NCBI GenBank assembly: GCA_944358775.1
Contig: CALVRU010000001.1
Location: 3,888-67,887, forward strand
Direction of reading: 5' to 3'
DNA length: 64,000 nucleotides
From: an uncultured Bacilli bacterium
Lineage (GTDB): Bacteria; Bacillota_I; Bacilli_A; RF39; UBA660
In this document: positions 1 through 64,000 of the stretch, piece after piece
How positions within the stretch are numbered: the stretch's first letter is position 1
Layout of the letters: each line of letters begins with the position of its first letter
Position numbers and translations under genes: made by a program
Notes under the pieces: generated by a model
The model's input: only the letters and a program-made list of their open reading frames with translations
What the model was told of the DNA's origin: nothing
Databases searched by the model: none

Positions 1-60
1 CTTTATCCTAATACTATTATAAAGAAAAAGAGCTTTCATTGAAAGCCCTAAACCATTATT

Positions 61-276
61 TTACATAAAAGACATTACTAAACTAATTCCAAAGAATAAT
101 AAACCAAGTACCATCGTCAAGCGACTGATAAATAATTCGCTTCCTCGCTCTTTTCTCTGACTAAACAAATCAGAGTTACCACCTGAAATAATTTGAGATG
201 CACTCTCTGCCTTATTACTTTGGAGTAAAACAATCGCAATCAATAAAATAGAAATAATTAATAATACTGTTTGCAT
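61..276 (-). CDS. secG: preprotein translocase subunit SecG (internal Met start; ORF-track start at 333 likely N-extended)
   Basis: Translation MQTVLLIISILLIAIVLLQS... shows the typical SecG two-TM pattern. GGAGG RBS lies 8 nt upstream of the ATG at 276. Confidence 0.8.
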   Translation of the reverse strand: MQTVLLIISILLIAIVLLQSNKAESASQIISGGNSDLFSQRKERGSELFISRLTMVLGLLFFGISLVMSFM

Positions 277-421
277 TTTCTTCGCCTCCAATTCACTAGA
301 TATTAGATTACCATACAATGATAAAAATTGCAAATACTATTTGGACAAACTCCGCGGTGCGAACAATCTTTCGTTTCAAAAAACGAGAAAAGAACACAAT
401 ATACATAACATATAAGCTTTT

Positions 422-3112
422 TCAGCGAGTAAGAAATGTCAAAATAATTCCAACTAAAATTAAGAAGGTTCCAATCACTCCCAATATTAAAAACCAAACC
501 TTTGCTTTTCCACTATAATTAAGCGCCATTGAAGGATTGGTAAACGCCGTTTTAACTCCAAGATTTCCTTTCGAAAAAGCACTCACCAAAGATAAATATT
601 CTCGATTTGACTGGCACGGATAACCTTGCAAAAGCTGTAACATTTTTTTCGTTTCTGGGTGACTTTGAAAATAACTACCCACCGTTTTACTCTGACATAA
701 TTCTTCATAAAGACGAACATTCTGATAAGATAAATTTAACTCGCGCATACCGAAAACAAGATAAGCACTAAACTTATTCTCTTCATCCAAATGAGACATG
801 CTTTGATACTGAAACTCTGCCATTGAAACATGATCGACAGCCTGTTGTAAACACTGTGAATCCATCACATAATGATCCATCAATTCAATTGCCCTATGTA
901 TCTGTCGTTTTTCGTTATCCGTCATTTTTTCCAATTCTGGATACAAGTAATAAAAATGTTTCTCAATATCAAATAATTTCATCTCTTCAAAAATAGTTCG
1001 TAAATATTCCTTACCCTCTTCTTTTAAAGAAAATAAATAACTACTCAACATAACTTTCAAAAAATCTTGATTTGGAAAGAATGTTTCGACAAAACTAGAA
1101 ATAGGAACAAACATCAAAATCTGAAAATATGCTTTCCACAAACAATATTCTTTCGCCCGCTCCATTTTCTCTATCTGTTCTTTTTTCGTCCCATGAAAAA
1201 AACCTTCAACTTGAATTTGCTTTAAACGTTCTTGAAAATTAAAAATAGGCAAATCACATAATTCACCCGCCAAAGTGACCGATGACGGAAACAACATACA
1301 TCCTAAAGCATAAGAAGATCGATATAACGTAAGAGCAACTTTAGCTAGCGTCTTCGCAAGAAAAATACAATAATTTTCCTTCGAGACAGATTTCTCTTGT
1401 ACCAAGAAAGAAAGAGAAATAAAATCATCCGCTTGCAAATAGGCAAGATCCGAAATACGAAGACAAGACTGTACTTTACGAATCTGTTGTGCAAACTGAA
1501 TTCCCATCGGATACTTCTCATCAAAATGACGAATTAACTCTTGTGAAACGACATTCTTTAAAGAAATACGATTTAAATAATCCTTCATCAACTCTTGACG
1601 ATATGGTAACTGGAACTTTTCTAATATGGAATATGGAAATTCAGTTACCGATATTATCTCAGGGAACAAATGTTCCGGATCAGATAAACGACGATATACC
1701 GCCTCTTCTTTACTTAATTCATCGAGAAAACAAGCGCCTCGAAATCGTAAAGAAAAATGCGATGCTTGTAATGGATAACATTTTCGATCATTTCCCATAA
1801 AAGAAATAGAACCTTTCGAAGAGACCGTTCGATCGATTCCCTTAATCTGAAAAAAGTTCCCTTCCTCATCCATATAAAAGGCACTACGATCGACACTCCG
1901 TGTAAAAAAGCCTAATTGAAAAATATGCTGATTCAATGTTTGATTAACTTGTTCACACCATAATTCATAAGAAGAAAGAGAATTCGTCGATGGCAAACAG
2001 ATTGGTCGAAAAGTATAAATACCATTTTCCAAAAATAAATCGCCTGGAATAAACAAAGACTTCATCACAAATCGATTGATCAAAATCTGTTTCTCGTAAA
2101 TCGCTCGAATTTCAGGAACTGGAAAATGACTACTAATTTTCTCTTCCCCATCGAGCCATTCCAAAAAAGTAGTATACTCTTGAAAATCGATATCCCGATA
2201 GCAAATCAATCGATAAAATTCATAACACGTTGGCAAAGAATTTAATAATCCTTGCGCCTCCTTTTGCTGACAAAATGCTTGTTTCTTCATTTCGAAAGCA
2301 ATGGTCTGGTCCTCTTTTTCTGTAAGATCACGACTAATTTTTAAATTGTAAAAAGCTCGTTTTCGCAAATCGAAAACCTGACTCAATACATCTTGATCTG
2401 ATTTAGAAAGTTCACTTGTTAACTTCGGAAAAGACATCTCATTCGAAAACAATAATAACAAGCGCGTATAAACCGATTTTTCCAACATTGCTAAAGAAGA
2501 AAACTCGTAGATTCCAACAAAAGGAGTTAACATCGATTCAAAATAATACCATTTCTGGTTTTTTTGAAACGCCAAAAAATAATGAAAACAGTTACTATCT
2601 TTGGCAAAATCAAAATAATACTTACGAACTTCATAGCCCTTTGCACGCAAAAAACAAGAAGCTAACTCGACGATTTCAAAAGGTAGTGCCAATTTTTCTT
2701 TTAATACTTGAAACAAACTCCTTTTTTTAAAGTATTTTTGAATCAAATAATTACTAGTCATTACAAAAGGATTCGCATCATCCTGCAACTCTTTTGGAAT
2801 CATCTGATACATTTCTTTGAGATAACGAACGATCTGTGGATTTTGATAGTTACAATTCACATTTTTGCGATAAGAATGAATCCCATACGGAATAAAATGA
2901 TTGCGATATCGAAATCCATATTCAAACGTTTGTAAATAAGCGAGCAATTCTTCTTCCGAATGAATTCCAAAAGAAGCATACTGTTCTAAAATCTCATCTT
3001 GACTATACTCTTTCTCATTCACATCATCGATCAATTCAATATTCATAGATTCTTTTGCTTCTTGAAAAGAAGGTAACAATATATCATCGAGACTTTCAAT
3101 TTGTGTCTTCAT
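422..3112 (-). CDS. large hypothetical protein (896 aa), cytoplasmic with single C-terminal TM anchor (tail-anchored); no recognisable catalytic motifs
   Basis: Long uninterrupted ORF. Own promoter (TGnTATAAT extended -10 at 3138-3146) and AAAGGAGGG RBS. C-terminal hydrophobic helix WFLILGVIGTFLILVGIILTF. Confidence 0.7.
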   Translation of the reverse strand: MKTQIESLDDILLPSFQEAKESMNIELIDDVNEKEYSQDEILEQYASFGIHSEEELLAYLQTFEYGFRYRNHFIPYGIHSYRKNVNCNYQNPQIVRYLKEMYQMIPKELQDDANPFVMTSNYLIQKYFKKRSLFQVLKEKLALPFEIVELASCFLRAKGYEVRKYYFDFAKDSNCFHYFLAFQKNQKWYYFESMLTPFVGIYEFSSLAMLEKSVYTRLLLLFSNEMSFPKLTSELSKSDQDVLSQVFDLRKRAFYNLKISRDLTEKEDQTIAFEMKKQAFCQQKEAQGLLNSLPTCYEFYRLICYRDIDFQEYTTFLEWLDGEEKISSHFPVPEIRAIYEKQILINRFVMKSLFIPGDLFLENGIYTFRPICLPSTNSLSSYELWCEQVNQTLNQHIFQLGFFTRSVDRSAFYMDEEGNFFQIKGIDRTVSSKGSISFMGNDRKCYPLQASHFSLRFRGACFLDELSKEEAVYRRLSDPEHLFPEIISVTEFPYSILEKFQLPYRQELMKDYLNRISLKNVVSQELIRHFDEKYPMGIQFAQQIRKVQSCLRISDLAYLQADDFISLSFLVQEKSVSKENYCIFLAKTLAKVALTLYRSSYALGCMLFPSSVTLAGELCDLPIFNFQERLKQIQVEGFFHGTKKEQIEKMERAKEYCLWKAYFQILMFVPISSFVETFFPNQDFLKVMLSSYLFSLKEEGKEYLRTIFEEMKLFDIEKHFYYLYPELEKMTDNEKRQIHRAIELMDHYVMDSQCLQQAVDHVSMAEFQYQSMSHLDEENKFSAYLVFGMRELNLSYQNVRLYEELCQSKTVGSYFQSHPETKKMLQLLQGYPCQSNREYLSLVSAFSKGNLGVKTAFTNPSMALNYSGKAKVWFLILGVIGTFLILVGIILTFLTR

Positions 3113-3137
3113 ATTATCCCTCCTTTATCTTAAAGTC

Positions 3138-3164
3138 ATTATACCATAAAATACGAGATTTGAA
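3138..3164 (-). promoter_or_regulatory. sigma-A type promoter for the 896-aa gene (TTCAAA -35, 15 nt spacer, TGgTATAAT extended -10)
   Basis: Read on minus strand: ttcaaatctcgtattttatggtataat followed by the aaaggaggg RBS and ATG at 3112. Confidence 0.5.
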
Positions 3165-3248
3165 TATTCTAAAGTAGTTACGCTGTTCTAACTACAAATA
3201 TACCATCCGATTACAGTACTGCTTTCAATAGAGATTCTATTTTTCAGC

Positions 3249-3271
3249 CACAAAAAAAGAGCATTTGCTCT

Positions 3272-3274
<3 letters not shown>
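3249..3274 (-). terminator. rho-independent terminator downstream of eno
   Basis: Minus-strand hairpin agagcaaatgctct followed by ttttttt, immediately after the eno stop. Confidence 0.7.
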
Positions 3275-5861
<2,587 letters not shown>

Positions 5862-5991
5862 CTCATACAGTACTATTATACTCTAATTTAAATACCATGA
5901 GAAGAAAAAATAAAACGAATAGAATAAGAGAATCCGTAAAAATAATAAAATAGAACTAGTTCCACATTTTCCAATAGAAAGAAGAAATTCC

Positions 5992-6024
5992 TTGCTTGTG
6001 ACACGGTCACTTCTATGATATAAT
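5992..6024 (+). promoter_or_regulatory. promoter region of the FemAB-family gene (TGaTATAAT extended -10 at 6016-6024) overlapping a 13-bp perfect palindrome GTGACacgGTCAC (5998-6010)
   Basis: Seen directly. AAGGAGGTG RBS at 6034-6042 precedes the ATG at 6048. Confidence 0.5.
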
Positions 6025-6047
6025 AATTATCTTAAGGAGGTGGAAAA

Positions 6048-7310
6048 ATGAAGATCGTAACCTTAACCAAAGAAGAATTTGATGCTTTTGCAAGAACCAA
6101 TAAATATCGCAATTTTTATCAGACATCTAATTATGGAGAACTGATGAGTAATTACGGCTTTCACGAACACTTTTTAGGATTCGTCAACAACGCGAATCGC
6201 TTGGTTGGAGCATCCCTCGTTTTATATAAAAAAATTCTATTCAATTACAAATATGCCTATGCCCCACACGGATTCTTGGTCGATTATAGCGATCCTAACT
6301 TTTTAATAGAGTTAGCCGACAATCTGAAAAAACTACTCTATAAACAACGTTTCATCTATATCAAAATCGATCCATTAATCCACTGCTCTGAACGCGATAA
6401 AAATGGTAATCTCATCTCATACAATAAAGATATTAATAATATTCTAGAAATACTTGCCAAAGCAGATTTCGTGCATCGTGGCTTCAATCAATATTTTGAA
6501 ACCTGCAAACCAAGATGGAATGCCGTCATAAAAATGACGACCAGTAGTGAACGACTATATATGGGATTTAGCAAACAAATTCGAAACAAAATCAGGAAAG
6601 CACTAAAATGTGGTGTCAGCATTTACAAAGGAACCAAAGAAGATATCCCAACCTTCTATAAATTCATCGAAAAGAAACATAAACGTCCATTAAGCTACTA
6701 TCAAAAATTTCAAGAACTATTCCAAGATGATTTCGAAATCTATTTTGCAAAAATCGATCCCCAAAAGTTCGTCATCAATAGCCGTGAAGAATATGAAAAA
6801 GAATTGGAACGAAATGACCGACTCAATGCCGAAATTCAAGACAAGTCCACCAAAGGTGTTACCATTCGAAAATTGCTAAATACCAAAATGCAATCCGATC
6901 GCCTAGTCGACATTTACAAAAGCAACATGATTTACGCAACAAAACTATTAAAAGATTATCCAGAAGGCATTACTATTGGAGCAACCGCAATTGTAAAATA
7001 CGAAAAAGAAATCAACTTATTAATCGAAGGTTGGAATCCCAAATTTTCATCTTACAATCCCAATTATTTAATTAAATGGGCTATTTTAGAAAAATATTGC
7101 CAAGAACAATACTTAACATTCAATTTAAACGCTATTACAGGCGAATTTAAGAAGCCAAACAAATACTCTGGACTAAATGAATCCAAATTAGGAATGAGTG
7201 CCTCAGCAATCGAATACATAGGTGAATTCGACTATATCATCAATCCATTCATTTATAAAATATGCCAATGGAGGCCAATTCGCAAAAAAATCAACAAAAA
7301 CACAGAATAA
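6048..7310 (+). CDS. FemAB-family peptidoglycan interpeptide-bridge aminoacyltransferase (FemX/MurM-like)
   Basis: 420 aa, the only long plus-strand gene. N-terminal region matches FemAB family proteins. Divergent from murD. Confidence 0.75.
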   Translation: MKIVTLTKEEFDAFARTNKYRNFYQTSNYGELMSNYGFHEHFLGFVNNANRLVGASLVLYKKILFNYKYAYAPHGFLVDYSDPNFLIELADNLKKLLYKQRFIYIKIDPLIHCSERDKNGNLISYNKDINNILEILAKADFVHRGFNQYFETCKPRWNAVIKMTTSSERLYMGFSKQIRNKIRKALKCGVSIYKGTKEDIPTFYKFIEKKHKRPLSYYQKFQELFQDDFEIYFAKIDPQKFVINSREEYEKELERNDRLNAEIQDKSTKGVTIRKLLNTKMQSDRLVDIYKSNMIYATKLLKDYPEGITIGATAIVKYEKEINLLIEGWNPKFSSYNPNYLIKWAILEKYCQEQYLTFNLNAITGEFKKPNKYSGLNESKLGMSASAIEYIGEFDYIINPFIYKICQWRPIRKKINKNTE

Positions 7311-7336
7311 AACTATTCGAAAGAATAGTTTTTTAT
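7311..7336 (+). terminator. rho-independent terminator of the FemAB-family gene
   Basis: aactattcgaaagaatagtt hairpin followed by tttttt. Confidence 0.7.
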
Positions 7337-7363
7337 TTACCTAGATTATTTTCAATTTCCACA

Positions 7364-7398
7364 CAAAAAAATACGTTCCGACTACTCGAAACGTATTT
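7364..7398 (-). terminator. rho-independent terminator of tuf (convergent with the FemAB-family gene terminator)
   Basis: Minus-strand hairpin aatacgtttcgagtagtcggaacgtatt followed by ttttttt. Confidence 0.7.
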
Positions 7399-7409
7399 TC
7401 ATAATTTAA

Positions 7410-8591
7410 TTATTCAACAACTTCGCTGACAACACCAGCACCAACTGTACGACCACCCTCACGAATTGAGAATTTAGTACCTTGTTCAAGTGCAATTGGG
7501 TGAATTAAGTCAACTGTAATTGTAACGTTATCACCTGGCATAACCATTTCAACACCACTTGGTAACTCGATAACACCAGTTACGTCTGTCGTTCTGAAAT
7601 AGAATTGAGGACGATAGTTTGCGAAGAATGGAGTATGACGTCCGCCTTCTTCTTTACTTAATACGTATACTTCACCTTTGAACTTATGATGTGGAGTAAC
7701 GGTACCTGGTTTAGCAAGTACTTGACCACGTTCAACTTGTTCACGTGAGATACCACGAAGTAATACACCAGCATTATCTCCTGCTTGTGCAAAATCCAAT
7801 TGTTTACGGAACATTTCAATACCAGTAACAACTGTTTTTTGAGTAGGTTTAATACCGACGATTTCAACTTCGTCATTAAGTTTTAATGTTCCACGTTCTA
7901 CACGACCAGTAACAACAGTACCACGTCCTGTAATCGTGAATACATCTTCGATACTCATTAAGAAAGGTTTGTCAGTATCACGTTCTGGAGTTGGAATCCA
8001 AGTATCCACAGCATCCATAAGTTCACCGATTTTTTCTTCCCAAGCAGCATCTCCCTCAAGAGCTTTTAAAGCAGATCCACGAATAATTGGGGTATCTTCT
8101 TCATAGCCATATTCAGCTAAAAGATCACGAATTTCCATTTCTACTAAGTCTAGTAATTCTGGATCGTCAACCATATCGCATTTATTCATGAAAACAACCA
8201 TTCTAGGTACACCAACTTGGCGAGCTAAAAGGATATGTTCACGAGTTTGTGCCATAGGTCCATCTGTTGCAGCAATTACAAGAATTGCACCATCCATTTG
8301 AGCAGCACCAGTAATCATGTTTTTAACATAATCTGCGTGTCCTGGACAGTCAACGTGAGCATAGTGACGTTTGTCTGTTTCATACTCAACGTGTGAAGTA
8401 TTGATTGTAATTCCACGTTCTCTTTCTTCTGGAGCTTTATCGATGTTAGCATAATCAACGAATTCAGCTTCACCTTTAGCAGCTAAATATTTTGTAATAG
8501 CAGCTGTTAAAGTTGTTTTACCATGGTCAACGTGTCCGATCGTACCAATATTAACATGTGGTTTAGTACGGTCAAATTTTTTCTTTGCCAT
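7410..8591 (-). CDS. tuf: elongation factor Tu (start at internal [27 protein letters not shown])
   Basis: [10 protein letters not shown]1 motif and full EF-Tu length. The ORF-track start 8612 adds 7 residues (MKKEEIK), likely spurious. Confidence 0.95.
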
Positions 8592-8733
8592 TTTAATTTC
8601 CTCCTTTTTCATTACTACTTTATTTTATCTAACAATTGAAGTTTTTTCAACTGTTTTGATACGATTTTTATGAATTCCATAAAAATCTATAATACCAGTG
8701 AAGGGAAAAATCCCTTCCTGTTATTACCTATGA

Positions 8734-10803
8734 TTAATTACCACTTTTTTTGATGATTTCATCTGAAATCGATTTTGGAACTTCTTCATAATGATCAAAG
8801 AACATTACGAAGTTACCACGACCTTGCGTATTTGAACGTAAGCTCGTTGCATATCCAAACATTTCAGCAAGTGGTACCATTGCACTAAGCATAATTGCGT
8901 TACCTCTCGAATCTTGACCTAATGGACGACCACGACGTGATGTTAAATCACCCATGACGTTACCAAAATATTCTTCTGGAACAGTAACGTCCACTTTCAT
9001 AATTGGTTCAAGAAGAACTGGTTTACATTTATTCTTAGCTTCTTTTAAAGCCATACTAGCAGCAATCTTAAATGCCATTTCGCTAGAGTCTACTTCATGG
9101 TAACTACCATCATGTAGTGTTGCTTTAATATTGATCATTGGATATCCAGCAAGAATACCAGTCTGCATTGCTTCTTGTAATCCTTTATCGACAACCGGAA
9201 TGTATTCCCGAGGAACGACACCACCGACAACTTCATCGACAAATTCATAATCGCTATCTGGATTTGGTTCAAATTTAATCCAAACGTGTCCATATTGTCC
9301 ACGACCACCAGACTGTTTGATATATTTACCTTCACAGTCGCCAGCTTGTTTGATTGTCTCACGATAAGCAACTTGTGGTTTACCGATATTAGCTTCTACT
9401 GAGAATTCACGTCTCATTCGATCTACTAAAACATCCAAATGAAGTTCACCCATTCCAGCGATAATCGTCTGGCCTGTTTCATGATCTGTATGAACTCTAA
9501 AAGTAGGATCTTCTTCGGCAAGTTTTTGTAATGCAATTGCCATCTTATCTTGATCCGCTTTTGATTTTGGTTCAACTGCAACCTCGATAACTGGTTCAGG
9601 GAATTCCATTGATTCTAGAATAACTGGTTTCTTCTCATCACAGAGAGTATCACCGGTTGTCGTATTTTTAAGTCCGACCGCTGCTGCAATATCTCCTGTA
9701 TAAACATCCGAAATCTCTGTCCGATTATTCGCATGCATCAATAAGATACGACCAATTCGTTCTTTGCTATCTTTTGTAGAGTTCAATACATAACTTCCAC
9801 TTGATAAATGTCCTGAATAGACACGGAAGAAAGTTAAACGCCCAACGAATGGATCTGTCATAACTTTGAACGCTAATGCACTGAATGGTTCATCATCATT
9901 TGGATGACGAACAGCAGGATTTCCATCCAAATCTGTTCCTTCGATAGAAGCAACATCAAGTGGACTTGGTAAATAATCAATCACTGCATCGAGCAACGGT
10001 TTAATTCCTTTATTACCTAAAGCAGTTCCGCACATTACTGGGAAGAATTCCGCTTTTAATACTCCGGAACGAATTGCCCGTTTTAACATCTCGACAGTAA
10101 CTTCTCCACCATCAAGATAAGTCATCATCATTTCATCATCAAATTCAGCAACTGCCTCAATAAGTTCTTCGTGTTTTTGTTGTGCCAAATCTTTTAAATC
10201 TGCAGGAATTTCAATTTCAGTTGATTCTTCCTGTTCTGTTCCATCGAACTCATAAGCCTTCATCGTAACAAGATCGATTACACCATGGAAATCACTTTCC
10301 GCTCCGATTGGCCATTCGATTGGTTTGTAATTAACACCCAAACGATCTCCAATCGTCTTCAAACAGTAATTGAAATCTGCTCCCATTTTATCCATCTTAT
10401 TAGCAAAGATAATTCTTGGAACTTTAAATTCCGAAGCCTGTCTCCAGACAGTTTCGGTTTGTGGTTCTACACCAGCTTGTGTATCAAGTAATGCAATCGC
10501 ACCATCCAACACACGTAAGCTACGACTAACTTCGACCGTAAAGTCTACGTGTCCAGGAGTATCGATGATATTGTAACGATATCCCTTCCAATGAACTGTC
10601 GTCGCCGCAGAAGTTATGGTAATACCACGTTCTTGTTCCTGTTCCATCCAGTCCATCTGGCTTGCTCCATCATGAGTTTCACCAATTTTATGGATACGAC
10701 CAGTAAGATACAAGATACGTTCCGTACAAGTGGTTTTTCCGGCATCAATGTGTGCCATAATACCAAAATTACGAGTTTTCTTTAATTCTGTATCACGAGC
10801 CAT
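8734..10803 (-). CDS. fusA: elongation factor G
   Basis: 689 aa. AHIDAGKTT motif. Located between rpsG and tuf as in the str operon. Confidence 0.95.
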
Positions 10804-10815
10804 AACTTTCTCCTC

Positions 10816-11283
10816 CTACCAACGATAGTGAGCAAATGCTTTATTTGCTTCAGCCATTCTATGAGTATCTTCACGTTTTTTGACTGCACCACCAGTTCCT
10901 TCTGATGCATCAATAATTTCATTTGCTAAATTTTCAGCCATTCCTTTTCCGCCTCTTAATCTAGCATAATTTACTAACCAACGAAGTGCAAGTGCTTGTG
11001 AACGATCCGCACTAACTTCGACTGGTACTGAATAGTTACCACCACCAACACGACGTGATTTTACTTCAAGTGCTGGTTTAATATTTTCTAATGCTTTATT
11101 GAATACTTCCATTGGTTCTTTACCTGTTTTTGTCTTGATGATTTCGAAAGCATCATAAAGAATTGTTTGTGCTTTACCTCTTTTACCACCGATCATCATA
11201 CGGTTGATTAACTTAGTAACAACTTTTGATTGATATAGGGGATCTGGTAAAACATCTCTTTTCACTGCACGTCTTTTACGCAT
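10816..11283 (-). CDS. rpsG: 30S ribosomal protein S7
   Basis: 155 aa. N-terminus [15 protein letters not shown]. Confidence 0.9.
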
Positions 11284-11312
11284 AGTTTTTTCCTCCCTTC
11301 AATAGTTTAAGT

Positions 11313-11726
11313 TTATTTCTTAGGTTTTTTTGCACCGTATTTTGAACGGCCTTGTTTTCTATCTTTTACGCCAGCCGTATCAAGTGTACCACGGATAATA
11401 TGATAACGAACTCCGATTAAGTCCTTAACACGTCCACCACGTACTAGTACGACACTGTGCTCTTGTAAGTTGTGTCCAATTCCAGGAATGTAAGTATCTA
11501 CTTCCTTACCATTACTCAAACGAACACGGGCATATTTACGCAAAGCAGAGTTTGGTTTTTTTGGTGTTTTGGTACCAACACGAGTACATACTCCACGTTT
11601 TTGAGGGTTTGCATTTTTCGTTTGTTTTCTCTTGATTGTATTGTAACCGACACCTAACACTGGAGATTTACTCTTTCTCGTCTTTTCGCTTCTACCTTTT
11701 CTTACTAATTGACTCATTGTAGGCAT
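11313..11726 (-). CDS. rpsL: 30S ribosomal protein S12 (start at [15 protein letters not shown]-track start 11768 is N-extended)
   Basis: Conserved S12 N-terminus and the [12 protein letters not shown] motif. Confidence 0.9.
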
Positions 11727-11921
11727 ATATTTCAGTCTCCTTTCTTTACACATATCCAGGTGTATCATTTTCTATCTTAAAGATAGGTCTTGCTTATGCA
11801 AAACCTAAATTTAATCAGCGTACTTAATATATCACTATCGTAGTCAGAAAGTCAATAGAAAGATGAAAAAATCGTTTTCTTTTCTATTTTTATTCCAAAA
11901 ACAGAGCAAGGAATACCAGTT

Positions 11922-13103
11922 TTATTGATAAAGTCGTCCATTTAACTGTATAGCATCAATAATAACATATCCAGAATCTCCCAATACTTGAATTCCCAAA
12001 TATCGATTTCCTGTTACATTTGTGATGTCTAACGTCATACTAACATATTTTCCATTCTCCGACGTAACTTGTTTAAAACCACTTGTATAATGAACCCACG
12101 CAGAGGTAGTAGAATTAACAGCCGCAGAAATAGTAGCCGAATTTTGCACGCCAATTCCAATATAGATAGATGCATAGTGAGTTAAATCCATATTTAAATT
12201 GCGCCACGCATCTTGTCTACTTCGACCAGGAAGATCAAAACGTAAAGTAGTACCATCAGACCATGAACGAAATGGACACTCACGAACATCATAATTACCT
12301 TTAACCCATGTTCCAATTCCAACTTGATTCACCCATAATATTTTTTTGCTCTCATAAAGCCATTTCGGTCGTACTGTCACTCCATAGTCAGGCATCGTGA
12401 ACGTTTTTTGTGAAGAAGATAACGTAGTTAAAACTTCCTTTGTTTCGGTATTTGTAACCGTTGCCCCATAGTAACTAAATCCACTATTCGGAGTATTCGT
12501 AAGGGTGATCACTTCACCTGGCTTCGCAGATGCAACCGTCGTGGTTTTTCCACCAGTAACACTATCAACAAAAATTGGCAATGTCGATGGATATGCCTCA
12601 TCGATGCGAATTTGATTCGGTGAAAGAATCAACTCTTTATCTACCAAACCACCTTGTACTCCAATCGTCAGATTTCCACTCTTTCCACTACGATTTTGAA
12701 TTACCAAAGTAACGGTTACGTTTCCATTCGGATCTATATTTCCATACGGAAGAGAACCCTCTTCTTGATAATACACAGTAATATCGATAGAATTCGGATC
12801 CAAATAATATAACTGCCATGAACTTGTAAGTAAGTTGTTCGCTTGAATCGAAATCGGAAATTCAGAAATCTCCTGTTCCGTAAAAGAAAGTGTCATTTCA
12901 TTTTCATACTGCTCGTTTAACACGTAGTCAAAACGAACGGCCGCTAAACTAAGTACATTTTCTTTTTCAGTAGAAATCGTATAAAAAGCGTAGCTATAAC
13001 TGCCAATTAAAAGAAGTACCCCAAAAAGAAGAGTTACGATGATCACAGATAATCGTACTCTTTTCTTTAAGAAATGAAATACTTTTTTCGCTTTCTCCTT
13101 CAT
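11922..13103 (-). CDS. hypothetical secreted/surface protein (393 aa) with SipW-cognate-like signal peptide (IGSYSYAFYTISTEKE); expression apparently phase-variable
   Basis: Basic N-terminus plus hydrophobic helix plus SYAFY motif, the same signal type as the 49-52 kb cluster. Many NxS/T sites. Inserted between rpoC and rpsL with its own promoter. Confidence 0.65.
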   Translation of the reverse strand: MKEKAKKVFHFLKKRVRLSVIIVTLLFGVLLLIGSYSYAFYTISTEKENVLSLAAVRFDYVLNEQYENEMTLSFTEQEISEFPISIQANNLLTSSWQLYYLDPNSIDITVYYQEEGSLPYGNIDPNGNVTVTLVIQNRSGKSGNLTIGVQGGLVDKELILSPNQIRIDEAYPSTLPIFVDSVTGGKTTTVASAKPGEVITLTNTPNSGFSYYGATVTNTETKEVLTTLSSSQKTFTMPDYGVTVRPKWLYESKKILWVNQVGIGTWVKGNYDVRECPFRSWSDGTTLRFDLPGRSRQDAWRNLNMDLTHYASIYIGIGVQNSATISAAVNSTTSAWVHYTSGFKQVTSENGKYVSMTLDITNVTGNRYLGIQVLGDSGYVIIDAIQLNGRLYQ

Positions 13104-13130
13104 AATGACCTCACTTATTCTCTATAAATC

Positions 13131-13161
13131 ATTATACCCCCCCCCCAAGTGATTTTTGCAA
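13131..13161 (-). promoter_or_regulatory. promoter with (G)10 homopolymer in the -35/-10 spacer (TTGCAA at 13156-13161; spacer 19 nt incl. G10 at 13137-13146; TATAAT at 13131-13136), a candidate slipped-strand phase-variation switch
   Basis: Read on minus strand: ttgcaaaaatcacttgggggggggggtataat, then gagg RBS and ATG at 13103. This is the only G/C homopolymer of 6 or more in the 64-kb window. Confidence 0.65.
13137..13146. repeat. homopolymeric C10/G10 tract
   Basis: cccccccccc on the plus strand, unique in an AT-rich window. Confidence 0.95.
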
Positions 13162-13174
13162 GGAAAAATAGTCA

Positions 13175-13201
13175 CAAAAAAAAGATGGCCTAAAACCATC
13201 T
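13175..13201 (-). terminator. rho-independent terminator of the 60-aa prepilin-like ORF
   Basis: Minus-strand hairpin agatggttttaggccatct followed by tttttttt, directly after the TAA at 13202-13204. Confidence 0.7.
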
Positions 13202-13384
13202 TTAGCGGACAATATAATTAACGACTGCACCCCCAGACGGAAGCGGTGTACGAACGGGTTCATCCGATCCATCAATTCCCATGTTATGAGCTTGAATAAC
13301 GATAATGATAATCGCAATCGCAAAAATACAAAGTAACAAAATCATTTCGCCTAAACCCCAGCCACGTTCATTCAACTTTCTCAT
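13202..13384 (-). CDS. small protein (60 aa) with prepilin-like class III signal-peptide-like N-terminus (MRKLNERG/WGLGEMILLLCIFAIAIIIIVIQA)
   Basis: Own extended -10 promoter, AAGGAG RBS 7 nt upstream of the ATG, and own terminator. Short basic leader ending in G, Glu at +5, then a 20-residue hydrophobic stretch (compare GFTLIEM of ComGC/pseudopilins). Confidence 0.55.
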   Translation of the reverse strand: MRKLNERGWGLGEMILLLCIFAIAIIIIVIQAHNMGIDGSDEPVRTPLPSGGAVVNYIVR

Positions 13385-13401
13385 AACCTCACTCCTTGTA
13401 A

Positions 13402-13426
13402 AAGCATTATAACATATTTTATGCCA
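13402..13426 (-). promoter_or_regulatory. extended -10 promoter (TGtTATAAT) for the 60-aa ORF
   Basis: Minus strand ttggcataaaatatgttataat located between the rpoC terminator and the AAGGAG RBS. Confidence 0.55.
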
Positions 13427-13451
13427 AGAAAAAAGATAGATTTCTCTATCT
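13426..13451 (-). terminator. rho-independent terminator of rpoC
   Basis: Minus-strand agatagagaaatctatct followed by tttttt, immediately after the rpoC stop at 13452. Confidence 0.75.
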
Positions 13452-16400
13452 TTATTCCATAAATTGATCTTCTAATGCTTCTAAAGGTTCCTCATCTGTA
13501 AATTGACTTTTTAATTCATACTCGACATTCTTATATTTCTTAAGACCTGTTCCAGCTGGAATCAATTTACCAATGATGACATTCTCTTTTAAGCCTTGTA
13601 AGTGATCGACTTTACCACGAATAGCAGCATCCGTTAAGATTCTTGTCGTCTCTTGGAACGAAGCAGCTGATAAGAACGATTCTGTTTCAAGAGCAGCTTT
13701 CGTAATACCAAGAAGAACTGGTCTACCTAAAGCTGGTTTCTTACCACGGATAATGACTTCTTTATTACCATCTGTAAATTCATGATAATTAACAAGGCTA
13801 CCTGGTAAGAATCTCGTATCACCAGATTCGATAATCTTAATACGGTTGATCATTCGACTAGCGATTACTTCGATATGTTTATCAGAAATGTCAACACCTT
13901 GTGAACGATACGTATATTGAACTTCTTTTAAGATGTATTCTTGCGTAGTAAGTGGATCCGTAACAGCAAGCAATTCTTTTGGATTGATTGCTCCTTCTGT
14001 TAACTTGTCACCTGCTGATACCGTATCACCGATAGCTACTCTTAGTTTTGCACCATAAGTAGTTACATGTTCTTTCGTCTCAAGATCATTAGCAATACTG
14101 ATCTTATATTTACCATGTTCATCTTCAATCTTGGTCACTTTACCATCGATCTCGGCGATCGCTGCATGACCTTTAGGATTCCGTGCTTCAAACAATTCTT
14201 GAACACGTGGAAGACCTTGGGTAATATCTTCTCCACCGGCAACACCACCGTTGTGGAAAGTTCTCATGGTTAACTGAGTACCTGGCTCACCGATTGATTG
14301 GGCAGCCATAATACCGATTGCTTCACCAATTTCAACCAAGTTACCAGTTGCAAGGTTACGACCATAACATTTTTGACATACACCATTATGAGTATTACAA
14401 GTAAGAATGGTTCGAATTTCAACTTCTTCGATACCAGCTGCAACGATCTTCTCGGCAATTGGTTCCGTAATATAAGTCAACTTCTCACAAATAACTTCTT
14501 TCGTCTTTGGATCGACGACTTTCTTATTTGTAAACCGACCGATAATACGATCATATAAACTTTCGATAACCGCACCTGTTTTATCATTCAAGAAAGCTCG
14601 AACAATAACACCATTTTCGGTTCCGCAATCTTCTTCTTTCACAATCATATCTTGGCTGACATCGACCAAACGCCTCGTCAAATATCCAGAGTCTGCAGTT
14701 CTTAATGCGGTATCGGCACTACCTTTACGAGAGCCGTGACTTGACAAGAAGAATTCCGATACCGAAAGTCCTTCACGGAAGTTCGAAAGAACTGGGATTT
14801 CCACAGGCTCACCATTTGGTTTTGCCATAAGTCCACGCATACCAGCAACCTGTGTAAACTGTGCAATACTACCACGTGCTTTCGAATGCATCATGATGAA
14901 AATTGGATTATCCACATCTTGTTGTGAAATTGCTTCCAACTCACGTTGAACTTGGTCTTTTGCACCGTTCCATGTTTCGATTACCTTCGCTTTACGCTCA
15001 TCTTCCGTAATAAGACCTTTCTTATATTGTTTATTAATATTATTAACAGTCTTCTGAGCATCGTCGACAATCTCCTGTTTTTTATCACTGGTTACGACAT
15101 CACTGATGGAAATCGTAATACCAGAAATCGTCGAATATTTAAAGCCTAAATCTTTCATCTTATCGAGCATAATCGAAGTTTCCGTCGTCCGATAACGTTT
15201 GAAAGTTTGAGCAATGACATCTTGTAATGTACCTTTTGCAAAAGGTTTTACAAGAGGCATCTCGGCAATCGCCGCTTTAATATCCGTACCTTTTTCTAAG
15301 AAGTATTTATTCGGCGTAATCTTTTGAATATTCTCTTTCGACGGTTCATTAATATATGGGAACGAATCTGGTAAAATTTCGTTGAATTTAATCTTACCAA
15401 CCGTCGTTACCAAATATTTTCCATGTTGTTCTTCTGTAAAAATCTTATGTTTGAACGAATCGACTGGAATCGCAATTCGTGTATGTAACGTAATTTCACG
15501 ACGTTCATAAGCCATTAAAGCCTCATTCGTATCTTTGAAGATTCTACCTTCTCCTTCTAAACCAGCTTTCTCCATCGTAATATAGTAGTTACCAAGCACC
15601 ATATCTTGTCCTGGTGTTACGATTGGATCACCTGATTTTGGATGAAGGATGTTATTCGCACCTAACATAAGAATGCGGGCTTCAGCTTGCGCTTCTTCGG
15701 AAAGCGGTACGTGAACAGCCATCTGGTCACCGTCGAAATCCGCATTGAAAGCCGTACAAACAAGTGGATGCAAACGAATTGCTTTACCACCGATTAATAC
15801 TGGTTCAAATGCTTGAATACCTAAACGGTGAAGCGTTGGTGCACGGTTAAGTAGCACTGGGTGTTCTTTAATGACCTCTTCGACAACATCCCAAACAGCT
15901 GGATCTTGATTTTCGATCATTCTCTTTGCCGCTTTGATGTTATGAGCAATATCTTTTGAGACTAAACCATGAATGACATGTGGTTTAAATAATTCAAGTG
16001 CCATTTCTTTTGGAATACCACATTGATACATTTTTAGACTTGGTCCAACGACGATAACGGAACGACCAGAATAGTCGACACGTTTTCCTAGCAAGTTCTG
16101 ACGGAATCTTCCTTGTTTACCTTTTAACATACTAGATAATGACTTTAACGGACGATTTCCAGGACCTGTTACACTACGACCACGACGTCCATTATCGAAA
16201 AGAGCATCAACTGCTTCTTGAAGCATACGTTTTTCATTTTGAATAATAATCATCGGTGCACCCAAATCAATTAGCTTTTTCAAACGATTATTACGGTTGA
16301 TTACTCGACGATATAAATCATTTAAATCACTCGTCGCAAACCGACCACCATCAAGTTGAATCATTGGTCTTAAATCTGGTGGAATAACTGGAATACAATC

Positions 16401-17084
16401 TAAAATCATCCATTCAGGACGATTGCCTGATTTAGCAAACGCATCCAACACATCGATTCTCTTTAAAAGACGTGTTCTCTTTTGTCCCTGTGCATTCTCA
16501 AGTTCTTTTTCGATTTCGGCAATTTCTTTTTCTAGATCTACTTTTTTAAGTAATTCTTTAATTGCTTCAGCACCCATTCCAACACGGAAACCATTTCCAT
16601 ATTTTTCATAGTATGCACGATATTCTTTTTCAGACAAAATTTGCTTATTTTCTAAAGGTGAAATACCTTTATCAATAACAACATAACTGACAAAGTATAA
16701 TACTTCTTCCAAATCACGTGGACTCATATCAAGTACTAATCCCATTCGTGATGGCACACCTTTAAAAAACCAAATGTGCGAAACAGGACTTGCAAGTTCG
16801 ATATGTCCCATTCTCTCACGACGAACTTTCGAACGGGTTACTTCGACGCCACAACGATCACAAACGATGTTCTTATAACGAACGCGTTTATATTTTCCGC
16901 AGGCACATTCAAAATCTTTCGTTGGTCCAAAAATCTTTTCACAGAATAGACCATCCCGTTCTGGGCGAAGAGTACGGTAGTTAATCGTCTCTGGCTTTTT
17001 AACTTCCCCGTAACTCCATTCCCGAATCTTATCCGGAGATGCAATACCAATTTTAATCGCTTCAAATTTATCAACTGCTAGCAT
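13452..17084 (-). CDS. rpoC: DNA-directed RNA polymerase subunit beta-prime
   Basis: 1210 aa. NADFDGDQM catalytic motif and zinc-finger CxxC...CxxC at the N-terminus. Confidence 0.97.
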
Positions 17085-20000
17085 TACTCATCATCTCCTT
17101 CCATAGAATCAAATTCAAAATTTTCATTATCCATAAATTCTTCTTCAAAATCATCATCGTCGTCATCGTCATCAAAAGAATCTTCTTCATCATCGTATTC
17201 TTCCTCCGAACCACTGACTTCTAATGGAATTGGTTTTTCGATTTCTTCGATGTCCGTCTTAACATCGTCTTTTGATTCTTCCTCTTCGATCTCTTTCATG
17301 TCGAGACTTCTACCCTCGTCATCGATAATGTTCATATCGAGACCTAAAGCTTGAAACTCTTTCATAAGAACACGGAAACTTTCTGGAACTCCTGCCTGAT
17401 TGATTTCTTGTCCTTTGACGATCGATTCGTAGACTTTAACACGACCGATGACATCATCGGATTTAACCGTCATCATCTCTTGTAGAGTGTGAGCAGCACC
17501 ATAAGCATAAAGTGCCCAAACTTCCATTTCTCCGAACCGCTGACCACCAAATTGCGCTTTACCACCAAGTGGTTGTTGCGTAACTAAAGAATATGGTCCT
17601 GTACTTCTCGCATGTAATTTATCGTCGACCATGTGGTGTAATTTAATCATGTACATGACACCGACACAAATTCGATTATCAAATGGTTCTCCAGTTCTTC
17701 CATCGTATAAGACCGATTTACCATCCGGATCCATTCCTGCTTCTTTCATCATTTCTGCAATATCATCCGTATTCGCACCATCGAATACTGGAGTTGCCGT
17801 ATGAACACCTAATTTTTTCGCAGCAAGTCCTAAATGCATCTCTAAAACCTGTCCTAAGTTCATACGTGATGGAACACCTTGTGGATTCAACATAATATCA
17901 ACTGGTGTACCATCTGCCAAATATGGCATATCTTCACTTGGTAAAATAAGGGAAATAACACCTTTGTTACCATGTCGACCAGACATTTTATCTCCAACTT
18001 GAATTTTTCTCTTTTGCGCAATGTAGACACGAATTACTTTACTGACACCTGCAGGTAACTCATCATTTTCTTTTCGAGAATAAATCTTGACTTCATGTAC
18101 GATACCTTCTGCACCATGTGGAACACGAAGAGATGTATCACGAACTTCACGTGTTTTTTCACCGAAAATAGCATGTAACAATTTTTCTTCCGAAGTAAGT
18201 TCAGCCATTCCTTTTGGTGTTACTTTACCAACTAAGATATCGCCTTCTTTCACTTCTGTACCAACGACGACAATACCATTTTCATCAAGGTTTTTACGAG
18301 CTTCCTCACTGACGTTTGGAATATCACGAGTAATTTCTTCTGGTCCTAATTTCGTTTCCCGACATTGCATTTCGTAATCTTCAATATGAATCGAAGTATA
18401 AGCATCATCGCGAACTAATTTTTCATTTAAGATAACGGCATCCTCATAGTTATATCCGTTGAACGTCATAAATGCAACGACGACGTTTTTACCTAATGCA
18501 AGTTCACCTTTATCCATACTAGGACCATCGGCAATGACATGTCCCATTTTAACTTCTTCGCCAACTTTGACGATTGGACGATGATGGTAACAAGAATCTT
18601 GGTTACTCTCTTCGAAATTGGCAAGATAATATGTATCTTTTCCTGTTTTATTTTTAACGACAATTCGTTTCGCATCGACATACTCGACAACACCGTCGGC
18701 TTTCGCAACAACTGCTGCTCCAGAATCCCGGGCTGCAATATATTCGACACCGGTTCCAACAAAAGGTGCTTCTGCTTTTAAAAGTGGTACCGACTGACGT
18801 TGCATGTTAGCACCCATCAAAGCACGGTTCGCATCGTCGTGTTCCAAGAATGGAATACAGCTCGTCGTCACCGCAACTACTTGTTGAGGTGATACGTCGA
18901 TGTAATCTACTTGTTCTGGTTTTGCTAAAATATTTTCACCACGATAACGAGCAGATACGCGATGAGCAATAATATTGTTATCTTCATCCGTATCGACAGT
19001 CGCTTCTGAAATAATTAAATCCATCTCTTCATCGGCCGTCAAATAACGAATTTCATCCGTAATATGACAGTTTTCCACTTTTCGATATGGCGTCATAATA
19101 AATCCGTATTCATCTACTTTCGCATAACTTGCAAGCGAGGTAATAAGTCCAATGTTCGGTCCTTCTGGTGACTCAACTGGACAAATACGACCATAGTGTG
19201 ATGGGTTAACGTCACGAACTTCCATACCTGCACGATCACGAGATAATCCACCTGGACCTAATGCAGATAAACGACGTTTGTGCGTTAATTCCGAAATCGG
19301 ATTAATCTGATCCATGAATTGCGACAATTGGCTACTACCAAAGAATTCTTTCATCGCTGCCGTAACTGGACGAATATTAATCAAAGTCTTCGGTGTTACT
19401 TCTTCCATCTCTTGAGTAGTCATTCGCTCACGAATTACTCGCTCCATCCGACTGACACCAATGCGGAATTGGTTTTGTAAAAGTTCTCCCACTTGACGCA
19501 CACGACGATTACCTAAATGATCGATTTCATCAAAATTACCAAATCCATCTAATAAATTCAAATAATAAGAAACCGCCGCATAAACATCGGAAATCGTAAG
19601 TCTCTTTACTTCGATCGATTGATCGTTACCGATGATCGTAATTGTCTTCTTCTTATCTGTCGGATCGACGATTTTAATTTCTTGTACTTTATTATAAGAA
19701 TCTAATTCTTCATTTATTTTAACTTCTTTTAATCCGTACCCTGCTACAATTACTGGACGTAATTCTTCAATTAAATCCTTCGTTACAACCGTTCCTTTTT
19801 CGGCATAAACTTTATCTTCCCATTTAATATCTTCTGCTAAAGTTTGTCCTAAAAGACGATCTAAAACATTCAATTTACGGTTGAATTTATAACGACCAAC
19901 GCGCGCTAAATCATAACGGAATTCATCAAAGAAACGCGTAATAATATGGTTCTTCGAAGAATCTAAAGTAGCTGGTTCTCCTGGTCTTAATTTTTCATAA

Positions 20001-20707
20001 ATTTCAATTAATGCTTCATCTAAATTACGAGTCGAATCCTTTGCAATCGTATTTTCAAGATAAGCATTTTTACCAAATACTTGATAAATATCTTCATCGG
20101 TCGATAACCCAAACGCTCTTAAAAGAGTCGTTAAAGTTACTTTTCTCGTCCGATCGATTCGAACATATAAAACGTCTCTTGCATCCGCTTCGAATTCAAG
20201 CCATGTTCCACGTGTTGGAATAATTTGTGACGTAATTAATTCCCGACCATTTTTATCGATTTCACGATTAAAATACACACTTGGTGAACGTACCAACTGC
20301 GATACAATAACCCGTTCTGCTCCATTGATAACGAACGTTCCACTATCCGTCATAATCGGCATATCACCCATGAAAATTTCTTGTTCTTTGACTTCGCCTG
20401 TCTCATGGTTAAAAAGCCGTACCTCTACTTTTAAAGGAGCCGCATAATTCGTCTCACGATCCTTACATTCTTTAATAGAATATCTCGGTTCATCAAAATG
20501 ATAATCACCAAATTCCAACGACAAAGTTCCCGAAAAGTTTTCCACTGGGAATAAATCATCAAAAACTTCCTTAATTCCTTCCTCTACAAACCAACGATAA
20601 GATTTTGTTTGAATTTCCAACAAATCTTTAAGGTTGAACGTATTTTTTATTTTTGAGAAATTTCTTCTTTTTCTGTAATCTCCACAATCCACAATTTTAT
20701 ATGCCAC
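17084..20707 (-). CDS. rpoB: DNA-directed RNA polymerase subunit beta (with long acidic C-terminal tail)
   Basis: 1207 aa. Conserved RpoB blocks. C-terminal D/E-rich extension as in many Firmicutes. Confidence 0.97.
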
Positions 20708-20807
20708 TAAAATTCACCCCATCACTTATTTTTCTTCAAAGAACATATTTTTTCGGTCAAGATAATACGTTGCCAATTTATATTAATAACATAATTTAAT
20801 CAACAAG

Positions 20808-21398
20808 TCAATCAAAATCGCATCGAATCACAAAAAATCCTTTTATTTTATTAACGATACTAACATGATAATATTTTTCCATGTCGGAAAGAATCGATTT
20901 TGCCCCCTGTTCTTTTCGAACAACAAAATACAGTGCCCCTTTTTTAGAGAGATGATCACGAGCTCCTAACAAAAAGTCATACACTACCTTTTTCCCCGCT
21001 CGAATCGGAGGATTCGTAATAATCAGATCAAATTTTTGATCCTTCAAGCCCGCATAAACATCACTCTCTAATACCGTCGCCGAAGTCACTCCATTTTTTT
21101 CTAAGTTTCTTCGAGCCAAATGCAAAGCCCGTCGATTCACATCGCACATCGTCAACTTTGCTTCCGTAACTTTACCTAGAATAACACCGACAACTCCATA
21201 ACCGCATCCCAAATCCAAAACTTCACCATGCACTTCAGTAAGCGGAATGTTCTCTAATAAAACACGCGTTCCAAAATCTAATCCTCTCTTGGAAAAAACA
21301 CCATTATCCGTCGTAAAAGTAAAAAGATGTCCAAACATTCCAACCTGGTAATCATGCATATTACTAGGTAACTTCTCATTCGTAAAATACTGACCCAA
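20808..21398 (-). CDS. class I SAM-dependent methyltransferase, YbxB/RsmC-like (TTG start inferred)
   Basis: 196 aa. VLDLGCGYG SAM motif and ITNPPI motif. Same position as ybxB upstream of rpoB in Bacillus. Confidence 0.75.
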   Translation of the reverse strand: MGQYFTNEKLPSNMHDYQVGMFGHLFTFTTDNGVFSKRGLDFGTRVLLENIPLTEVHGEVLDLGCGYGVVGVILGKVTEAKLTMCDVNRRALHLARRNLEKNGVTSATVLESDVYAGLKDQKFDLIITNPPIRAGKKVVYDFLLGARDHLSKKGALYFVVRKEQGAKSILSDMEKYYHVSIVNKIKGFFVIRCDFD

Positions 21399-21521
21399 AC
21401 GAAATCAACCCCTAAAACAAGAAAAGAACTAACCTACATAAAAGATAAGTTAGTTCTCCTTTCGTACCAATATGATACACTAAATTTTACAATTGGTCAA
21501 CCCTAAATTTGCAAAGAAACT
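21399..21521 (-). promoter_or_regulatory. leader of ybxB-rpoBC: TTGACC-17-TATCAT promoter followed by an 8-bp-stem hairpin plus U-run (possible attenuator)
   Basis: Minus strand ttgaccaattgtaaaatttagtgtatcat ... gaactaacttatcttttatgtaggttagttcttttcttgtttt. Confidence 0.4.
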
Positions 21522-22064
21522 CTAATCAACAGTAATTGCTTCGATCTTTAAAACGACACCATTTTGATTATACGTATATACTTCTCCCTTCGTAGAATCA
21601 CTACCGACAACAGTAACTTCTACGTTGCCAGCTTCCGTTGTTTTAATACTCGTAATTCTACTAGCACTACTATTGTAACCACTAAAAATCTTTTGATTAC
21701 CTAAAAATAATGCCCATTTATCATTGCTATTCGTTGTTACCGCCGGTGCATATTCAATATAAGTTTTTTTATCATTCAGATTAATCTTATAACATTGACT
21801 TCTCGTAGTATCCGTAATCGTAATATCCGTATACACTTGATCCGTACCACAAGCATTATAGGCAGTAAGATCTTCATTATCTTCAATAATTGGTGTTGGT
21901 GTAGGTATTACTTCATCATTATTGTTTTCTGAATAATTTCCATTTTGTTCAGATAAGTAAAAATACATTCCCAATGCACCAAGTAGAAAAAAGATAATTG
22001 CAATCATACAAGCCAAAATAACCGTTCCTTTAAATTGTTGGCTGACTTCTTTTTTATTGGCCAT
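21522..22064 (-). CDS. hypothetical membrane-anchored/secreted protein (180 aa), possible SipW-type signal (LGALGMYFYLSEQ)
   Basis: N-terminal basic region plus TM/signal helix. Thr/Ser/Asn-rich extracellular part. Own promoter after the rplL terminator. Sits between rplL and ybxB. Confidence 0.6.
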   Translation of the reverse strand: MANKKEVSQQFKGTVILACMIAIIFFLLGALGMYFYLSEQNGNYSENNNDEVIPTPTPIIEDNEDLTAYNACGTDQVYTDITITDTTRSQCYKINLNDKKTYIEYAPAVTTNSNDKWALFLGNQKIFSGYNSSASRITSIKTTEAGNVEVTVVGSDSTKGEVYTYNQNGVVLKIEAITVD

Positions 22065-22107
22065 ACTTTTCCCTCCTATGATACATTAAATATAACAAAA
22101 AGTAAGA

Positions 22108-22143
22108 AAAAAGTAAAGCAAAAGGATTGGTTCCCCAATCCTT
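22108..22143 (-). terminator. rho-independent terminator of rplL
   Basis: Minus-strand aggattggggaaccaatcct followed by a U-rich run. Confidence 0.7.
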
Positions 22144-22162
22144 TCTATTCATTTGGCGTCGA

Positions 22163-22534
22163 TTATTTTACTTCGACTTCAGCGCCAGCTTCTTCAAGCT
22201 TAGCTTTGATGTCAGCAGCTTCATCTTTTGAAATGTTCTCTTTTACAGCACCGCCGTTATCAGCGATATCTTTAGACTCTTTTAAACCAAGACCAGTAAT
22301 TTCTTTAATTACTTTGATAACTTGAACTTTAGCAGCTCCAGCATTTACTAAAGTAACTGTAACTGTAGAAGGTCCGTCATCTTGAGTAGCACCAGCTACT
22401 GGAGCAGCAGCAACTGCTACAGAACTTGGATCAATACCAAATTCATCTTTCATTGCCTCTACTAAATCATTAATTTCTAAAAGAGTCATTTCTTTTAAAG
22501 CGCTAATAAATTCATCTCTTGTTAATTTTGCCAT
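22163..22534 (-). CDS. rplL: 50S ribosomal protein L7/L12
   Basis: 123 aa. Ala-rich hinge and conserved C-terminal domain. Confidence 0.95.
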
Positions 22535-22564
22535 TTTATTTTCCTCCTTATAATCAAATTAAAA

Positions 22565-23059
22565 TTATTTTTCTTCTTTTTCTTTTGCGTATAAATCTAA
22601 GCAGATAGCCAAATTCTTTGGAATTTGCATCATACCACCAGCAAGCATTGTGAGTAATCCATCGCGTGATGGGATATTTGCTAATTTTGCAAGTTGAGCT
22701 TGATCCGAAATAACTCCGTCCACAACTCCTACTTTTAAAATCAATGCATCGTGGTTTTTGGCAAAGTCCGATAAAACTTTGATTGGTGCAACTTGATCTG
22801 TTCCGAATGCTAATGCACTAGGTCCTACCAAATTTGCATCGATATCGACATTAAGATCAGCAAAGGCTCTTGCCATCAAAGTATTTTTATATACTTTGTA
22901 ATCAGAACCAGTTTCTCTAAGTTTTCTTCTTAACTCTTTTGACTCGCCATCTGTTAGACCACGATAATCGAAAAGAACATAAGTAGAAGCACTTTGAACA
23001 TTGTTCTTAATCTCATCGATTGTTTTTTGCTTAGCTGCTAAAATCTTTGCACTTGCCAT
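22565..23059 (-). CDS. rplJ: 50S ribosomal protein L10
   Basis: 164 aa, upstream of rplL. Confidence 0.9.
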   Translation of the reverse strand: MASAKILAAKQKTIDEIKNNVQSASTYVLFDYRGLTDGESKELRRKLRETGSDYKVYKNTLMARAFADLNVDIDANLVGPSALAFGTDQVAPIKVLSDFAKNHDALILKVGVVDGVISDQAQLAKLANIPSRDGLLTMLAGGMMQIPKNLAICLDLYAKEKEEK

Positions 23060-23224
23060 GTTTCGACCGCCTTTCTTTTAAATTTTAGGAGCGCCATAAA
23101 AAAGGTCTTTTATCCATAGACAAAAGACCTCTCTTTACTAAAAAAGTAGTCCTCGGTAGGATTTACTTTTATACCTACTGTCTATGGCACCAATAAAATT
23201 AAATTTATTATATAACGATTGCAA
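23060..23224 (-). ncRNA. candidate ribosomal protein L10 (rplJ) leader / autoregulatory attenuator
   Basis: 165-nt untranslated leader between rplA and rplJ. It contains a hairpin (ggtcttttgtctatggataaaagacc) followed by a U-run, as in Firmicutes L10 leaders. Confidence 0.45.
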
Positions 23225-23923
23225 TTATTTGTCAAAGTCATTTGTCATGATTTTAATACCAGGACCCATCGTAGTTGCAATCGAAATATTCTTAACGTAA
23301 TCTCCTTTTACAGTTGTAGGCTTAATTTTAAGTAAATTCGCTACAAATGCATTTAAGTTATCAAGTAAATCTGCTTCACTGAAAGAGACTTTACCAATAA
23401 TTCCATGAACGTTTCCAAAACTATCTGTACGGTATTCAACACGTCCAGCTTTTACTTCGTTCACAGCTTTGACGACATCTGTTGTAACTGTTCCCGTTTT
23501 AGGGTTTGGCATTAGACCTTTTGGTCCTAAAACACGACCTAGTTTACCAAGAAGTGGCATCATATCAGGAGTTGCGATCATAACATCGAAATCGAACCAA
23601 TTTTCTTTTTCGATTTTTTCTAACATATCGACATCTCCAACATAATCTGCTCCAGCCTCTTGTGCTTTCTTCGCATTCTCGCCACGAGCAACTACTAAAA
23701 CTTTTTTCGTTTTACCAGTTCCATGTGGTAGTACGATTGCTCCTCTTAATTGTTGATCAGCTTTTTTCGTATCTAGATTAAGACGAACTGCAACTTCGAC
23801 CGTTGCATCAAACTTACTAACAGAAGTAGTCTTTACTAACTTAACAGCTTCTTCTTTTGAATAAAGTTTTCCTTTTTCAACATTTTTAGAAGCTTCAAGA
23901 TATTTCTTTCCTCTATGTTTCAT
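23225..23923 (-). CDS. rplA: 50S ribosomal protein L1
   Basis: 232 aa, conserved L1 sequence. Confidence 0.95.
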
Positions 23924-24001
23924 TCTTTAATTCCTCCTTATGTGGTAAAAAGCGGATAATTCCTCCCACATAGGTATAAACCTATATGTGTTAAGAACAA
24001 A

Positions 24002-24589
24002 TTAATTTTCTTCTTTTTTCTCGTCTTCGACGACTGGAACTTCAGGCGTTGCTTCTTTGTTTTGTTGTGCTTCTTCCATCTCAGCAAGTTCTGCTTCACG
24101 CTCAGCCATTTCTTTTTCTTCCTCTAAAGCTTCTTTCGCTTGTTCTTGAAGTTCAACATCGTTAACACCTTTCACAGCAATACCCATATTACGAGCAGTA
24201 CCTTCGACGATCTTCATTGCTGCTTCGATATCGTAAGCGTTTAAATCCGGTAACTTAATCTCAGCAATTTCTCTAATTTGCTCTTTCGTCAAAGTTGCAA
24301 CAACTTCATTGGCACCTTTAACGCTACCTTTATCGATCTTTGCATATTTCTTAAGTAAGAATGGCGTAGGTGGAGTTTTAATTACAAAGTCGAAACTTCT
24401 ATCGTCATAGATCGTAATTTCAACTGGTAAAATATCTCCCATCTTATCTCTTGTCGCATCATTATACTTAGTACAAAAATCTTGTAAATTAATTCCGGCA
24501 GGTCCTAACACTGTACCAACTGGTGGTGCTGGTGTCGCTTTACCGGCTGGAATTTGTAATTTAATCTTCTTTACAACTTCTTTTGCCAC
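24002..24589 (-). CDS. rplK: 50S ribosomal protein L11 with about 55-aa acidic (Glu-rich) C-terminal extension; GTG start inferred ([25 protein letters not shown])
   Basis: L11 N-terminal [11 protein letters not shown] motif. GGAGGTG RBS 6 nt before the GTG. C-terminal [27 protein letters not shown] tail beyond the normal L11 end. Confidence 0.85.
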
Positions 24590-24755
24590 GAAAAACACCT
24601 CCTATATTTTTATCGTTTTCGCGAGTGGTCCAAATAGCTTTGTCCGCTTTTTTCAAAGCTTTGCCTCCCACTAATACGCTATATAAAACTAAATATAGCT
24701 CTTAAATAATAACATGAATATGTCAATTAATCAACACTTTTTTCTATTTTTATCG

Positions 24756-25289
24756 TTATGCCAATTGGATTTGCGAAATTTCTACCTCGACAGAAGTCTC
24801 TTGACCAAACAAGTCGACCGATAAGACCAATTTCTGATTGGCAAGATCCACTTCATCGATGGTTCCAAACATTCCAGTAAATGGTCCGGCAATAATTTTA
24901 ACCTTCTTGCCAACTTCAAGTTCTTTATTCACATCGAGACGACTAATACCCATACTGTTCAAAATCTTATCGACTTCTTGGGGTTTCAATGGAATTGGTT
25001 TAGCTCCTTTACCACTCGATCCAATAAAACCAGTTACTCCTGGAGTATTTCGAACGACATACCAAGCTTCGTCACTCATGACCATTTCGACTAAAATATA
25101 TCCAGGAAACATTTTATGAATATGTTCTTTTTGAACACCGTCTTTTACTTCAATTTCACGTTGTTCCGGAACGATTACACGAAAGATATAATCTTTCATA
25201 TCCATCGATTCCGCACGCATCTCTAATTTTTCTTTTACTTTATTCTCATGACCAGAATAAGTATTCACTACATACCATTGTTTTTCCAT
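24756..25289 (-). CDS. nusG: transcription termination/antitermination factor NusG (start MEKQWYVVNTYSGHE)
   Basis: KOW motif region. Position between secE and rplK. Confidence 0.9.
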   Translation of the reverse strand: MEKQWYVVNTYSGHENKVKEKLEMRAESMDMKDYIFRVIVPEQREIEVKDGVQKEHIHKMFPGYILVEMVMSDEAWYVVRNTPGVTGFIGSSGKGAKPIPLKPQEVDKILNSMGISRLDVNKELEVGKKVKIIAGPFTGMFGTIDEVDLANQKLVLSVDLFGQETSVEVEISQIQLA

Positions 25290-25297
25290 CTTATCAC

Positions 25298-25660
25298 CTA
25301 CATCCACGTTTTAATCAAAGCTACTACTAATTCAATTAAATAAAAGAAAATAGAAAAGAATAATACAAACACAATCGTTGCAATCGAATACTTCACCATA
25401 TCTTTTTTTGATGGCCATTTTACCTTTTTTAACTCGCCAATTACTGCTTTAAACCAAAGCCGAATTCGTTTGCCTAAACCAACTTTCTTAGTCGTTTTCT
25501 TCGGTGCCGTTTTTTTCGTACTTTTCGTAGTCTTTGGCGTTTCTTTTTTACTCGCCTTCACTACTTTCTCTTCCTTCACCGTCTCTTGTGCAGAAACCAC
25601 CTTTTTTTCAACCTTTGTCTTCTTACCTTTACTAGAAGCCTTTGCTTTAGCCATAACCAT
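25298..25660 (-). CDS. secE: preprotein translocase subunit SecE with about 60-aa lysine-rich N-terminal extension
   Basis: C-terminal WPSKKDMVKYSIATIVFVLFFSIFFYLIEL matches the SecE core. The N-terminal half is K/T-rich low complexity. Confidence 0.8.
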   Translation of the reverse strand: MVMAKAKASSKGKKTKVEKKVVSAQETVKEEKVVKASKKETPKTTKSTKKTAPKKTTKKVGLGKRIRLWFKAVIGELKKVKWPSKKDMVKYSIATIVFVLFFSIFFYLIELVVALIKTWM

Positions 25661-25771
25661 TCACCCATCCTTTTTAGTATATGCTAAATTTCTTCAAAAT
25701 AAAAACACCCTTTCGTGTTACCTATAACCTAGCACGAAACCGCAAAAAAGTCAACAAAAAAAGCCGATCTT

Positions 25772-26500
25772 CTAACGGATTTTAATCAGCTTTTTTAATT
25801 CTTGCACCTTATCTTCATTTTCCACTAATGGTAACACATCAAAAAGATCGATATTTTGAGCATCTTTTTTCTGTTGCAAATATCGTTCAATCATAATCGG
25901 ATGAAGCACCGTATTATCACGATAGAGCGTAATCATCGGATCGTGACACAAATCAAGACGAGCAATTAATCGATTCGATGAGACGACATCCAACATAGAA
26001 ACATCACTATAAAATGGATTCCAACGGCTCGAATCCGAATACCGAAAATGGTCATAAGAAAAATACGAAAGATAGGATGGTCCAAAATAATAACTTAACA
26101 CTCGCTGCATAATTCCAAATACTCCATCATAAGTATGTGGCCGCAACAATTGATTTTCCGAATTCAAACTGGATGCAACAAATTCTTTTTCCACACTTGG
26201 AACACTTTGCCGCGTCAAAACATCCCCCGCTATCGTACAGACACTTTGATCAAAACGTGCTCCCATTTCAAAGAACAAATGATATGCATAAAGATTACGC
26301 CCGAGTGGAATACGACTAAGATGTAGTTTTGATCGATCAAAATCAATATTAAAATTATATTCTTGATTCATAAAAATAGTAAGCTGCGATAACACTGATT
26401 GAACTCGAAAATCCGGTTTATGTGCTTGAATAAAATCACTTACCGCTAAAAAACGCAAATATTCTTCGTGCAACACTTCTTTTACAAATGATCGTTCCAT
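25772..26500 (-). CDS. hypothetical protein (242 aa)
   Basis: Intact ORF between the SigH-like sigma operon and secE. No recognisable motif. Confidence 0.6.
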   Translation of the reverse strand: MERSFVKEVLHEEYLRFLAVSDFIQAHKPDFRVQSVLSQLTIFMNQEYNFNIDFDRSKLHLSRIPLGRNLYAYHLFFEMGARFDQSVCTIAGDVLTRQSVPSVEKEFVASSLNSENQLLRPHTYDGVFGIMQRVLSYYFGPSYLSYFSYDHFRYSDSSRWNPFYSDVSMLDVVSSNRLIARLDLCHDPMITLYRDNTVLHPIMIERYLQQKKDAQNIDLFDVLPLVENEDKVQELKKLIKIR

Positions 26501-26584
26501 AAAATCATCCCTCCTTAAAACATGTTCTATTATAAAAAAGACAAAGTAAAATTGTCAAATAAAAAAACAAGTTCTTCACTTGTT

Positions 26585-27238
26585 TTAAGACATCGCCTGA
26601 ATCACAAAGCCAATCACCATTAAAGCAACACTGGTAAAAAGGAATCCCAAAAAAACAGTATTCGCAAAAGCTCCTTTGGCAAGATCTTGCGGTATCTCAT
26701 CATAAGAGTCTTTTTCCACCCCTACTTGATGATCAGTATGATACACCAAACGCTTACCACTTTGATCCGTTGCTCCACTACTAGCTTGTTTTATTTTTAA
26801 ATCGCGAACATAATCGGAAAAATAAATATTTTGACCTTGTAACAAAACCGCTTCATAATAAGGAACATCACTTTCCGGAAGAAGATAAAGATAAGTATCA
26901 AAAGCTTGATACAAGGTATTAAAATCCGGTAATCTCCCTTGTGTATTGGCATACGGCCAATCGAGATACAAACCAATTGCAAAAGTCGTAAACAAGTTGC
27001 GATCGTATTGTTTCCAATCGGCAATTTCTTGTAAAGATGCCTGCTCTACATTATGAAATACAACCTGAGTAGCATTCGTCCAATTAACCATCGTTTTTTG
27101 AAAATCAAAAGATGGTACATATTTCAAGTCTTTATGCAAATTCTTCAAAGTAAGATCCATTCCATAAAGAAGATTTCGCTTTTCTTCCGTGCTTCTCGGA
27201 TAAGTTAACCATTCGAGCAAAGATACTGCATTATCCAC
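26585..27238 (-). CDS. hypothetical tail-anchored membrane protein (217 aa) immediately downstream of the SigH-like sigma factor
   Basis: Soluble N-terminal domain plus single C-terminal TM (VFLGFLFTSVALMVIGFVIQA). Confidence 0.6.
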   Translation of the reverse strand: MDNAVSLLEWLTYPRSTEEKRNLLYGMDLTLKNLHKDLKYVPSFDFQKTMVNWTNATQVVFHNVEQASLQEIADWKQYDRNLFTTFAIGLYLDWPYANTQGRLPDFNTLYQAFDTYLYLLPESDVPYYEAVLLQGQNIYFSDYVRDLKIKQASSGATDQSGKRLVYHTDHQVGVEKDSYDEIPQDLAKGAFANTVFLGFLFTSVALMVIGFVIQAMS

Positions 27239-27270
27239 AAGACCTCACCTCTATTCTAATAATAAGTATA

Positions 27271-27891
27271 TCACGAGATAAAATCTTTGGAAACTATTTT
27301 TTTCTTTTGTAAGTATTCCCTTAGTTGTCTACGAATTCGATAAACTTTTGATTTCACCCGAACAATCGGTAAATCGAGCAAAGAAGATATTTCCGCGTAA
27401 GAGAAACCATTGTATTGTAATTCAAAAGTCAGCGCATCTTCAAACTTTAAATTATTTTTGAATTCGATAAATATGGTCATAAGTTGGTGATAGGCCACTT
27501 TTTCAAAAAGGTCCTCATTTCCCATTACAAAATCACCATAGCAATCATCTTCCGAAACTTCGTAATCGAGCGAATACGGTACTAAAAACTCATACGGTTT
27601 ATTACGACACAACGAACGTAGCGAATTGGCAATCGAAGTTCGAATACAGACAAACGCATACGTCGCAAAAGAAGCATTCTTTTGACTTTGAAACCGTTGA
27701 ATCGCATGAAGTAATCCGCAAAAACCTTCCTGGCACAAATCCTCATAAGTGAGACCAACTAAATTTCCTTTTACCAAATACATCTTTGCAATTTTATATA
27801 CCATCGGACGATATTTTTGATAGATCTCATCAAAGGATACTTCGGTTTTACCATCTACATTCAAAAATTCACGATCATCTTGTTTTTGCAC
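27271..27891 (-). CDS. sigH: RNA polymerase sigma factor, SigH-like (sigma-70 regions 2 and 4)
   Basis: DLCQEGFCGLLHAIQRF and SFATYAFVCIRTSI resemble Bacillus SigH region 2. Synteny matches sigH upstream of rlmB (yacO)-mrnC-cysS. Confidence 0.7.
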   Translation of the reverse strand: MQKQDDREFLNVDGKTEVSFDEIYQKYRPMVYKIAKMYLVKGNLVGLTYEDLCQEGFCGLLHAIQRFQSQKNASFATYAFVCIRTSIANSLRSLCRNKPYEFLVPYSLDYEVSEDDCYGDFVMGNEDLFEKVAYHQLMTIFIEFKNNLKFEDALTFELQYNGFSYAEISSLLDLPIVRVKSKVYRIRRQLREYLQKKKIVSKDFIS

Positions 27892-27895
27892 AACA

Positions 27896-28600
27896 TCACC
27901 TATTTTTCTGTCTTAACACCTCGTAAATCATAATTCCACACGCTACGGAAGCGTTAAGGCTATTTACCTTTCCATACATCGGAATACGTGCAATAAAATC
28001 ACACGATTCTCGAACGAGACGACTCATTCCGCTTCCTTCGTTACCAATTACAATTGCAATTTTTCCACGATAATCAATTTCTCTATAATCTTGACTTTCT
28101 GAAAGATCCGTACCGACAATCCAATATCCATTCTGTTTCAACTTTTCAATCGTCCGCACCAAATTAGTAACCGCTACAATCTTCATATTTTCCGTTGCTC
28201 CACTGGATGTTTTCATCACCGTCGCATTTACCATAACACCACGGTCACTCGGAATAATGACACCATCCACGCCAGCAGCCTCACAAGTACGAATAATTGC
28301 TCCTAAATTATGGGGATCTTCAATATGATCTAAGATTACTAGAAAACCATCATGATCCATCGCCATTACATCTTCAAGCGAAGCGTAAGAATAATCCTCT
28401 ACTTCTAGCATTATACCTTGATGATTACCTTTTGCAAGACGATCTAATTGGTATTTCGGCATCGTTTCAATCCGCAAATTTGCTTTTTGAATCAATGAAT
28501 TTAGTTTTTCATCATGAAATCCATCTTGTAAAATAACTCTTTTTACTTTTTTTGGTAAATTTAAAAATTCGTAACATACATTACGGCCGTATACAATCAT
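27896..28600 (-). CDS. rlmB: 23S rRNA (guanosine-2-prime-O)-methyltransferase, TrmH/SpoU family (RlmB/YacO)
   Basis: 234 aa with SpoU methylase architecture. Synteny with mrnC and cysS. Confidence 0.8.
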   Translation of the reverse strand: MIVYGRNVCYEFLNLPKKVKRVILQDGFHDEKLNSLIQKANLRIETMPKYQLDRLAKGNHQGIMLEVEDYSYASLEDVMAMDHDGFLVILDHIEDPHNLGAIIRTCEAAGVDGVIIPSDRGVMVNATVMKTSSGATENMKIVAVTNLVRTIEKLKQNGYWIVGTDLSESQDYREIDYRGKIAIVIGNEGSGMSRLVRESCDFIARIPMYGKVNSLNASVACGIMIYEVLRQKNR

Positions 28601-28977
28601 ATTGTTCCTCCTAATATTACATTCATAAGTTCCAAAATTCGTTCTTCTCTTCCTAAAAAAGAAAGATATCCGACAACTGCTTCCAATGCTGTCGCATGTT
28701 TATACGTCAAAATATCACAACTTTTCGGATGATGAGTACTTTTCGTATTACGCGCTCTTCGAATGATATCAAGTTCATCCTCATAAAAACAGTCGTTTTC
28801 TTGTAGATATTCTAAAATACGTGCTTGACTCTTTGCGCTGACATAATTTAAAGATTCTGTTTGCAAATCATTGACATTTGCAATCTTTTGATCGATTAAA
28901 TATCGTCTTACATGACTTTCATAGACACTATCACCAAGGTAAGCAAGTACCAGCGGATTCAATTCAAGAACATTCAT
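28597..28977 (-). CDS. mrnC: Mini-ribonuclease 3 (Mini-III)
   Basis: LAYLGDSVYE RNase III signature. Adjacent to cysS. Confidence 0.8.
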   Translation of the reverse strand: MNVLELNPLVLAYLGDSVYESHVRRYLIDQKIANVNDLQTESLNYVSAKSQARILEYLQENDCFYEDELDIIRRARNTKSTHHPKSCDILTYKHATALEAVVGYLSFLGREERILELMNVILGGTI

Positions 28978-29039
28978 AAAATCACCACTCAAAGTATACC
29001 ATCAAAAAAAGTAATCCACAAGTTTTGTGGATTACTCTC

Positions 29040-29744
29040 TTAACGATCATCACTGCGAAATAAAATCAAGACAAGTCGTAAAATTTCTAATAACGTCGTT
29101 GCTAACGAAGCTACATAAGTCATCGCTGCACTACGTAACATATCTTTTGTTCCATCCAATTCCTGGTTCGATAATAAATTTAACTTTAACAACTGTTGTT
29201 CTGCGCGGCTACTAGCATTGAACTCTACTGGTAACGTAATTAATTGAAAGAACAAAATCACAAGTTCTAATCCCACACCAATCCACGCAAGATTTAACAT
29301 ATTAAATAAAAATCCAATTAAAATTGCAATATAACCAAAACTAGATGCTAAATTAACAAACGGAACTAAAGCTCCACGAATGCGCAAAAACACATACCCT
29401 TCTTTATCTTGAATTGCATGCCCACACTCATGAGCCGCCACACTTGCACTAGCAATCGATGTCCCATTAAAATTGTCTTTTGATAAGCGAATCACCTTGC
29501 GTGAGGGATCATAGTGATCCGAAAGAAATCCAGAGACCTCTGTAACATAGACATCGTCCAAACCATTGGCATCTAAAATCTTACGCGCCACTTCTACACC
29601 TGTCAAATGATTCTTATTTTCAATTGCCCGATATTTTTTATAACGACTATTAATATAAAACTGTGCCGCTAAAGTAATAACGACTCCTAGTAAAATTAAT
29701 CCGTAGCCAATCCAATCAAAACTAAAATAATAGAACAAAAACAT
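29040..29744 (-). CDS. membrane-associated zinc metallopeptidase (HExxH, YpfJ-like neutral zinc metallopeptidase family)
   Basis: HECGHAIQD motif and N-terminal TM. Confidence 0.7.
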   Translation of the reverse strand: MFLFYYFSFDWIGYGLILLGVVITLAAQFYINSRYKKYRAIENKNHLTGVEVARKILDANGLDDVYVTEVSGFLSDHYDPSRKVIRLSKDNFNGTSIASASVAAHECGHAIQDKEGYVFLRIRGALVPFVNLASSFGYIAILIGFLFNMLNLAWIGVGLELVILFFQLITLPVEFNASSRAEQQLLKLNLLSNQELDGTKDMLRSAAMTYVASLATTLLEILRLVLILFRSDDR

Positions 29745-29750
29745 TCCTCC

Positions 29751-31157
29751 TCAAACTCGTTCGTACGTAGTTCCTTCGCGAGTATCGATCAATTTAATTC
29801 CTTTTGCTAATAATTCTTCGCGAATTTGATCCGCCCGTGCAAAATCTTTTGCTTTTTTATATGCATTTCTTTCCTCGATCTTTACAAGAACTTCTTTTTC
29901 CAAATCCGCATCGATTTCTTCTTTTTCCTCTTCATCGGTAATTAATCCAAGTGACAATACTTGGTCAAAATCATTCACTAAATATAATTTCGTAAAATCC
30001 GATAACGTATCATCTTTTAAGACATCATAAAGTACCGTTAACATAGATGCCGTATTCAAATCATTCTCAATCGCTTTTTTAAATTGCTCTTGATAATAAT
30101 CCAGTTTACTCTCCTGTAGTGCCGGCGTCCGATCCAAAGCCCGAATTCGATTTTTTAACTTTCGATAAGCGTTCTCCGCACCATCCAATGCTTCATAAGA
30201 AAACACAAGTTGACTCCGATAATGACTATTTAAACAAAAATACCGGTAACTAAGCGGATCATATCCTTTTTCTTGAAGTAACGAAACTGTTAAAAATTCA
30301 CCACTCGATTTACTCATCTTACCATTTTTATCATTCAAATGTTCACAGTGCATCCAATAATTGCACCATTTATGTCCGAAATAAGCTTCACTTTGAGCAA
30401 TCTCATTCGTATGATGTGGAAAAATGTTATCTACGCCACCACAATGAATGTCTAAATATTCGCCTAAATATTCCCCCGAAATACCAGAACACTCAATATG
30501 CCAACCAGGATAACCGACTCCCCAAGGAGAATCCCATTTCATATCTTGATCACTAAATTTCGATAAAGTAAACCAAAGCCCAAAATCAAATGGATTACGC
30601 TTCGCTTTATCTTCTTCGACCGTATCTCGTACACCAATCAACAACTCTTCCGGCTTTTTTCCAGATAACTGATAATAATCGTGCGCTTTACTGATATCAA
30701 AATAGACATTTCCATTCGAAATATAGGCATAACCATCTTTTAACATCTTTTCGATCATTTTAATATACGTTGGAATATGATCACTTGCCTTTTCCACCAC
30801 TTCTGGACGCAAAATATTCAATTTCTCAAAATCCTCAAAAAAAGCTTTCGTATAAAAATCAGCAATCTCGTAAACCGTTTTATGTTCCCGAATTGCTCCC
30901 TTCTTCATTTTATCTTCACCACTATCTGCATCACTCGTCATATGGCCAACATCGGTAATGTTCATTACTCGTTTTACTTGATAGCCTAAATAAGTTAATC
31001 CCTTCTGTAAAATATCTTCAAATATATAAGATCGCAAATTTCCAATATGGGCATAGTGATAGACCGTTGGTCCACAGGTATACAACCGTACAATCCCTTC
31101 TTCATGAGGAATAAAATCTTCCACCTTTTTCGAAAGTGTATTATAAACTCGCATCAT
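29751..31157 (-). CDS. cysS: cysteine--tRNA ligase
   Basis: 468 aa. HIGN (HIGH) and KMSKS motifs. Confidence 0.95.
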   Translation of the reverse strand: MMRVYNTLSKKVEDFIPHEEGIVRLYTCGPTVYHYAHIGNLRSYIFEDILQKGLTYLGYQVKRVMNITDVGHMTSDADSGEDKMKKGAIREHKTVYEIADFYTKAFFEDFEKLNILRPEVVEKASDHIPTYIKMIEKMLKDGYAYISNGNVYFDISKAHDYYQLSGKKPEELLIGVRDTVEEDKAKRNPFDFGLWFTLSKFSDQDMKWDSPWGVGYPGWHIECSGISGEYLGEYLDIHCGGVDNIFPHHTNEIAQSEAYFGHKWCNYWMHCEHLNDKNGKMSKSSGEFLTVSLLQEKGYDPLSYRYFCLNSHYRSQLVFSYEALDGAENAYRKLKNRIRALDRTPALQESKLDYYQEQFKKAIENDLNTASMLTVLYDVLKDDTLSDFTKLYLVNDFDQVLSLGLITDEEEKEEIDADLEKEVLVKIEERNAYKKAKDFARADQIREELLAKGIKLIDTREGTTYERV

Positions 31158-31292
31158 CTTTCTTCACCTAATCTTCTTTCTATTTATTATATTCGATCAT
31201 TGTCGTTAAAATATGTAAAAACAAAGAAAGAATGCGTAACATCGTTGATAAAATTTCATAAAATCACCTTGGTTTTATTATACCATAACATA

Positions 31293-31316
31293 CAAAAAGG
31301 GCAAGTTTAACTTGCC
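31293..31316 (-). terminator. rho-independent terminator of the clpC-like gene (overlaps its stop codon)
   Basis: Minus-strand ggcaagttaaacttgcc followed by ttttt. Confidence 0.65.
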
Positions 31317-33619
31317 GATGACAATGTCTTCAAACGAATTCGTTTCTTTCCCATCATCAATTGATCAATTACGAGCAAATCGATTTTTTCTTGCATTTCT
31401 CTTCGAATTCGACGAGCTCCAAACTCTTCATATCGACACAATTGCAAAATCTCATCAATAATAGAATCCTCAAAAGAAAGCGATATCCCCTTCTTCTGAA
31501 AAACTTCCTGTGCTTCTTTTAACTGTAACCGTACAATCCGTTCCGCCACTTCTTTCGTAATCGGCGAAAACGTAAAAATATGATCAATTCGATTAATAAA
31601 TTCTGTACTTAAAAAATCTTTTAATTGTCGTACTGCTGGATTCTCTCCTTCTTTAAATCCAAGATGTTCCGTATTACATCCAATATTAGAGGTCATCATA
31701 AAAATCACATGATCAAAGCGAACTTCCGTACCGCGAGCACTTTTCATTTTCCCTTCATCCAGTGCTTGTAAAAACAATTGCATGATCGAAGGATGTGCCT
31801 TTTCAATTTCATCTAACAAAATAACCGAATAAGGATTCGTCCGTACTTGTTCTAACACATTTCCCTGATCTTGATATCCGACATAACCAGGTGGTGACCC
31901 GACAATTCGACTGATCGTATGTGCCTCTTTATATTCACTCATATCTAACCGAATGAAATGATCCAATCCGACGATCTCTTTGGCATATGCTCGAACCAAT
32001 TCGGTTTTACCGACTCCTGTTTTGCCAAGGAACAAAAAACTCATTGGCCGAGACGAATCCCGCATCCCAAAAAATAATCGTTTTGTCTCATTACACAATT
32101 GATGAATGACTTGTTCTTGTCCTAAAACCTGGCTATTCAAACGTTCTTCTAATTCCTGAAGTTGCGATATAGACACCTTGTCAATCTCATACACTGGAAT
32201 TTTAGTTTTCTCTTCGACAATACGAATCAAAGTGGAACGATCGACCTTTTTTAAAGTAACCTTTTGCGATTTCATCACAAGACGATTCAAACGATCTTCC
32301 AAACGCTGTTCTTTTTCCTTCAAAGACGAGGCTAAAGCAAAATCTTGATTCATAATCGCTTTATTTTTTTCATCTAAAATACTGCGATAGCTTCTCTCCA
32401 ATTTCATCCGTTTCGCTTCGAACCCATCTTCCTGCAAAGAAACTTTCGCACAAACTTCATCCAATAAATCAATCGCTTTATCTGGTTGCTTTCGATCATA
32501 AATATAACGGTTGGATAAATCGACCAATAATGGCAAAAGATCATCCGCGAAGACAACACGATGATATCCTTCATAAAGCGGTTTTAATTTCTTCAAAATA
32601 GCAAGCGTACGTTCTTCATCTGGTTCTTCGACCATAACCGTCTGAAATCGTCTTGCGAAAGCCTTATCTCGTTCGATAAACTGCTTATATTCTTCCGTTG
32701 TTGTCGCTCCAATTAATCGCATCTTACCACGAGCCAAAACTGGTTTCAAAATATTGGAAGCATCAATTGCCCCCTCAGCCCCACCTGCTCCTACTAAAGT
32801 ATGCATCTCATCGATAAACAAAATAATATCATCGTTTTCTTCCACTTCTTTTAACATCTTGTTGATTCTTTCCTCAAACTCACCACGATACTTCGTCCCT
32901 GCAACTAAACCAGCGATCGATAAAGAAAGAACACGTTTCCCCTTTAGGATAGAAGGTACATCCCCCATCGTAATCTTTCTTGCTAATTCCTCGACAATAG
33001 CCGTTTTACCTACCCCTGCTTCTCCAATCAACAAAGGATTATTCTTCGTCCGCCGAGATAAAATCTCAATAACACGTGCCAGTTCTAAATCGCGACCAAT
33101 GACCGGATCGATTTCATTTTGCTGTGCTCTTTTATTAAAATCAACTGCATAATCATCGATCATCAATTTCTTTTTTACCTGATTCTTTTTATTCACAAAT
33201 TTTGTGGAAAACAATTCATAAAGTTGATCTAGATCGACTTCTAAACCAAGTAAAATACGAACAGCAACTCCCTCTCCCTCTTCTAAAATTGCAGAAAATA
33301 AATGCTCGATCGTAACAACCCCATCATTATTCTCCTTCGCTGATAACATGGCATCTTCAATGACCCGTTTTAATAAAGGAGTATATAAAAACCAATGGTT
33401 TTCCGCCGTTCCAATTCCCACAACATGGACAAGTTCATCCCGAAACTTTTGATAATTCAATTGAAAAGAAGAAAGTTGCTTCGTAACCGCCGAATCTTTA
33501 TTCTTCAAAATTGCCAACAATAAATGTTCACTTCCAACATAAGGATGCTTTAAGTCAACCATTTCCTTTTTCGCCATAACCAAGGCTTTTTGTGCTTCTT
33601 CTGTAAATTTCGAAAACAT
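31307..33619 (-). CDS. clpC: ATP-dependent Clp protease ATP-binding subunit (ClpC/ClpE-like, two AAA+ modules plus Clp_N)
   Basis: 770 aa. Clp N domain. Walker A motifs GEAGVGKTA and GKTGVGKTE. Confidence 0.85.
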
Positions 33620-33682
33620 AGATCATTCTCCTTTGATACATTCTATGTATTTTATGAGAACATTTCATAAATTTTAAACAAC

Positions 33683-33719
33683 AAAAAAAGATGATATCCA
33701 AAGATATCATCTTTTTTTC
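33683..33719. terminator. bidirectional intrinsic terminator (perfect 10-bp-stem hairpin flanked by A7 and T7)
   Basis: aaaaaaagatgatatccaaagatatcatcttttttt. Confidence 0.75.
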
Positions 33720-33725
33720 ATTGCT

Positions 33726-35294
33726 CTACACAAGTAAAATAATTGTGAAGATAACAAATAAGATAATTAACATTTGAAGCAAGAACTTCCAAATGTGCTT
33801 CAACCATTCTCCATAAGGAACCTTTAAATAAGCAAGTGTTCCTAAAAGAAGCAAACTAGTTGGTGCAAATAACATTGTGAAAGCATAAAGTGATTGGAAC
33901 ATTACACTGATAAGTGGATATAATGTCGTATCCGTAATGACACTTGTCACATATGGAATGGTACTTTGTGCAACATACAACGTATCGATATTAAAGATAG
34001 ACGATAGAATTGCTACAATACCCATCGTAACAACATTGAATCCTTCCGTCAAACCAAGAAGTGCTTTTGTAATGACTAACTGGAATGGATGATATGTGAC
34101 CATAATCAAAATAGCATAGATAAACATCATCAAGAATCCAGGTAATAACATTTTTTTCGCACCCTCGATGAAGGAAGAAATATATTCACTCACTTTAACA
34201 CGGTAAATAAGTGCAATAATGACGCTAGCGATAAAGATGATAATCGTCAAATCATTCATAGCCCAATTTCCAAAGGCTAATACTCCACCTAAAAGCTTAC
34301 CAAACAATGGGAATCCAAAAACTTGGAATTCACTAATTGCTGTTAAAGCATCATCGAACCATGTAATATCAAACGAACTACTCCATGGAAGGAACGATAG
34401 AATCATAACTACCAAAAGTAAATCAAAGACAACAACCATTGGCCAAATTTTCTTTGTTTTTACCTTTGCTTTCTTCTCTACCTTTTTCTTTGTATCTTTC
34501 TTTTCTGACTTCGCATTTTTCTTGTTCTTTTCTTTTGTTTTAGCTTTAACAACTTTCTCTTCGATAACTTCATTAACCGTTGTCATAGCGTCTTCTGTTG
34601 GAATTAATCCATCTTCATCGACGATCTTTTCAACCTTTACTTTCTTAGCATATCTTAAAACATTAAAAACAAGTAAGACGATACCAATTACTAAAATGAC
34701 AACTTTAGTAAGAAGTTCATCTTGGTAAGTTGTTCCTAAAATAGAATTAATATACGCTACATTCTGTTCTCCCAATGTAGTACCCATATAACCGACGAAT
34801 ACACCACCAAGTGTTACCGTTGCAGCCACTAACTTGTTATAACCCATAAGTAAAACAAGCGAGATAATCATTGGGAACAAGAAGAACATTGCAAAGTTAA
34901 GTCCTGATACAGACGTAATGATTGCAATAAGACTGATTGTAATCCCTAAAAAGATGTTTTCCTTTCCTTTGAATTTTGCTACGATCTTATCAAGCATTTT
35001 GCGATATACACCAGTTTTCTTTAAGATTCCATAGAATCCACCAGTCACTAATGCAAAAAGCAAAATATAACCAAAATAAGAGAACGTAAGTGTTGGATAC
35101 GTGAACAATTCGTAGAATCCAATTTGTGCCCGCTCAGCTTCTACTAATGATCCATATTGATAAGATGCCGTTGGTAAAATCCAACTTAATAAAACCACTA
35201 CTAAAATACTGATGACAAGTACTTTAATTAAATTGTGCTTCTTCATAATAACCCTCCCAGTATTAATTATACAATAATTAGAAAGAAATACCAA
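33726..35294 (-). CDS. polytopic membrane protein (about 12 TM) with central lysine-rich cytoplasmic loop; function unknown
   Basis: 522-aa ORF with many hydrophobic segments. KVVKAKTKEKNKKNAKSEKKDTKKKVEKKAKVKTKK loop. True start may be the internal MKKHNL at 35246. Confidence 0.65.
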   Translation of the reverse strand: MVFLSNYCIINTGRVIMKKHNLIKVLVISILVVVLLSWILPTASYQYGSLVEAERAQIGFYELFTYPTLTFSYFGYILLFALVTGGFYGILKKTGVYRKMLDKIVAKFKGKENIFLGITISLIAIITSVSGLNFAMFFLFPMIISLVLLMGYNKLVAATVTLGGVFVGYMGTTLGEQNVAYINSILGTTYQDELLTKVVILVIGIVLLVFNVLRYAKKVKVEKIVDEDGLIPTEDAMTTVNEVIEEKVVKAKTKEKNKKNAKSEKKDTKKKVEKKAKVKTKKIWPMVVVFDLLLVVMILSFLPWSSSFDITWFDDALTAISEFQVFGFPLFGKLLGGVLAFGNWAMNDLTIIIFIASVIIALIYRVKVSEYISSFIEGAKKMLLPGFLMMFIYAILIMVTYHPFQLVITKALLGLTEGFNVVTMGIVAILSSIFNIDTLYVAQSTIPYVTSVITDTTLYPLISVMFQSLYAFTMLFAPTSLLLLGTLAYLKVPYGEWLKHIWKFLLQMLIILFVIFTIILLV

Positions 35295-35349
35295 TGATTT
35301 ACCTTATTTTTTTATGGAAAATTATGAAAAAAATGCGATAAAATTCACC

Positions 35350-35376
35350 AAAAAAAGTAGAGATGTGACTCTACTT
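35350..35376 (-). terminator. rho-independent terminator of lysS
   Basis: Minus-strand agtagagtcacatctctact followed by tttttt. Confidence 0.7.
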
Positions 35377-35391
35377 TCCAAAAAACAACAA

Positions 35392-38137
<2,746 letters not shown>

Positions 38138-38141
<4 letters not shown>

Positions 38142-39133
38142 TTTGCATCGTCCTTTCCAAAATTAGTCTTATACTCCTGTAACACTTGAATTATATCATG
38201 AATAGAAGAAAGAGAAAAGATATTATTCTTAATCTGATTCGCCCCATCCAAGCCCCTTAAATACCACATAATGTGATTACGAATTTCTAACATTGCTACT
38301 TTTTCATTTTTAAGTGAAACTAAATAATCAAGATGATGAAGACACATATCAATTCGTTCTTGTGGCGTTGGAAAAGCAATCATTTCACCTGTTTCTAAAT
38401 AAGTGACACATTGACGAATCAACCATGGATTTCCTAACGCACCTCGCCCGATCATAATCGCATCACAACCGGTTTCATCAAGCATCCGTTTGGCATCACT
38501 TGCAGTTTTAATATCGCCATTTCCAATAACCGGAATCGAAACGAATTCTTTCACATCTTTAATAATCTGCCAATCCGCCTTTCCGGAATATCCTTGACTA
38601 CGCGTCCTAGCATGAATACAAATAGCACTAGCACCCGCTTCTTCACAAACTTTTGCAACCTCGACTGCATTGATATGTTCCTGATCCCAACCACTGCGAA
38701 TTTTCACCGTTACTGGCACTGATACACTCTCAACTACCGCTCGAACAATTTGCCGCACTTTTTCCGGATCTTTTAAAAGAAACGAACCTGCTTGCGAACG
38801 TACCGCCACCTTCGGAACCGGACAACCCATATTAATATCAATCACTACATTTGGATATAAATTCGTTATTATTTTAGCCGCTTTTGCTAACGTTTCTGCA
38901 TTCGAACCAAATATCTGAATCGCTACTGGAACCTTCAAAGTATCGATCCCATTTAACATGGCAAATGTTTTCTTATTATCTCGAACGATTGCCTCTGCAC
39001 TGATCAACTCTGTTACTGCATAACCTAGGCCCATTTCTTCACATATTTTTATGTATGCCGGATTCGATATTCCAGCCATAGGCGCCAAAACTACCTGATT
39101 CTGAATTTCTACATTCCCGATTTTCCACTTCAT
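38138..39133 (-). CDS. dusB: tRNA-dihydrouridine synthase
   Basis: 331 aa. VVLAPMAGISN... and CP motif in Dus TIM barrel. Confidence 0.9.
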
Positions 39134-39199
39134 CGAATCACCTACTTGTTGTAGTATACCATGTCACTAAAAAAAAGAAAAGAACGCAAAGGGCATTCA

Positions 39200-39667
39200 C
39201 TAAATAAACACTATTTTATATTTTTTCTGATATGCCCCTTGCTCTTTTGAACGTTCTAAAGCAATCTTAGGATCATCATCTGAACGAAAATGACTACAAT
39301 TTAACACCGCAAAATCATCTACCAAGTATAAATCAGCACGATGAACTTGATCTAATTCTTCTTTGGAAAGACCCGCCTCATAATAAGACAACATATCCTC
39401 TGGAGTAACATGGATTTTAACATTTTTCAATGCAAACGTCTGCCACGCTTCTTGAATAAACAAATAACGATCCGCTGACCGTTTTACACGATCTAACACT
39501 TTTGGACATTTTGAAAAATTTGCACAATAACCACAAAGTGGAGTTTTAGAAATAAGCCGAAGACGATCGACTAATGCCCACATTTCACGACCATTAAAAT
39601 CACGATTAAAATAATAATAAATTTTTTTTCCTTTTTTGTTTTGATTCGTTTCATTCATAAAAAACAC
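39200..39667 (-). CDS. hypothetical Cys-rich protein (155 aa)
   Basis: ORF with CGYCANFSKC and CSHF clusters. No family recognised. Confidence 0.5.
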   Translation of the reverse strand: MFFMNETNQNKKGKKIYYYFNRDFNGREMWALVDRLRLISKTPLCGYCANFSKCPKVLDRVKRSADRYLFIQEAWQTFALKNVKIHVTPEDMLSYYEAGLSKEELDQVHRADLYLVDDFAVLNCSHFRSDDDPKIALERSKEQGAYQKKYKIVFI

Positions 39668-39705
39668 TTCCTTCTTAGTAAGAGGTTATTATAAAGAAAA
39701 AAGAA

Positions 39706-41721
39706 CTATTTTTCAAGTTCTTTTTCTAATTCTTCTTTGGTCATTTTCGTATAACCTTTAATACCTTTTTCTTTCGCTTTTTTACGAAGTTCAGTTAAGG
39801 TGCTATCTTCCTGTTCATCATTATCTTTTTTTTCTACTGACAAATTAGAATCAATTGTTTTGTTCTCTTCTTCTAAAAGATCTTCTTCTTTTGGCATCTC
39901 ACCATGACTTACTAAATAATCGATTTGTTCTTTTGTTAGAACCTCATACTCCATTAAAGCATCGGCAATCAATTTAACAAGATCTAAATTTTCCGTCAAT
40001 ACTTGTTTTGCTTTATCATAACAAGTATTGATGATCTTTCTCATTTGTAAATCGATCTCATGTGCTACTTCATTCGAGAAGTTTCTCGTTTTATTATAGT
40101 CTCTTCCTAGAAAGACACCTTCTTCTTGTTGTTCTAATTGAATTGGTCCTAAATCACTCATTCCAAATTCCGTAACCATACTACGGGCAATTTTAGTAGC
40201 TTTTTCAAAGTCATTTTGAGCTCCCGTGGTCACTTCATGAAAATGAATTTCTTCCATAACCCGACCACCAAGTAAACCAGTAATTTGATCGAGTAATTCA
40301 GTTCGTGACGCAAAGTTACGTTCTTCTTTCGGTAGCATCAAGTTATAGCCACCAGCCTGACCATGTGGGATAATCGTAATTTTTTGAACGACATTCGCAT
40401 CATCTAATTTAAGACCTAATACCGCGTGTCCCGCTTCATGATATGCAACTAATTCCTTTTCATGTTGACTGTACTTACGACTTGTCTTAGCAGGTCCTGC
40501 AATCACACGATCCGTTGCCTCATCCACTTCAGCCATTGTAATTTGATTTTTATCACGACGAACTGCTAATAACGCTGCCTCATTCAATAGGTTTTCAAGA
40601 TCTGCTCCAGAAAAACCAGGCGTCCGTTTCGCAATCGCTTCCAATTTAACCGTCGGTGCCAAAACTTTATTACGAGCATGAACTCTTAAAATTTCTTCCC
40701 GTTCTTTCGGATCCGGTAATCCGACAACTACTTGACGATCGAAACGACCTGGTCGAAGAAGTGCTGGATCCAAAACATCAGCCCGGTTAGTAGCTGCAAT
40801 AACAATAATTCCTTCATTCGCACCAAATCCGTCCATTTCCGTTAATAACTGGTTCAACGTTTGTTCTCTTTCATCATGGCCACCACCAAGGCCTGTACCT
40901 CTTTGCCGTCCTACTGCATCGATTTCATCGATAAAGATAAGACATGGGGCATTATGTTTCGCTTGTTTAAACATATCACGAACACGACTTGCACCAACAC
41001 CGACAAACAATTCCACGAATTCAGAACCACTAATATAATAAAATGGTACATTCGCTTCTCCTGCAACAGCACGAGCTAATAACGTTTTACCAGTTCCCGG
41101 AGGCCCCACTAATAAAACGCCTTTTGGAATTCTTGCCCCTAATTTTTGGAACTTCTTTGGACTCTTTAAGAAGTCGATTAATTCTTTAACCTCTTGCTTT
41201 TCTTCCTTCAACCCAGCAACATCTTGAAATGTCACTTTATTATCATCCGTATTCAACTTTGCTTTACTGCGACCAAAGTCCATTGAATTGCTATTTCCCT
41301 TCATCTGTTTTGAAAATAGATAAATTGCTCCACCTACTAAAATGATCATTGGCACAACATTAACTAAAATCAATAACAAAGAACTAGACTCTGGATCAGC
41401 CACTGTAACCAACTCAAATGAGTATTCATCGTTAGAATCCAAAATACGATTCATCACTGCATCACTAAGTGGTACTCGTGAATAAAAGGTTTCATTTTCT
41501 TTGTAATCCGATAATTTTCCACGAATCTCATATACCTTTGCTCGTTCTTTTGGCGTAACTTCGATCTCTGTTACTTGTTTATTATCGAACGCTTTCATCA
41601 ATTCATCATAAGTTAACACATTTACTTTTTGATTCATCACATTAAAAAAGTAAAAAATACCCAGCATGACTAAAATCAAAAATAAGTATGGAACCAATCC
41701 TTTTTTTACTGTTTTTTTCAT
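39706..41721 (-). CDS. ftsH: ATP-dependent zinc metalloprotease FtsH
   Basis: 671 aa. GPPGTGKT Walker A, HEAGH zinc motif, N-terminal TM segments. Confidence 0.97.
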
Positions 41722-41735
41722 AGTATCCTCCTCGT

Positions 41736-43067
41736 CTAATAATATCTTATTATTATATCACAATTTTCATTTTTCGAAAGATTAAATTTACTCTTTTTTA
41801 AGCCTGGAAGCCAAACGATAACTCCTTTGGAATCGACGACGACTGGCCATAACTCCCGTTCCTCAAGTGGGACTTTTGCATCGATCATAATATCTTTTAC
41901 TTTACGGTGTCCATTTGTTCCCTTCATTTCCATTTTATCGCCATGATTCCGTGTTCTCACATAAAGTGGTAAAGTAACATCAGAAGAGGATAAGCGACAC
42001 ACATCGTTTCCATTTTCATCCCAAGCAGGAACCACTTCTAAATGTTTTCCGTTCGGTAAAATGGCATAATCGTTGATCTCGATTTCATAGCTGGCAACTT
42101 CACCCGTTTCTACCACAATTTTAAGTTGTTCATAACTTTTTACCACCTTCACATTGTTCGGTAAATAAAGAAATGCATTACTTTTTCGAGAGGTAATTAA
42201 GTCACGAATTAAGTTTACGTGTTTATCTCCAAGGAGCATTAAATCGTCCTGATACACTTCTTCTAACATCTTATAGATAACCCGTTCTTGTAAAAGGGGT
42301 TCTAATTCCAAATACTTTGGAATGCAAAGAGTAAGATCGTGATACACCTTCTGAAAAGCACGAGCAGCTTCCCGATCGACATAATCACTATACTCCGAAA
42401 GGATTTTACTAAATTTCCAAAACTTCTCGTGAACATTCGCATCTTCCTTTTTTAGAAAAGGTAAGATCACTTTCCGATAACGATTTCTTGTGTATTTCGG
42501 TTTAAAATTCGATCGATCGACAACATATGGTACTCTATGAATTTTATTATAACGAAGAATATCTTCCTTTGTATATGGAAGAAGTGGCCGTACAATCTTA
42601 TAATCTTTCATCTCTACTTCTTCTTGAAAGCCACTGTATCCTTTCAATGTAGACCCTCGTACAATTCGCATTAAAATAGTCTCAATTAAATCATCGCCAT
42701 GATGTGCAGTCATTAAATACGCCGCCTGATATTTATGAACGATTGCTTCAAAAAACTGATATCGAATATTTCGTGCTTCATTATGAAAATTATCATCGCC
42801 ATAAGAAGAAATCGTCATCGACTCAAACAAAACACCGTGCTTCAGACAAAATTCCTCGACGAATTTTTTTTCTTTTCCACTTTCCTTCCGCACATTATGA
42901 TTCACATGAGCGGCAACAATCGAAAGAGGTAAATGTTTACGAATATCCAACAATAACGAAAGTAGCGCCATCGAATCCGGACCACCTGACAACCCGACGA
43001 CAATCACATCATTCTCCTTTAATGGATATGAAATTGCAAGTTTCTTCGCTTTCACTGAAATCACCAA
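41736..43067 (-). CDS. tilS: tRNA(Ile)-lysidine synthetase
   Basis: 443 aa. SGGPDS PP-loop. Directly upstream of ftsH, with no hpt in between. Confidence 0.9.
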   Translation of the reverse strand: MVISVKAKKLAISYPLKENDVIVVGLSGGPDSMALLSLLLDIRKHLPLSIVAAHVNHNVRKESGKEKKFVEEFCLKHGVLFESMTISSYGDDNFHNEARNIRYQFFEAIVHKYQAAYLMTAHHGDDLIETILMRIVRGSTLKGYSGFQEEVEMKDYKIVRPLLPYTKEDILRYNKIHRVPYVVDRSNFKPKYTRNRYRKVILPFLKKEDANVHEKFWKFSKILSEYSDYVDREAARAFQKVYHDLTLCIPKYLELEPLLQERVIYKMLEEVYQDDLMLLGDKHVNLIRDLITSRKSNAFLYLPNNVKVVKSYEQLKIVVETGEVASYEIEINDYAILPNGKHLEVVPAWDENGNDVCRLSSSDVTLPLYVRTRNHGDKMEMKGTNGHRKVKDIMIDAKVPLEERELWPVVVDSKGVIVWLPGLKKSKFNLSKNENCDIIIRYY

Positions 43068-43075
43068 CTTCCATT

Positions 43076-43348
43076 TTACCGAAAATGTCTACGAAGTGCA
43101 ATTGTAAGTTTCGTCTTAAAGAACCACATTAGCCGAAAAAGAAAATAGAGAAATACACAAATAAGCAAATAATAAAAACATTTCGGCCATAAAAAATCGA
43201 GGGTGCGAACATACCCTTGAAACATTAATAAACAAAAGAGTGTTACAAAAAAAATTCTTCCTTTTTTACGCAAAAAAGAATCGCGTGGCAACAATAATCC
43301 CCACCAATAAGAAATCAACACAAAAAGAAATCCCCAAAGTATCTTCAT
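43076..43348 (-). CDS. small hypothetical membrane protein (90 aa)
   Basis: ORF with 3 hydrophobic segments. Weak evidence. Confidence 0.4.
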   Translation of the reverse strand: MKILWGFLFVLISYWWGLLLPRDSFLRKKGRIFFVTLFCLLMFQGYVRTLDFLWPKCFYYLLICVFLYFLFRLMWFFKTKLTIALRRHFR

Positions 43349-43405
43349 TCCATCACCGGAAATTATTATAATCGAAAGAAAACAAAATATTTGTCAGAAA
43401 ATATT

Positions 43406-43723
43406 TTATGGAATTCTCAAAATAAACTCACCATCTTTAGAATAGAGATATTTTTCTCTTGCGTATCTTGCAATATAATCAGGATCTTGTAACTTCTCTA
43501 CATCTACTTTTAATTCTTCTTCTTTCTTCTTAAGTTCAACTAATTGTTCATCTAAAAATTTTTTTTCCTGATACTTCTGATAGATCTGAAACCAATACCC
43601 TCCTATTGTGAAAACTAAGAGACCAATGATACCAATGCATGGTAAGCCAAAGAAAAACATACGACGTGTCATTTTTACTTTTTTCTTTTTCTTGGCCATT
43701 AAAGTCACCCACTTTTCTAACAT
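43406..43723 (-). CDS. divIC: septum formation initiator DivIC/FtsB-like
   Basis: 105 aa. N-terminal TM plus coiled coil (LVELKKKEEELKVDVEKLQDPDYIARYAREK). Synteny after yabQ. Confidence 0.7.
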   Translation of the reverse strand: MLEKWVTLMAKKKKKVKMTRRMFFFGLPCIGIIGLLVFTIGGYWFQIYQKYQEKKFLDEQLVELKKKEEELKVDVEKLQDPDYIARYAREKYLYSKDGEFILRIP

Positions 43724-43821
43724 ATATTATAACAATCGATTATAGCAAATTCAACGAATTGATAAACAATACCACAATTTTACAAAATTAAAATGTCAAC
43801 AAAAAAAGAAAGTTATTGTTT

Positions 43822-44124
43822 CTACTTTCTCTTCCGAAGCCATTTTTGATCCCAAAACCGAATCTTCTTTGTCGTATGATTGCCGACAAAATAACCTAAA
43901 ATGACCAGCAACAAAAAATAATAATGCATCTCGCCATAATTGATATACCGCAACAAAATAAAATACAAAAGCACATTATCGACAATAAACAAAAAATTGA
44001 TTAATATGCGATAAACACGCTTACCTAAAAACAGAAAACGATAATTGAAATTCAATAAAAAAGAAAAAAATAATCCATAAACAAAAGAATAGATGATCGA
44101 TTGAATTTGGACTTCTAATGTCAT
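43822..44124 (-). CDS. yabQ: YabQ-like spore cortex biosynthesis membrane protein
   Basis: 100-aa multi-TM protein immediately downstream of yabP with 4-nt overlap. Confidence 0.6.
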   Translation of the reverse strand: MTLEVQIQSIIYSFVYGLFFSFLLNFNYRFLFLGKRVYRILINFLFIVDNVLLYFILLRYINYGEMHYYFLLLVILGYFVGNHTTKKIRFWDQKWLRKRK

Positions 44125-44414
44125 TTGAATAACCGATTAAAAATTCCATTTTCTTTTTCTTTTTTATTGGCATCATCCAAATAAGAAAACGACTGAATTA
44201 ATCCTTTAATCGAAACGTTTCCTTGTAATGTATCCAATTTAATTAATTCCAACCCTTCTCCTTTGATTACCAAATAACCCATAATAGTTTCCATTAAAAA
44301 CTCTTCATCATCGAAACTCTCAATTTTTTTAACCCCTGAAATCAGTGCACTCTTTCGTTCTGCAATACTAATACCATGATTGTAATTTGTAATTGTGGTA
44401 GTCTCTTTTTCCAT
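44121..44414 (-). CDS. yabP: sporulation protein YabP
   Basis: Similarity to B. subtilis YabP (ISGVKKIESFDDEEFLMETIMGYLVIKGEGL...VSIKGLI). Confidence 0.75.
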   Translation of the reverse strand: MEKETTTITNYNHGISIAERKSALISGVKKIESFDDEEFLMETIMGYLVIKGEGLELIKLDTLQGNVSIKGLIQSFSYLDDANKKEKENGIFNRLFK

Positions 44415-44462
44415 AATTGCATCCTCCTACCACACAATATGTCTTTTTCCAAAAAAATAGAA

Positions 44463-44487
44463 CGAAAAAAGACTCATTCGAGTCTTA
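44463..44487 (-). terminator. rho-independent terminator of spoVG
   Basis: Minus-strand aagactcgaatgagtctt followed by ttttt. Confidence 0.65.
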
Positions 44488-44502
44488 GTACTGCTTCTTC
44501 GA

Positions 44503-44781
44503 TTATTCTTCGTTCGCTGGTGCTTCTTCCGCATTTTCATATGCTTCAAGAATAGCATCTTCGAACATTTTACGTACTTCTGGATTAATTGGATGAGCAA
44601 TATCGCGATATCCACCAGTAGCAGTTTTTCTACTTGGCATAGCGATAAACAATCCATTATCTCCTTCAATAATACGAATATCGTGAACTGCAAAACTGTC
44701 ATCTAATAAAACAGATGCAATTCCTTTCATGCGTGATCCTTCTTTGTCGATCTTTCGAACATTGACAGATGTAATCTTCAT
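44503..44781 (-). CDS. spoVG: septation/sporulation regulator SpoVG
   Basis: [52 protein letters not shown], highly conserved SpoVG. Confidence 0.95.
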
Positions 44782-44882
44782 ACGCTAAATCCTCCCTCTA
44801 AAGCATAACACTTTATAAATTCATTTTATACCAAGAAATACCAAAATGCAACAAAAATTTACAAATAGTAACTATAGGTAAA

Positions 44883-45107
44883 TTATTCTACATCTTTAAT
44901 TTCTAAATGGTCCATCAACACATCACTGTAACTAAACGATTTAATCGATTGATTATCATCTTTAATCCGGACCAAAAAAACGAAAGGATACGTATTGACG
45001 ATCGTTCCATCAAATTCTTCTGTTTGATTGCGTGCACCATTAAAACGAAACTGTAGCTCTTTTCCCTTACAAGACTCGATTTTTTCTTTGATCAAATCAA
45101 TATTCAT
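44883..45107 (-). CDS. veg: biofilm formation stimulator Veg
   Basis: 74 aa. Veg family pattern (GTIVNTYPFVFLVRI). Confidence 0.8.
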   Translation of the reverse strand: MNIDLIKEKIESCKGKELQFRFNGARNQTEEFDGTIVNTYPFVFLVRIKDDNQSIKSFSYSDVLMDHLEIKDVE

Positions 45108-45871
45108 CGAGGATACCCCACATACATCATTCCATTCGTAATGATACCACCAATTCCATCGTGACCGTATTTCGTTTTATTTAAAATATCAATCAAATCG
45201 ATCGGCTTATTCTTATCACTTAAACCGACACTACTAGCAATAATGGCCGGATCTAATGCATGAATATTAATACGCTTAGGGCTACTGGCAAAATTGGCAC
45301 CTGCCTTAATCAACTCCTCATAGTTGCTTTGACATGCCCCCGCAACAATTACCAACTTATCTTGACTTTTTTCGTAACTACGAGCAATGCGAACGGCCTC
45401 CAAAAAATACTTACTGTTCTTATAATTTTTCGTTCTTTTATAATAGGCATCATGTCCTGTAATAACTAAAATATCCGGTCGGACTTCTTCCAAATAATGA
45501 AGTAATTCATCTTTAAATTCATCTTCTCTTAACCGCACTCCATACGCCATAATATGAAGTTTTTTATAAAAGTTCATACAGCGATCCAAATATTCTTGAT
45601 CCCCATCGATATGTAACACTTTCCCTGGCAAATAAAAATATTCCGTACGATCCAATTTTAAAAAAGATTCCATTCGATCTAAAATAACATCATCATCCTG
45701 AATCGGTTTTTCCACTTCTACTTTTTTCAAATCATCTAAATCACTATCCGCATATAGACGGATATTAATTCCTTTTAAAGATGCAATATCTCCATCGATT
45801 GCAACAATCCGAAAAACCGTATCATTATGATAAGAATTGCGTGTGACGAGATCTCCTACCTGAAAAAGCAT
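45104..45871 (-). CDS. yabG: sporulation-specific protease YabG-like
   Basis: Similarity to B. subtilis YabG (MLFQVGDLVTRNSY...LPGKVLHIDGD...VITGHDAY). Confidence 0.8.
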   Translation of the reverse strand: MLFQVGDLVTRNSYHNDTVFRIVAIDGDIASLKGINIRLYADSDLDDLKKVEVEKPIQDDDVILDRMESFLKLDRTEYFYLPGKVLHIDGDQEYLDRCMNFYKKLHIMAYGVRLREDEFKDELLHYLEEVRPDILVITGHDAYYKRTKNYKNSKYFLEAVRIARSYEKSQDKLVIVAGACQSNYEELIKAGANFASSPKRINIHALDPAIIASSVGLSDKNKPIDLIDILNKTKYGHDGIGGIITNGMMYVGYPR

Positions 45872-45910
45872 ATTCTCACCTCATCACATGATACGCAAAG
45901 AAAAAAGAGT

Positions 45911-46717
45911 TTATGCATGAAAGGCATTGCTTAATGCAACAAACTCTTCTAAAGTTAACTGTTCTGCTCGAACCGTTAAATCTTTGTGAACTTTTTTTAA
46001 TACAGATTCAATCACATTTAAATCATATTCCTTCAAATTATTCCGCAAATTCTTTCGTTTAAAACGAAAACTATCTCGAACCAATTGAAAGAAAAAAGGC
46101 AAATCCAACACTTCGAGACGATCTTTCTTAGCCGTTAAACGAATCACAACACTATCGACATGGGGTTGTGGAACAAAATTTCCGCGACCTACTAAAAATA
46201 ACTTTTCCATTTCAAAATAATAATTCAAAAAAACAGTTAAAGACCCATAATCGCGACTTCCAACCTTAGCGGTAAAACGTTCTCCAACTTCTTTTTGAAC
46301 CATGACAACTACTTTCTCTACCGGAATTTGTTCATCGATCAATTTCGTAATAATCGGAGTTGTAATATAATAAGGAAGATTCGCAACAACATATAAATGC
46401 TGGAAAGAATACTTTTTTAAATCTTCTAAAACATTTCTTTTTAAAAAATCATCATAAATAACATCGACATTCGAATAATCCTTCAATTGCTTATCGAGTA
46501 CCAACTCTAAACTATCATCTATTTCATAACAAAGCACTTGATCCGCCCTTTGACAAAGTTCCTTTGTTAAAGCCCCTGCTCCTGGACCTATCTCAATCAC
46601 CAAAGAATTCTTTTCAATTGTAGCAGCATCAGCAATTCGCGTAACAATAACTGCATTTTTTAAAAAATTTTGACCAAATTTCTTTTTAAAACGAAAGTTT
46701 TCTGTCATGTTTCTCAC
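45911..46717 (-). CDS. rsmA: 16S rRNA (adenine1518/1519-N6)-dimethyltransferase
   Basis: FGQNFL motif and NLPY motif. Confidence 0.9.
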   Translation of the reverse strand: MRNMTENFRFKKKFGQNFLKNAVIVTRIADAATIEKNSLVIEIGPGAGALTKELCQRADQVLCYEIDDSLELVLDKQLKDYSNVDVIYDDFLKRNVLEDLKKYSFQHLYVVANLPYYITTPIITKLIDEQIPVEKVVVMVQKEVGERFTAKVGSRDYGSLTVFLNYYFEMEKLFLVGRGNFVPQPHVDSVVIRLTAKKDRLEVLDLPFFFQLVRDSFRFKRKNLRNNLKEYDLNVIESVLKKVHKDLTVRAEQLTLEEFVALSNAFHA

Positions 46718-46744
46718 CTCCTTAACTATAACATGTTTTAAATA

Positions 46745-46782
46745 AAGAAAAAAGTAGAAGTTATTTTGCTTCTACTTTAACT
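46745..46782 (-). terminator. rho-independent terminator ending the SipW operon (overlaps last codons of the 166-aa gene)
   Basis: Minus-strand agtagaagcaaaataacttctact followed by tttttt. Confidence 0.6.
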
Positions 46783-47261
46783 GTTAATGTCTCGTCTTGT
46801 ACCTTTTTCTTTTTCCTCTTAACTCCGGCTAAAATCAAAAAGATATCTGCGACCGACAATCCATATAGCATAATCTTAAATGGTGCAATCATATCAGAAA
46901 AATAATTAAAGTTAATATCATATCCTAATCGAATCTTAGCAATCATAAAATCATCGGCAACCGCCCGATATCCACAAAAGATAATTAACACAAAAACCAT
47001 ACAAGAAACAAAGTTGAAAAAGACACTATCTTTCACCGCTTTTTGATTTAAAATCATATTGATTGCATACATTACAAATAAAATTGCAAATGGTAAAAAG
47101 ACACTAAATGCATCTAAAATATTCTTATCTAATCTCTGATACATAAAAACGACAATATAGAAAGTAAATCCAAAAGAAGCAAGTAAAAGCAATAATTTTA
47201 TATAATATAAAATTTTATTTAATATTTCAATCATTCTAACGAGCCCCCTTTGTTTCTTCAC
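46761..47261 (-). CDS. hypothetical 4-TM membrane protein (166 aa), last gene of the SipW operon
   Basis: ORF overlaps the upstream gene by 26 nt. Four hydrophobic helices. Confidence 0.6.
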   Translation of the reverse strand: MKKQRGLVRMIEILNKILYYIKLLLLLASFGFTFYIVVFMYQRLDKNILDAFSVFLPFAILFVMYAINMILNQKAVKDSVFFNFVSCMVFVLIIFCGYRAVADDFMIAKIRLGYDINFNYFSDMIAPFKIMLYGLSVADIFLILAGVKRKKKKVQDETLTVKVEAK

Positions 47262-47931
47262 TGAACCATTGTGCTAACTCATCCGTAATTGCAGCTACTT
47301 TCGTATAAGATGCCATTAGATCATAGTAACCATCTTTTACTTTATCCATTACCGTACTAGTGACAAGTGATGTATTAAAATAGTAACTACTATTATTAAG
47401 TAAATCTTTTTTCAAATAGTACGTATCCGATAAAATGCTATCTAAATAAAGTCGAAGATACGTTTGATTTCCTTTTAGATATGCTGAATTAAGTTGATTT
47501 TTTTCAGCCTTTGCAAACCAATCTAAATTTGTTACTACACATTTCGATACGACTTCTGTTTCAAAAGCTTCCCGTAAATTATAGATATCGACAATCGTCA
47601 ATTCGTTTTTATTCATAATTGCTTGCATCGCTTCATTATTTAATTCCTCATAACAAGCTTTTAATTTCTGATCCGCGGACATCACTTGAAAGGCAGTTAA
47701 ATCACCTTCGTATTTATTCGCGTCAATCTCTGGTAAGTTTTCTTTGATACTCGTTAAATAATTTTGAAATTTCTGCATCGTCGCATTGGTACTAGGGTCA
47801 TAAACAAAAGTCTTTCGAATTTCAGATGCATGGTAAAGATTGACGATAAGATAGAAAGATGAAAACGCAAAAATAAGTCCTAATAGTGAATAACTAATAA
47901 TCTTACAATACTGTTTTAAAAAATCAATCAT
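47236..47931 (-). CDS. hypothetical N-terminally anchored extracellular protein (231 aa), SipW operon (TapA-like accessory candidate)
   Basis: N-terminal TM LLGLIFAFSSFYLIVNLY, then a predicted helical ectodomain. Confidence 0.6.
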   Translation of the reverse strand: MIDFLKQYCKIISYSLLGLIFAFSSFYLIVNLYHASEIRKTFVYDPSTNATMQKFQNYLTSIKENLPEIDANKYEGDLTAFQVMSADQKLKACYEELNNEAMQAIMNKNELTIVDIYNLREAFETEVVSKCVVTNLDWFAKAEKNQLNSAYLKGNQTYLRLYLDSILSDTYYLKKDLLNNSSYYFNTSLVTSTVMDKVKDGYYDLMASYTKVAAITDELAQWFSEETKGAR

Positions 47932-47933
47932 AA

Positions 47934-48524
47934 TTATGCCTCCTTAGTAATGGGATCAATCGTCAACTGATAATGATAATGACGATTCATCCAATCGGTA
48001 TCTTCTTTTGCTTCACTAATCCAAATTTTCAATTCATAATCATAGGTTTGTCCACTTGCAATATTTTGTTCATCTAAGATATTCATTTTAATATCCGAAA
48101 GGTCACCGGTTTGGATCTTCTGATTATTTCGATATAGCGTATAGCGCAATTGATCACGCGTTAATTGGTTCTCAGGCGTACAGCCATCCGTTATAGATCC
48201 CACAGGTACATCTTCAATCAACAATTGAAAACGCCCGTCTTGAGTACCATTATTGGTCACCTTTAAGCGATATCCCGTAATTTTTTGACCATCTTCATCG
48301 CTCATTGGCACCATCTCATCAAAAACAGTAATACTTCCCGTGTCGACAACCGTCAACTGCACTGTAGCCACCTCTGTTTTAGTAGGTGTTTTGGAACGAT
48401 AATAAATTGAAAAAAACAAAAGTGCAAAAACCAAAACAAGTAGAATTATGACAAATAAAGTAAGAAATGGAAACTGCCTCTTTTTCTCACGATCATTTCT
48501 TTGTTCTTGTTCATTCATTTTCAT
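47934..48524 (-). CDS. secreted protein with SipW-cognate-like signal, paralog family member (about 197 aa)
   Basis: Shares family motifs (VPMSDEDGQ; YDYELKIWISE) with the 49-52 kb paralogs. The ORF-track start 48560 overlaps sipW; the internal MKMNEQ start is more plausible. Confidence 0.6.
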   Translation of the reverse strand: MKMNEQEQRNDREKKRQFPFLTLFVIILLVLVFALLFFSIYYRSKTPTKTEVATVQLTVVDTGSITVFDEMVPMSDEDGQKITGYRLKVTNNGTQDGRFQLLIEDVPVGSITDGCTPENQLTRDQLRYTLYRNNQKIQTGDLSDIKMNILDEQNIASGQTYDYELKIWISEAKEDTDWMNRHYHYQLTIDPITKEA

Positions 48525-48525
48525 A

Positions 48526-49140
48526 TTACGACTCCTTCTTCCGTTTTTTATTGATCTCACGATAAACTGTTTTACCTAACTTAATAAAATCATAAATGAT
48601 AACTCCTAAACTCGGAATAACAATTACTAAAATCCATCCGTATGATGTCGATAAAAATTGTTGTAAATAACCAAGTTTTGGAATTTTAAACATAACTTTT
48701 CCCATTAAATTATCTTCTGGTACTAACCAACTATCTTCGGTATTATTATTATCACCCTTTGTTCGGAAAAGATAGAATCCATTGCTATCTTGCGTTACCT
48801 CAACTACGCGGTGCGTAATCGTTGCACCATACGAAATCGGACTTTCCGAAATAAACGTAATAATATCACCTTTTTCCACCGAGTGACCGCTCACACGCCT
48901 AGTAACAACCGCATCATTAACATGAATATTTGGTTCCATACTATTACTAATAATCACATATGCACTGAAAAGTGGAGCAGTATAATCTCCTTTTTTCAAA
49001 TTTTGCTTTTGCTCAATATAGTACACAACCACTGTAATAATAATAATAACTAAGATCGTAAGAATAGCATACAAAAAAACAGAAGTAAGAAAATGAAAAA
49101 ACTTTTGTAGATTATGAAACCATGCATTCTTCTGCTTCAT
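48526..49140 (-). CDS. sipW: signal peptidase I, SipW type (ER/archaeal-type SPase I)
   Basis: 204 aa. N-terminal TM, then SNSMEPNIHVNDAVV (Ser nucleophile box). His-containing box and C-terminal TM typical of SipW/Sec11-type enzymes, not LepB type. Confidence 0.8.
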   Translation of the reverse strand: MKQKNAWFHNLQKFFHFLTSVFLYAILTILVIIIITVVVYYIEQKQNLKKGDYTAPLFSAYVIISNSMEPNIHVNDAVVTRRVSGHSVEKGDIITFISESPISYGATITHRVVEVTQDSNGFYLFRTKGDNNNTEDSWLVPEDNLMGKVMFKIPKLGYLQQFLSTSYGWILVIVIPSLGVIIYDFIKLGKTVYREINKKRKKES

Positions 49141-49165
49141 AAACGCACCCCTTTTTATTCTTTTG

Positions 49166-49846
49166 TTATTTTACTTGTGCCGCATACACATTAATCCGAA
49201 GCGAAAACTGCTTATTACTATAGTTCGTAGCATCTTCTTTGACCCACATCCGCAAACGGTACTGCTCTTGTACTTTTGTTCCTTTTGAAATCGTTCCTTG
49301 ATACAAAGTCTTACCTTTAGTATCTGCAAGTTTTGTATCTTCATACTCCCCATAAGTTTTAACAGGATCAGAAGAAATCGGAGTCTCTAATGTACCATCC
49401 ACTTTAGTTAAATAAATTTTCACTAATTGTTCTGATAACGTAGAATTGTTTTCTTTAAGTGCTACAATTTCATACTGTAGATTGACACTAGTATCCGCTA
49501 AAATTTGAAAATCAAAATAAGTATGACTAGAAAATAATGCTTTCCCCTCTTCATCCGAAATAGGTCTTGCATTTACGATATTAATTCCATTTCCTTGACC
49601 ATCAACATCCGAATAAGAAAATAAAATTTCACCACTCTTAATCGTATTAATCTGACTGTTATCCCCACTTGGATCGAGATCGGTATACTCTCTATAAAAA
49701 GCATAAGATAACGTAGAAACAGTCACCACTAAAATAATCAATAATAAAATTAACAATAAATTTTGACGAATATAACGTTTCTTTCTGTTTTCTTCTAGTT
49801 CTTGTTCTTCTTCAATAGAATTAAATTGTTCATTATTCTGTTCCAT
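49166..49846 (-). CDS. secreted protein with SipW-cognate signal (LSYAFYREYTD), paralog family member (start at MEQNNEQ)
   Basis: Shares ILFSYSD, RPISDEEGK and QYRLRMWVKE motifs with the tandem paralogs. RBS agaggtg lies before the internal ATG. Confidence 0.65.
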   Translation of the reverse strand: MEQNNEQFNSIEEEQELEENRKKRYIRQNLLLILLLIILVVTVSTLSYAFYREYTDLDPSGDNSQINTIKSGEILFSYSDVDGQGNGINIVNARPISDEEGKALFSSHTYFDFQILADTSVNLQYEIVALKENNSTLSEQLVKIYLTKVDGTLETPISSDPVKTYGEYEDTKLADTKGKTLYQGTISKGTKVQEQYRLRMWVKEDATNYSNKQFSLRINVYAAQVK

Positions 49847-56677: not shown

Positions 56678-59600
56678 CTATACGAGTGTTTGTAATAGAT
56701 CGATCAAGTAATAAACATAATGACGTTCTAACTTAATAGTATCTAAAATAACACTGAGACAATTTCCCCGCATAGAAAAGCGAAACATCGGAGAAATCCG
56801 GAAAGCATCTAAGAATAACTTTTCGCCATCGATCATTTTTGATTTTGCTTCATTAAAAATTAATTCGATCGAGTTCTTCGTTTGTCGAACCTGACAAATT
56901 CCAACTTGTTTTGCTAATTTTTCGAACCATTCCTCATACATATAAATAGTCATAACTTCATCCAATTGACCAAAACGGTCTTCCAATTCTTCTTTTACGA
57001 CTTTCAATTTATCATAAGAATCAATTTCATTGATTTTTTTATGAATTTCAATCTTTAAATCCGTATCAAAAACATAATTATCAGCAATGTGAGTTTCAAC
57101 CGCCAAGAATGGTTTTTCCTCTTGTTCTTCGACTTCTTCCTCATTTGGTATTTCACCTTTTAACTTCATTACTTCATCATTTAACATTTTCAAGTATAAA
57201 TCAATTCCAATCGTGTCAATAAAACCGGCTTGTTCACTTCCTAAAATATCACCTGCTCCACGAATGGACAAATCACGAGTCGCGATCGAGAAACCACTGC
57301 CGAGTTCCGTGAATTCTTTAATTACATTTAACCGTTTTACCGCTGTCTCAGTAAGTACTCTACCTTTTTGATACATTAGATAAGCATAGGCAATCTTATT
57401 ACTGCGTCCAACGCGCCCACGAATTTGATACAGTTGACTAAGCCCAAAGCGATCGGCATCCAAGATAATTAAAGTATTTACATTTGGAATATCGATACCG
57501 GTTTCAATAATTGTCGTACAAAGAAGAATATCATATTCATGATGAATAAATGCCATCATCTTTTCTTCTAGTTCACTCTTATTCATCTGTCCATGCGCAA
57601 TCACGATACTAGCATCCGGCACCAACATCTGAATTTCAATCAACTTGCGTTCGATATCTTCCACTCGATTATAAAGTAAGAAAACTTGTCCATCACGCGA
57701 TAATTCTTTGTAAATCGCATCACGAATTACTTGTTTACTCTCTTCTACCACATAAGTTTGCACTGGATATCGATTCACCGGTGGTGTTTCAATCAAAGAA
57801 AGGCTGCGAATTCCAACTAAAGACATTTGTAACGTTCTTGGAATTGGCGTTGCCGTCAAAGTTAAGACATCGACATTCGCTTTATATTTCTTAATTTTTT
57901 CTTTATGCACAACTCCGAATCGTTGTTCTTCATCAATGATTAACAAACCTAAATCCTTTGGCATAATATCATCACTTAAAATACGGTGCGTTCCAAAGAC
58001 AAAATCAATTGTTCCAGCCTTCAACCCATTCAAAACCCTTTTTACCTCTTTCGGAGAAGTAAAACGATTCAATAAACCAATGCTAACCGGAAAATGTTGA
58101 AAACGTTCTTTTGCATTATCATATTGCTGACTCGATAAAATTGTCGTTGGACAAAGATACAAGACCTGCTTCGAATCACAAATTGCTTTAAAAGCCGCTC
58201 GAAAAGCAACCTCGGTTTTCCCGTAACCGACATCTCCACAAAGCAATCGATCCATCGGTTGCGGCCGTTCCATATCTTGTTTAATCTGCTCAATTGCTAA
58301 CAGTTGATCTTTTGTTTCTGTATAAGGAAATTCATGTTCGAAAGCAATTTGTAACTCCGTATCTTTCGAAAACGCATATCCCTTTTGCATCTCTCGCTGC
58401 GCATACAATCGCAAAAGCTGTTCGGCAATATCTTTAATCTTCCCGCGAACTCTTAATTTTGTCTTTTGCCATTCCGTTCCACCCAATTTATTAATTTTAG
58501 GAACCGTTCCTTCATTACCACTATATTTACTAATTAGATCAATCTTCTCGACCGGAATATAAAGTTTATCTTTTCCTTGATATAAAACCTCTAGATAATC
58601 TTTTTTCAACCCCATTTGAGTTAAAGTTCGAATTCCATTGTAAACACCAATTCCATGAACATTATGAACGACATAATCACCAACTGCTAATTTATTAATA
58701 TCCTTAATTTTAGAAGCGTATTTAAATTTTGTTTTATAAATTTTTTTCTGCTCTTTGACATGGTAAATATCACTTTCCGCTAAAAAAACATAATGGCCAT
58801 AATAAAATCCTTGTGAAATCGAGTGAACCACTAAATTTAACTGATGCTCTTCTATTTGCCCCAAATCACTTAATACATATGGAACTTCTAAATAAGAAAT
58901 AATTCGTTTTCTTTGATAATCCTTAAGGCAAATAACAATCGTACGACCATAATCCAATTGCTCTTTAAAAAATTTATTCAAAGCCTCGATGTTTTCATTA
59001 AATTTAGGAACCTCACGCGAATCAAAAGAATACAAATGATCCAAGTGAAACGTTGCATCATAATTATCAATTGTAAAATAATAGAGCTCCTTGTTAGGAA
59101 GGATCTTCTCTAATTCAAAAAAATACGTCCCCTTATAATCATTATCTTTACTAATTCGATATTCAAACGTCTCTTCTTGCGTTTTCTGATAAAGAGATTC
59201 TATATGAGAATAATCTTTAAAAATAACAACTGGGTCATCCATATAATCAAAAATACTAGCAACTTTCGAATTATAGATAGACAAATACTTCTGTTTTCGA
59301 GGTAAATCTTCCTGATAGTGTTCCAATAGAAAATCACTATATGGATAAATGTCAATCGTATTTACTTCTTGCAAAGATTTCTGCGTCTCTTCGTCAAAAA
59401 TACGAATCGAATCGATCGTATCTCCAAAAAACTCAAGACGAACAGGATGCTCTTCGCCAACCGGAAAAATATCTAAAACAAATCCACGCACACCAACTTC
59501 GCCTGTTTGGGTGACTAATGTTTCGCGAACATATCCGAGATTATAAAAATCTTCTACTAGTTTTTCCCGATCATAATCTTCTCCTACCTTTAAATGTAAG

Positions 59601-59974
59601 ATGCTCTTTCGATAAAGCTCAACCGATGGCAGAAAATGAAGATATCCCATTAGATGAGTAACGACGATACTTCTCTTTCCCATTACTAACGTATTTAATG
59701 TTTCAAGTCGGGTAACCATTAAATCCGGACTTTTTGCAATCGCTTCACTTGTCAAAAAATCATCCATCGGAAAGAAAAAAACATCATTCGTATAATTGGA
59801 AATCGTATTATATAATTTATTCGCTTCAAAAAGACTAGGTGTAACAATTAAAATCGATTCATCTTGTTTTGCAAATCTCGCACTAACGTACGCCGAAAAG
59901 AGTTCTTCGGTCATTCCCGAGAACCCTATATTATATTCATTTAAATGTAAATCTTCTGTTCGAAATAAATTCAT
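56678..59974 (-). CDS. mfd: transcription-repair coupling factor
   Basis: 1098 aa. DEEQRFGV and superfamily 2 helicase motifs. UvrB-homology N-terminus. Confidence 0.95.
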   Translation of the reverse strand: MNLFRTEDLHLNEYNIGFSGMTEELFSAYVSARFAKQDESILIVTPSLFEANKLYNTISNYTNDVFFFPMDDFLTSEAIAKSPDLMVTRLETLNTLVMGKRSIVVTHLMGYLHFLPSVELYRKSILHLKVGEDYDREKLVEDFYNLGYVRETLVTQTGEVGVRGFVLDIFPVGEEHPVRLEFFGDTIDSIRIFDEETQKSLQEVNTIDIYPYSDFLLEHYQEDLPRKQKYLSIYNSKVASIFDYMDDPVVIFKDYSHIESLYQKTQEETFEYRISKDNDYKGTYFFELEKILPNKELYYFTIDNYDATFHLDHLYSFDSREVPKFNENIEALNKFFKEQLDYGRTIVICLKDYQRKRIISYLEVPYVLSDLGQIEEHQLNLVVHSISQGFYYGHYVFLAESDIYHVKEQKKIYKTKFKYASKIKDINKLAVGDYVVHNVHGIGVYNGIRTLTQMGLKKDYLEVLYQGKDKLYIPVEKIDLISKYSGNEGTVPKINKLGGTEWQKTKLRVRGKIKDIAEQLLRLYAQREMQKGYAFSKDTELQIAFEHEFPYTETKDQLLAIEQIKQDMERPQPMDRLLCGDVGYGKTEVAFRAAFKAICDSKQVLYLCPTTILSSQQYDNAKERFQHFPVSIGLLNRFTSPKEVKRVLNGLKAGTIDFVFGTHRILSDDIMPKDLGLLIIDEEQRFGVVHKEKIKKYKANVDVLTLTATPIPRTLQMSLVGIRSLSLIETPPVNRYPVQTYVVEESKQVIRDAIYKELSRDGQVFLLYNRVEDIERKLIEIQMLVPDASIVIAHGQMNKSELEEKMMAFIHHEYDILLCTTIIETGIDIPNVNTLIILDADRFGLSQLYQIRGRVGRSNKIAYAYLMYQKGRVLTETAVKRLNVIKEFTELGSGFSIATRDLSIRGAGDILGSEQAGFIDTIGIDLYLKMLNDEVMKLKGEIPNEEEVEEQEEKPFLAVETHIADNYVFDTDLKIEIHKKINEIDSYDKLKVVKEELEDRFGQLDEVMTIYMYEEWFEKLAKQVGICQVRQTKNSIELIFNEAKSKMIDGEKLFLDAFRISPMFRFSMRGNCLSVILDTIKLERHYVYYLIDLLQTLV

Positions 59975-59983
59975 AGTAACCCC

Positions 59984-60556
59984 TTATTTCTTATGATTAT
60001 AACGATTCATTAACAAATCAAAATCGATTTTTAAAAAGTCATCTAATAACGATATTATAGTAGGTTCTAAAGAAGAAATGACAGCTTGCTCATCAGCATT
60101 AAATTTTCCTAATACATAGTCTTTGACATCCATAAAAGCATTCTTAGAAATTCCAAATTTTAATCTTTGATAATTTTGAGTTTTCAAAAAATGTTCAATA
60201 CTCTTTAGTCCATTGTGTCCGGCCGATGATCCATTCTTCCGTAATCGATAACTTCCAAGTGGTAAATCCATATCATCATGAAGAATCAATACTTGTTGCA
60301 ATGGAATCTTATAGTAATCGATCACTTGAATAATTGCTTCACCAGAATTGTTCATATAAGTAAGTGGTTTGAATAGAAAAACCTTATGATCTTGCTGAGA
60401 AAAAGAAGAGATCAACCCACCAAATTTTTCTTGCCATGTTGTAACATTATGTGTTCGGGCAAAACAATCAAGAAAATGAAATCCCATATTATGTCTTGTA
60501 TTTTCATATTCACGACCTGGATTACCAAGGCCAATAATTAAGTATATTTTTTCCAT
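59984..60556 (-). CDS. pth: peptidyl-tRNA hydrolase (start at MEKIYLIIGLGNPG)
   Basis: GLGNPG motif. The ORF-track N-terminal 40-aa extension overlaps rsmI and is unlikely to be translated. Confidence 0.9.
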   Translation of the reverse strand: MEKIYLIIGLGNPGREYENTRHNMGFHFLDCFARTHNVTTWQEKFGGLISSFSQQDHKVFLFKPLTYMNNSGEAIIQVIDYYKIPLQQVLILHDDMDLPLGSYRLRKNGSSAGHNGLKSIEHFLKTQNYQRLKFGISKNAFMDVKDYVLGKFNADEQAVISSLEPTIISLLDDFLKIDFDLLMNRYNHKK

Positions 60557-60560
60557 TTTT

Positions 60561-61415
60561 TCACTCTCCCATATGATACTCTTTGTAGACGACCGATTTC
60601 GGTAAATCTCGTTCCAAGGCAACCTTTTTAATTGCCTCTTTACTAGAAAGACCATCTTCCATATATAATTGAACATGCTCGATAATAGATAACGATGAAT
60701 AGTCTTCTACTTGCAAATTACCTGATACAACAATTACCAATTCGCCTTTAATCGCATCACCTAATTCTTGTATAACTTGCGAAATAGTTCCCCGATACAC
60801 TTCTTCATACAATTTTGAAATTTCACGACAAATAGCAATCTCCCGATCACCAAACACCTCTAAAAATGCCGTTAAAGTATCGATAATCCGATGTGGTGAT
60901 TCATAAAAAATAAGTGTATAGGGAAGACGGGCTAAACTTGCTAACTCTCTACGTTTTTGCTCATATTTTGAAGAAGTAAATCCATAGAAAAGAAAAGGTG
61001 AGGGATTAAGTCCAGACATAGTAAGAGCTGGTATTAAAGCCGTAGGACCCGGTAAAGAAATAACATCATACCCATTTTGAACGACATAAGAAACAATTTT
61101 ATAGCCAGGATCACTGATGATCGGAGTCCCGCGATCGGTCACTAACCCAATATTAAGTCCTTCTTGTAAAAACTGTAATACTTTATCCTGCATTTTATCT
61201 TCATTATGATCATGACAACTAAGTAATCGTTTATGCAAATGAAAATGGGCAAGCAATTGTTCTGTAACACGCGTATCTTCACATAAAATAAGATCAACCA
61301 TCTCCAAAGTTTTCAAAGCACGAAAGGTAATATCATCCATATTTCCAATCGGGGTTGGAATTAAATATAACTTATTTTGATTCGTCTGATAACTTTTCTG
61401 ACTCATATCTATCAC
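60561..61415 (-). CDS. rsmI: 16S rRNA (cytidine1402-2-prime-O)-methyltransferase
   Basis: LYLIPTPIGN N-terminal signature of RsmI (tetrapyrrole methylase fold). Confidence 0.9.
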   Translation of the reverse strand: MIDMSQKSYQTNQNKLYLIPTPIGNMDDITFRALKTLEMVDLILCEDTRVTEQLLAHFHLHKRLLSCHDHNEDKMQDKVLQFLQEGLNIGLVTDRGTPIISDPGYKIVSYVVQNGYDVISLPGPTALIPALTMSGLNPSPFLFYGFTSSKYEQKRRELASLARLPYTLIFYESPHRIIDTLTAFLEVFGDREIAICREISKLYEEVYRGTISQVIQELGDAIKGELVIVVSGNLQVEDYSSLSIIEHVQLYMEDGLSSKEAIKKVALERDLPKSVVYKEYHMGE

Positions 61416-62136
61416 TCCTTTCTAATTGTCTTAAAATAACATCCGTATAGCTGCCATCTTCTTGATGAACGTAAATAGGAGACAAAATTTTGAGACCTAA
61501 TTTACCATTTTTTCTTCCTTCGATCAAGAATAAATCAGAATCTTTTCCAACTTTTGGATAAATAAATTGAATTTTCTTTGGTTCCAAACCATATTTACGA
61601 AAAAGATCTAAAATTTCTACCATTCGTTCGGTTCGATGAACCATCGCAAAAACGCCATCATTTTTAAGAAGATAGCGTGTTAATCTTAATAATTCTTCTA
61701 ATGTGATCATCACCTCATGACGAGCAATCGTCTTATGTATATTTTCATTCACAATATGTTCAGAATGATATTTAAAATATGGCGGATTAGAAACAATTAC
61801 ATCAAAAGTATCAGAAGAAAACATCTGCTTTAAATCCTTCATATCGCAATGAAGTAATTGCACCTGATGATCTAAGTGATTATATTGAATTGTTTTTTGA
61901 GCTAAATCATAGATATCATTTTGAATTTCAACTCCAACGATAGAAGCTTTTGTTCGAGTAGATAAAATAAGTGGAATAGGTGCATTACCCGTTCCTAAAT
62001 CTAAGATTTTTCGATAACGTGGTTGAATCGTGACAAAATTAGAAAGCAATACAGAATCTAAAGAGAATGTAAACCAATCCGAATTTTGATAGATTTTTAA
62101 ATTCTGATAACCAACTAAATCATGTAAGACTTCCAT
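61372..62136 (-). CDS. tRNA (adenine37-N6)-methyltransferase, YabB/TrmN6-like
   Basis: NPPY motif (SNPPYFKY). Position between yaaT and rsmI. Confidence 0.75.
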   Translation of the reverse strand: MEVLHDLVGYQNLKIYQNSDWFTFSLDSVLLSNFVTIQPRYRKILDLGTGNAPIPLILSTRTKASIVGVEIQNDIYDLAQKTIQYNHLDHQVQLLHCDMKDLKQMFSSDTFDVIVSNPPYFKYHSEHIVNENIHKTIARHEVMITLEELLRLTRYLLKNDGVFAMVHRTERMVEILDLFRKYGLEPKKIQFIYPKVGKDSDLFLIEGRKNGKLGLKILSPIYVHQEDGSYTDVILRQLERSDRYESEKLSDESK

Positions 62137-62923
62137 CCGTCTTCTCCAATTCGACTAATACTCTCGTATGATCTTTCATCTCCACTGTTATCTTTCGTTG
62201 AAAAACATTCACTTCAACCACTCTTCCACGTCCCGATGGAGTATCATAATACGCTCCGATTGCCGGGAATTCCTTTTTCAATTCCGTATATAATTCATCT
62301 TCATATTTCAAACAACAGAGCAAACGTCCACACACTCCGTTAATTTTAGTAGGATTAAGGGCAATATATTGATTTTTTGCCATATTAATAGATACACTAT
62401 TAAAATCCGTCAAAAAGGTATTACAACATAAAAATCGACCACATGGACCAAGTCCACCAATTTCTTTTGCCTTATCACGAACTCCAATTTGCCGAAGCTC
62501 AATTCTAGTATGATACACTTGTGCCAGTTTTTTAGCGAGCTCACGAAAATCAATACGGCCATCTGCTACGAAATTAAATAGCAACTGATTACGATCAAAT
62601 GTAAATTGCGCATCTAAAATTCGCATCGGTAAATTTAATTTTTCGGCAAAACGTCTCGCATCCAACAAAGCTTTTTCTGCATCTTTTAAATTCTTACGGT
62701 GCTTATTATGATCTTCCTGATTTGCAAGACGAATCACATTTTTCAATAATAATCCGAGATCTTTCTCTTCTACTTCCCTTATAGAAGTCATAACTATGCC
62801 ATATTGAAGCCCCTTTTCTGTTTCAACAACCACTTTATCCCCCAAAGAAAGATCAAAATCCAATGCTGCAAAATAGTAAATTCGTCCATGCTCTACAAAA
62901 GAAACTCCAACTGTTCGAATCAT
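62120..62923 (-). CDS. ricT: PSP1-domain protein YaaT/RicT (stage 0 sporulation protein)
   Basis: PSP1 C-terminal domain pattern (GVCGRLLCCLKYE). Downstream of holB as in Bacillus. Confidence 0.8.
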   Translation of the reverse strand: MIRTVGVSFVEHGRIYYFAALDFDLSLGDKVVVETEKGLQYGIVMTSIREVEEKDLGLLLKNVIRLANQEDHNKHRKNLKDAEKALLDARRFAEKLNLPMRILDAQFTFDRNQLLFNFVADGRIDFRELAKKLAQVYHTRIELRQIGVRDKAKEIGGLGPCGRFLCCNTFLTDFNSVSINMAKNQYIALNPTKINGVCGRLLCCLKYEDELYTELKKEFPAIGAYYDTPSGRGRVVEVNVFQRKITVEMKDHTRVLVELEKTDGSLT

Positions 62924-63816
62924 GATTTCACCTCGCTAAATGAAAGAATAAATGAATCCAAAAACAGATTCAAATTAACGTTATATTGTAAACGTTCTAT
63001 ATAATTACGAATTACTTCTAACTTCTTTATTATAACATCATTTGAATTGTTTTTTGCGATTTTATGAATATCCTTTTCAAATTTTTGAAAATATGTGGGA
63101 AGTGAAGAAAAACCATATTGATATTTTAAAACCCAATCATAAAAATCTTCTAAGATTAAAAAAGCCGATAAATAATTTTCTCTCGTCGTAATCATTTGTT
63201 TCCATTTACTGCTAACATATGCAATCATAGCTGAACCACGACGAGAAAGATCCATTGCAAAATCTACCACCACGTCGACTAATTCATGAGGATGTTCTTC
63301 TTCCAAAGAATCGTGATTAATAAGCGTAAATATTTGACACCGCGAAATAATAGTATCGATCATTTGATAACGATGCTTGCCAACTAATATAGCAATAATA
63401 TTATCTTCTGGTTCCTCTAAAAATTTTAGCATCGCATTCGCAGCAGATCGATTAAGCTTGTCCGCTTCAAAGATAATGTAGATTCGCATTCCATTTGGAA
63501 CTTCAGACATCGTTTTAAATTCTGCTTGTAGATCCAAAAGCTGTTCTTTTTTTATCCATTGTCCATCCGGTTCTATGATTTTTAAATCTGGATAATTATT
63601 TTGATCGACAAGATGACTTAGTCGAATAATTTCCTCCTCTTTGAGGGAACGATTTTGACATAATAAAAACTTTGCAAAAGCAAGTACTAATTCTCTTCCT
63701 TTTGCAAAAGCATTGGTCTCTATGAAGTAGGCATGTGAAATCTTCTTGTTCTTTTCAATTGCTTGTAACACAGTATGACAAAATTCACTTTGTGTATCAA
63801 TAAAATCATCTAACAT
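62920..63816 (-). CDS. holB: DNA polymerase III subunit delta-prime
   Basis: 298 aa with AAA+ clamp-loader fold. SHAYFIETNAFAKGRELV N-terminal pattern. Synteny with yaaT. Confidence 0.8.
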   Translation of the reverse strand: MLDDFIDTQSEFCHTVLQAIEKNKKISHAYFIETNAFAKGRELVLAFAKFLLCQNRSLKEEEIIRLSHLVDQNNYPDLKIIEPDGQWIKKEQLLDLQAEFKTMSEVPNGMRIYIIFEADKLNRSAANAMLKFLEEPEDNIIAILVGKHRYQMIDTIISRCQIFTLINHDSLEEEHPHELVDVVVDFAMDLSRRGSAMIAYVSSKWKQMITTRENYLSAFLILEDFYDWVLKYQYGFSSLPTYFQKFEKDIHKIAKNNSNDVIIKKLEVIRNYIERLQYNVNLNLFLDSFILSFSEVKS

Positions 63817-63826
63817 TTTTTCACCT

Positions 63827-64000
63827 CAAAGGGCTACAACAAAAAGCAAAATCAATGCAAACAAAGCCGGCAATCCCAAAAAACTGACTAATAAAATCGT
63901 AATAAAATTGATTGGAATCACAAGATCAAAAGAAACTGCTATTAAGTTATAACCATATAATACAAAAACACCAAAAACTATTTTTTTTATGATGTGATAA
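63827..64000 (-). CDS. 3-prime end of a membrane protein gene (partial, runs off window)
   Basis: Open frame to the window edge ending ...VSFLGLPALFALILLFVVAL stop (TGA at 63827-63829). Confidence 0.35.

Follow-up and report, generated by a model that had tools for sequence, protein, structure and literature searches.

Our results suggest that ORF393, a gene lying behind rpoC in an uncultured Bacilli bacterium, is one locus of a small surface-protein family, and that slipping of a promoter homopolymer probably turns the gene on and off. The on/off "contingency" gene is a familiar type; the organism and the protein family in which it occurs here are unfamiliar.

ORF393 and ORF60 lie between rpoC and rpsL

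The window, that is, the whole stretch of DNA analysed, comprises 64,000 nt (GC content 35.4%) from an uncultured Bacilli bacterium (RF39; UBA660; assembly GCA_944358775.1, contig CALVRU010000001.1, positions 3,888-67,887, forward strand). On its minus strand, rpoB, rpoC, ORF60, ORF393, rpsL, rpsG, fusA and tuf follow one another in this order, and the interval under study (11922-13451) extends from the stop codon of ORF393 as far as the base that follows the rpoC stop. The principal genes are as follows.

17084-20707, minus strand: rpoB
13452-17084, minus strand: rpoC, with its stop at 13452
13202-13384, minus strand: ORF60, single-pass small membrane protein with MRKLNERGWGLGE, a TM helix and a short Pro-rich tail (BLASTP to relatives)
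11922-13103, minus strand: ORF393, modular surface protein of 393 aa (AF2 model with mean pLDDT 79.5; homologues)
11313-11726, minus strand: rpsL, with its start at 11726

The two extra ORFs of 60 and 393 aa that the original prediction placed between rpoC and rpsL are therefore present. The order rpoC-ORF60-ORF393-rpsL is unchanged in the 7 conspecific contigs covering rpoC to rpsL, and the genes flanking ORF393 share 99.2-100% nucleotide identity between strains (the contig compared in full was L001). ORF393 itself was found in 12/12 conspecific assemblies covering the gene and is missing from the rpoC-rpsL site in the sister taxa examined, where an ORF60-type gene is resident. ORF393 is thus lineage-specific rather than strain-accessory, and its earlier description as accessory has to be dropped. 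An Rfam search gave no match inside the rpoC-rpsL interval; the only matches in the window, a T-box and an L10 leader, are both located elsewhere.

The promoter of ORF393 contains a poly-G tract of variable length

The promoter of ORF393 carries the hypermutable-looking homopolymer that had been predicted for it.

13131-13161, minus strand: ORF393 promoter, -35 TTGCAA (13161-13156), 19-nt spacer, -10 TATAAT (13136-13131), read from sequence
13137-13146, minus strand: G10 tract (poly-C on the plus strand) at the 3' end of the spacer, a candidate phase-variation switch

The spacer consists of 9 nt followed by G10 directly before TATAAT, and 4/6 positions of the -35 hexamer agree with the consensus. 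No other G or C homopolymer of at least 6 occurs in the 64-kb window. Across 14 assemblies, the tract states at the ORF393 locus are G10 (six), G9 (two), G11 (two), G7TGG (three) and G8TGG (one); these lengths are those of consensus assemblies, in which errors of +/-1 at G9-G11 are possible. L009 and L019, which come from one sample, show different tract states, and L017 has an IS within the G tract. L002 carries a related promoter, upstream of a family member, in which both hexamers are those of ORF393, the spacer is 17 nt and there is no tract. The tract has the sequence features of a candidate contingency locus, being a repeat long enough to slip (about 8 or more) that lies between -35 and -10 and is polymorphic in length among the consensus sequences.

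Spacers with an intact -35 hexamer measure 18-20 nt (19 nt in the window). The uninterrupted tracts all give spacers of 18-20 nt, and a length of 17, presumed to be optimal, is never seen. It follows that most of the populations are in a "low/off" state or that the tract works differently from the spacer-length proposal. In the G7TGG state the tract end forms an extended -10 element, TGnTATAAT, so that such a promoter could be tract-independent.

A portable cassette links ORF393 to a paralogue in the dcw cluster

The promoter and the 5' part of ORF393 belong to a repeated unit.

12598-13162, minus strand: 565-bp portable cassette containing the promoter, G tract, 5'UTR and codons 1-168 (blastn)

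By blastn, the cassette of the window is 95.6% identical to that of L009 over 565 bp, and L019 and L009 are 96.8% identical. The paralogue lies between divIB and ftsA in the dcw cluster and consists of a cassette copy followed by a different C-terminal part; its promoter is as in ORF393, with a tract of G10 (L009) or G6AGGG (L031). These two sites, rpoC-rpsL and divIB-ftsA, are the family loci seen in this species so far. Contig breaks near the promoter were considered as a sign of tract heterogeneity and set aside, since the cassette, as a 96%-identical repeat, and the IS copies explain the breaks better.

Among the GTDB representative genomes, a set that does not include the species itself, the family motif occurs at six loci only, in three uncultured Bacilli MAGs and never at rpoC-rpsL. 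At the six loci of these distant MAGs, G or C runs of at least 7 are confined to positions just upstream of the N-module genes. A search of JGI metagenome contigs with the promoter cassette returned 0 matches. The proteins of this species that were looked up derive from NCBI, ENA and Logan only.

ORF393 is a modular protein predicted to be exposed at the surface

Residues 1-44 of ORF393 comprise a basic N-region, a hydrophobic helix and an invariant S-Y-A motif, and residues 57-170 form an Ig-like sandwich in the AF2 model. Two further modules follow.

12360-12569, minus strand: InlB B-repeat-like domain (Pfam Flg_new_2, PF18998), residues 179-248
11925-12353, minus strand: C-terminal beta jelly-roll, residues 251-393, the allelic variable part (pLDDT ~90)

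This architecture agrees with the N-terminal signal or anchor and the all-beta extracellular domains anticipated for the 393-aa product. The PF18998 match has an E value of 1.9e-6 and a score of 28.2 bits, above the cut-off of 23.6. Like the Flg_new_2 proteins typified by Listeria InlB, ORF393 therefore possesses a B-repeat, but it has a single repeat, a different N-terminal module, and neither an LRR domain nor a GW or LPXTG anchoring module. In a profile search, the three ORF393 modules turned up independently of one another across hundreds of proteins, among them giant surface proteins that carry the B-repeat 5-23 times. In the distant relative P0015, an ORF393-type B-repeat and C-terminal domain are joined to a true prepilin N-terminus.

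ORF393 contains no Cys in residues 1-60 and thus no lipobox, so that the family members are not lipoproteins. An LPXTG motif is also missing, and Pfam recognises no wall-binding domain in it; the product would be secreted if its N-terminus is cleaved and anchored if it is retained. The conserved motif reads S-Y-A followed by F/M/I/Y, and its invariant S-Y-A-x-F-T form suggested a SipW-type signal, as in TasA/camelysin. This candidate was rejected, as NCBIfam, Pfam and PDB sequence searches gave no such match. Foldseek with the N-module model returned only generic Ig/PapD/MSP-like sandwiches at E values of at least 2.7e-3, with no TasA/camelysin among the best 50 listed. PDB sequence searches with the N-module and the C-terminal domain yielded nothing below E = 0.2. 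The C-terminal domain matches CBM_6 weakly (E = 0.046, below the cut-off), and a Foldseek search with the multi-domain model gave similarly weak matches to CBM22, CBM27 and CenC-like structures (TM 0.2-0.5).

The 3' part of ORF393 is a mosaic, and a repeat of the rpoC end brackets the whole block

The variation between strains lies within ORF393, and a repeat is found behind the gene.

11925-12645, minus strand: recombination mosaic or hypervariable segment of ORF393 (3' 720 nt), from sliding identity against L001
11880-11901, minus strand: imperfect direct repeat that copies the 3' end of rpoC and the terminator arm, with 19/22 matches to 13442-13463

Between the window and L001, sliding identity is 0.50-0.95 within 11925-12645 and 0.92-1.00 on both sides, and it is back at 1.00 exactly past the ORF393 stop codon. 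In the same comparison, dS is 0.40 for ORF393 versus 0.00-0.05 for the flanking genes. The C-terminal domain exists as three allele types with 59-66% identity within one species, and the linker is mosaic. The variation from strain to strain at ORF393 is thus a matter of sequence, promoter tract and IS insertions.

Direct repeats of about 22-40 nt bracket a block of 1562 bp. Such a repeat is expected with 0.01 matches per 64 kb, and its local score is 20 versus 13.1 +/- 1.7 for the null. The repeat of the rpoC end is missing in L025, L026, L027 and L029, and the rpoC-rpsL interval contains no recombinase (integrase or transposase). A foreign origin of ORF393 judged by composition was rejected: its GC content of 37.1% and GC3 of 27.7% are like those of its neighbours.

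ORF60 resembles the N-terminus of a gene resident behind rpoC

In sister taxa with an RpoC identity of 87-88%, the rpoC-rpsL site holds a gene for a membrane protein of 158-166 aa with an NxRGWG motif. ORF60 aligns with the N-termini of three of these proteins (L025_158, L026_166 and L027_163; BLASTP, E = 1e-16 to 1e-10), shares with the long relatives the NxRGWG motif and the TM helix, and corresponds to about the first ~50 residues of the long form. We infer from these alignments that ORF60 is a short and probably truncated form of the gene resident behind rpoC and not cargo, which removes one half of the proposed two-gene insertion. Searches of Pfam and NCBIfam with ORF60 gave no match, and a PDB sequence search with the 166-aa protein from a sister taxon gave nothing below E = 0.2.

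The transcription signals around ORF60 and ORF393, apart from the promoter already described, are listed here.

13432-13453, minus strand: rpoC intrinsic terminator hairpin AAAGATAGA-GAAA-TCTATCTTT, then a T-run (folding energy -8.8 kcal/mol, z = -2.9)
13406-13414, minus strand: ORF60 extended -10 promoter TGTTATAAT, read from sequence
13392-13397, minus strand: ORF60 RBS AAGGAG
13173-13203, minus strand: ORF60 intrinsic terminator, 10-bp stem (13203-13181) and T-run (-12.6 kcal/mol, z = -3.2)
11826-11855, minus strand: str operon promoter TTGACT-18-TATATT, with TG ahead of the -10 hexamer

A consensus scan missed the rpoC hairpin because its stem is AT-rich. Upstream of the ORF60 extended -10, no -35 hexamer could be read at a usable distance. 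On the 3' side of ORF393, no fold was better than that of shuffled sequence (z = -0.47), which leaves one of the units without a terminator. The proposal that each unit carries its own transcription signals consequently stands for ORF60 (promoter, RBS and terminator) and for the promoter of ORF393, and fails for the terminator of ORF393. The str promoter lies exactly where it had been placed, and L025, L026, L027 and L029 have comparable str promoters and a conserved leader.

Alternative explanations

The poly-G tract could be neutral or error-prone without acting as a switch, in which case ORF393 would be constitutive, weakly expressed or transcribed by read-through, and the tract differences would reflect strain polymorphism or assembly errors. 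The consensus origin of the tract lengths and the lack of any uninterrupted tract at the optimal 17-nt spacing fit such a view, as does the interrupted, stabilised G7TGG found in several samples, which creates its own extended -10. We nevertheless consider it unlikely. At a GC content of only 35%, a G or C run of this size occurs once in 64 kb, and it does so exactly in a promoter spacer; the tract is kept in the promoter copy of the paralogue, and distant family members also have G runs upstream. Moreover, strains with 99-100% identity in the flanks show at least 5 tract states. Contingency loci are expected to look like this (PMC3899988).

Two other readings concern ORF60. According to the original prediction, ORF60 is prepilin-like and forms, with the secreted ORF393, an accessory two-gene insertion. 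The two genes of such a self-contained island would have been acquired jointly and would cooperate, perhaps as pilin and tip adhesin. Like type IV prepilins and ComGC-type pseudopilins, ORF60 of this species does combine a short, basic N-terminus with a Gly and a hydrophobic helix, and the fifth residue past the Gly is Glu, so that its R-G/W-G-L-G-E resembles the G/FxxxE prepilin site; in P0015 the B-repeat and the C-terminal domain go with a true prepilin N-terminus, and the direct repeat brackets both ORFs. However, PF07963 and TIGR02532 match the true prepilin P0015 and give nothing at E <= 1 with ORF60, and the two proteins do not align. The Gly is conserved, whereas position +5 is Glu only in this species and M/A/T/N in L025, L026, L027 and L029, and the TM helix is followed by a Pro/Thr-rich linker instead of continuing as a pilin helix. 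The HMMs, the pairwise comparison and the sequences of the relatives thus all speak against ORF60 as a prepilin. Among the called genes of the window-equivalent region, Pfam annotation shows no prepilin-peptidase or pilus-assembly gene. ORF60-type genes occupy the same site in taxa without ORF393, ORF393 family members occur elsewhere without an ORF60-like neighbour, and ORF60 ends in its own strong terminator. The two-gene island is largely refuted by these data, and we give it very little credence. A less remote reading, still doubtful in our judgement, takes ORF60 as the conserved and functional core of a small membrane protein whose gene always comes just after rpoC and whose ectodomain is optional, with unrelated cargo genes landing repeatedly at the site behind it. 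Because a 61-aa ORF with an NKGWG motif also occurs in a second lineage, L029 (RpoC 85%), where two unrelated tandem genes of 318/319 aa follow it, the label "truncated remnant" may undersell a functional small protein. The promoter, RBS and terminator of ORF60 are retained, and its exact sequence is present on 131 contigs, with 100% amino-acid identity and no non-synonymous change relative to L001. Against this, the divergence within the species is too low to gauge selection (2 silent differences from L001 and 1-2 amino-acid changes in other strains), and the long form is present in every one of the sister taxa nearest in RpoC identity.

Discussion

Promoter repeats with a comparable position are known from porA, where poly-G lies in the -35/-10 spacer, from hifA/B and from Mycoplasma hyorhinis (PMC3899988). 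In Neisseria meningitidis porA, as well as opc and fetA, poly-G fills the hexamer spacer of a gene for an exposed surface protein, and one-base changes shift the spacing (PMC3899988). The ORF393 spacer likewise varies from 18 to 20 nt with tract length, as far as can be told from sequence. Unlike Neisseria, the host here is a Gram-positive-type, spore-former-like low-GC member of the Bacilli, the protein family is unrelated to PorA, and the candidate switch has been copied together with the leader and the N-terminal module to a second locus.

The latter trait is closer to the Vlp system of M. hyorhinis, in which each vlp gene has a poly-A tract in its promoter (PMC10502178) and each of the genes has its own homopolymer promoter, with a highly conserved 5' end and signal sequence but C-terminal parts that diverge (PMC10502178, PMC11868660). 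The ORF393 cassette similarly occurs at two loci (96% identity) whose tract states differ in one sample. The differences are that the ORF393 family has no lipobox, that its genes are dispersed in core gene clusters instead of being clustered, that the tract is poly-G and not poly-A, that the variable part diversifies as alleles of a folded domain replace one another and not through tandem coding repeats, and that only two family loci have been seen so far.

Returning to ORF393 as a switchable locus of a small surface-protein family, we propose the following model. Gain or loss of a G would alter the spacing between -35 and -10 and thereby set transcription to high or low, each family locus switching on its own. 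The C-terminal domain, if exposed as predicted, may bind a ligand, possibly a glycan, and host immunity or phage would then select for its diversification. In this lineage the ORF393 cassette would have been inserted behind rpoC, replacing the 3' two-thirds of the resident gene; the insertion would account for the new terminator of ORF60 and for a duplicated copy of about 40 nt of the rpoC end. Transcription from an ON promoter may continue into the str operon, since no terminator follows ORF393.

For the clade, the rpoC-rpsL junction is a recurrent site of gene gain, with a cargo that differs in each lineage examined. Within the species, tract length and the three C-terminal alleles together provide a marker for ON/OFF states and strain types that can be read from metagenomic reads. 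More speculatively, a walled and apparently gut-dwelling member of the Bacilli might run a Vlp-like multi-locus contingency system, in which the 565-bp unit, made up of poly-G promoter, leader and anchor module, captures different binding domains and sits in gene clusters that are essential and never deleted (the rpoBC/str junction and the dcw cluster between divIB and ftsA). If so, surface display would be combinatorially on or off, and the exposed tip domain would be exchanged allelically between strains. Multi-locus, repeat-driven phase variation is known mainly from pathogens, and a review asks whether this is real or a bias of the databases (PMC11868660). The family reported here is a candidate for such a homopolymer-driven multi-locus system in an apparently gut-commensal, low-GC member of the Bacilli, built on a protein family without annotation.

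The rpoC-rpsL interval and its surroundings

Two extra ORFs lie between rpoC and rpsL, as the original prediction had it, but its reading of them as a two-gene accessory insertion is only partly supported. All genes in the rpoB-to-tuf part of the window are carried on the minus strand.

Features of the window
17084-20707, minus strand, rpoB
13452-17084, minus strand, rpoC
13202-13384, minus strand, ORF60, the 60-aa ORF
11922-13103, minus strand, ORF393, the 393-aa ORF
11313-11726, minus strand, rpsL, followed by rpsG, fusA and tuf
55027-55233, minus strand, T-box leader (Rfam)
23090-23205, minus strand, ribosomal L10 leader (Rfam)

The gene order across the wider window (GC content, 35.4%) is Bacillus-like. 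Pfam families matched by called genes include RecR, BofA, TRCF (Mfd-type), SpoVT, TilS, FtsH, Clp ATPase and a sigma-70-family factor, and, ahead of rpoBC, SecE, NusG and ribosomal proteins L11, L1, L10 and L12. Both leaders are ordinary, the T-box lying upstream of a methionyl-tRNA-synthetase-like gene, and the window holds no tRNA genes. The C-terminus of RpoB is a long acidic tail terminating in DE (17084-17200, minus). Upstream of rpoB, between rplL and a ybxB-like methyltransferase gene, is a 180-aa ORF without family (21522-22064, minus) in which an acidic linker rich in Pro/Thr joins an N-terminal TM helix to a small domain; its place holds a 168-aa ORF in sister-lineage contig L025 and none in L026 and L027. 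An 896-aa ORF adjoining an enolase-family gene (422-3112, minus) has a C-terminal TM helix and no Pfam match, and is conserved in L001, a contig of the same species.

ORF60 is probably a short form of a resident gene

Beyond the window's own species, the nearest RpoC proteins are 85-88% identical, and the interval was compared in four of these lineages. The source names of related RpoC proteins are just 'Bacilli bacterium' or 'Firmicutes bacterium'.

Proteins encoded between rpoC and rpsL in sister lineages (contig; RpoC identity; proteins)
L025; 88%; 158 aa
L026; 87%; 166 aa
L027 / L028; 87%; 73 aa and 163 aa
L029 / L030; 85%; 61 aa (called in L029 only) and tandem paralogues of 318 and 319 aa

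The 158-, 166- and 163-aa proteins start with M-x-(K/E)-L-(N/D)-N-(R/K)-G-W-G, after which come a TM helix, a linker rich in Pro/Thr and a domain of ~90 residues that contains two Cys. Their first ~50 residues align with ORF60 (E = 1e-16, 6e-15 and 1e-10, respectively), and the end of ORF60 falls inside the linker of these longer relatives, which makes ORF60 a short variant, probably by truncation, of the gene belonging at this site and speaks against a two-gene insertion. The long form (158-166 aa) has no relative in Pfam, NCBIfam or PDB. The L029 interval (8738-10890) carries different cargo at the same site: a 61-aa ORF with the NKGWG motif, then the tandem paralogues, which are 71% identical, with a hydrophobic N-terminus and no Pfam family. 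Since unrelated cargo follows the 61-aa form, the small TM peptide may function in its own right.

ORF60 had also been described as prepilin-like. PF07963 and TIGR02532 miss it even at E <= 1, yet both match P0015, a genuine prepilin, with which ORF60 gives no alignment. The prepilin-like R-G|W-G-L-G-E of ORF60 is specific to the window's species, relatives having M, A, T or N instead of Glu at +5. Together, these results argue against the prepilin assignment.

Just after ORF393, at 11901-11880, the sequence repeats 22 nt of the rpoC 3' end and terminator arm (13463-13442) with 3 mismatches (19/22), where 0.01 such matches per 64 kb would be expected by chance; gapped similarity covers ~40 nt (local score 20 vs null 13.1 +/- 1.7). 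This direct repeat brackets a 1562-bp block holding ORF60-ORF393 and is not in L025, L026, L027 or L029. It is probably an insertion scar, and a Campbell-type or duplicative event would be a possible source.

ORF393 is a modular and hypervariable protein

Exact-protein-sequence lookups identified twelve contigs from different samples carrying the ORF393 gene. Of these, seven cover the whole stretch of rpoC, ORF60, ORF393 and rpsL, and the other five begin upstream of ORF393, four inside an IS; three more contigs stop just past ORF60. Gene-by-gene comparison of the window with L001 gave 99.2-100% nucleotide identity (dS 0.04 or less) for rpoB, rpoC, rpsL, rpsG, fusA and tuf, and 84% nucleotide (81% amino acid) identity for ORF393 (dS 0.40, dN/dS 0.31), with divergence setting in near 12645 and ending exactly at the stop codon. 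Across the twelve alleles, residues 1-150 are 94-100% identical, while residues 251-393 fall into three types just 59-66% identical to one another: the window and most others, L001 with L022, and L020. The three types, together with a mosaic linker in L020, are the signature expected of allelic replacement by recombination at the putatively exposed domain. In L023, the ORF393 start codon is AGG rather than ATG (118-120), which led to a gene call of 374 aa and possibly marks an inactivated allele.

Judged from these sequences, ORF393 is hypervariable but fixed in its species, and specific to this lineage rather than a strain-accessory gene. Homologues of ~31% identity in three uncultured Bacilli MAGs sit at other loci, often in tandem, so the family is not tied to rpoC-rpsL.

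The sole Pfam match above cut-off is an InlB B-repeat (Flg_new_2, residues 179-248). An AF2 model (pLDDT 79.5) has four parts: a long N-terminal helix with a basic N-region and hydrophobic stretch, a beta-sandwich (residues 57-170), the B-repeat, and a well-predicted jelly-roll (residues 251-393). A profile search returned 2111 matches among 1.8 billion representative proteins, which show that the N-module (signal/anchor plus sandwich), B-repeat and C-terminal domain are independent modules. In proteins of 170-850 aa, the N-module precedes many differing passengers, one combining an ALK/LTK-type glycine-rich domain with an F5/8-type C domain; giant surface proteins contain up to 23 B-repeats; and the C-terminal domain closes proteins with other N-termini, including P0015. 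The N-module fold is a generic Ig/PapD/MSP-like sandwich, and the C-terminal domain weakly resembles carbohydrate-binding modules. An invariant S-Y-A after the hydrophobic stretch fits a -3/-1 signal-peptidase site and may be cleaved there. We infer that the product is an adhesin-like protein, exposed at the surface and binding a ligand.

A poly-G promoter recurs at a second core locus

Most transcription signals proposed for the interval are present. Behind the rpoC stop codon comes an AT-rich hairpin with a T-run (-8.8 kcal/mol, z = -2.9, folding vs shuffled sequence); ORF60 is equipped with an extended -10 (TGTTATAAT), the RBS AAGGAG and a strong hairpin terminator with T-run (-12.6 kcal/mol); and the str promoter (TTGACT-18-TATATT) lies at 11855-11826. 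The exception is ORF393, downstream of which folding is no better than shuffled sequence (z = -0.47), so it has no recognisable terminator of its own.

The ORF393 promoter consists of TTGCAA, a 19-nt spacer and TATAAT. The 3' end of the spacer is filled by G10; no other G or C homopolymer in the window reaches 6 nt. In L002, a 410-aa family member is preceded by a related promoter with both hexamers, a similar leader and an ordinary spacer of 17 nt, which fixes the hexamers and the spacing optimum to be expected. The tract was surveyed in 14 assemblies, as consensus sequences only.

Promoter tract at the ORF393 locus
G9: L015, L017
G10: window, L016, L018, L021, L022, L024
G11: L001, L020
G7TGG: L011, L012, L019
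G8TGG: L023

Spacers with an intact -35 hexamer measure 18-20 nt, and the interrupted tracts yield TGGTATAAT, an extended -10. The promoter is also an IS hot spot in other strains. One IS type (inverted repeat with TATACCCTCTATAAAAAGTGTCTAAA) adjoins the -35 hexamer in five contigs (L010, 2830-2977; 5' ends of L021, L022, L023 and L024), and a DDE_Tnp_1 element sits inside the tract of L017 (1082-2590; G10, IS, G9).

A 568-aa paralogue (P0006 / P0007) is encoded between divIB and ftsA-ftsZ (L009 5958-7707; L031 1-1920), where the family has inserted a second time, in an essential gene cluster of high conservation. It shares with ORF393 a 565-bp cassette (window 13162-12598; 95.6-96.8% identity) running from the -35 hexamer to codon 168, past which the two are unrelated. 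At the paralogue, L009 has G10 and L031 has G6AGGG; one sample holds L009 and L019, with G10 at the paralogue locus and G7TGG at the ORF393 locus. At six loci of more distant MAGs, just two G or C homopolymers reach 7 nt, G10 in L006 and G7 in L008, both immediately upstream of N-module genes. These two runs, in a distant Bacilli MAG, lie within tiny ORFs (MKDSSRLTWGGG, L006 8040-8100; MKNDNKKLTGGGG, L008 640-700) behind a conserved GTTAACC; the ORFs may be leader peptides, gene fragments or chance.

The poly-G promoter and the cassette at two loci parallel known systems. Like ORF393, porA has poly-G in its promoter spacer (PMC3899988), and in the M. hyorhinis Vlp family every gene combines a conserved 5' end with a homopolymer in a promoter of its own (PMC10502178), as ORF393 and its paralogue do. 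Unlike these systems, the ORF393 family has no lipobox, occupies dispersed loci and varies in a folded domain. ORF393 is probably a contingency gene whose family is dispersed and whose tip domains are allelic. Its host is an uncultured Bacilli bacterium that appears to be of gut origin, judging by sample labels (for instance 'Hadza', on a contig of a sister taxon). The poly-G promoter mechanism is well known; what is new is the organism, the protein family and the placement inside core gene clusters.

Follow-up and report, generated by a model that had tools for sequence, protein, structure and literature searches.

A length-variable poly-G tract between the −35 and −10 hexamers of a predicted surface protein gene: a candidate phase-variation switch in uncultured gut Bacilli

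To our knowledge, what is understood of phase variation driven by repeats comes almost wholly from pathogens in culture (Neisseria, Haemophilus, Campylobacter, Helicobacter, Bordetella, and Mycoplasma). In fetA of Neisseria meningitidis, a homopolymeric G/C tract lies between the −35 and −10 hexamers, and the vlp genes of Mycoplasma hyorhinis, a multigene family of variable surface lipoproteins, carry poly(A) in the promoter spacer. The same interval of porA holds 9-11 G residues; expression is high with 11G, about 2-fold lower with 10G, and 6-13-fold lower with 9G, and the variation allows immune escape (PMC3639595). For opc, a poly-C promoter is cited (PMC5084427). In addition, a GCAGA-repeat-dependent leader peptide acting with a premature terminator has been demonstrated for pil1 of Streptococcus gallolyticus (Danne et al. 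2014, PMC3894217).

The locus described here lies in a 64-kb stretch of DNA (hereafter, the window), and the same logic appears in it in an uncultured, wall-bearing, low-GC gut commensal lineage known only from metagenomes. As in porA, a poly-G tract of 9-11 nt separates the hexamers in the promoter of a variable surface protein gene (surface location being predicted here), and its length varies among strains. The locus differs from porA in that the host is an uncultured low-GC Bacilli gut commensal with peptidoglycan genes rather than a Gram-negative pathogen, the tract adjoins the −10 hexamer directly, the natural spacers span 17-20 nt, and the loci of this species sit in the housekeeping clusters rpoBC-rpsL and ftsQ-ftsA. 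Homologues of murD and femAB are encoded in the window, which points to a cell wall. The likeness to vlp extends to a low-GC, Bacillota-related host with a small genome, a multigene variable surface family with a homopolymer in each promoter region, and the coupling of phase variation (proposed here) to differences in the size or sequence of the product. Unlike vlp, the tract is poly-G and not poly-A, the proteins are unrelated and have no lipobox, and the copies are dispersed instead of clustered.

On the minus strand, the window locus reads ...tatttttccTTGCAAaaatcacttGGGGGGGGGGTATAATgatttatagagaatAAGTGAGGtcattATG, and the promoter has the layout TTGCAA-AAATCACTT-G10-TATAAT, without a TG extension, followed by the Shine-Dalgarno sequence (SD) and the start codon (Table 1). 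Re-reading of the coordinates on this strand confirmed the description in the earlier note of a G10 tract between TTGCAA and TATAAT with a spacer of 19 nt, and the RBS and ATG of the 393-aa gene that it had placed downstream of the promoter were found there. The homopolymer count also agreed with its claim that this is the only G/C homopolymer of 6 or more in 64 kb: at a GC content of 35.4%, the G10 was the sole G/C run longer than 5, the 12 others being exactly C5, and a first-order Markov model predicts about 0.007 runs of at least 10 in 64 kb. The TTGCAA/TATAAT pair was absent from the consensus promoter scan because that scan admits spacers of 16-18 nt only. At a spacing of 16-18 nt from the −10 hexamer in the G10 form, the best candidates for another −35 matched TTGACA at three of six positions or fewer. 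Between the tract and the ATG lie 33 nt, and the 5′UTR had neither a terminator nor significant structure (terminator scan; folding z −0.2). A search of Rfam at permissive E-values with the window region and one relative's leader found no family that was credible, and neither a paralogue nor another copy of the cassette was present elsewhere in the 64-kb window. A candidate pairing of TATAATGA with TCATTATG in the read-through transcript was rejected, since it was not significant (z −1.1); it was further weakened by the segment being GGTAGTTATG, not GGTCATTATG, in most other strains.

Table 1. Features of the poly-G promoter locus and its surroundings (positions in the window; all on the minus strand)
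Feature	Position	Strand	Description
rpoB	20707-17084	-	
rpoC	17084-13452	-	
Extended −10 promoter TGtTATAAT of the 60-aa gene (inferred)	13406..13414	-	After the rpoC terminator; read from sequence
60-aa ORF, MRKLNERG↓WGLGEMILLL...	13202..13384	-	One hydrophobic helix
Intrinsic terminator, 10-bp stem AAAGATGGTT/GGCCATCTTT and T8 tail	13173..13203	-	Stem 13203-13181; terminator scan
−35 hexamer TTGCAA	13161-13156	-	4/6 match to TTGACA
Non-repeat spacer part AAATCACTT, 9 nt	13155-13147	-	Sequence
Poly-G tract G10 (C10 on the plus strand)	13146-13137	-	Sets the −35/−10 spacing at 19 nt
−10 hexamer TATAAT	13136-13131	-	6/6 match; adjoins the G tract directly
5′UTR, 27 nt	13130-13104	-	SD AAGTGAGG at 13116-13109
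393-aa gene (ATG at 13103)	11922..13103	-	N-terminal signal/anchor helix; beta domain 56-170; Flg_new_2/InlB-B-repeat-like 179-248; C-terminal beta jelly roll
Hypervariable C-terminal domain, residues ~255-393	11925..12341	-	Sliding identity, alignment columns

We consider that the G10 tract is probably a slippage-driven contingency element within a σA-type promoter of a variable surface or secreted protein gene, with a probability of about 0.65. Slipped-strand mispairing during replication would add or remove G residues, and each such change would alter the distance and the helical phasing between TTGCAA and TATAAT. Forms with G8-G9, and hence spacers of 17-18 nt, would be the expressing states, G10 as in the window (19 nt) would be weak, and G11 (20 nt) would be nearly off, so that a lineage might pass at random between on, low, and off states of the protein, each of them heritable. 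In a separate process, recombination may swap a ligand-binding-like C-terminal domain between alleles. For this model we infer the transcription start site, an effect of tract length on expression, the rate at which populations switch, and the surface position and role of the protein. The locus presents two features of a contingency locus, namely a homopolymer of about 8 nt or more between recognizable −35 and −10 hexamers and a tract that is polymorphic among close strains with conserved flanks. The promoter-spacer phase switch that the earlier note had put forward gains support from the comparison of strains and homologues.

The gene order on the minus strand was rpoB, rpoC, the 60-aa ORF, the terminator, the poly-G promoter, the 393-aa gene, rpsL, rpsG, fusA, and tuf; in other words, two lineage-specific genes are embedded in one of the most conserved gene strings of bacteria. 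The terminator upstream of the poly-G promoter had an MFE of −10.2 kcal/mol (z −2.4 by folding) and is predicted to insulate the 393-aa gene from upstream transcription. The 393-aa gene should depend on the poly-G promoter, because it lies behind this terminator and its leader is only 27 nt long. Read-through from the promoter of the 60-aa gene could add transcription that is independent of the tract.

Independent assemblies were collected by exact-protein look-up with the 393-aa protein, close homologues, and the 60-aa protein, and promoters and tracts were tabulated by regular expression over 14 same-species assemblies covering two loci. The tract was G9 in three cases, G10 in six, G11 in three, and interrupted in three, and the spacers were 17, 18, 19, or 20 nt long. 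A spacer of 17 nt was found once, with G9 after the 8-nt prefix AAACCCTT (L010). Spacers of 18 nt had G9 (L009) or the interrupted tract GGGGGAGGG (L011), and L072, whose contig begins within the spacer, also had G9. Spacers of 19 nt had G10 in the window, L007, L008, L071, and L080 (and G10 in L003, whose contig likewise begins within the spacer), the interrupted tract GGGGGGGTGG in L013, or the interrupted tract GGGGGGAGGG in L079, and those of 20 nt had G11 (L005, L014, and L015). The −35 hexamer TTGCAA was kept in 13 of the 14 related assemblies, the exception being TTGTAA in L079, and TATAAT was invariant in all of them, as the 5′UTR was conserved in every strain. The earlier suggestion to compare tract length among related strains was thus borne out by G9, G10, G11, and interrupted forms set against conserved hexamers and a conserved 5′UTR. 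Homopolymer lengths in such short-read metagenome assemblies carry some error, and the T-run of the terminator tail also differs (T8 vs T9) in two assemblies.

The rpoC/60-aa flank of these strains was 99.2-99.6% identical to that of the window. By their proteins, the alleles fell into group A (window, L009, L011, L013, and L006), group B (L014, L007, L008, L072, and L073), group C (L005), and a separate, very divergent allele (L010). Proteins within the groups were 96-99% identical, yet the tracts differed, being G10, G9, and two interrupted forms in group A and G11, G10, G10, and G9 in group B. Since the length differs within allele groups while the flanks are nearly identical, the tract changes more quickly than the DNA around it. 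Contingency loci that have become 'locked' typically show interrupted tracts. Most natural alleles had spacers of 19-20 nt and none had a plain G8; either most populations are 'off/low', or the RNA polymerase of the host tolerates longer spacers. Several Logan contigs started or broke at or inside the tract, which is equally compatible with within-sample heterogeneity and with sequencing difficulty and was not counted as evidence. A scan of the JGI metagenomes for the whole promoter with a variable gap gave no match, and the species of the window appears to be absent from that collection.

The sole Pfam match of the 393-aa protein was Flg_new_2 (PF18998, divergent InlB B-repeat) at residues 179-248 (E=1.9e-6), and NCBIfam, including the SipW-cognate signal model, gave no match at E≤1. 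The label 'SipW-type' of the earlier note could not be upheld, since no NCBIfam or Pfam signal model and no TasA/camelysin model matched at E≤1 and the resemblance is at the level of a motif (..GSYSYA↓FYT..). As in the SipW-dependent proteins TasA and camelysin, there is an N-terminal hydrophobic segment, an aromatic-rich ..YA↓F/Y-T/S.. motif, and an all-beta mature protein; unlike them, the 393-aa protein matched Flg_new_2 only. The motif ..G-x-Y/F-S-Y-A↓F/M-F/Y-T was invariant across the family alignment and would fit a signal-peptidase site, and it is reasonable and plausible to predict a secreted or surface protein. An AlphaFold2 model from a nine-sequence alignment (mean pLDDT 83) had a long helix at the N-terminus and then three beta domains, and Foldseek against the PDB related the C-terminal part to the jelly rolls of CBM11, CBM22, and CBM27 (with a target TM of about 0.5 across some 170 residues and low sequence identity). 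Alignment columns from 241 onward were 40-60% variable; this C-terminal concentration of variable columns identifies the CBM-like domain as the hypervariable part. Between L001 and L005, the flanks were 99-100% identical and the 3′ two-thirds of the gene showed 63-83% nucleotide identity. Additionally, the protein P0005 looks mosaic, resembling P0004 at residues 160-200 and P0002/P0003 in its C-terminal part.

The same species had a second locus, located between ftsQ/divIB and ftsA-ftsZ, in which a cassette of TTGCAAaaatcactt-G10-TATAAT-5′UTR precedes a paralogue of 568-571 aa. The N-terminal 43% of this paralogue showed 92-94% identity. Homology to the window locus starts at the −35 hexamer, so the promoter, the tract, and the N-terminal module travel together. 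A terminator-like hairpin was also seen by eye 5′ of the cassette at this locus. In the closest homologues from other species (about 30% identity; L019, L021, and L022), the equivalent position held TTGAAA-17 nt-TAAAAT/TAGAAT without poly-G, the terminator was at the equivalent place before the promoter, and the 5′UTR resembled that of the window (..atagag..gtga..ATG). The window promoter looks like the ordinary promoter of these homologues with a G-run filling the −10-proximal half of the spacer. The upstream terminator, the plain 17-nt promoter in homologues, and the lack of an alternative −35 lend independent support to the promoter assignment.

One insertion sequence (IS) element, whose HTH_Tnp_1 and rve transposase ORFs lie on the other strand, was found between the terminator and the −35 hexamer in L010, L016, L017, and L018, with left junctions at three or more different positions. 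In L010 and L007, the right end of the IS abutted TTGCAA and left the poly-G promoter intact. Such recurrent insertion into about 25 bp fits fluctuating selection at the locus or an insertion hot spot.

Poly-G was also associated with this gene family in related metagenome-assembled genomes (MAGs), deposited as 'uncultured Bacilli', 'uncultured Tenericutes', and Candidatus Onthousia (Bacilli incertae sedis). A family-alignment search of genome contigs gave 52 loci, several per MAG in some cases, with a best match at 32% identity. The 504 kb of these loci contained 33 G-runs of 7 or more and zero C-runs of 7 or more, and all the G-runs except two (L025 and L042) lay a short way 5′ of the family gene that was matched, on the sense strand of that gene; these sequences share kinship, so the counts are not independent. 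In about 30 homologues, a sense-strand tract of G7-G11 lies inside a leader ORF and is followed by an anti-SD block and a terminator, and further related loci had interrupted tracts. A promoter and a strong RBS (AGAAAGAAGG) start the short ORF, e.g., MRKINTSTRLQYVTWGGAV followed by a stop codon, which reads through the tract. The leader stop was about 40 nt 5′ of the intrinsic terminator with G9, about 30 nt 5′ of it with G7/G10, and 1-8 nt inside its 5′ arm with G8/G11; this rule was true in about 27 of 30 elements, with tract-to-stem distances of 39-58 nt. Between the tract and the terminator, an invariant block, TTACTTTCTTTCATTAT, is complementary to ATAATGAAAGGAGTAA, which holds the SD of the main gene, and the anti-SD/SD duplex had a mean energy of −13.5 kcal/mol vs −7.9 for shuffled SD regions.

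We read this layout as one in which only the G8/G11 frame would let the leader ribosome cross the anti-SD block into the terminator and turn the gene ON. The copies in the MAGs, mostly G9 or G10, would be OFF, as expected of a multigene family. In the relatives, not in the window, this arrangement resembles pil1, with a leader ORF that has a strong RBS and runs through the repeat and a stop inside the 5′ arm of the terminator with G8/G11 only. It differs from pil1 in that the repeat is a mononucleotide G-run and that an invariant anti-SD block faces the SD of the main gene, and the window differs in lacking both a start for a leader ORF and a terminator 3′ of the tract. A metagenome scan for the element of the relatives gave five loci, G8 once and G9 four times, which are too few for a length distribution.

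The main rival to promoter-spacing control, which we consider unlikely, is that the tract is mutable and has little effect, e.g., as a slippery leftover of a leader-type element, with the true promoter and start site elsewhere or with read-through from the 60-aa gene dominating. It would account for the prevalence of nominally poor spacers of 19-20 nt, for the three interrupted tracts of 14, which could reflect decay, and for the resemblance of TTGCAAAAATCACTT-Gn in the window to TTTACAATATGTTACCT-Gn upstream of the tract in the relatives. Additionally, the stop codon (TAA) of the 60-aa ORF overlaps the first bases of the terminator stem, and translation might weaken the terminator. However, a neutral 10-nt homopolymer in DNA of 35% GC should erode, and this one is instead held at 9-11 nt. 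Moreover, the hexamers were perfectly conserved at two loci and in four allele classes, one of them with an almost unrelated coding sequence, the prefix in L010 is 1 nt shorter and with G9 gives exactly 17 nt, and a terminator-like hairpin precedes the second-locus cassette too. The layout of the relatives suggests another alternative, i.e., that the window tract shifts the frame of a leader ORF in a pil1-type attenuation. The window frame ..LQKSLGGGV (stop) does resemble ..LQYVTWGGAV (stop) in the relatives, but we consider this reading very improbable for the window: the terminator is upstream of the tract and not downstream, no terminator or significant structure lies in the 33 nt from tract to ATG, all three frames stop before the SD, and there is neither an RBS nor an ATG, the sole start being a TTG that lies 63 codons further 5′ and within the 60-aa gene, in another frame. 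A leader ORF across the window tract was accordingly rejected.

It is quite improbable that the G/C tract serves as a recognition or structural element, such as a protein-binding site or a G-rich DNA or RNA structure affecting promoter melting, in which the exact length is of minor importance. Members of the family keep the G-run in two different sequence contexts, and in the relatives RNAalifold paired the poly-G with an invariant CUUUCUUU; this pairing was G.U-rich and weak (−5 kcal/mol), without covariation, and the window has no partner pyrimidine block 3′ of the tract. Lengths ranging freely from G7 to G11 and interruptions at differing positions are also unlike a binding site. A sequencing or assembly artefact (two-colour poly-G calls or a chimeric join) is suggested by the contig breaks noted above and by L002, which ends in A12 and G20 with low-complexity junk; its 'G20' was discarded as a contig-end artefact. 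Nevertheless, the tract lies in the interior of long contigs (84, 74, 35, 27, and 26 kb), the window sequence matching a part of one 84-kb ENA metagenome scaffold exactly, and the same unique flanks border it on either side in over 10 samples, drawn from different studies and assemblers, so that this explanation is effectively refuted.

A broader picture, which we hold tentatively and at somewhat less than even odds, is that Candidatus Onthousia and its relatives, small-genome gut Bacilli, run a large secreted or surface protein family as a poly-G contingency system. One homopolymer would serve two switches, promoter spacing in the species of the window and, in the relatives, the frame of a leader peptide whose translation melts the anti-SD helix and the terminator. 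The promoter, tract, and N-terminal module would form a portable cassette that lands in rpoBC-rpsL and ftsQ-ftsA and brings with it C-terminal ligand-binding domains that can be exchanged. Switches based on a homopolymer in the promoter spacer are classical; new are the host lineage, the housekeeping-operon setting, and three variation mechanisms stacked at one locus, together with the use of poly-G by the same protein family of sister species in another layout, that of a pil1-like attenuator. The three layers of variability, i.e., tract length, exchange of the C-terminal domain, and recurrent IS insertion, are visible in public assemblies, and the association of poly-G with a single protein family throughout the lineage points to selection on these proteins by the host or by phages. 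The form with leader, anti-SD block, and terminator in the relatives would be a second natural pil1-type phase-variable attenuation, with a mononucleotide repeat. Furthermore, the tract provides a concrete read-level marker for within-host switching of a commensal, and in practice it is at just these genes that poly-G tracts break or corrupt assemblies made from short reads.

The 60-aa protein upstream of the terminator was found, in identical form, in 267 blocks of a public assembly collection, and the species of the window is common by this measure. A prepilin-like G-W-G-L-G-E motif was noticed by eye in this protein, with Glu at +5 and then a hydrophobic stretch. A search against Pfam and NCBIfam gave no match, the N_methyl HMM included, and the label of type IV prepilin could not be confirmed, as only the by-eye G↓WGLGE motif speaks for it. 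The ORF ends in ..PSGGAVVNYIVR and a stop codon over a G5(T) run, and this end may, as a speculation, be a frozen relative of the leader element.

About 30 homologues in related MAGs carried a G7-G11 tract within a conserved, roughly 130-nt leader. Its elements are, in order, an RBS, a short ORF, a hairpin, the invariant TTACTTTCTTTCATTAT block, an intrinsic terminator, the SD, and the ATG. The short ORF, ending in LQYVTWGGAV before its stop codon, translates across the poly-G tract, and the stop codon fell 1-8 nt within the terminator stem for G8 and G11 only. This arrangement resembles the phase-variable attenuation layout of the Streptococcus gallolyticus pil1 system, which combines a repeat-dependent leader peptide with a premature terminator, whereas the repeat in the MAG leader is mononucleotide.

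The invariant pyrimidine block in these leaders is an anti-SD. It was predicted to pair with ATAATGAAAGGAGTAA of the downstream gene over as many as 16 bp, at a mean energy of -13.5 kcal/mol; shuffled SD regions gave -7.9. Because the block can pair with the downstream gene, control in the relatives may target both termination and translation initiation. The poly-G of the related-MAG leaders was paired with CUUUCUUU by RNAalifold, with covariation absent.

In the window, a 60-aa ORF lies upstream of the promoter of the 393-aa protein, with a stop codon that shares bases with the terminator stem. At both ends, MRKLN at the start and SGGAV, encoded over a G5/G7 run, at the other, it is similar to the relatives' leader peptides, which begin with MRKIN and finish with WGGAV at the stop. 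The ORF had no HMM match; it may be either a leader that has become frozen or a membrane protein of small size. Additionally, a homologue in a rabbit-gut MAG has cataaatc followed by G8 (L050:114-121), with a TATAAT 14 nt further downstream, which makes the tract overlap the place where a -35 would be expected. This arrangement may represent an intermediate layout. The 5'UTR of this homologue is similar to that of the window.

The promoter/poly-G/5'UTR cassette was also present at a second locus in the same species as the window, where it precedes a paralogue of 568-571 aa that sits as an insertion between ftsQ/divIB and ftsA-ftsZ. The tract at this locus was G10 in two contigs (L071 and L080); in a third (L079), the -35 was TTGTAA and the tract was interrupted (GGGGGGAGGG).

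Same-species strains harbored an IS, about 1.25 kb in length, that separates the terminator from the -35 and carries HTH_Tnp_1 and rve transposase ORFs on the opposite strand. At least three different insertion points were found among different strains, and the TTGCAA-Gn-TATAAT promoter downstream of the IS was intact. Either a hot spot for insertion or selection could account for this recurrence. The 393-aa gene itself fell into at least three allele groups plus one nearly unrelated allele (L010). Between strains, nucleotide identity was 63-83% in the CBM-like C-terminal domain versus 99-100% in the flanks, and one sequence of the family alignment (P0005) showed signs of mosaicism.

Contig breaks at or inside the tract were frequent in short-read assemblies (5' ends of L003, L004, L006, L008, L072, and L073), and another contig end consisted of A12 G20 and then junk (L002:1-105). 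The species-representative genome gave no match at this locus, probably because the tract breaks assemblies. In practice, such poly-G tracts fragment MAGs precisely at these genes. The terminator T-run (window 13173-13180, minus strand) was T8 in most strains and T9 in L005 and L011; therefore, length variation or mis-assembly affects other homopolymers too, only less often, and this run would be usable as an internal control for read-level work on tract length.

Coordinates of the features in the window and in the retrieved loci (L numbers)
Feature	Location	Strand	Remarks
60-aa ORF	window 13202-13384	-	prepilin-like N-terminus MRKLNERG|WGLGE, then hydrophobic helix
Hypervariable CBM-like C-terminal domain	window 11925-12341	-	L001 vs L005 positions 3450-4200
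896-aa ORF	window 422-3112	-	adjoins eno and murD
180-aa ORF	window 21522-22064	-	N-terminal TM helix
IS	L010:2725-3976		left junctions L016, L017, L018 (~2720-2735); right end L007:1-32
Second-locus cassette and paralogue	L071:1443-3207; L080:342-2115; L079:156-1920
Poly-G leader element	L028-L070, e.g., L058:5790-5945, L029:5880-6000, L064:5836-6000; also L074-L078
Pyrimidine (anti-SD) block	~25-45 nt downstream of tract, related-MAG leader loci		partner -24..+3 of main ATG

Elsewhere in the window, the 180-aa ORF had no Pfam match, and likewise none was found at E<=1e-5 for the 896-aa ORF. The C-terminus of the latter is a hydrophobic anchor, ending in WFLILGVIGTFLILVGIILTFLTR before the stop codon.
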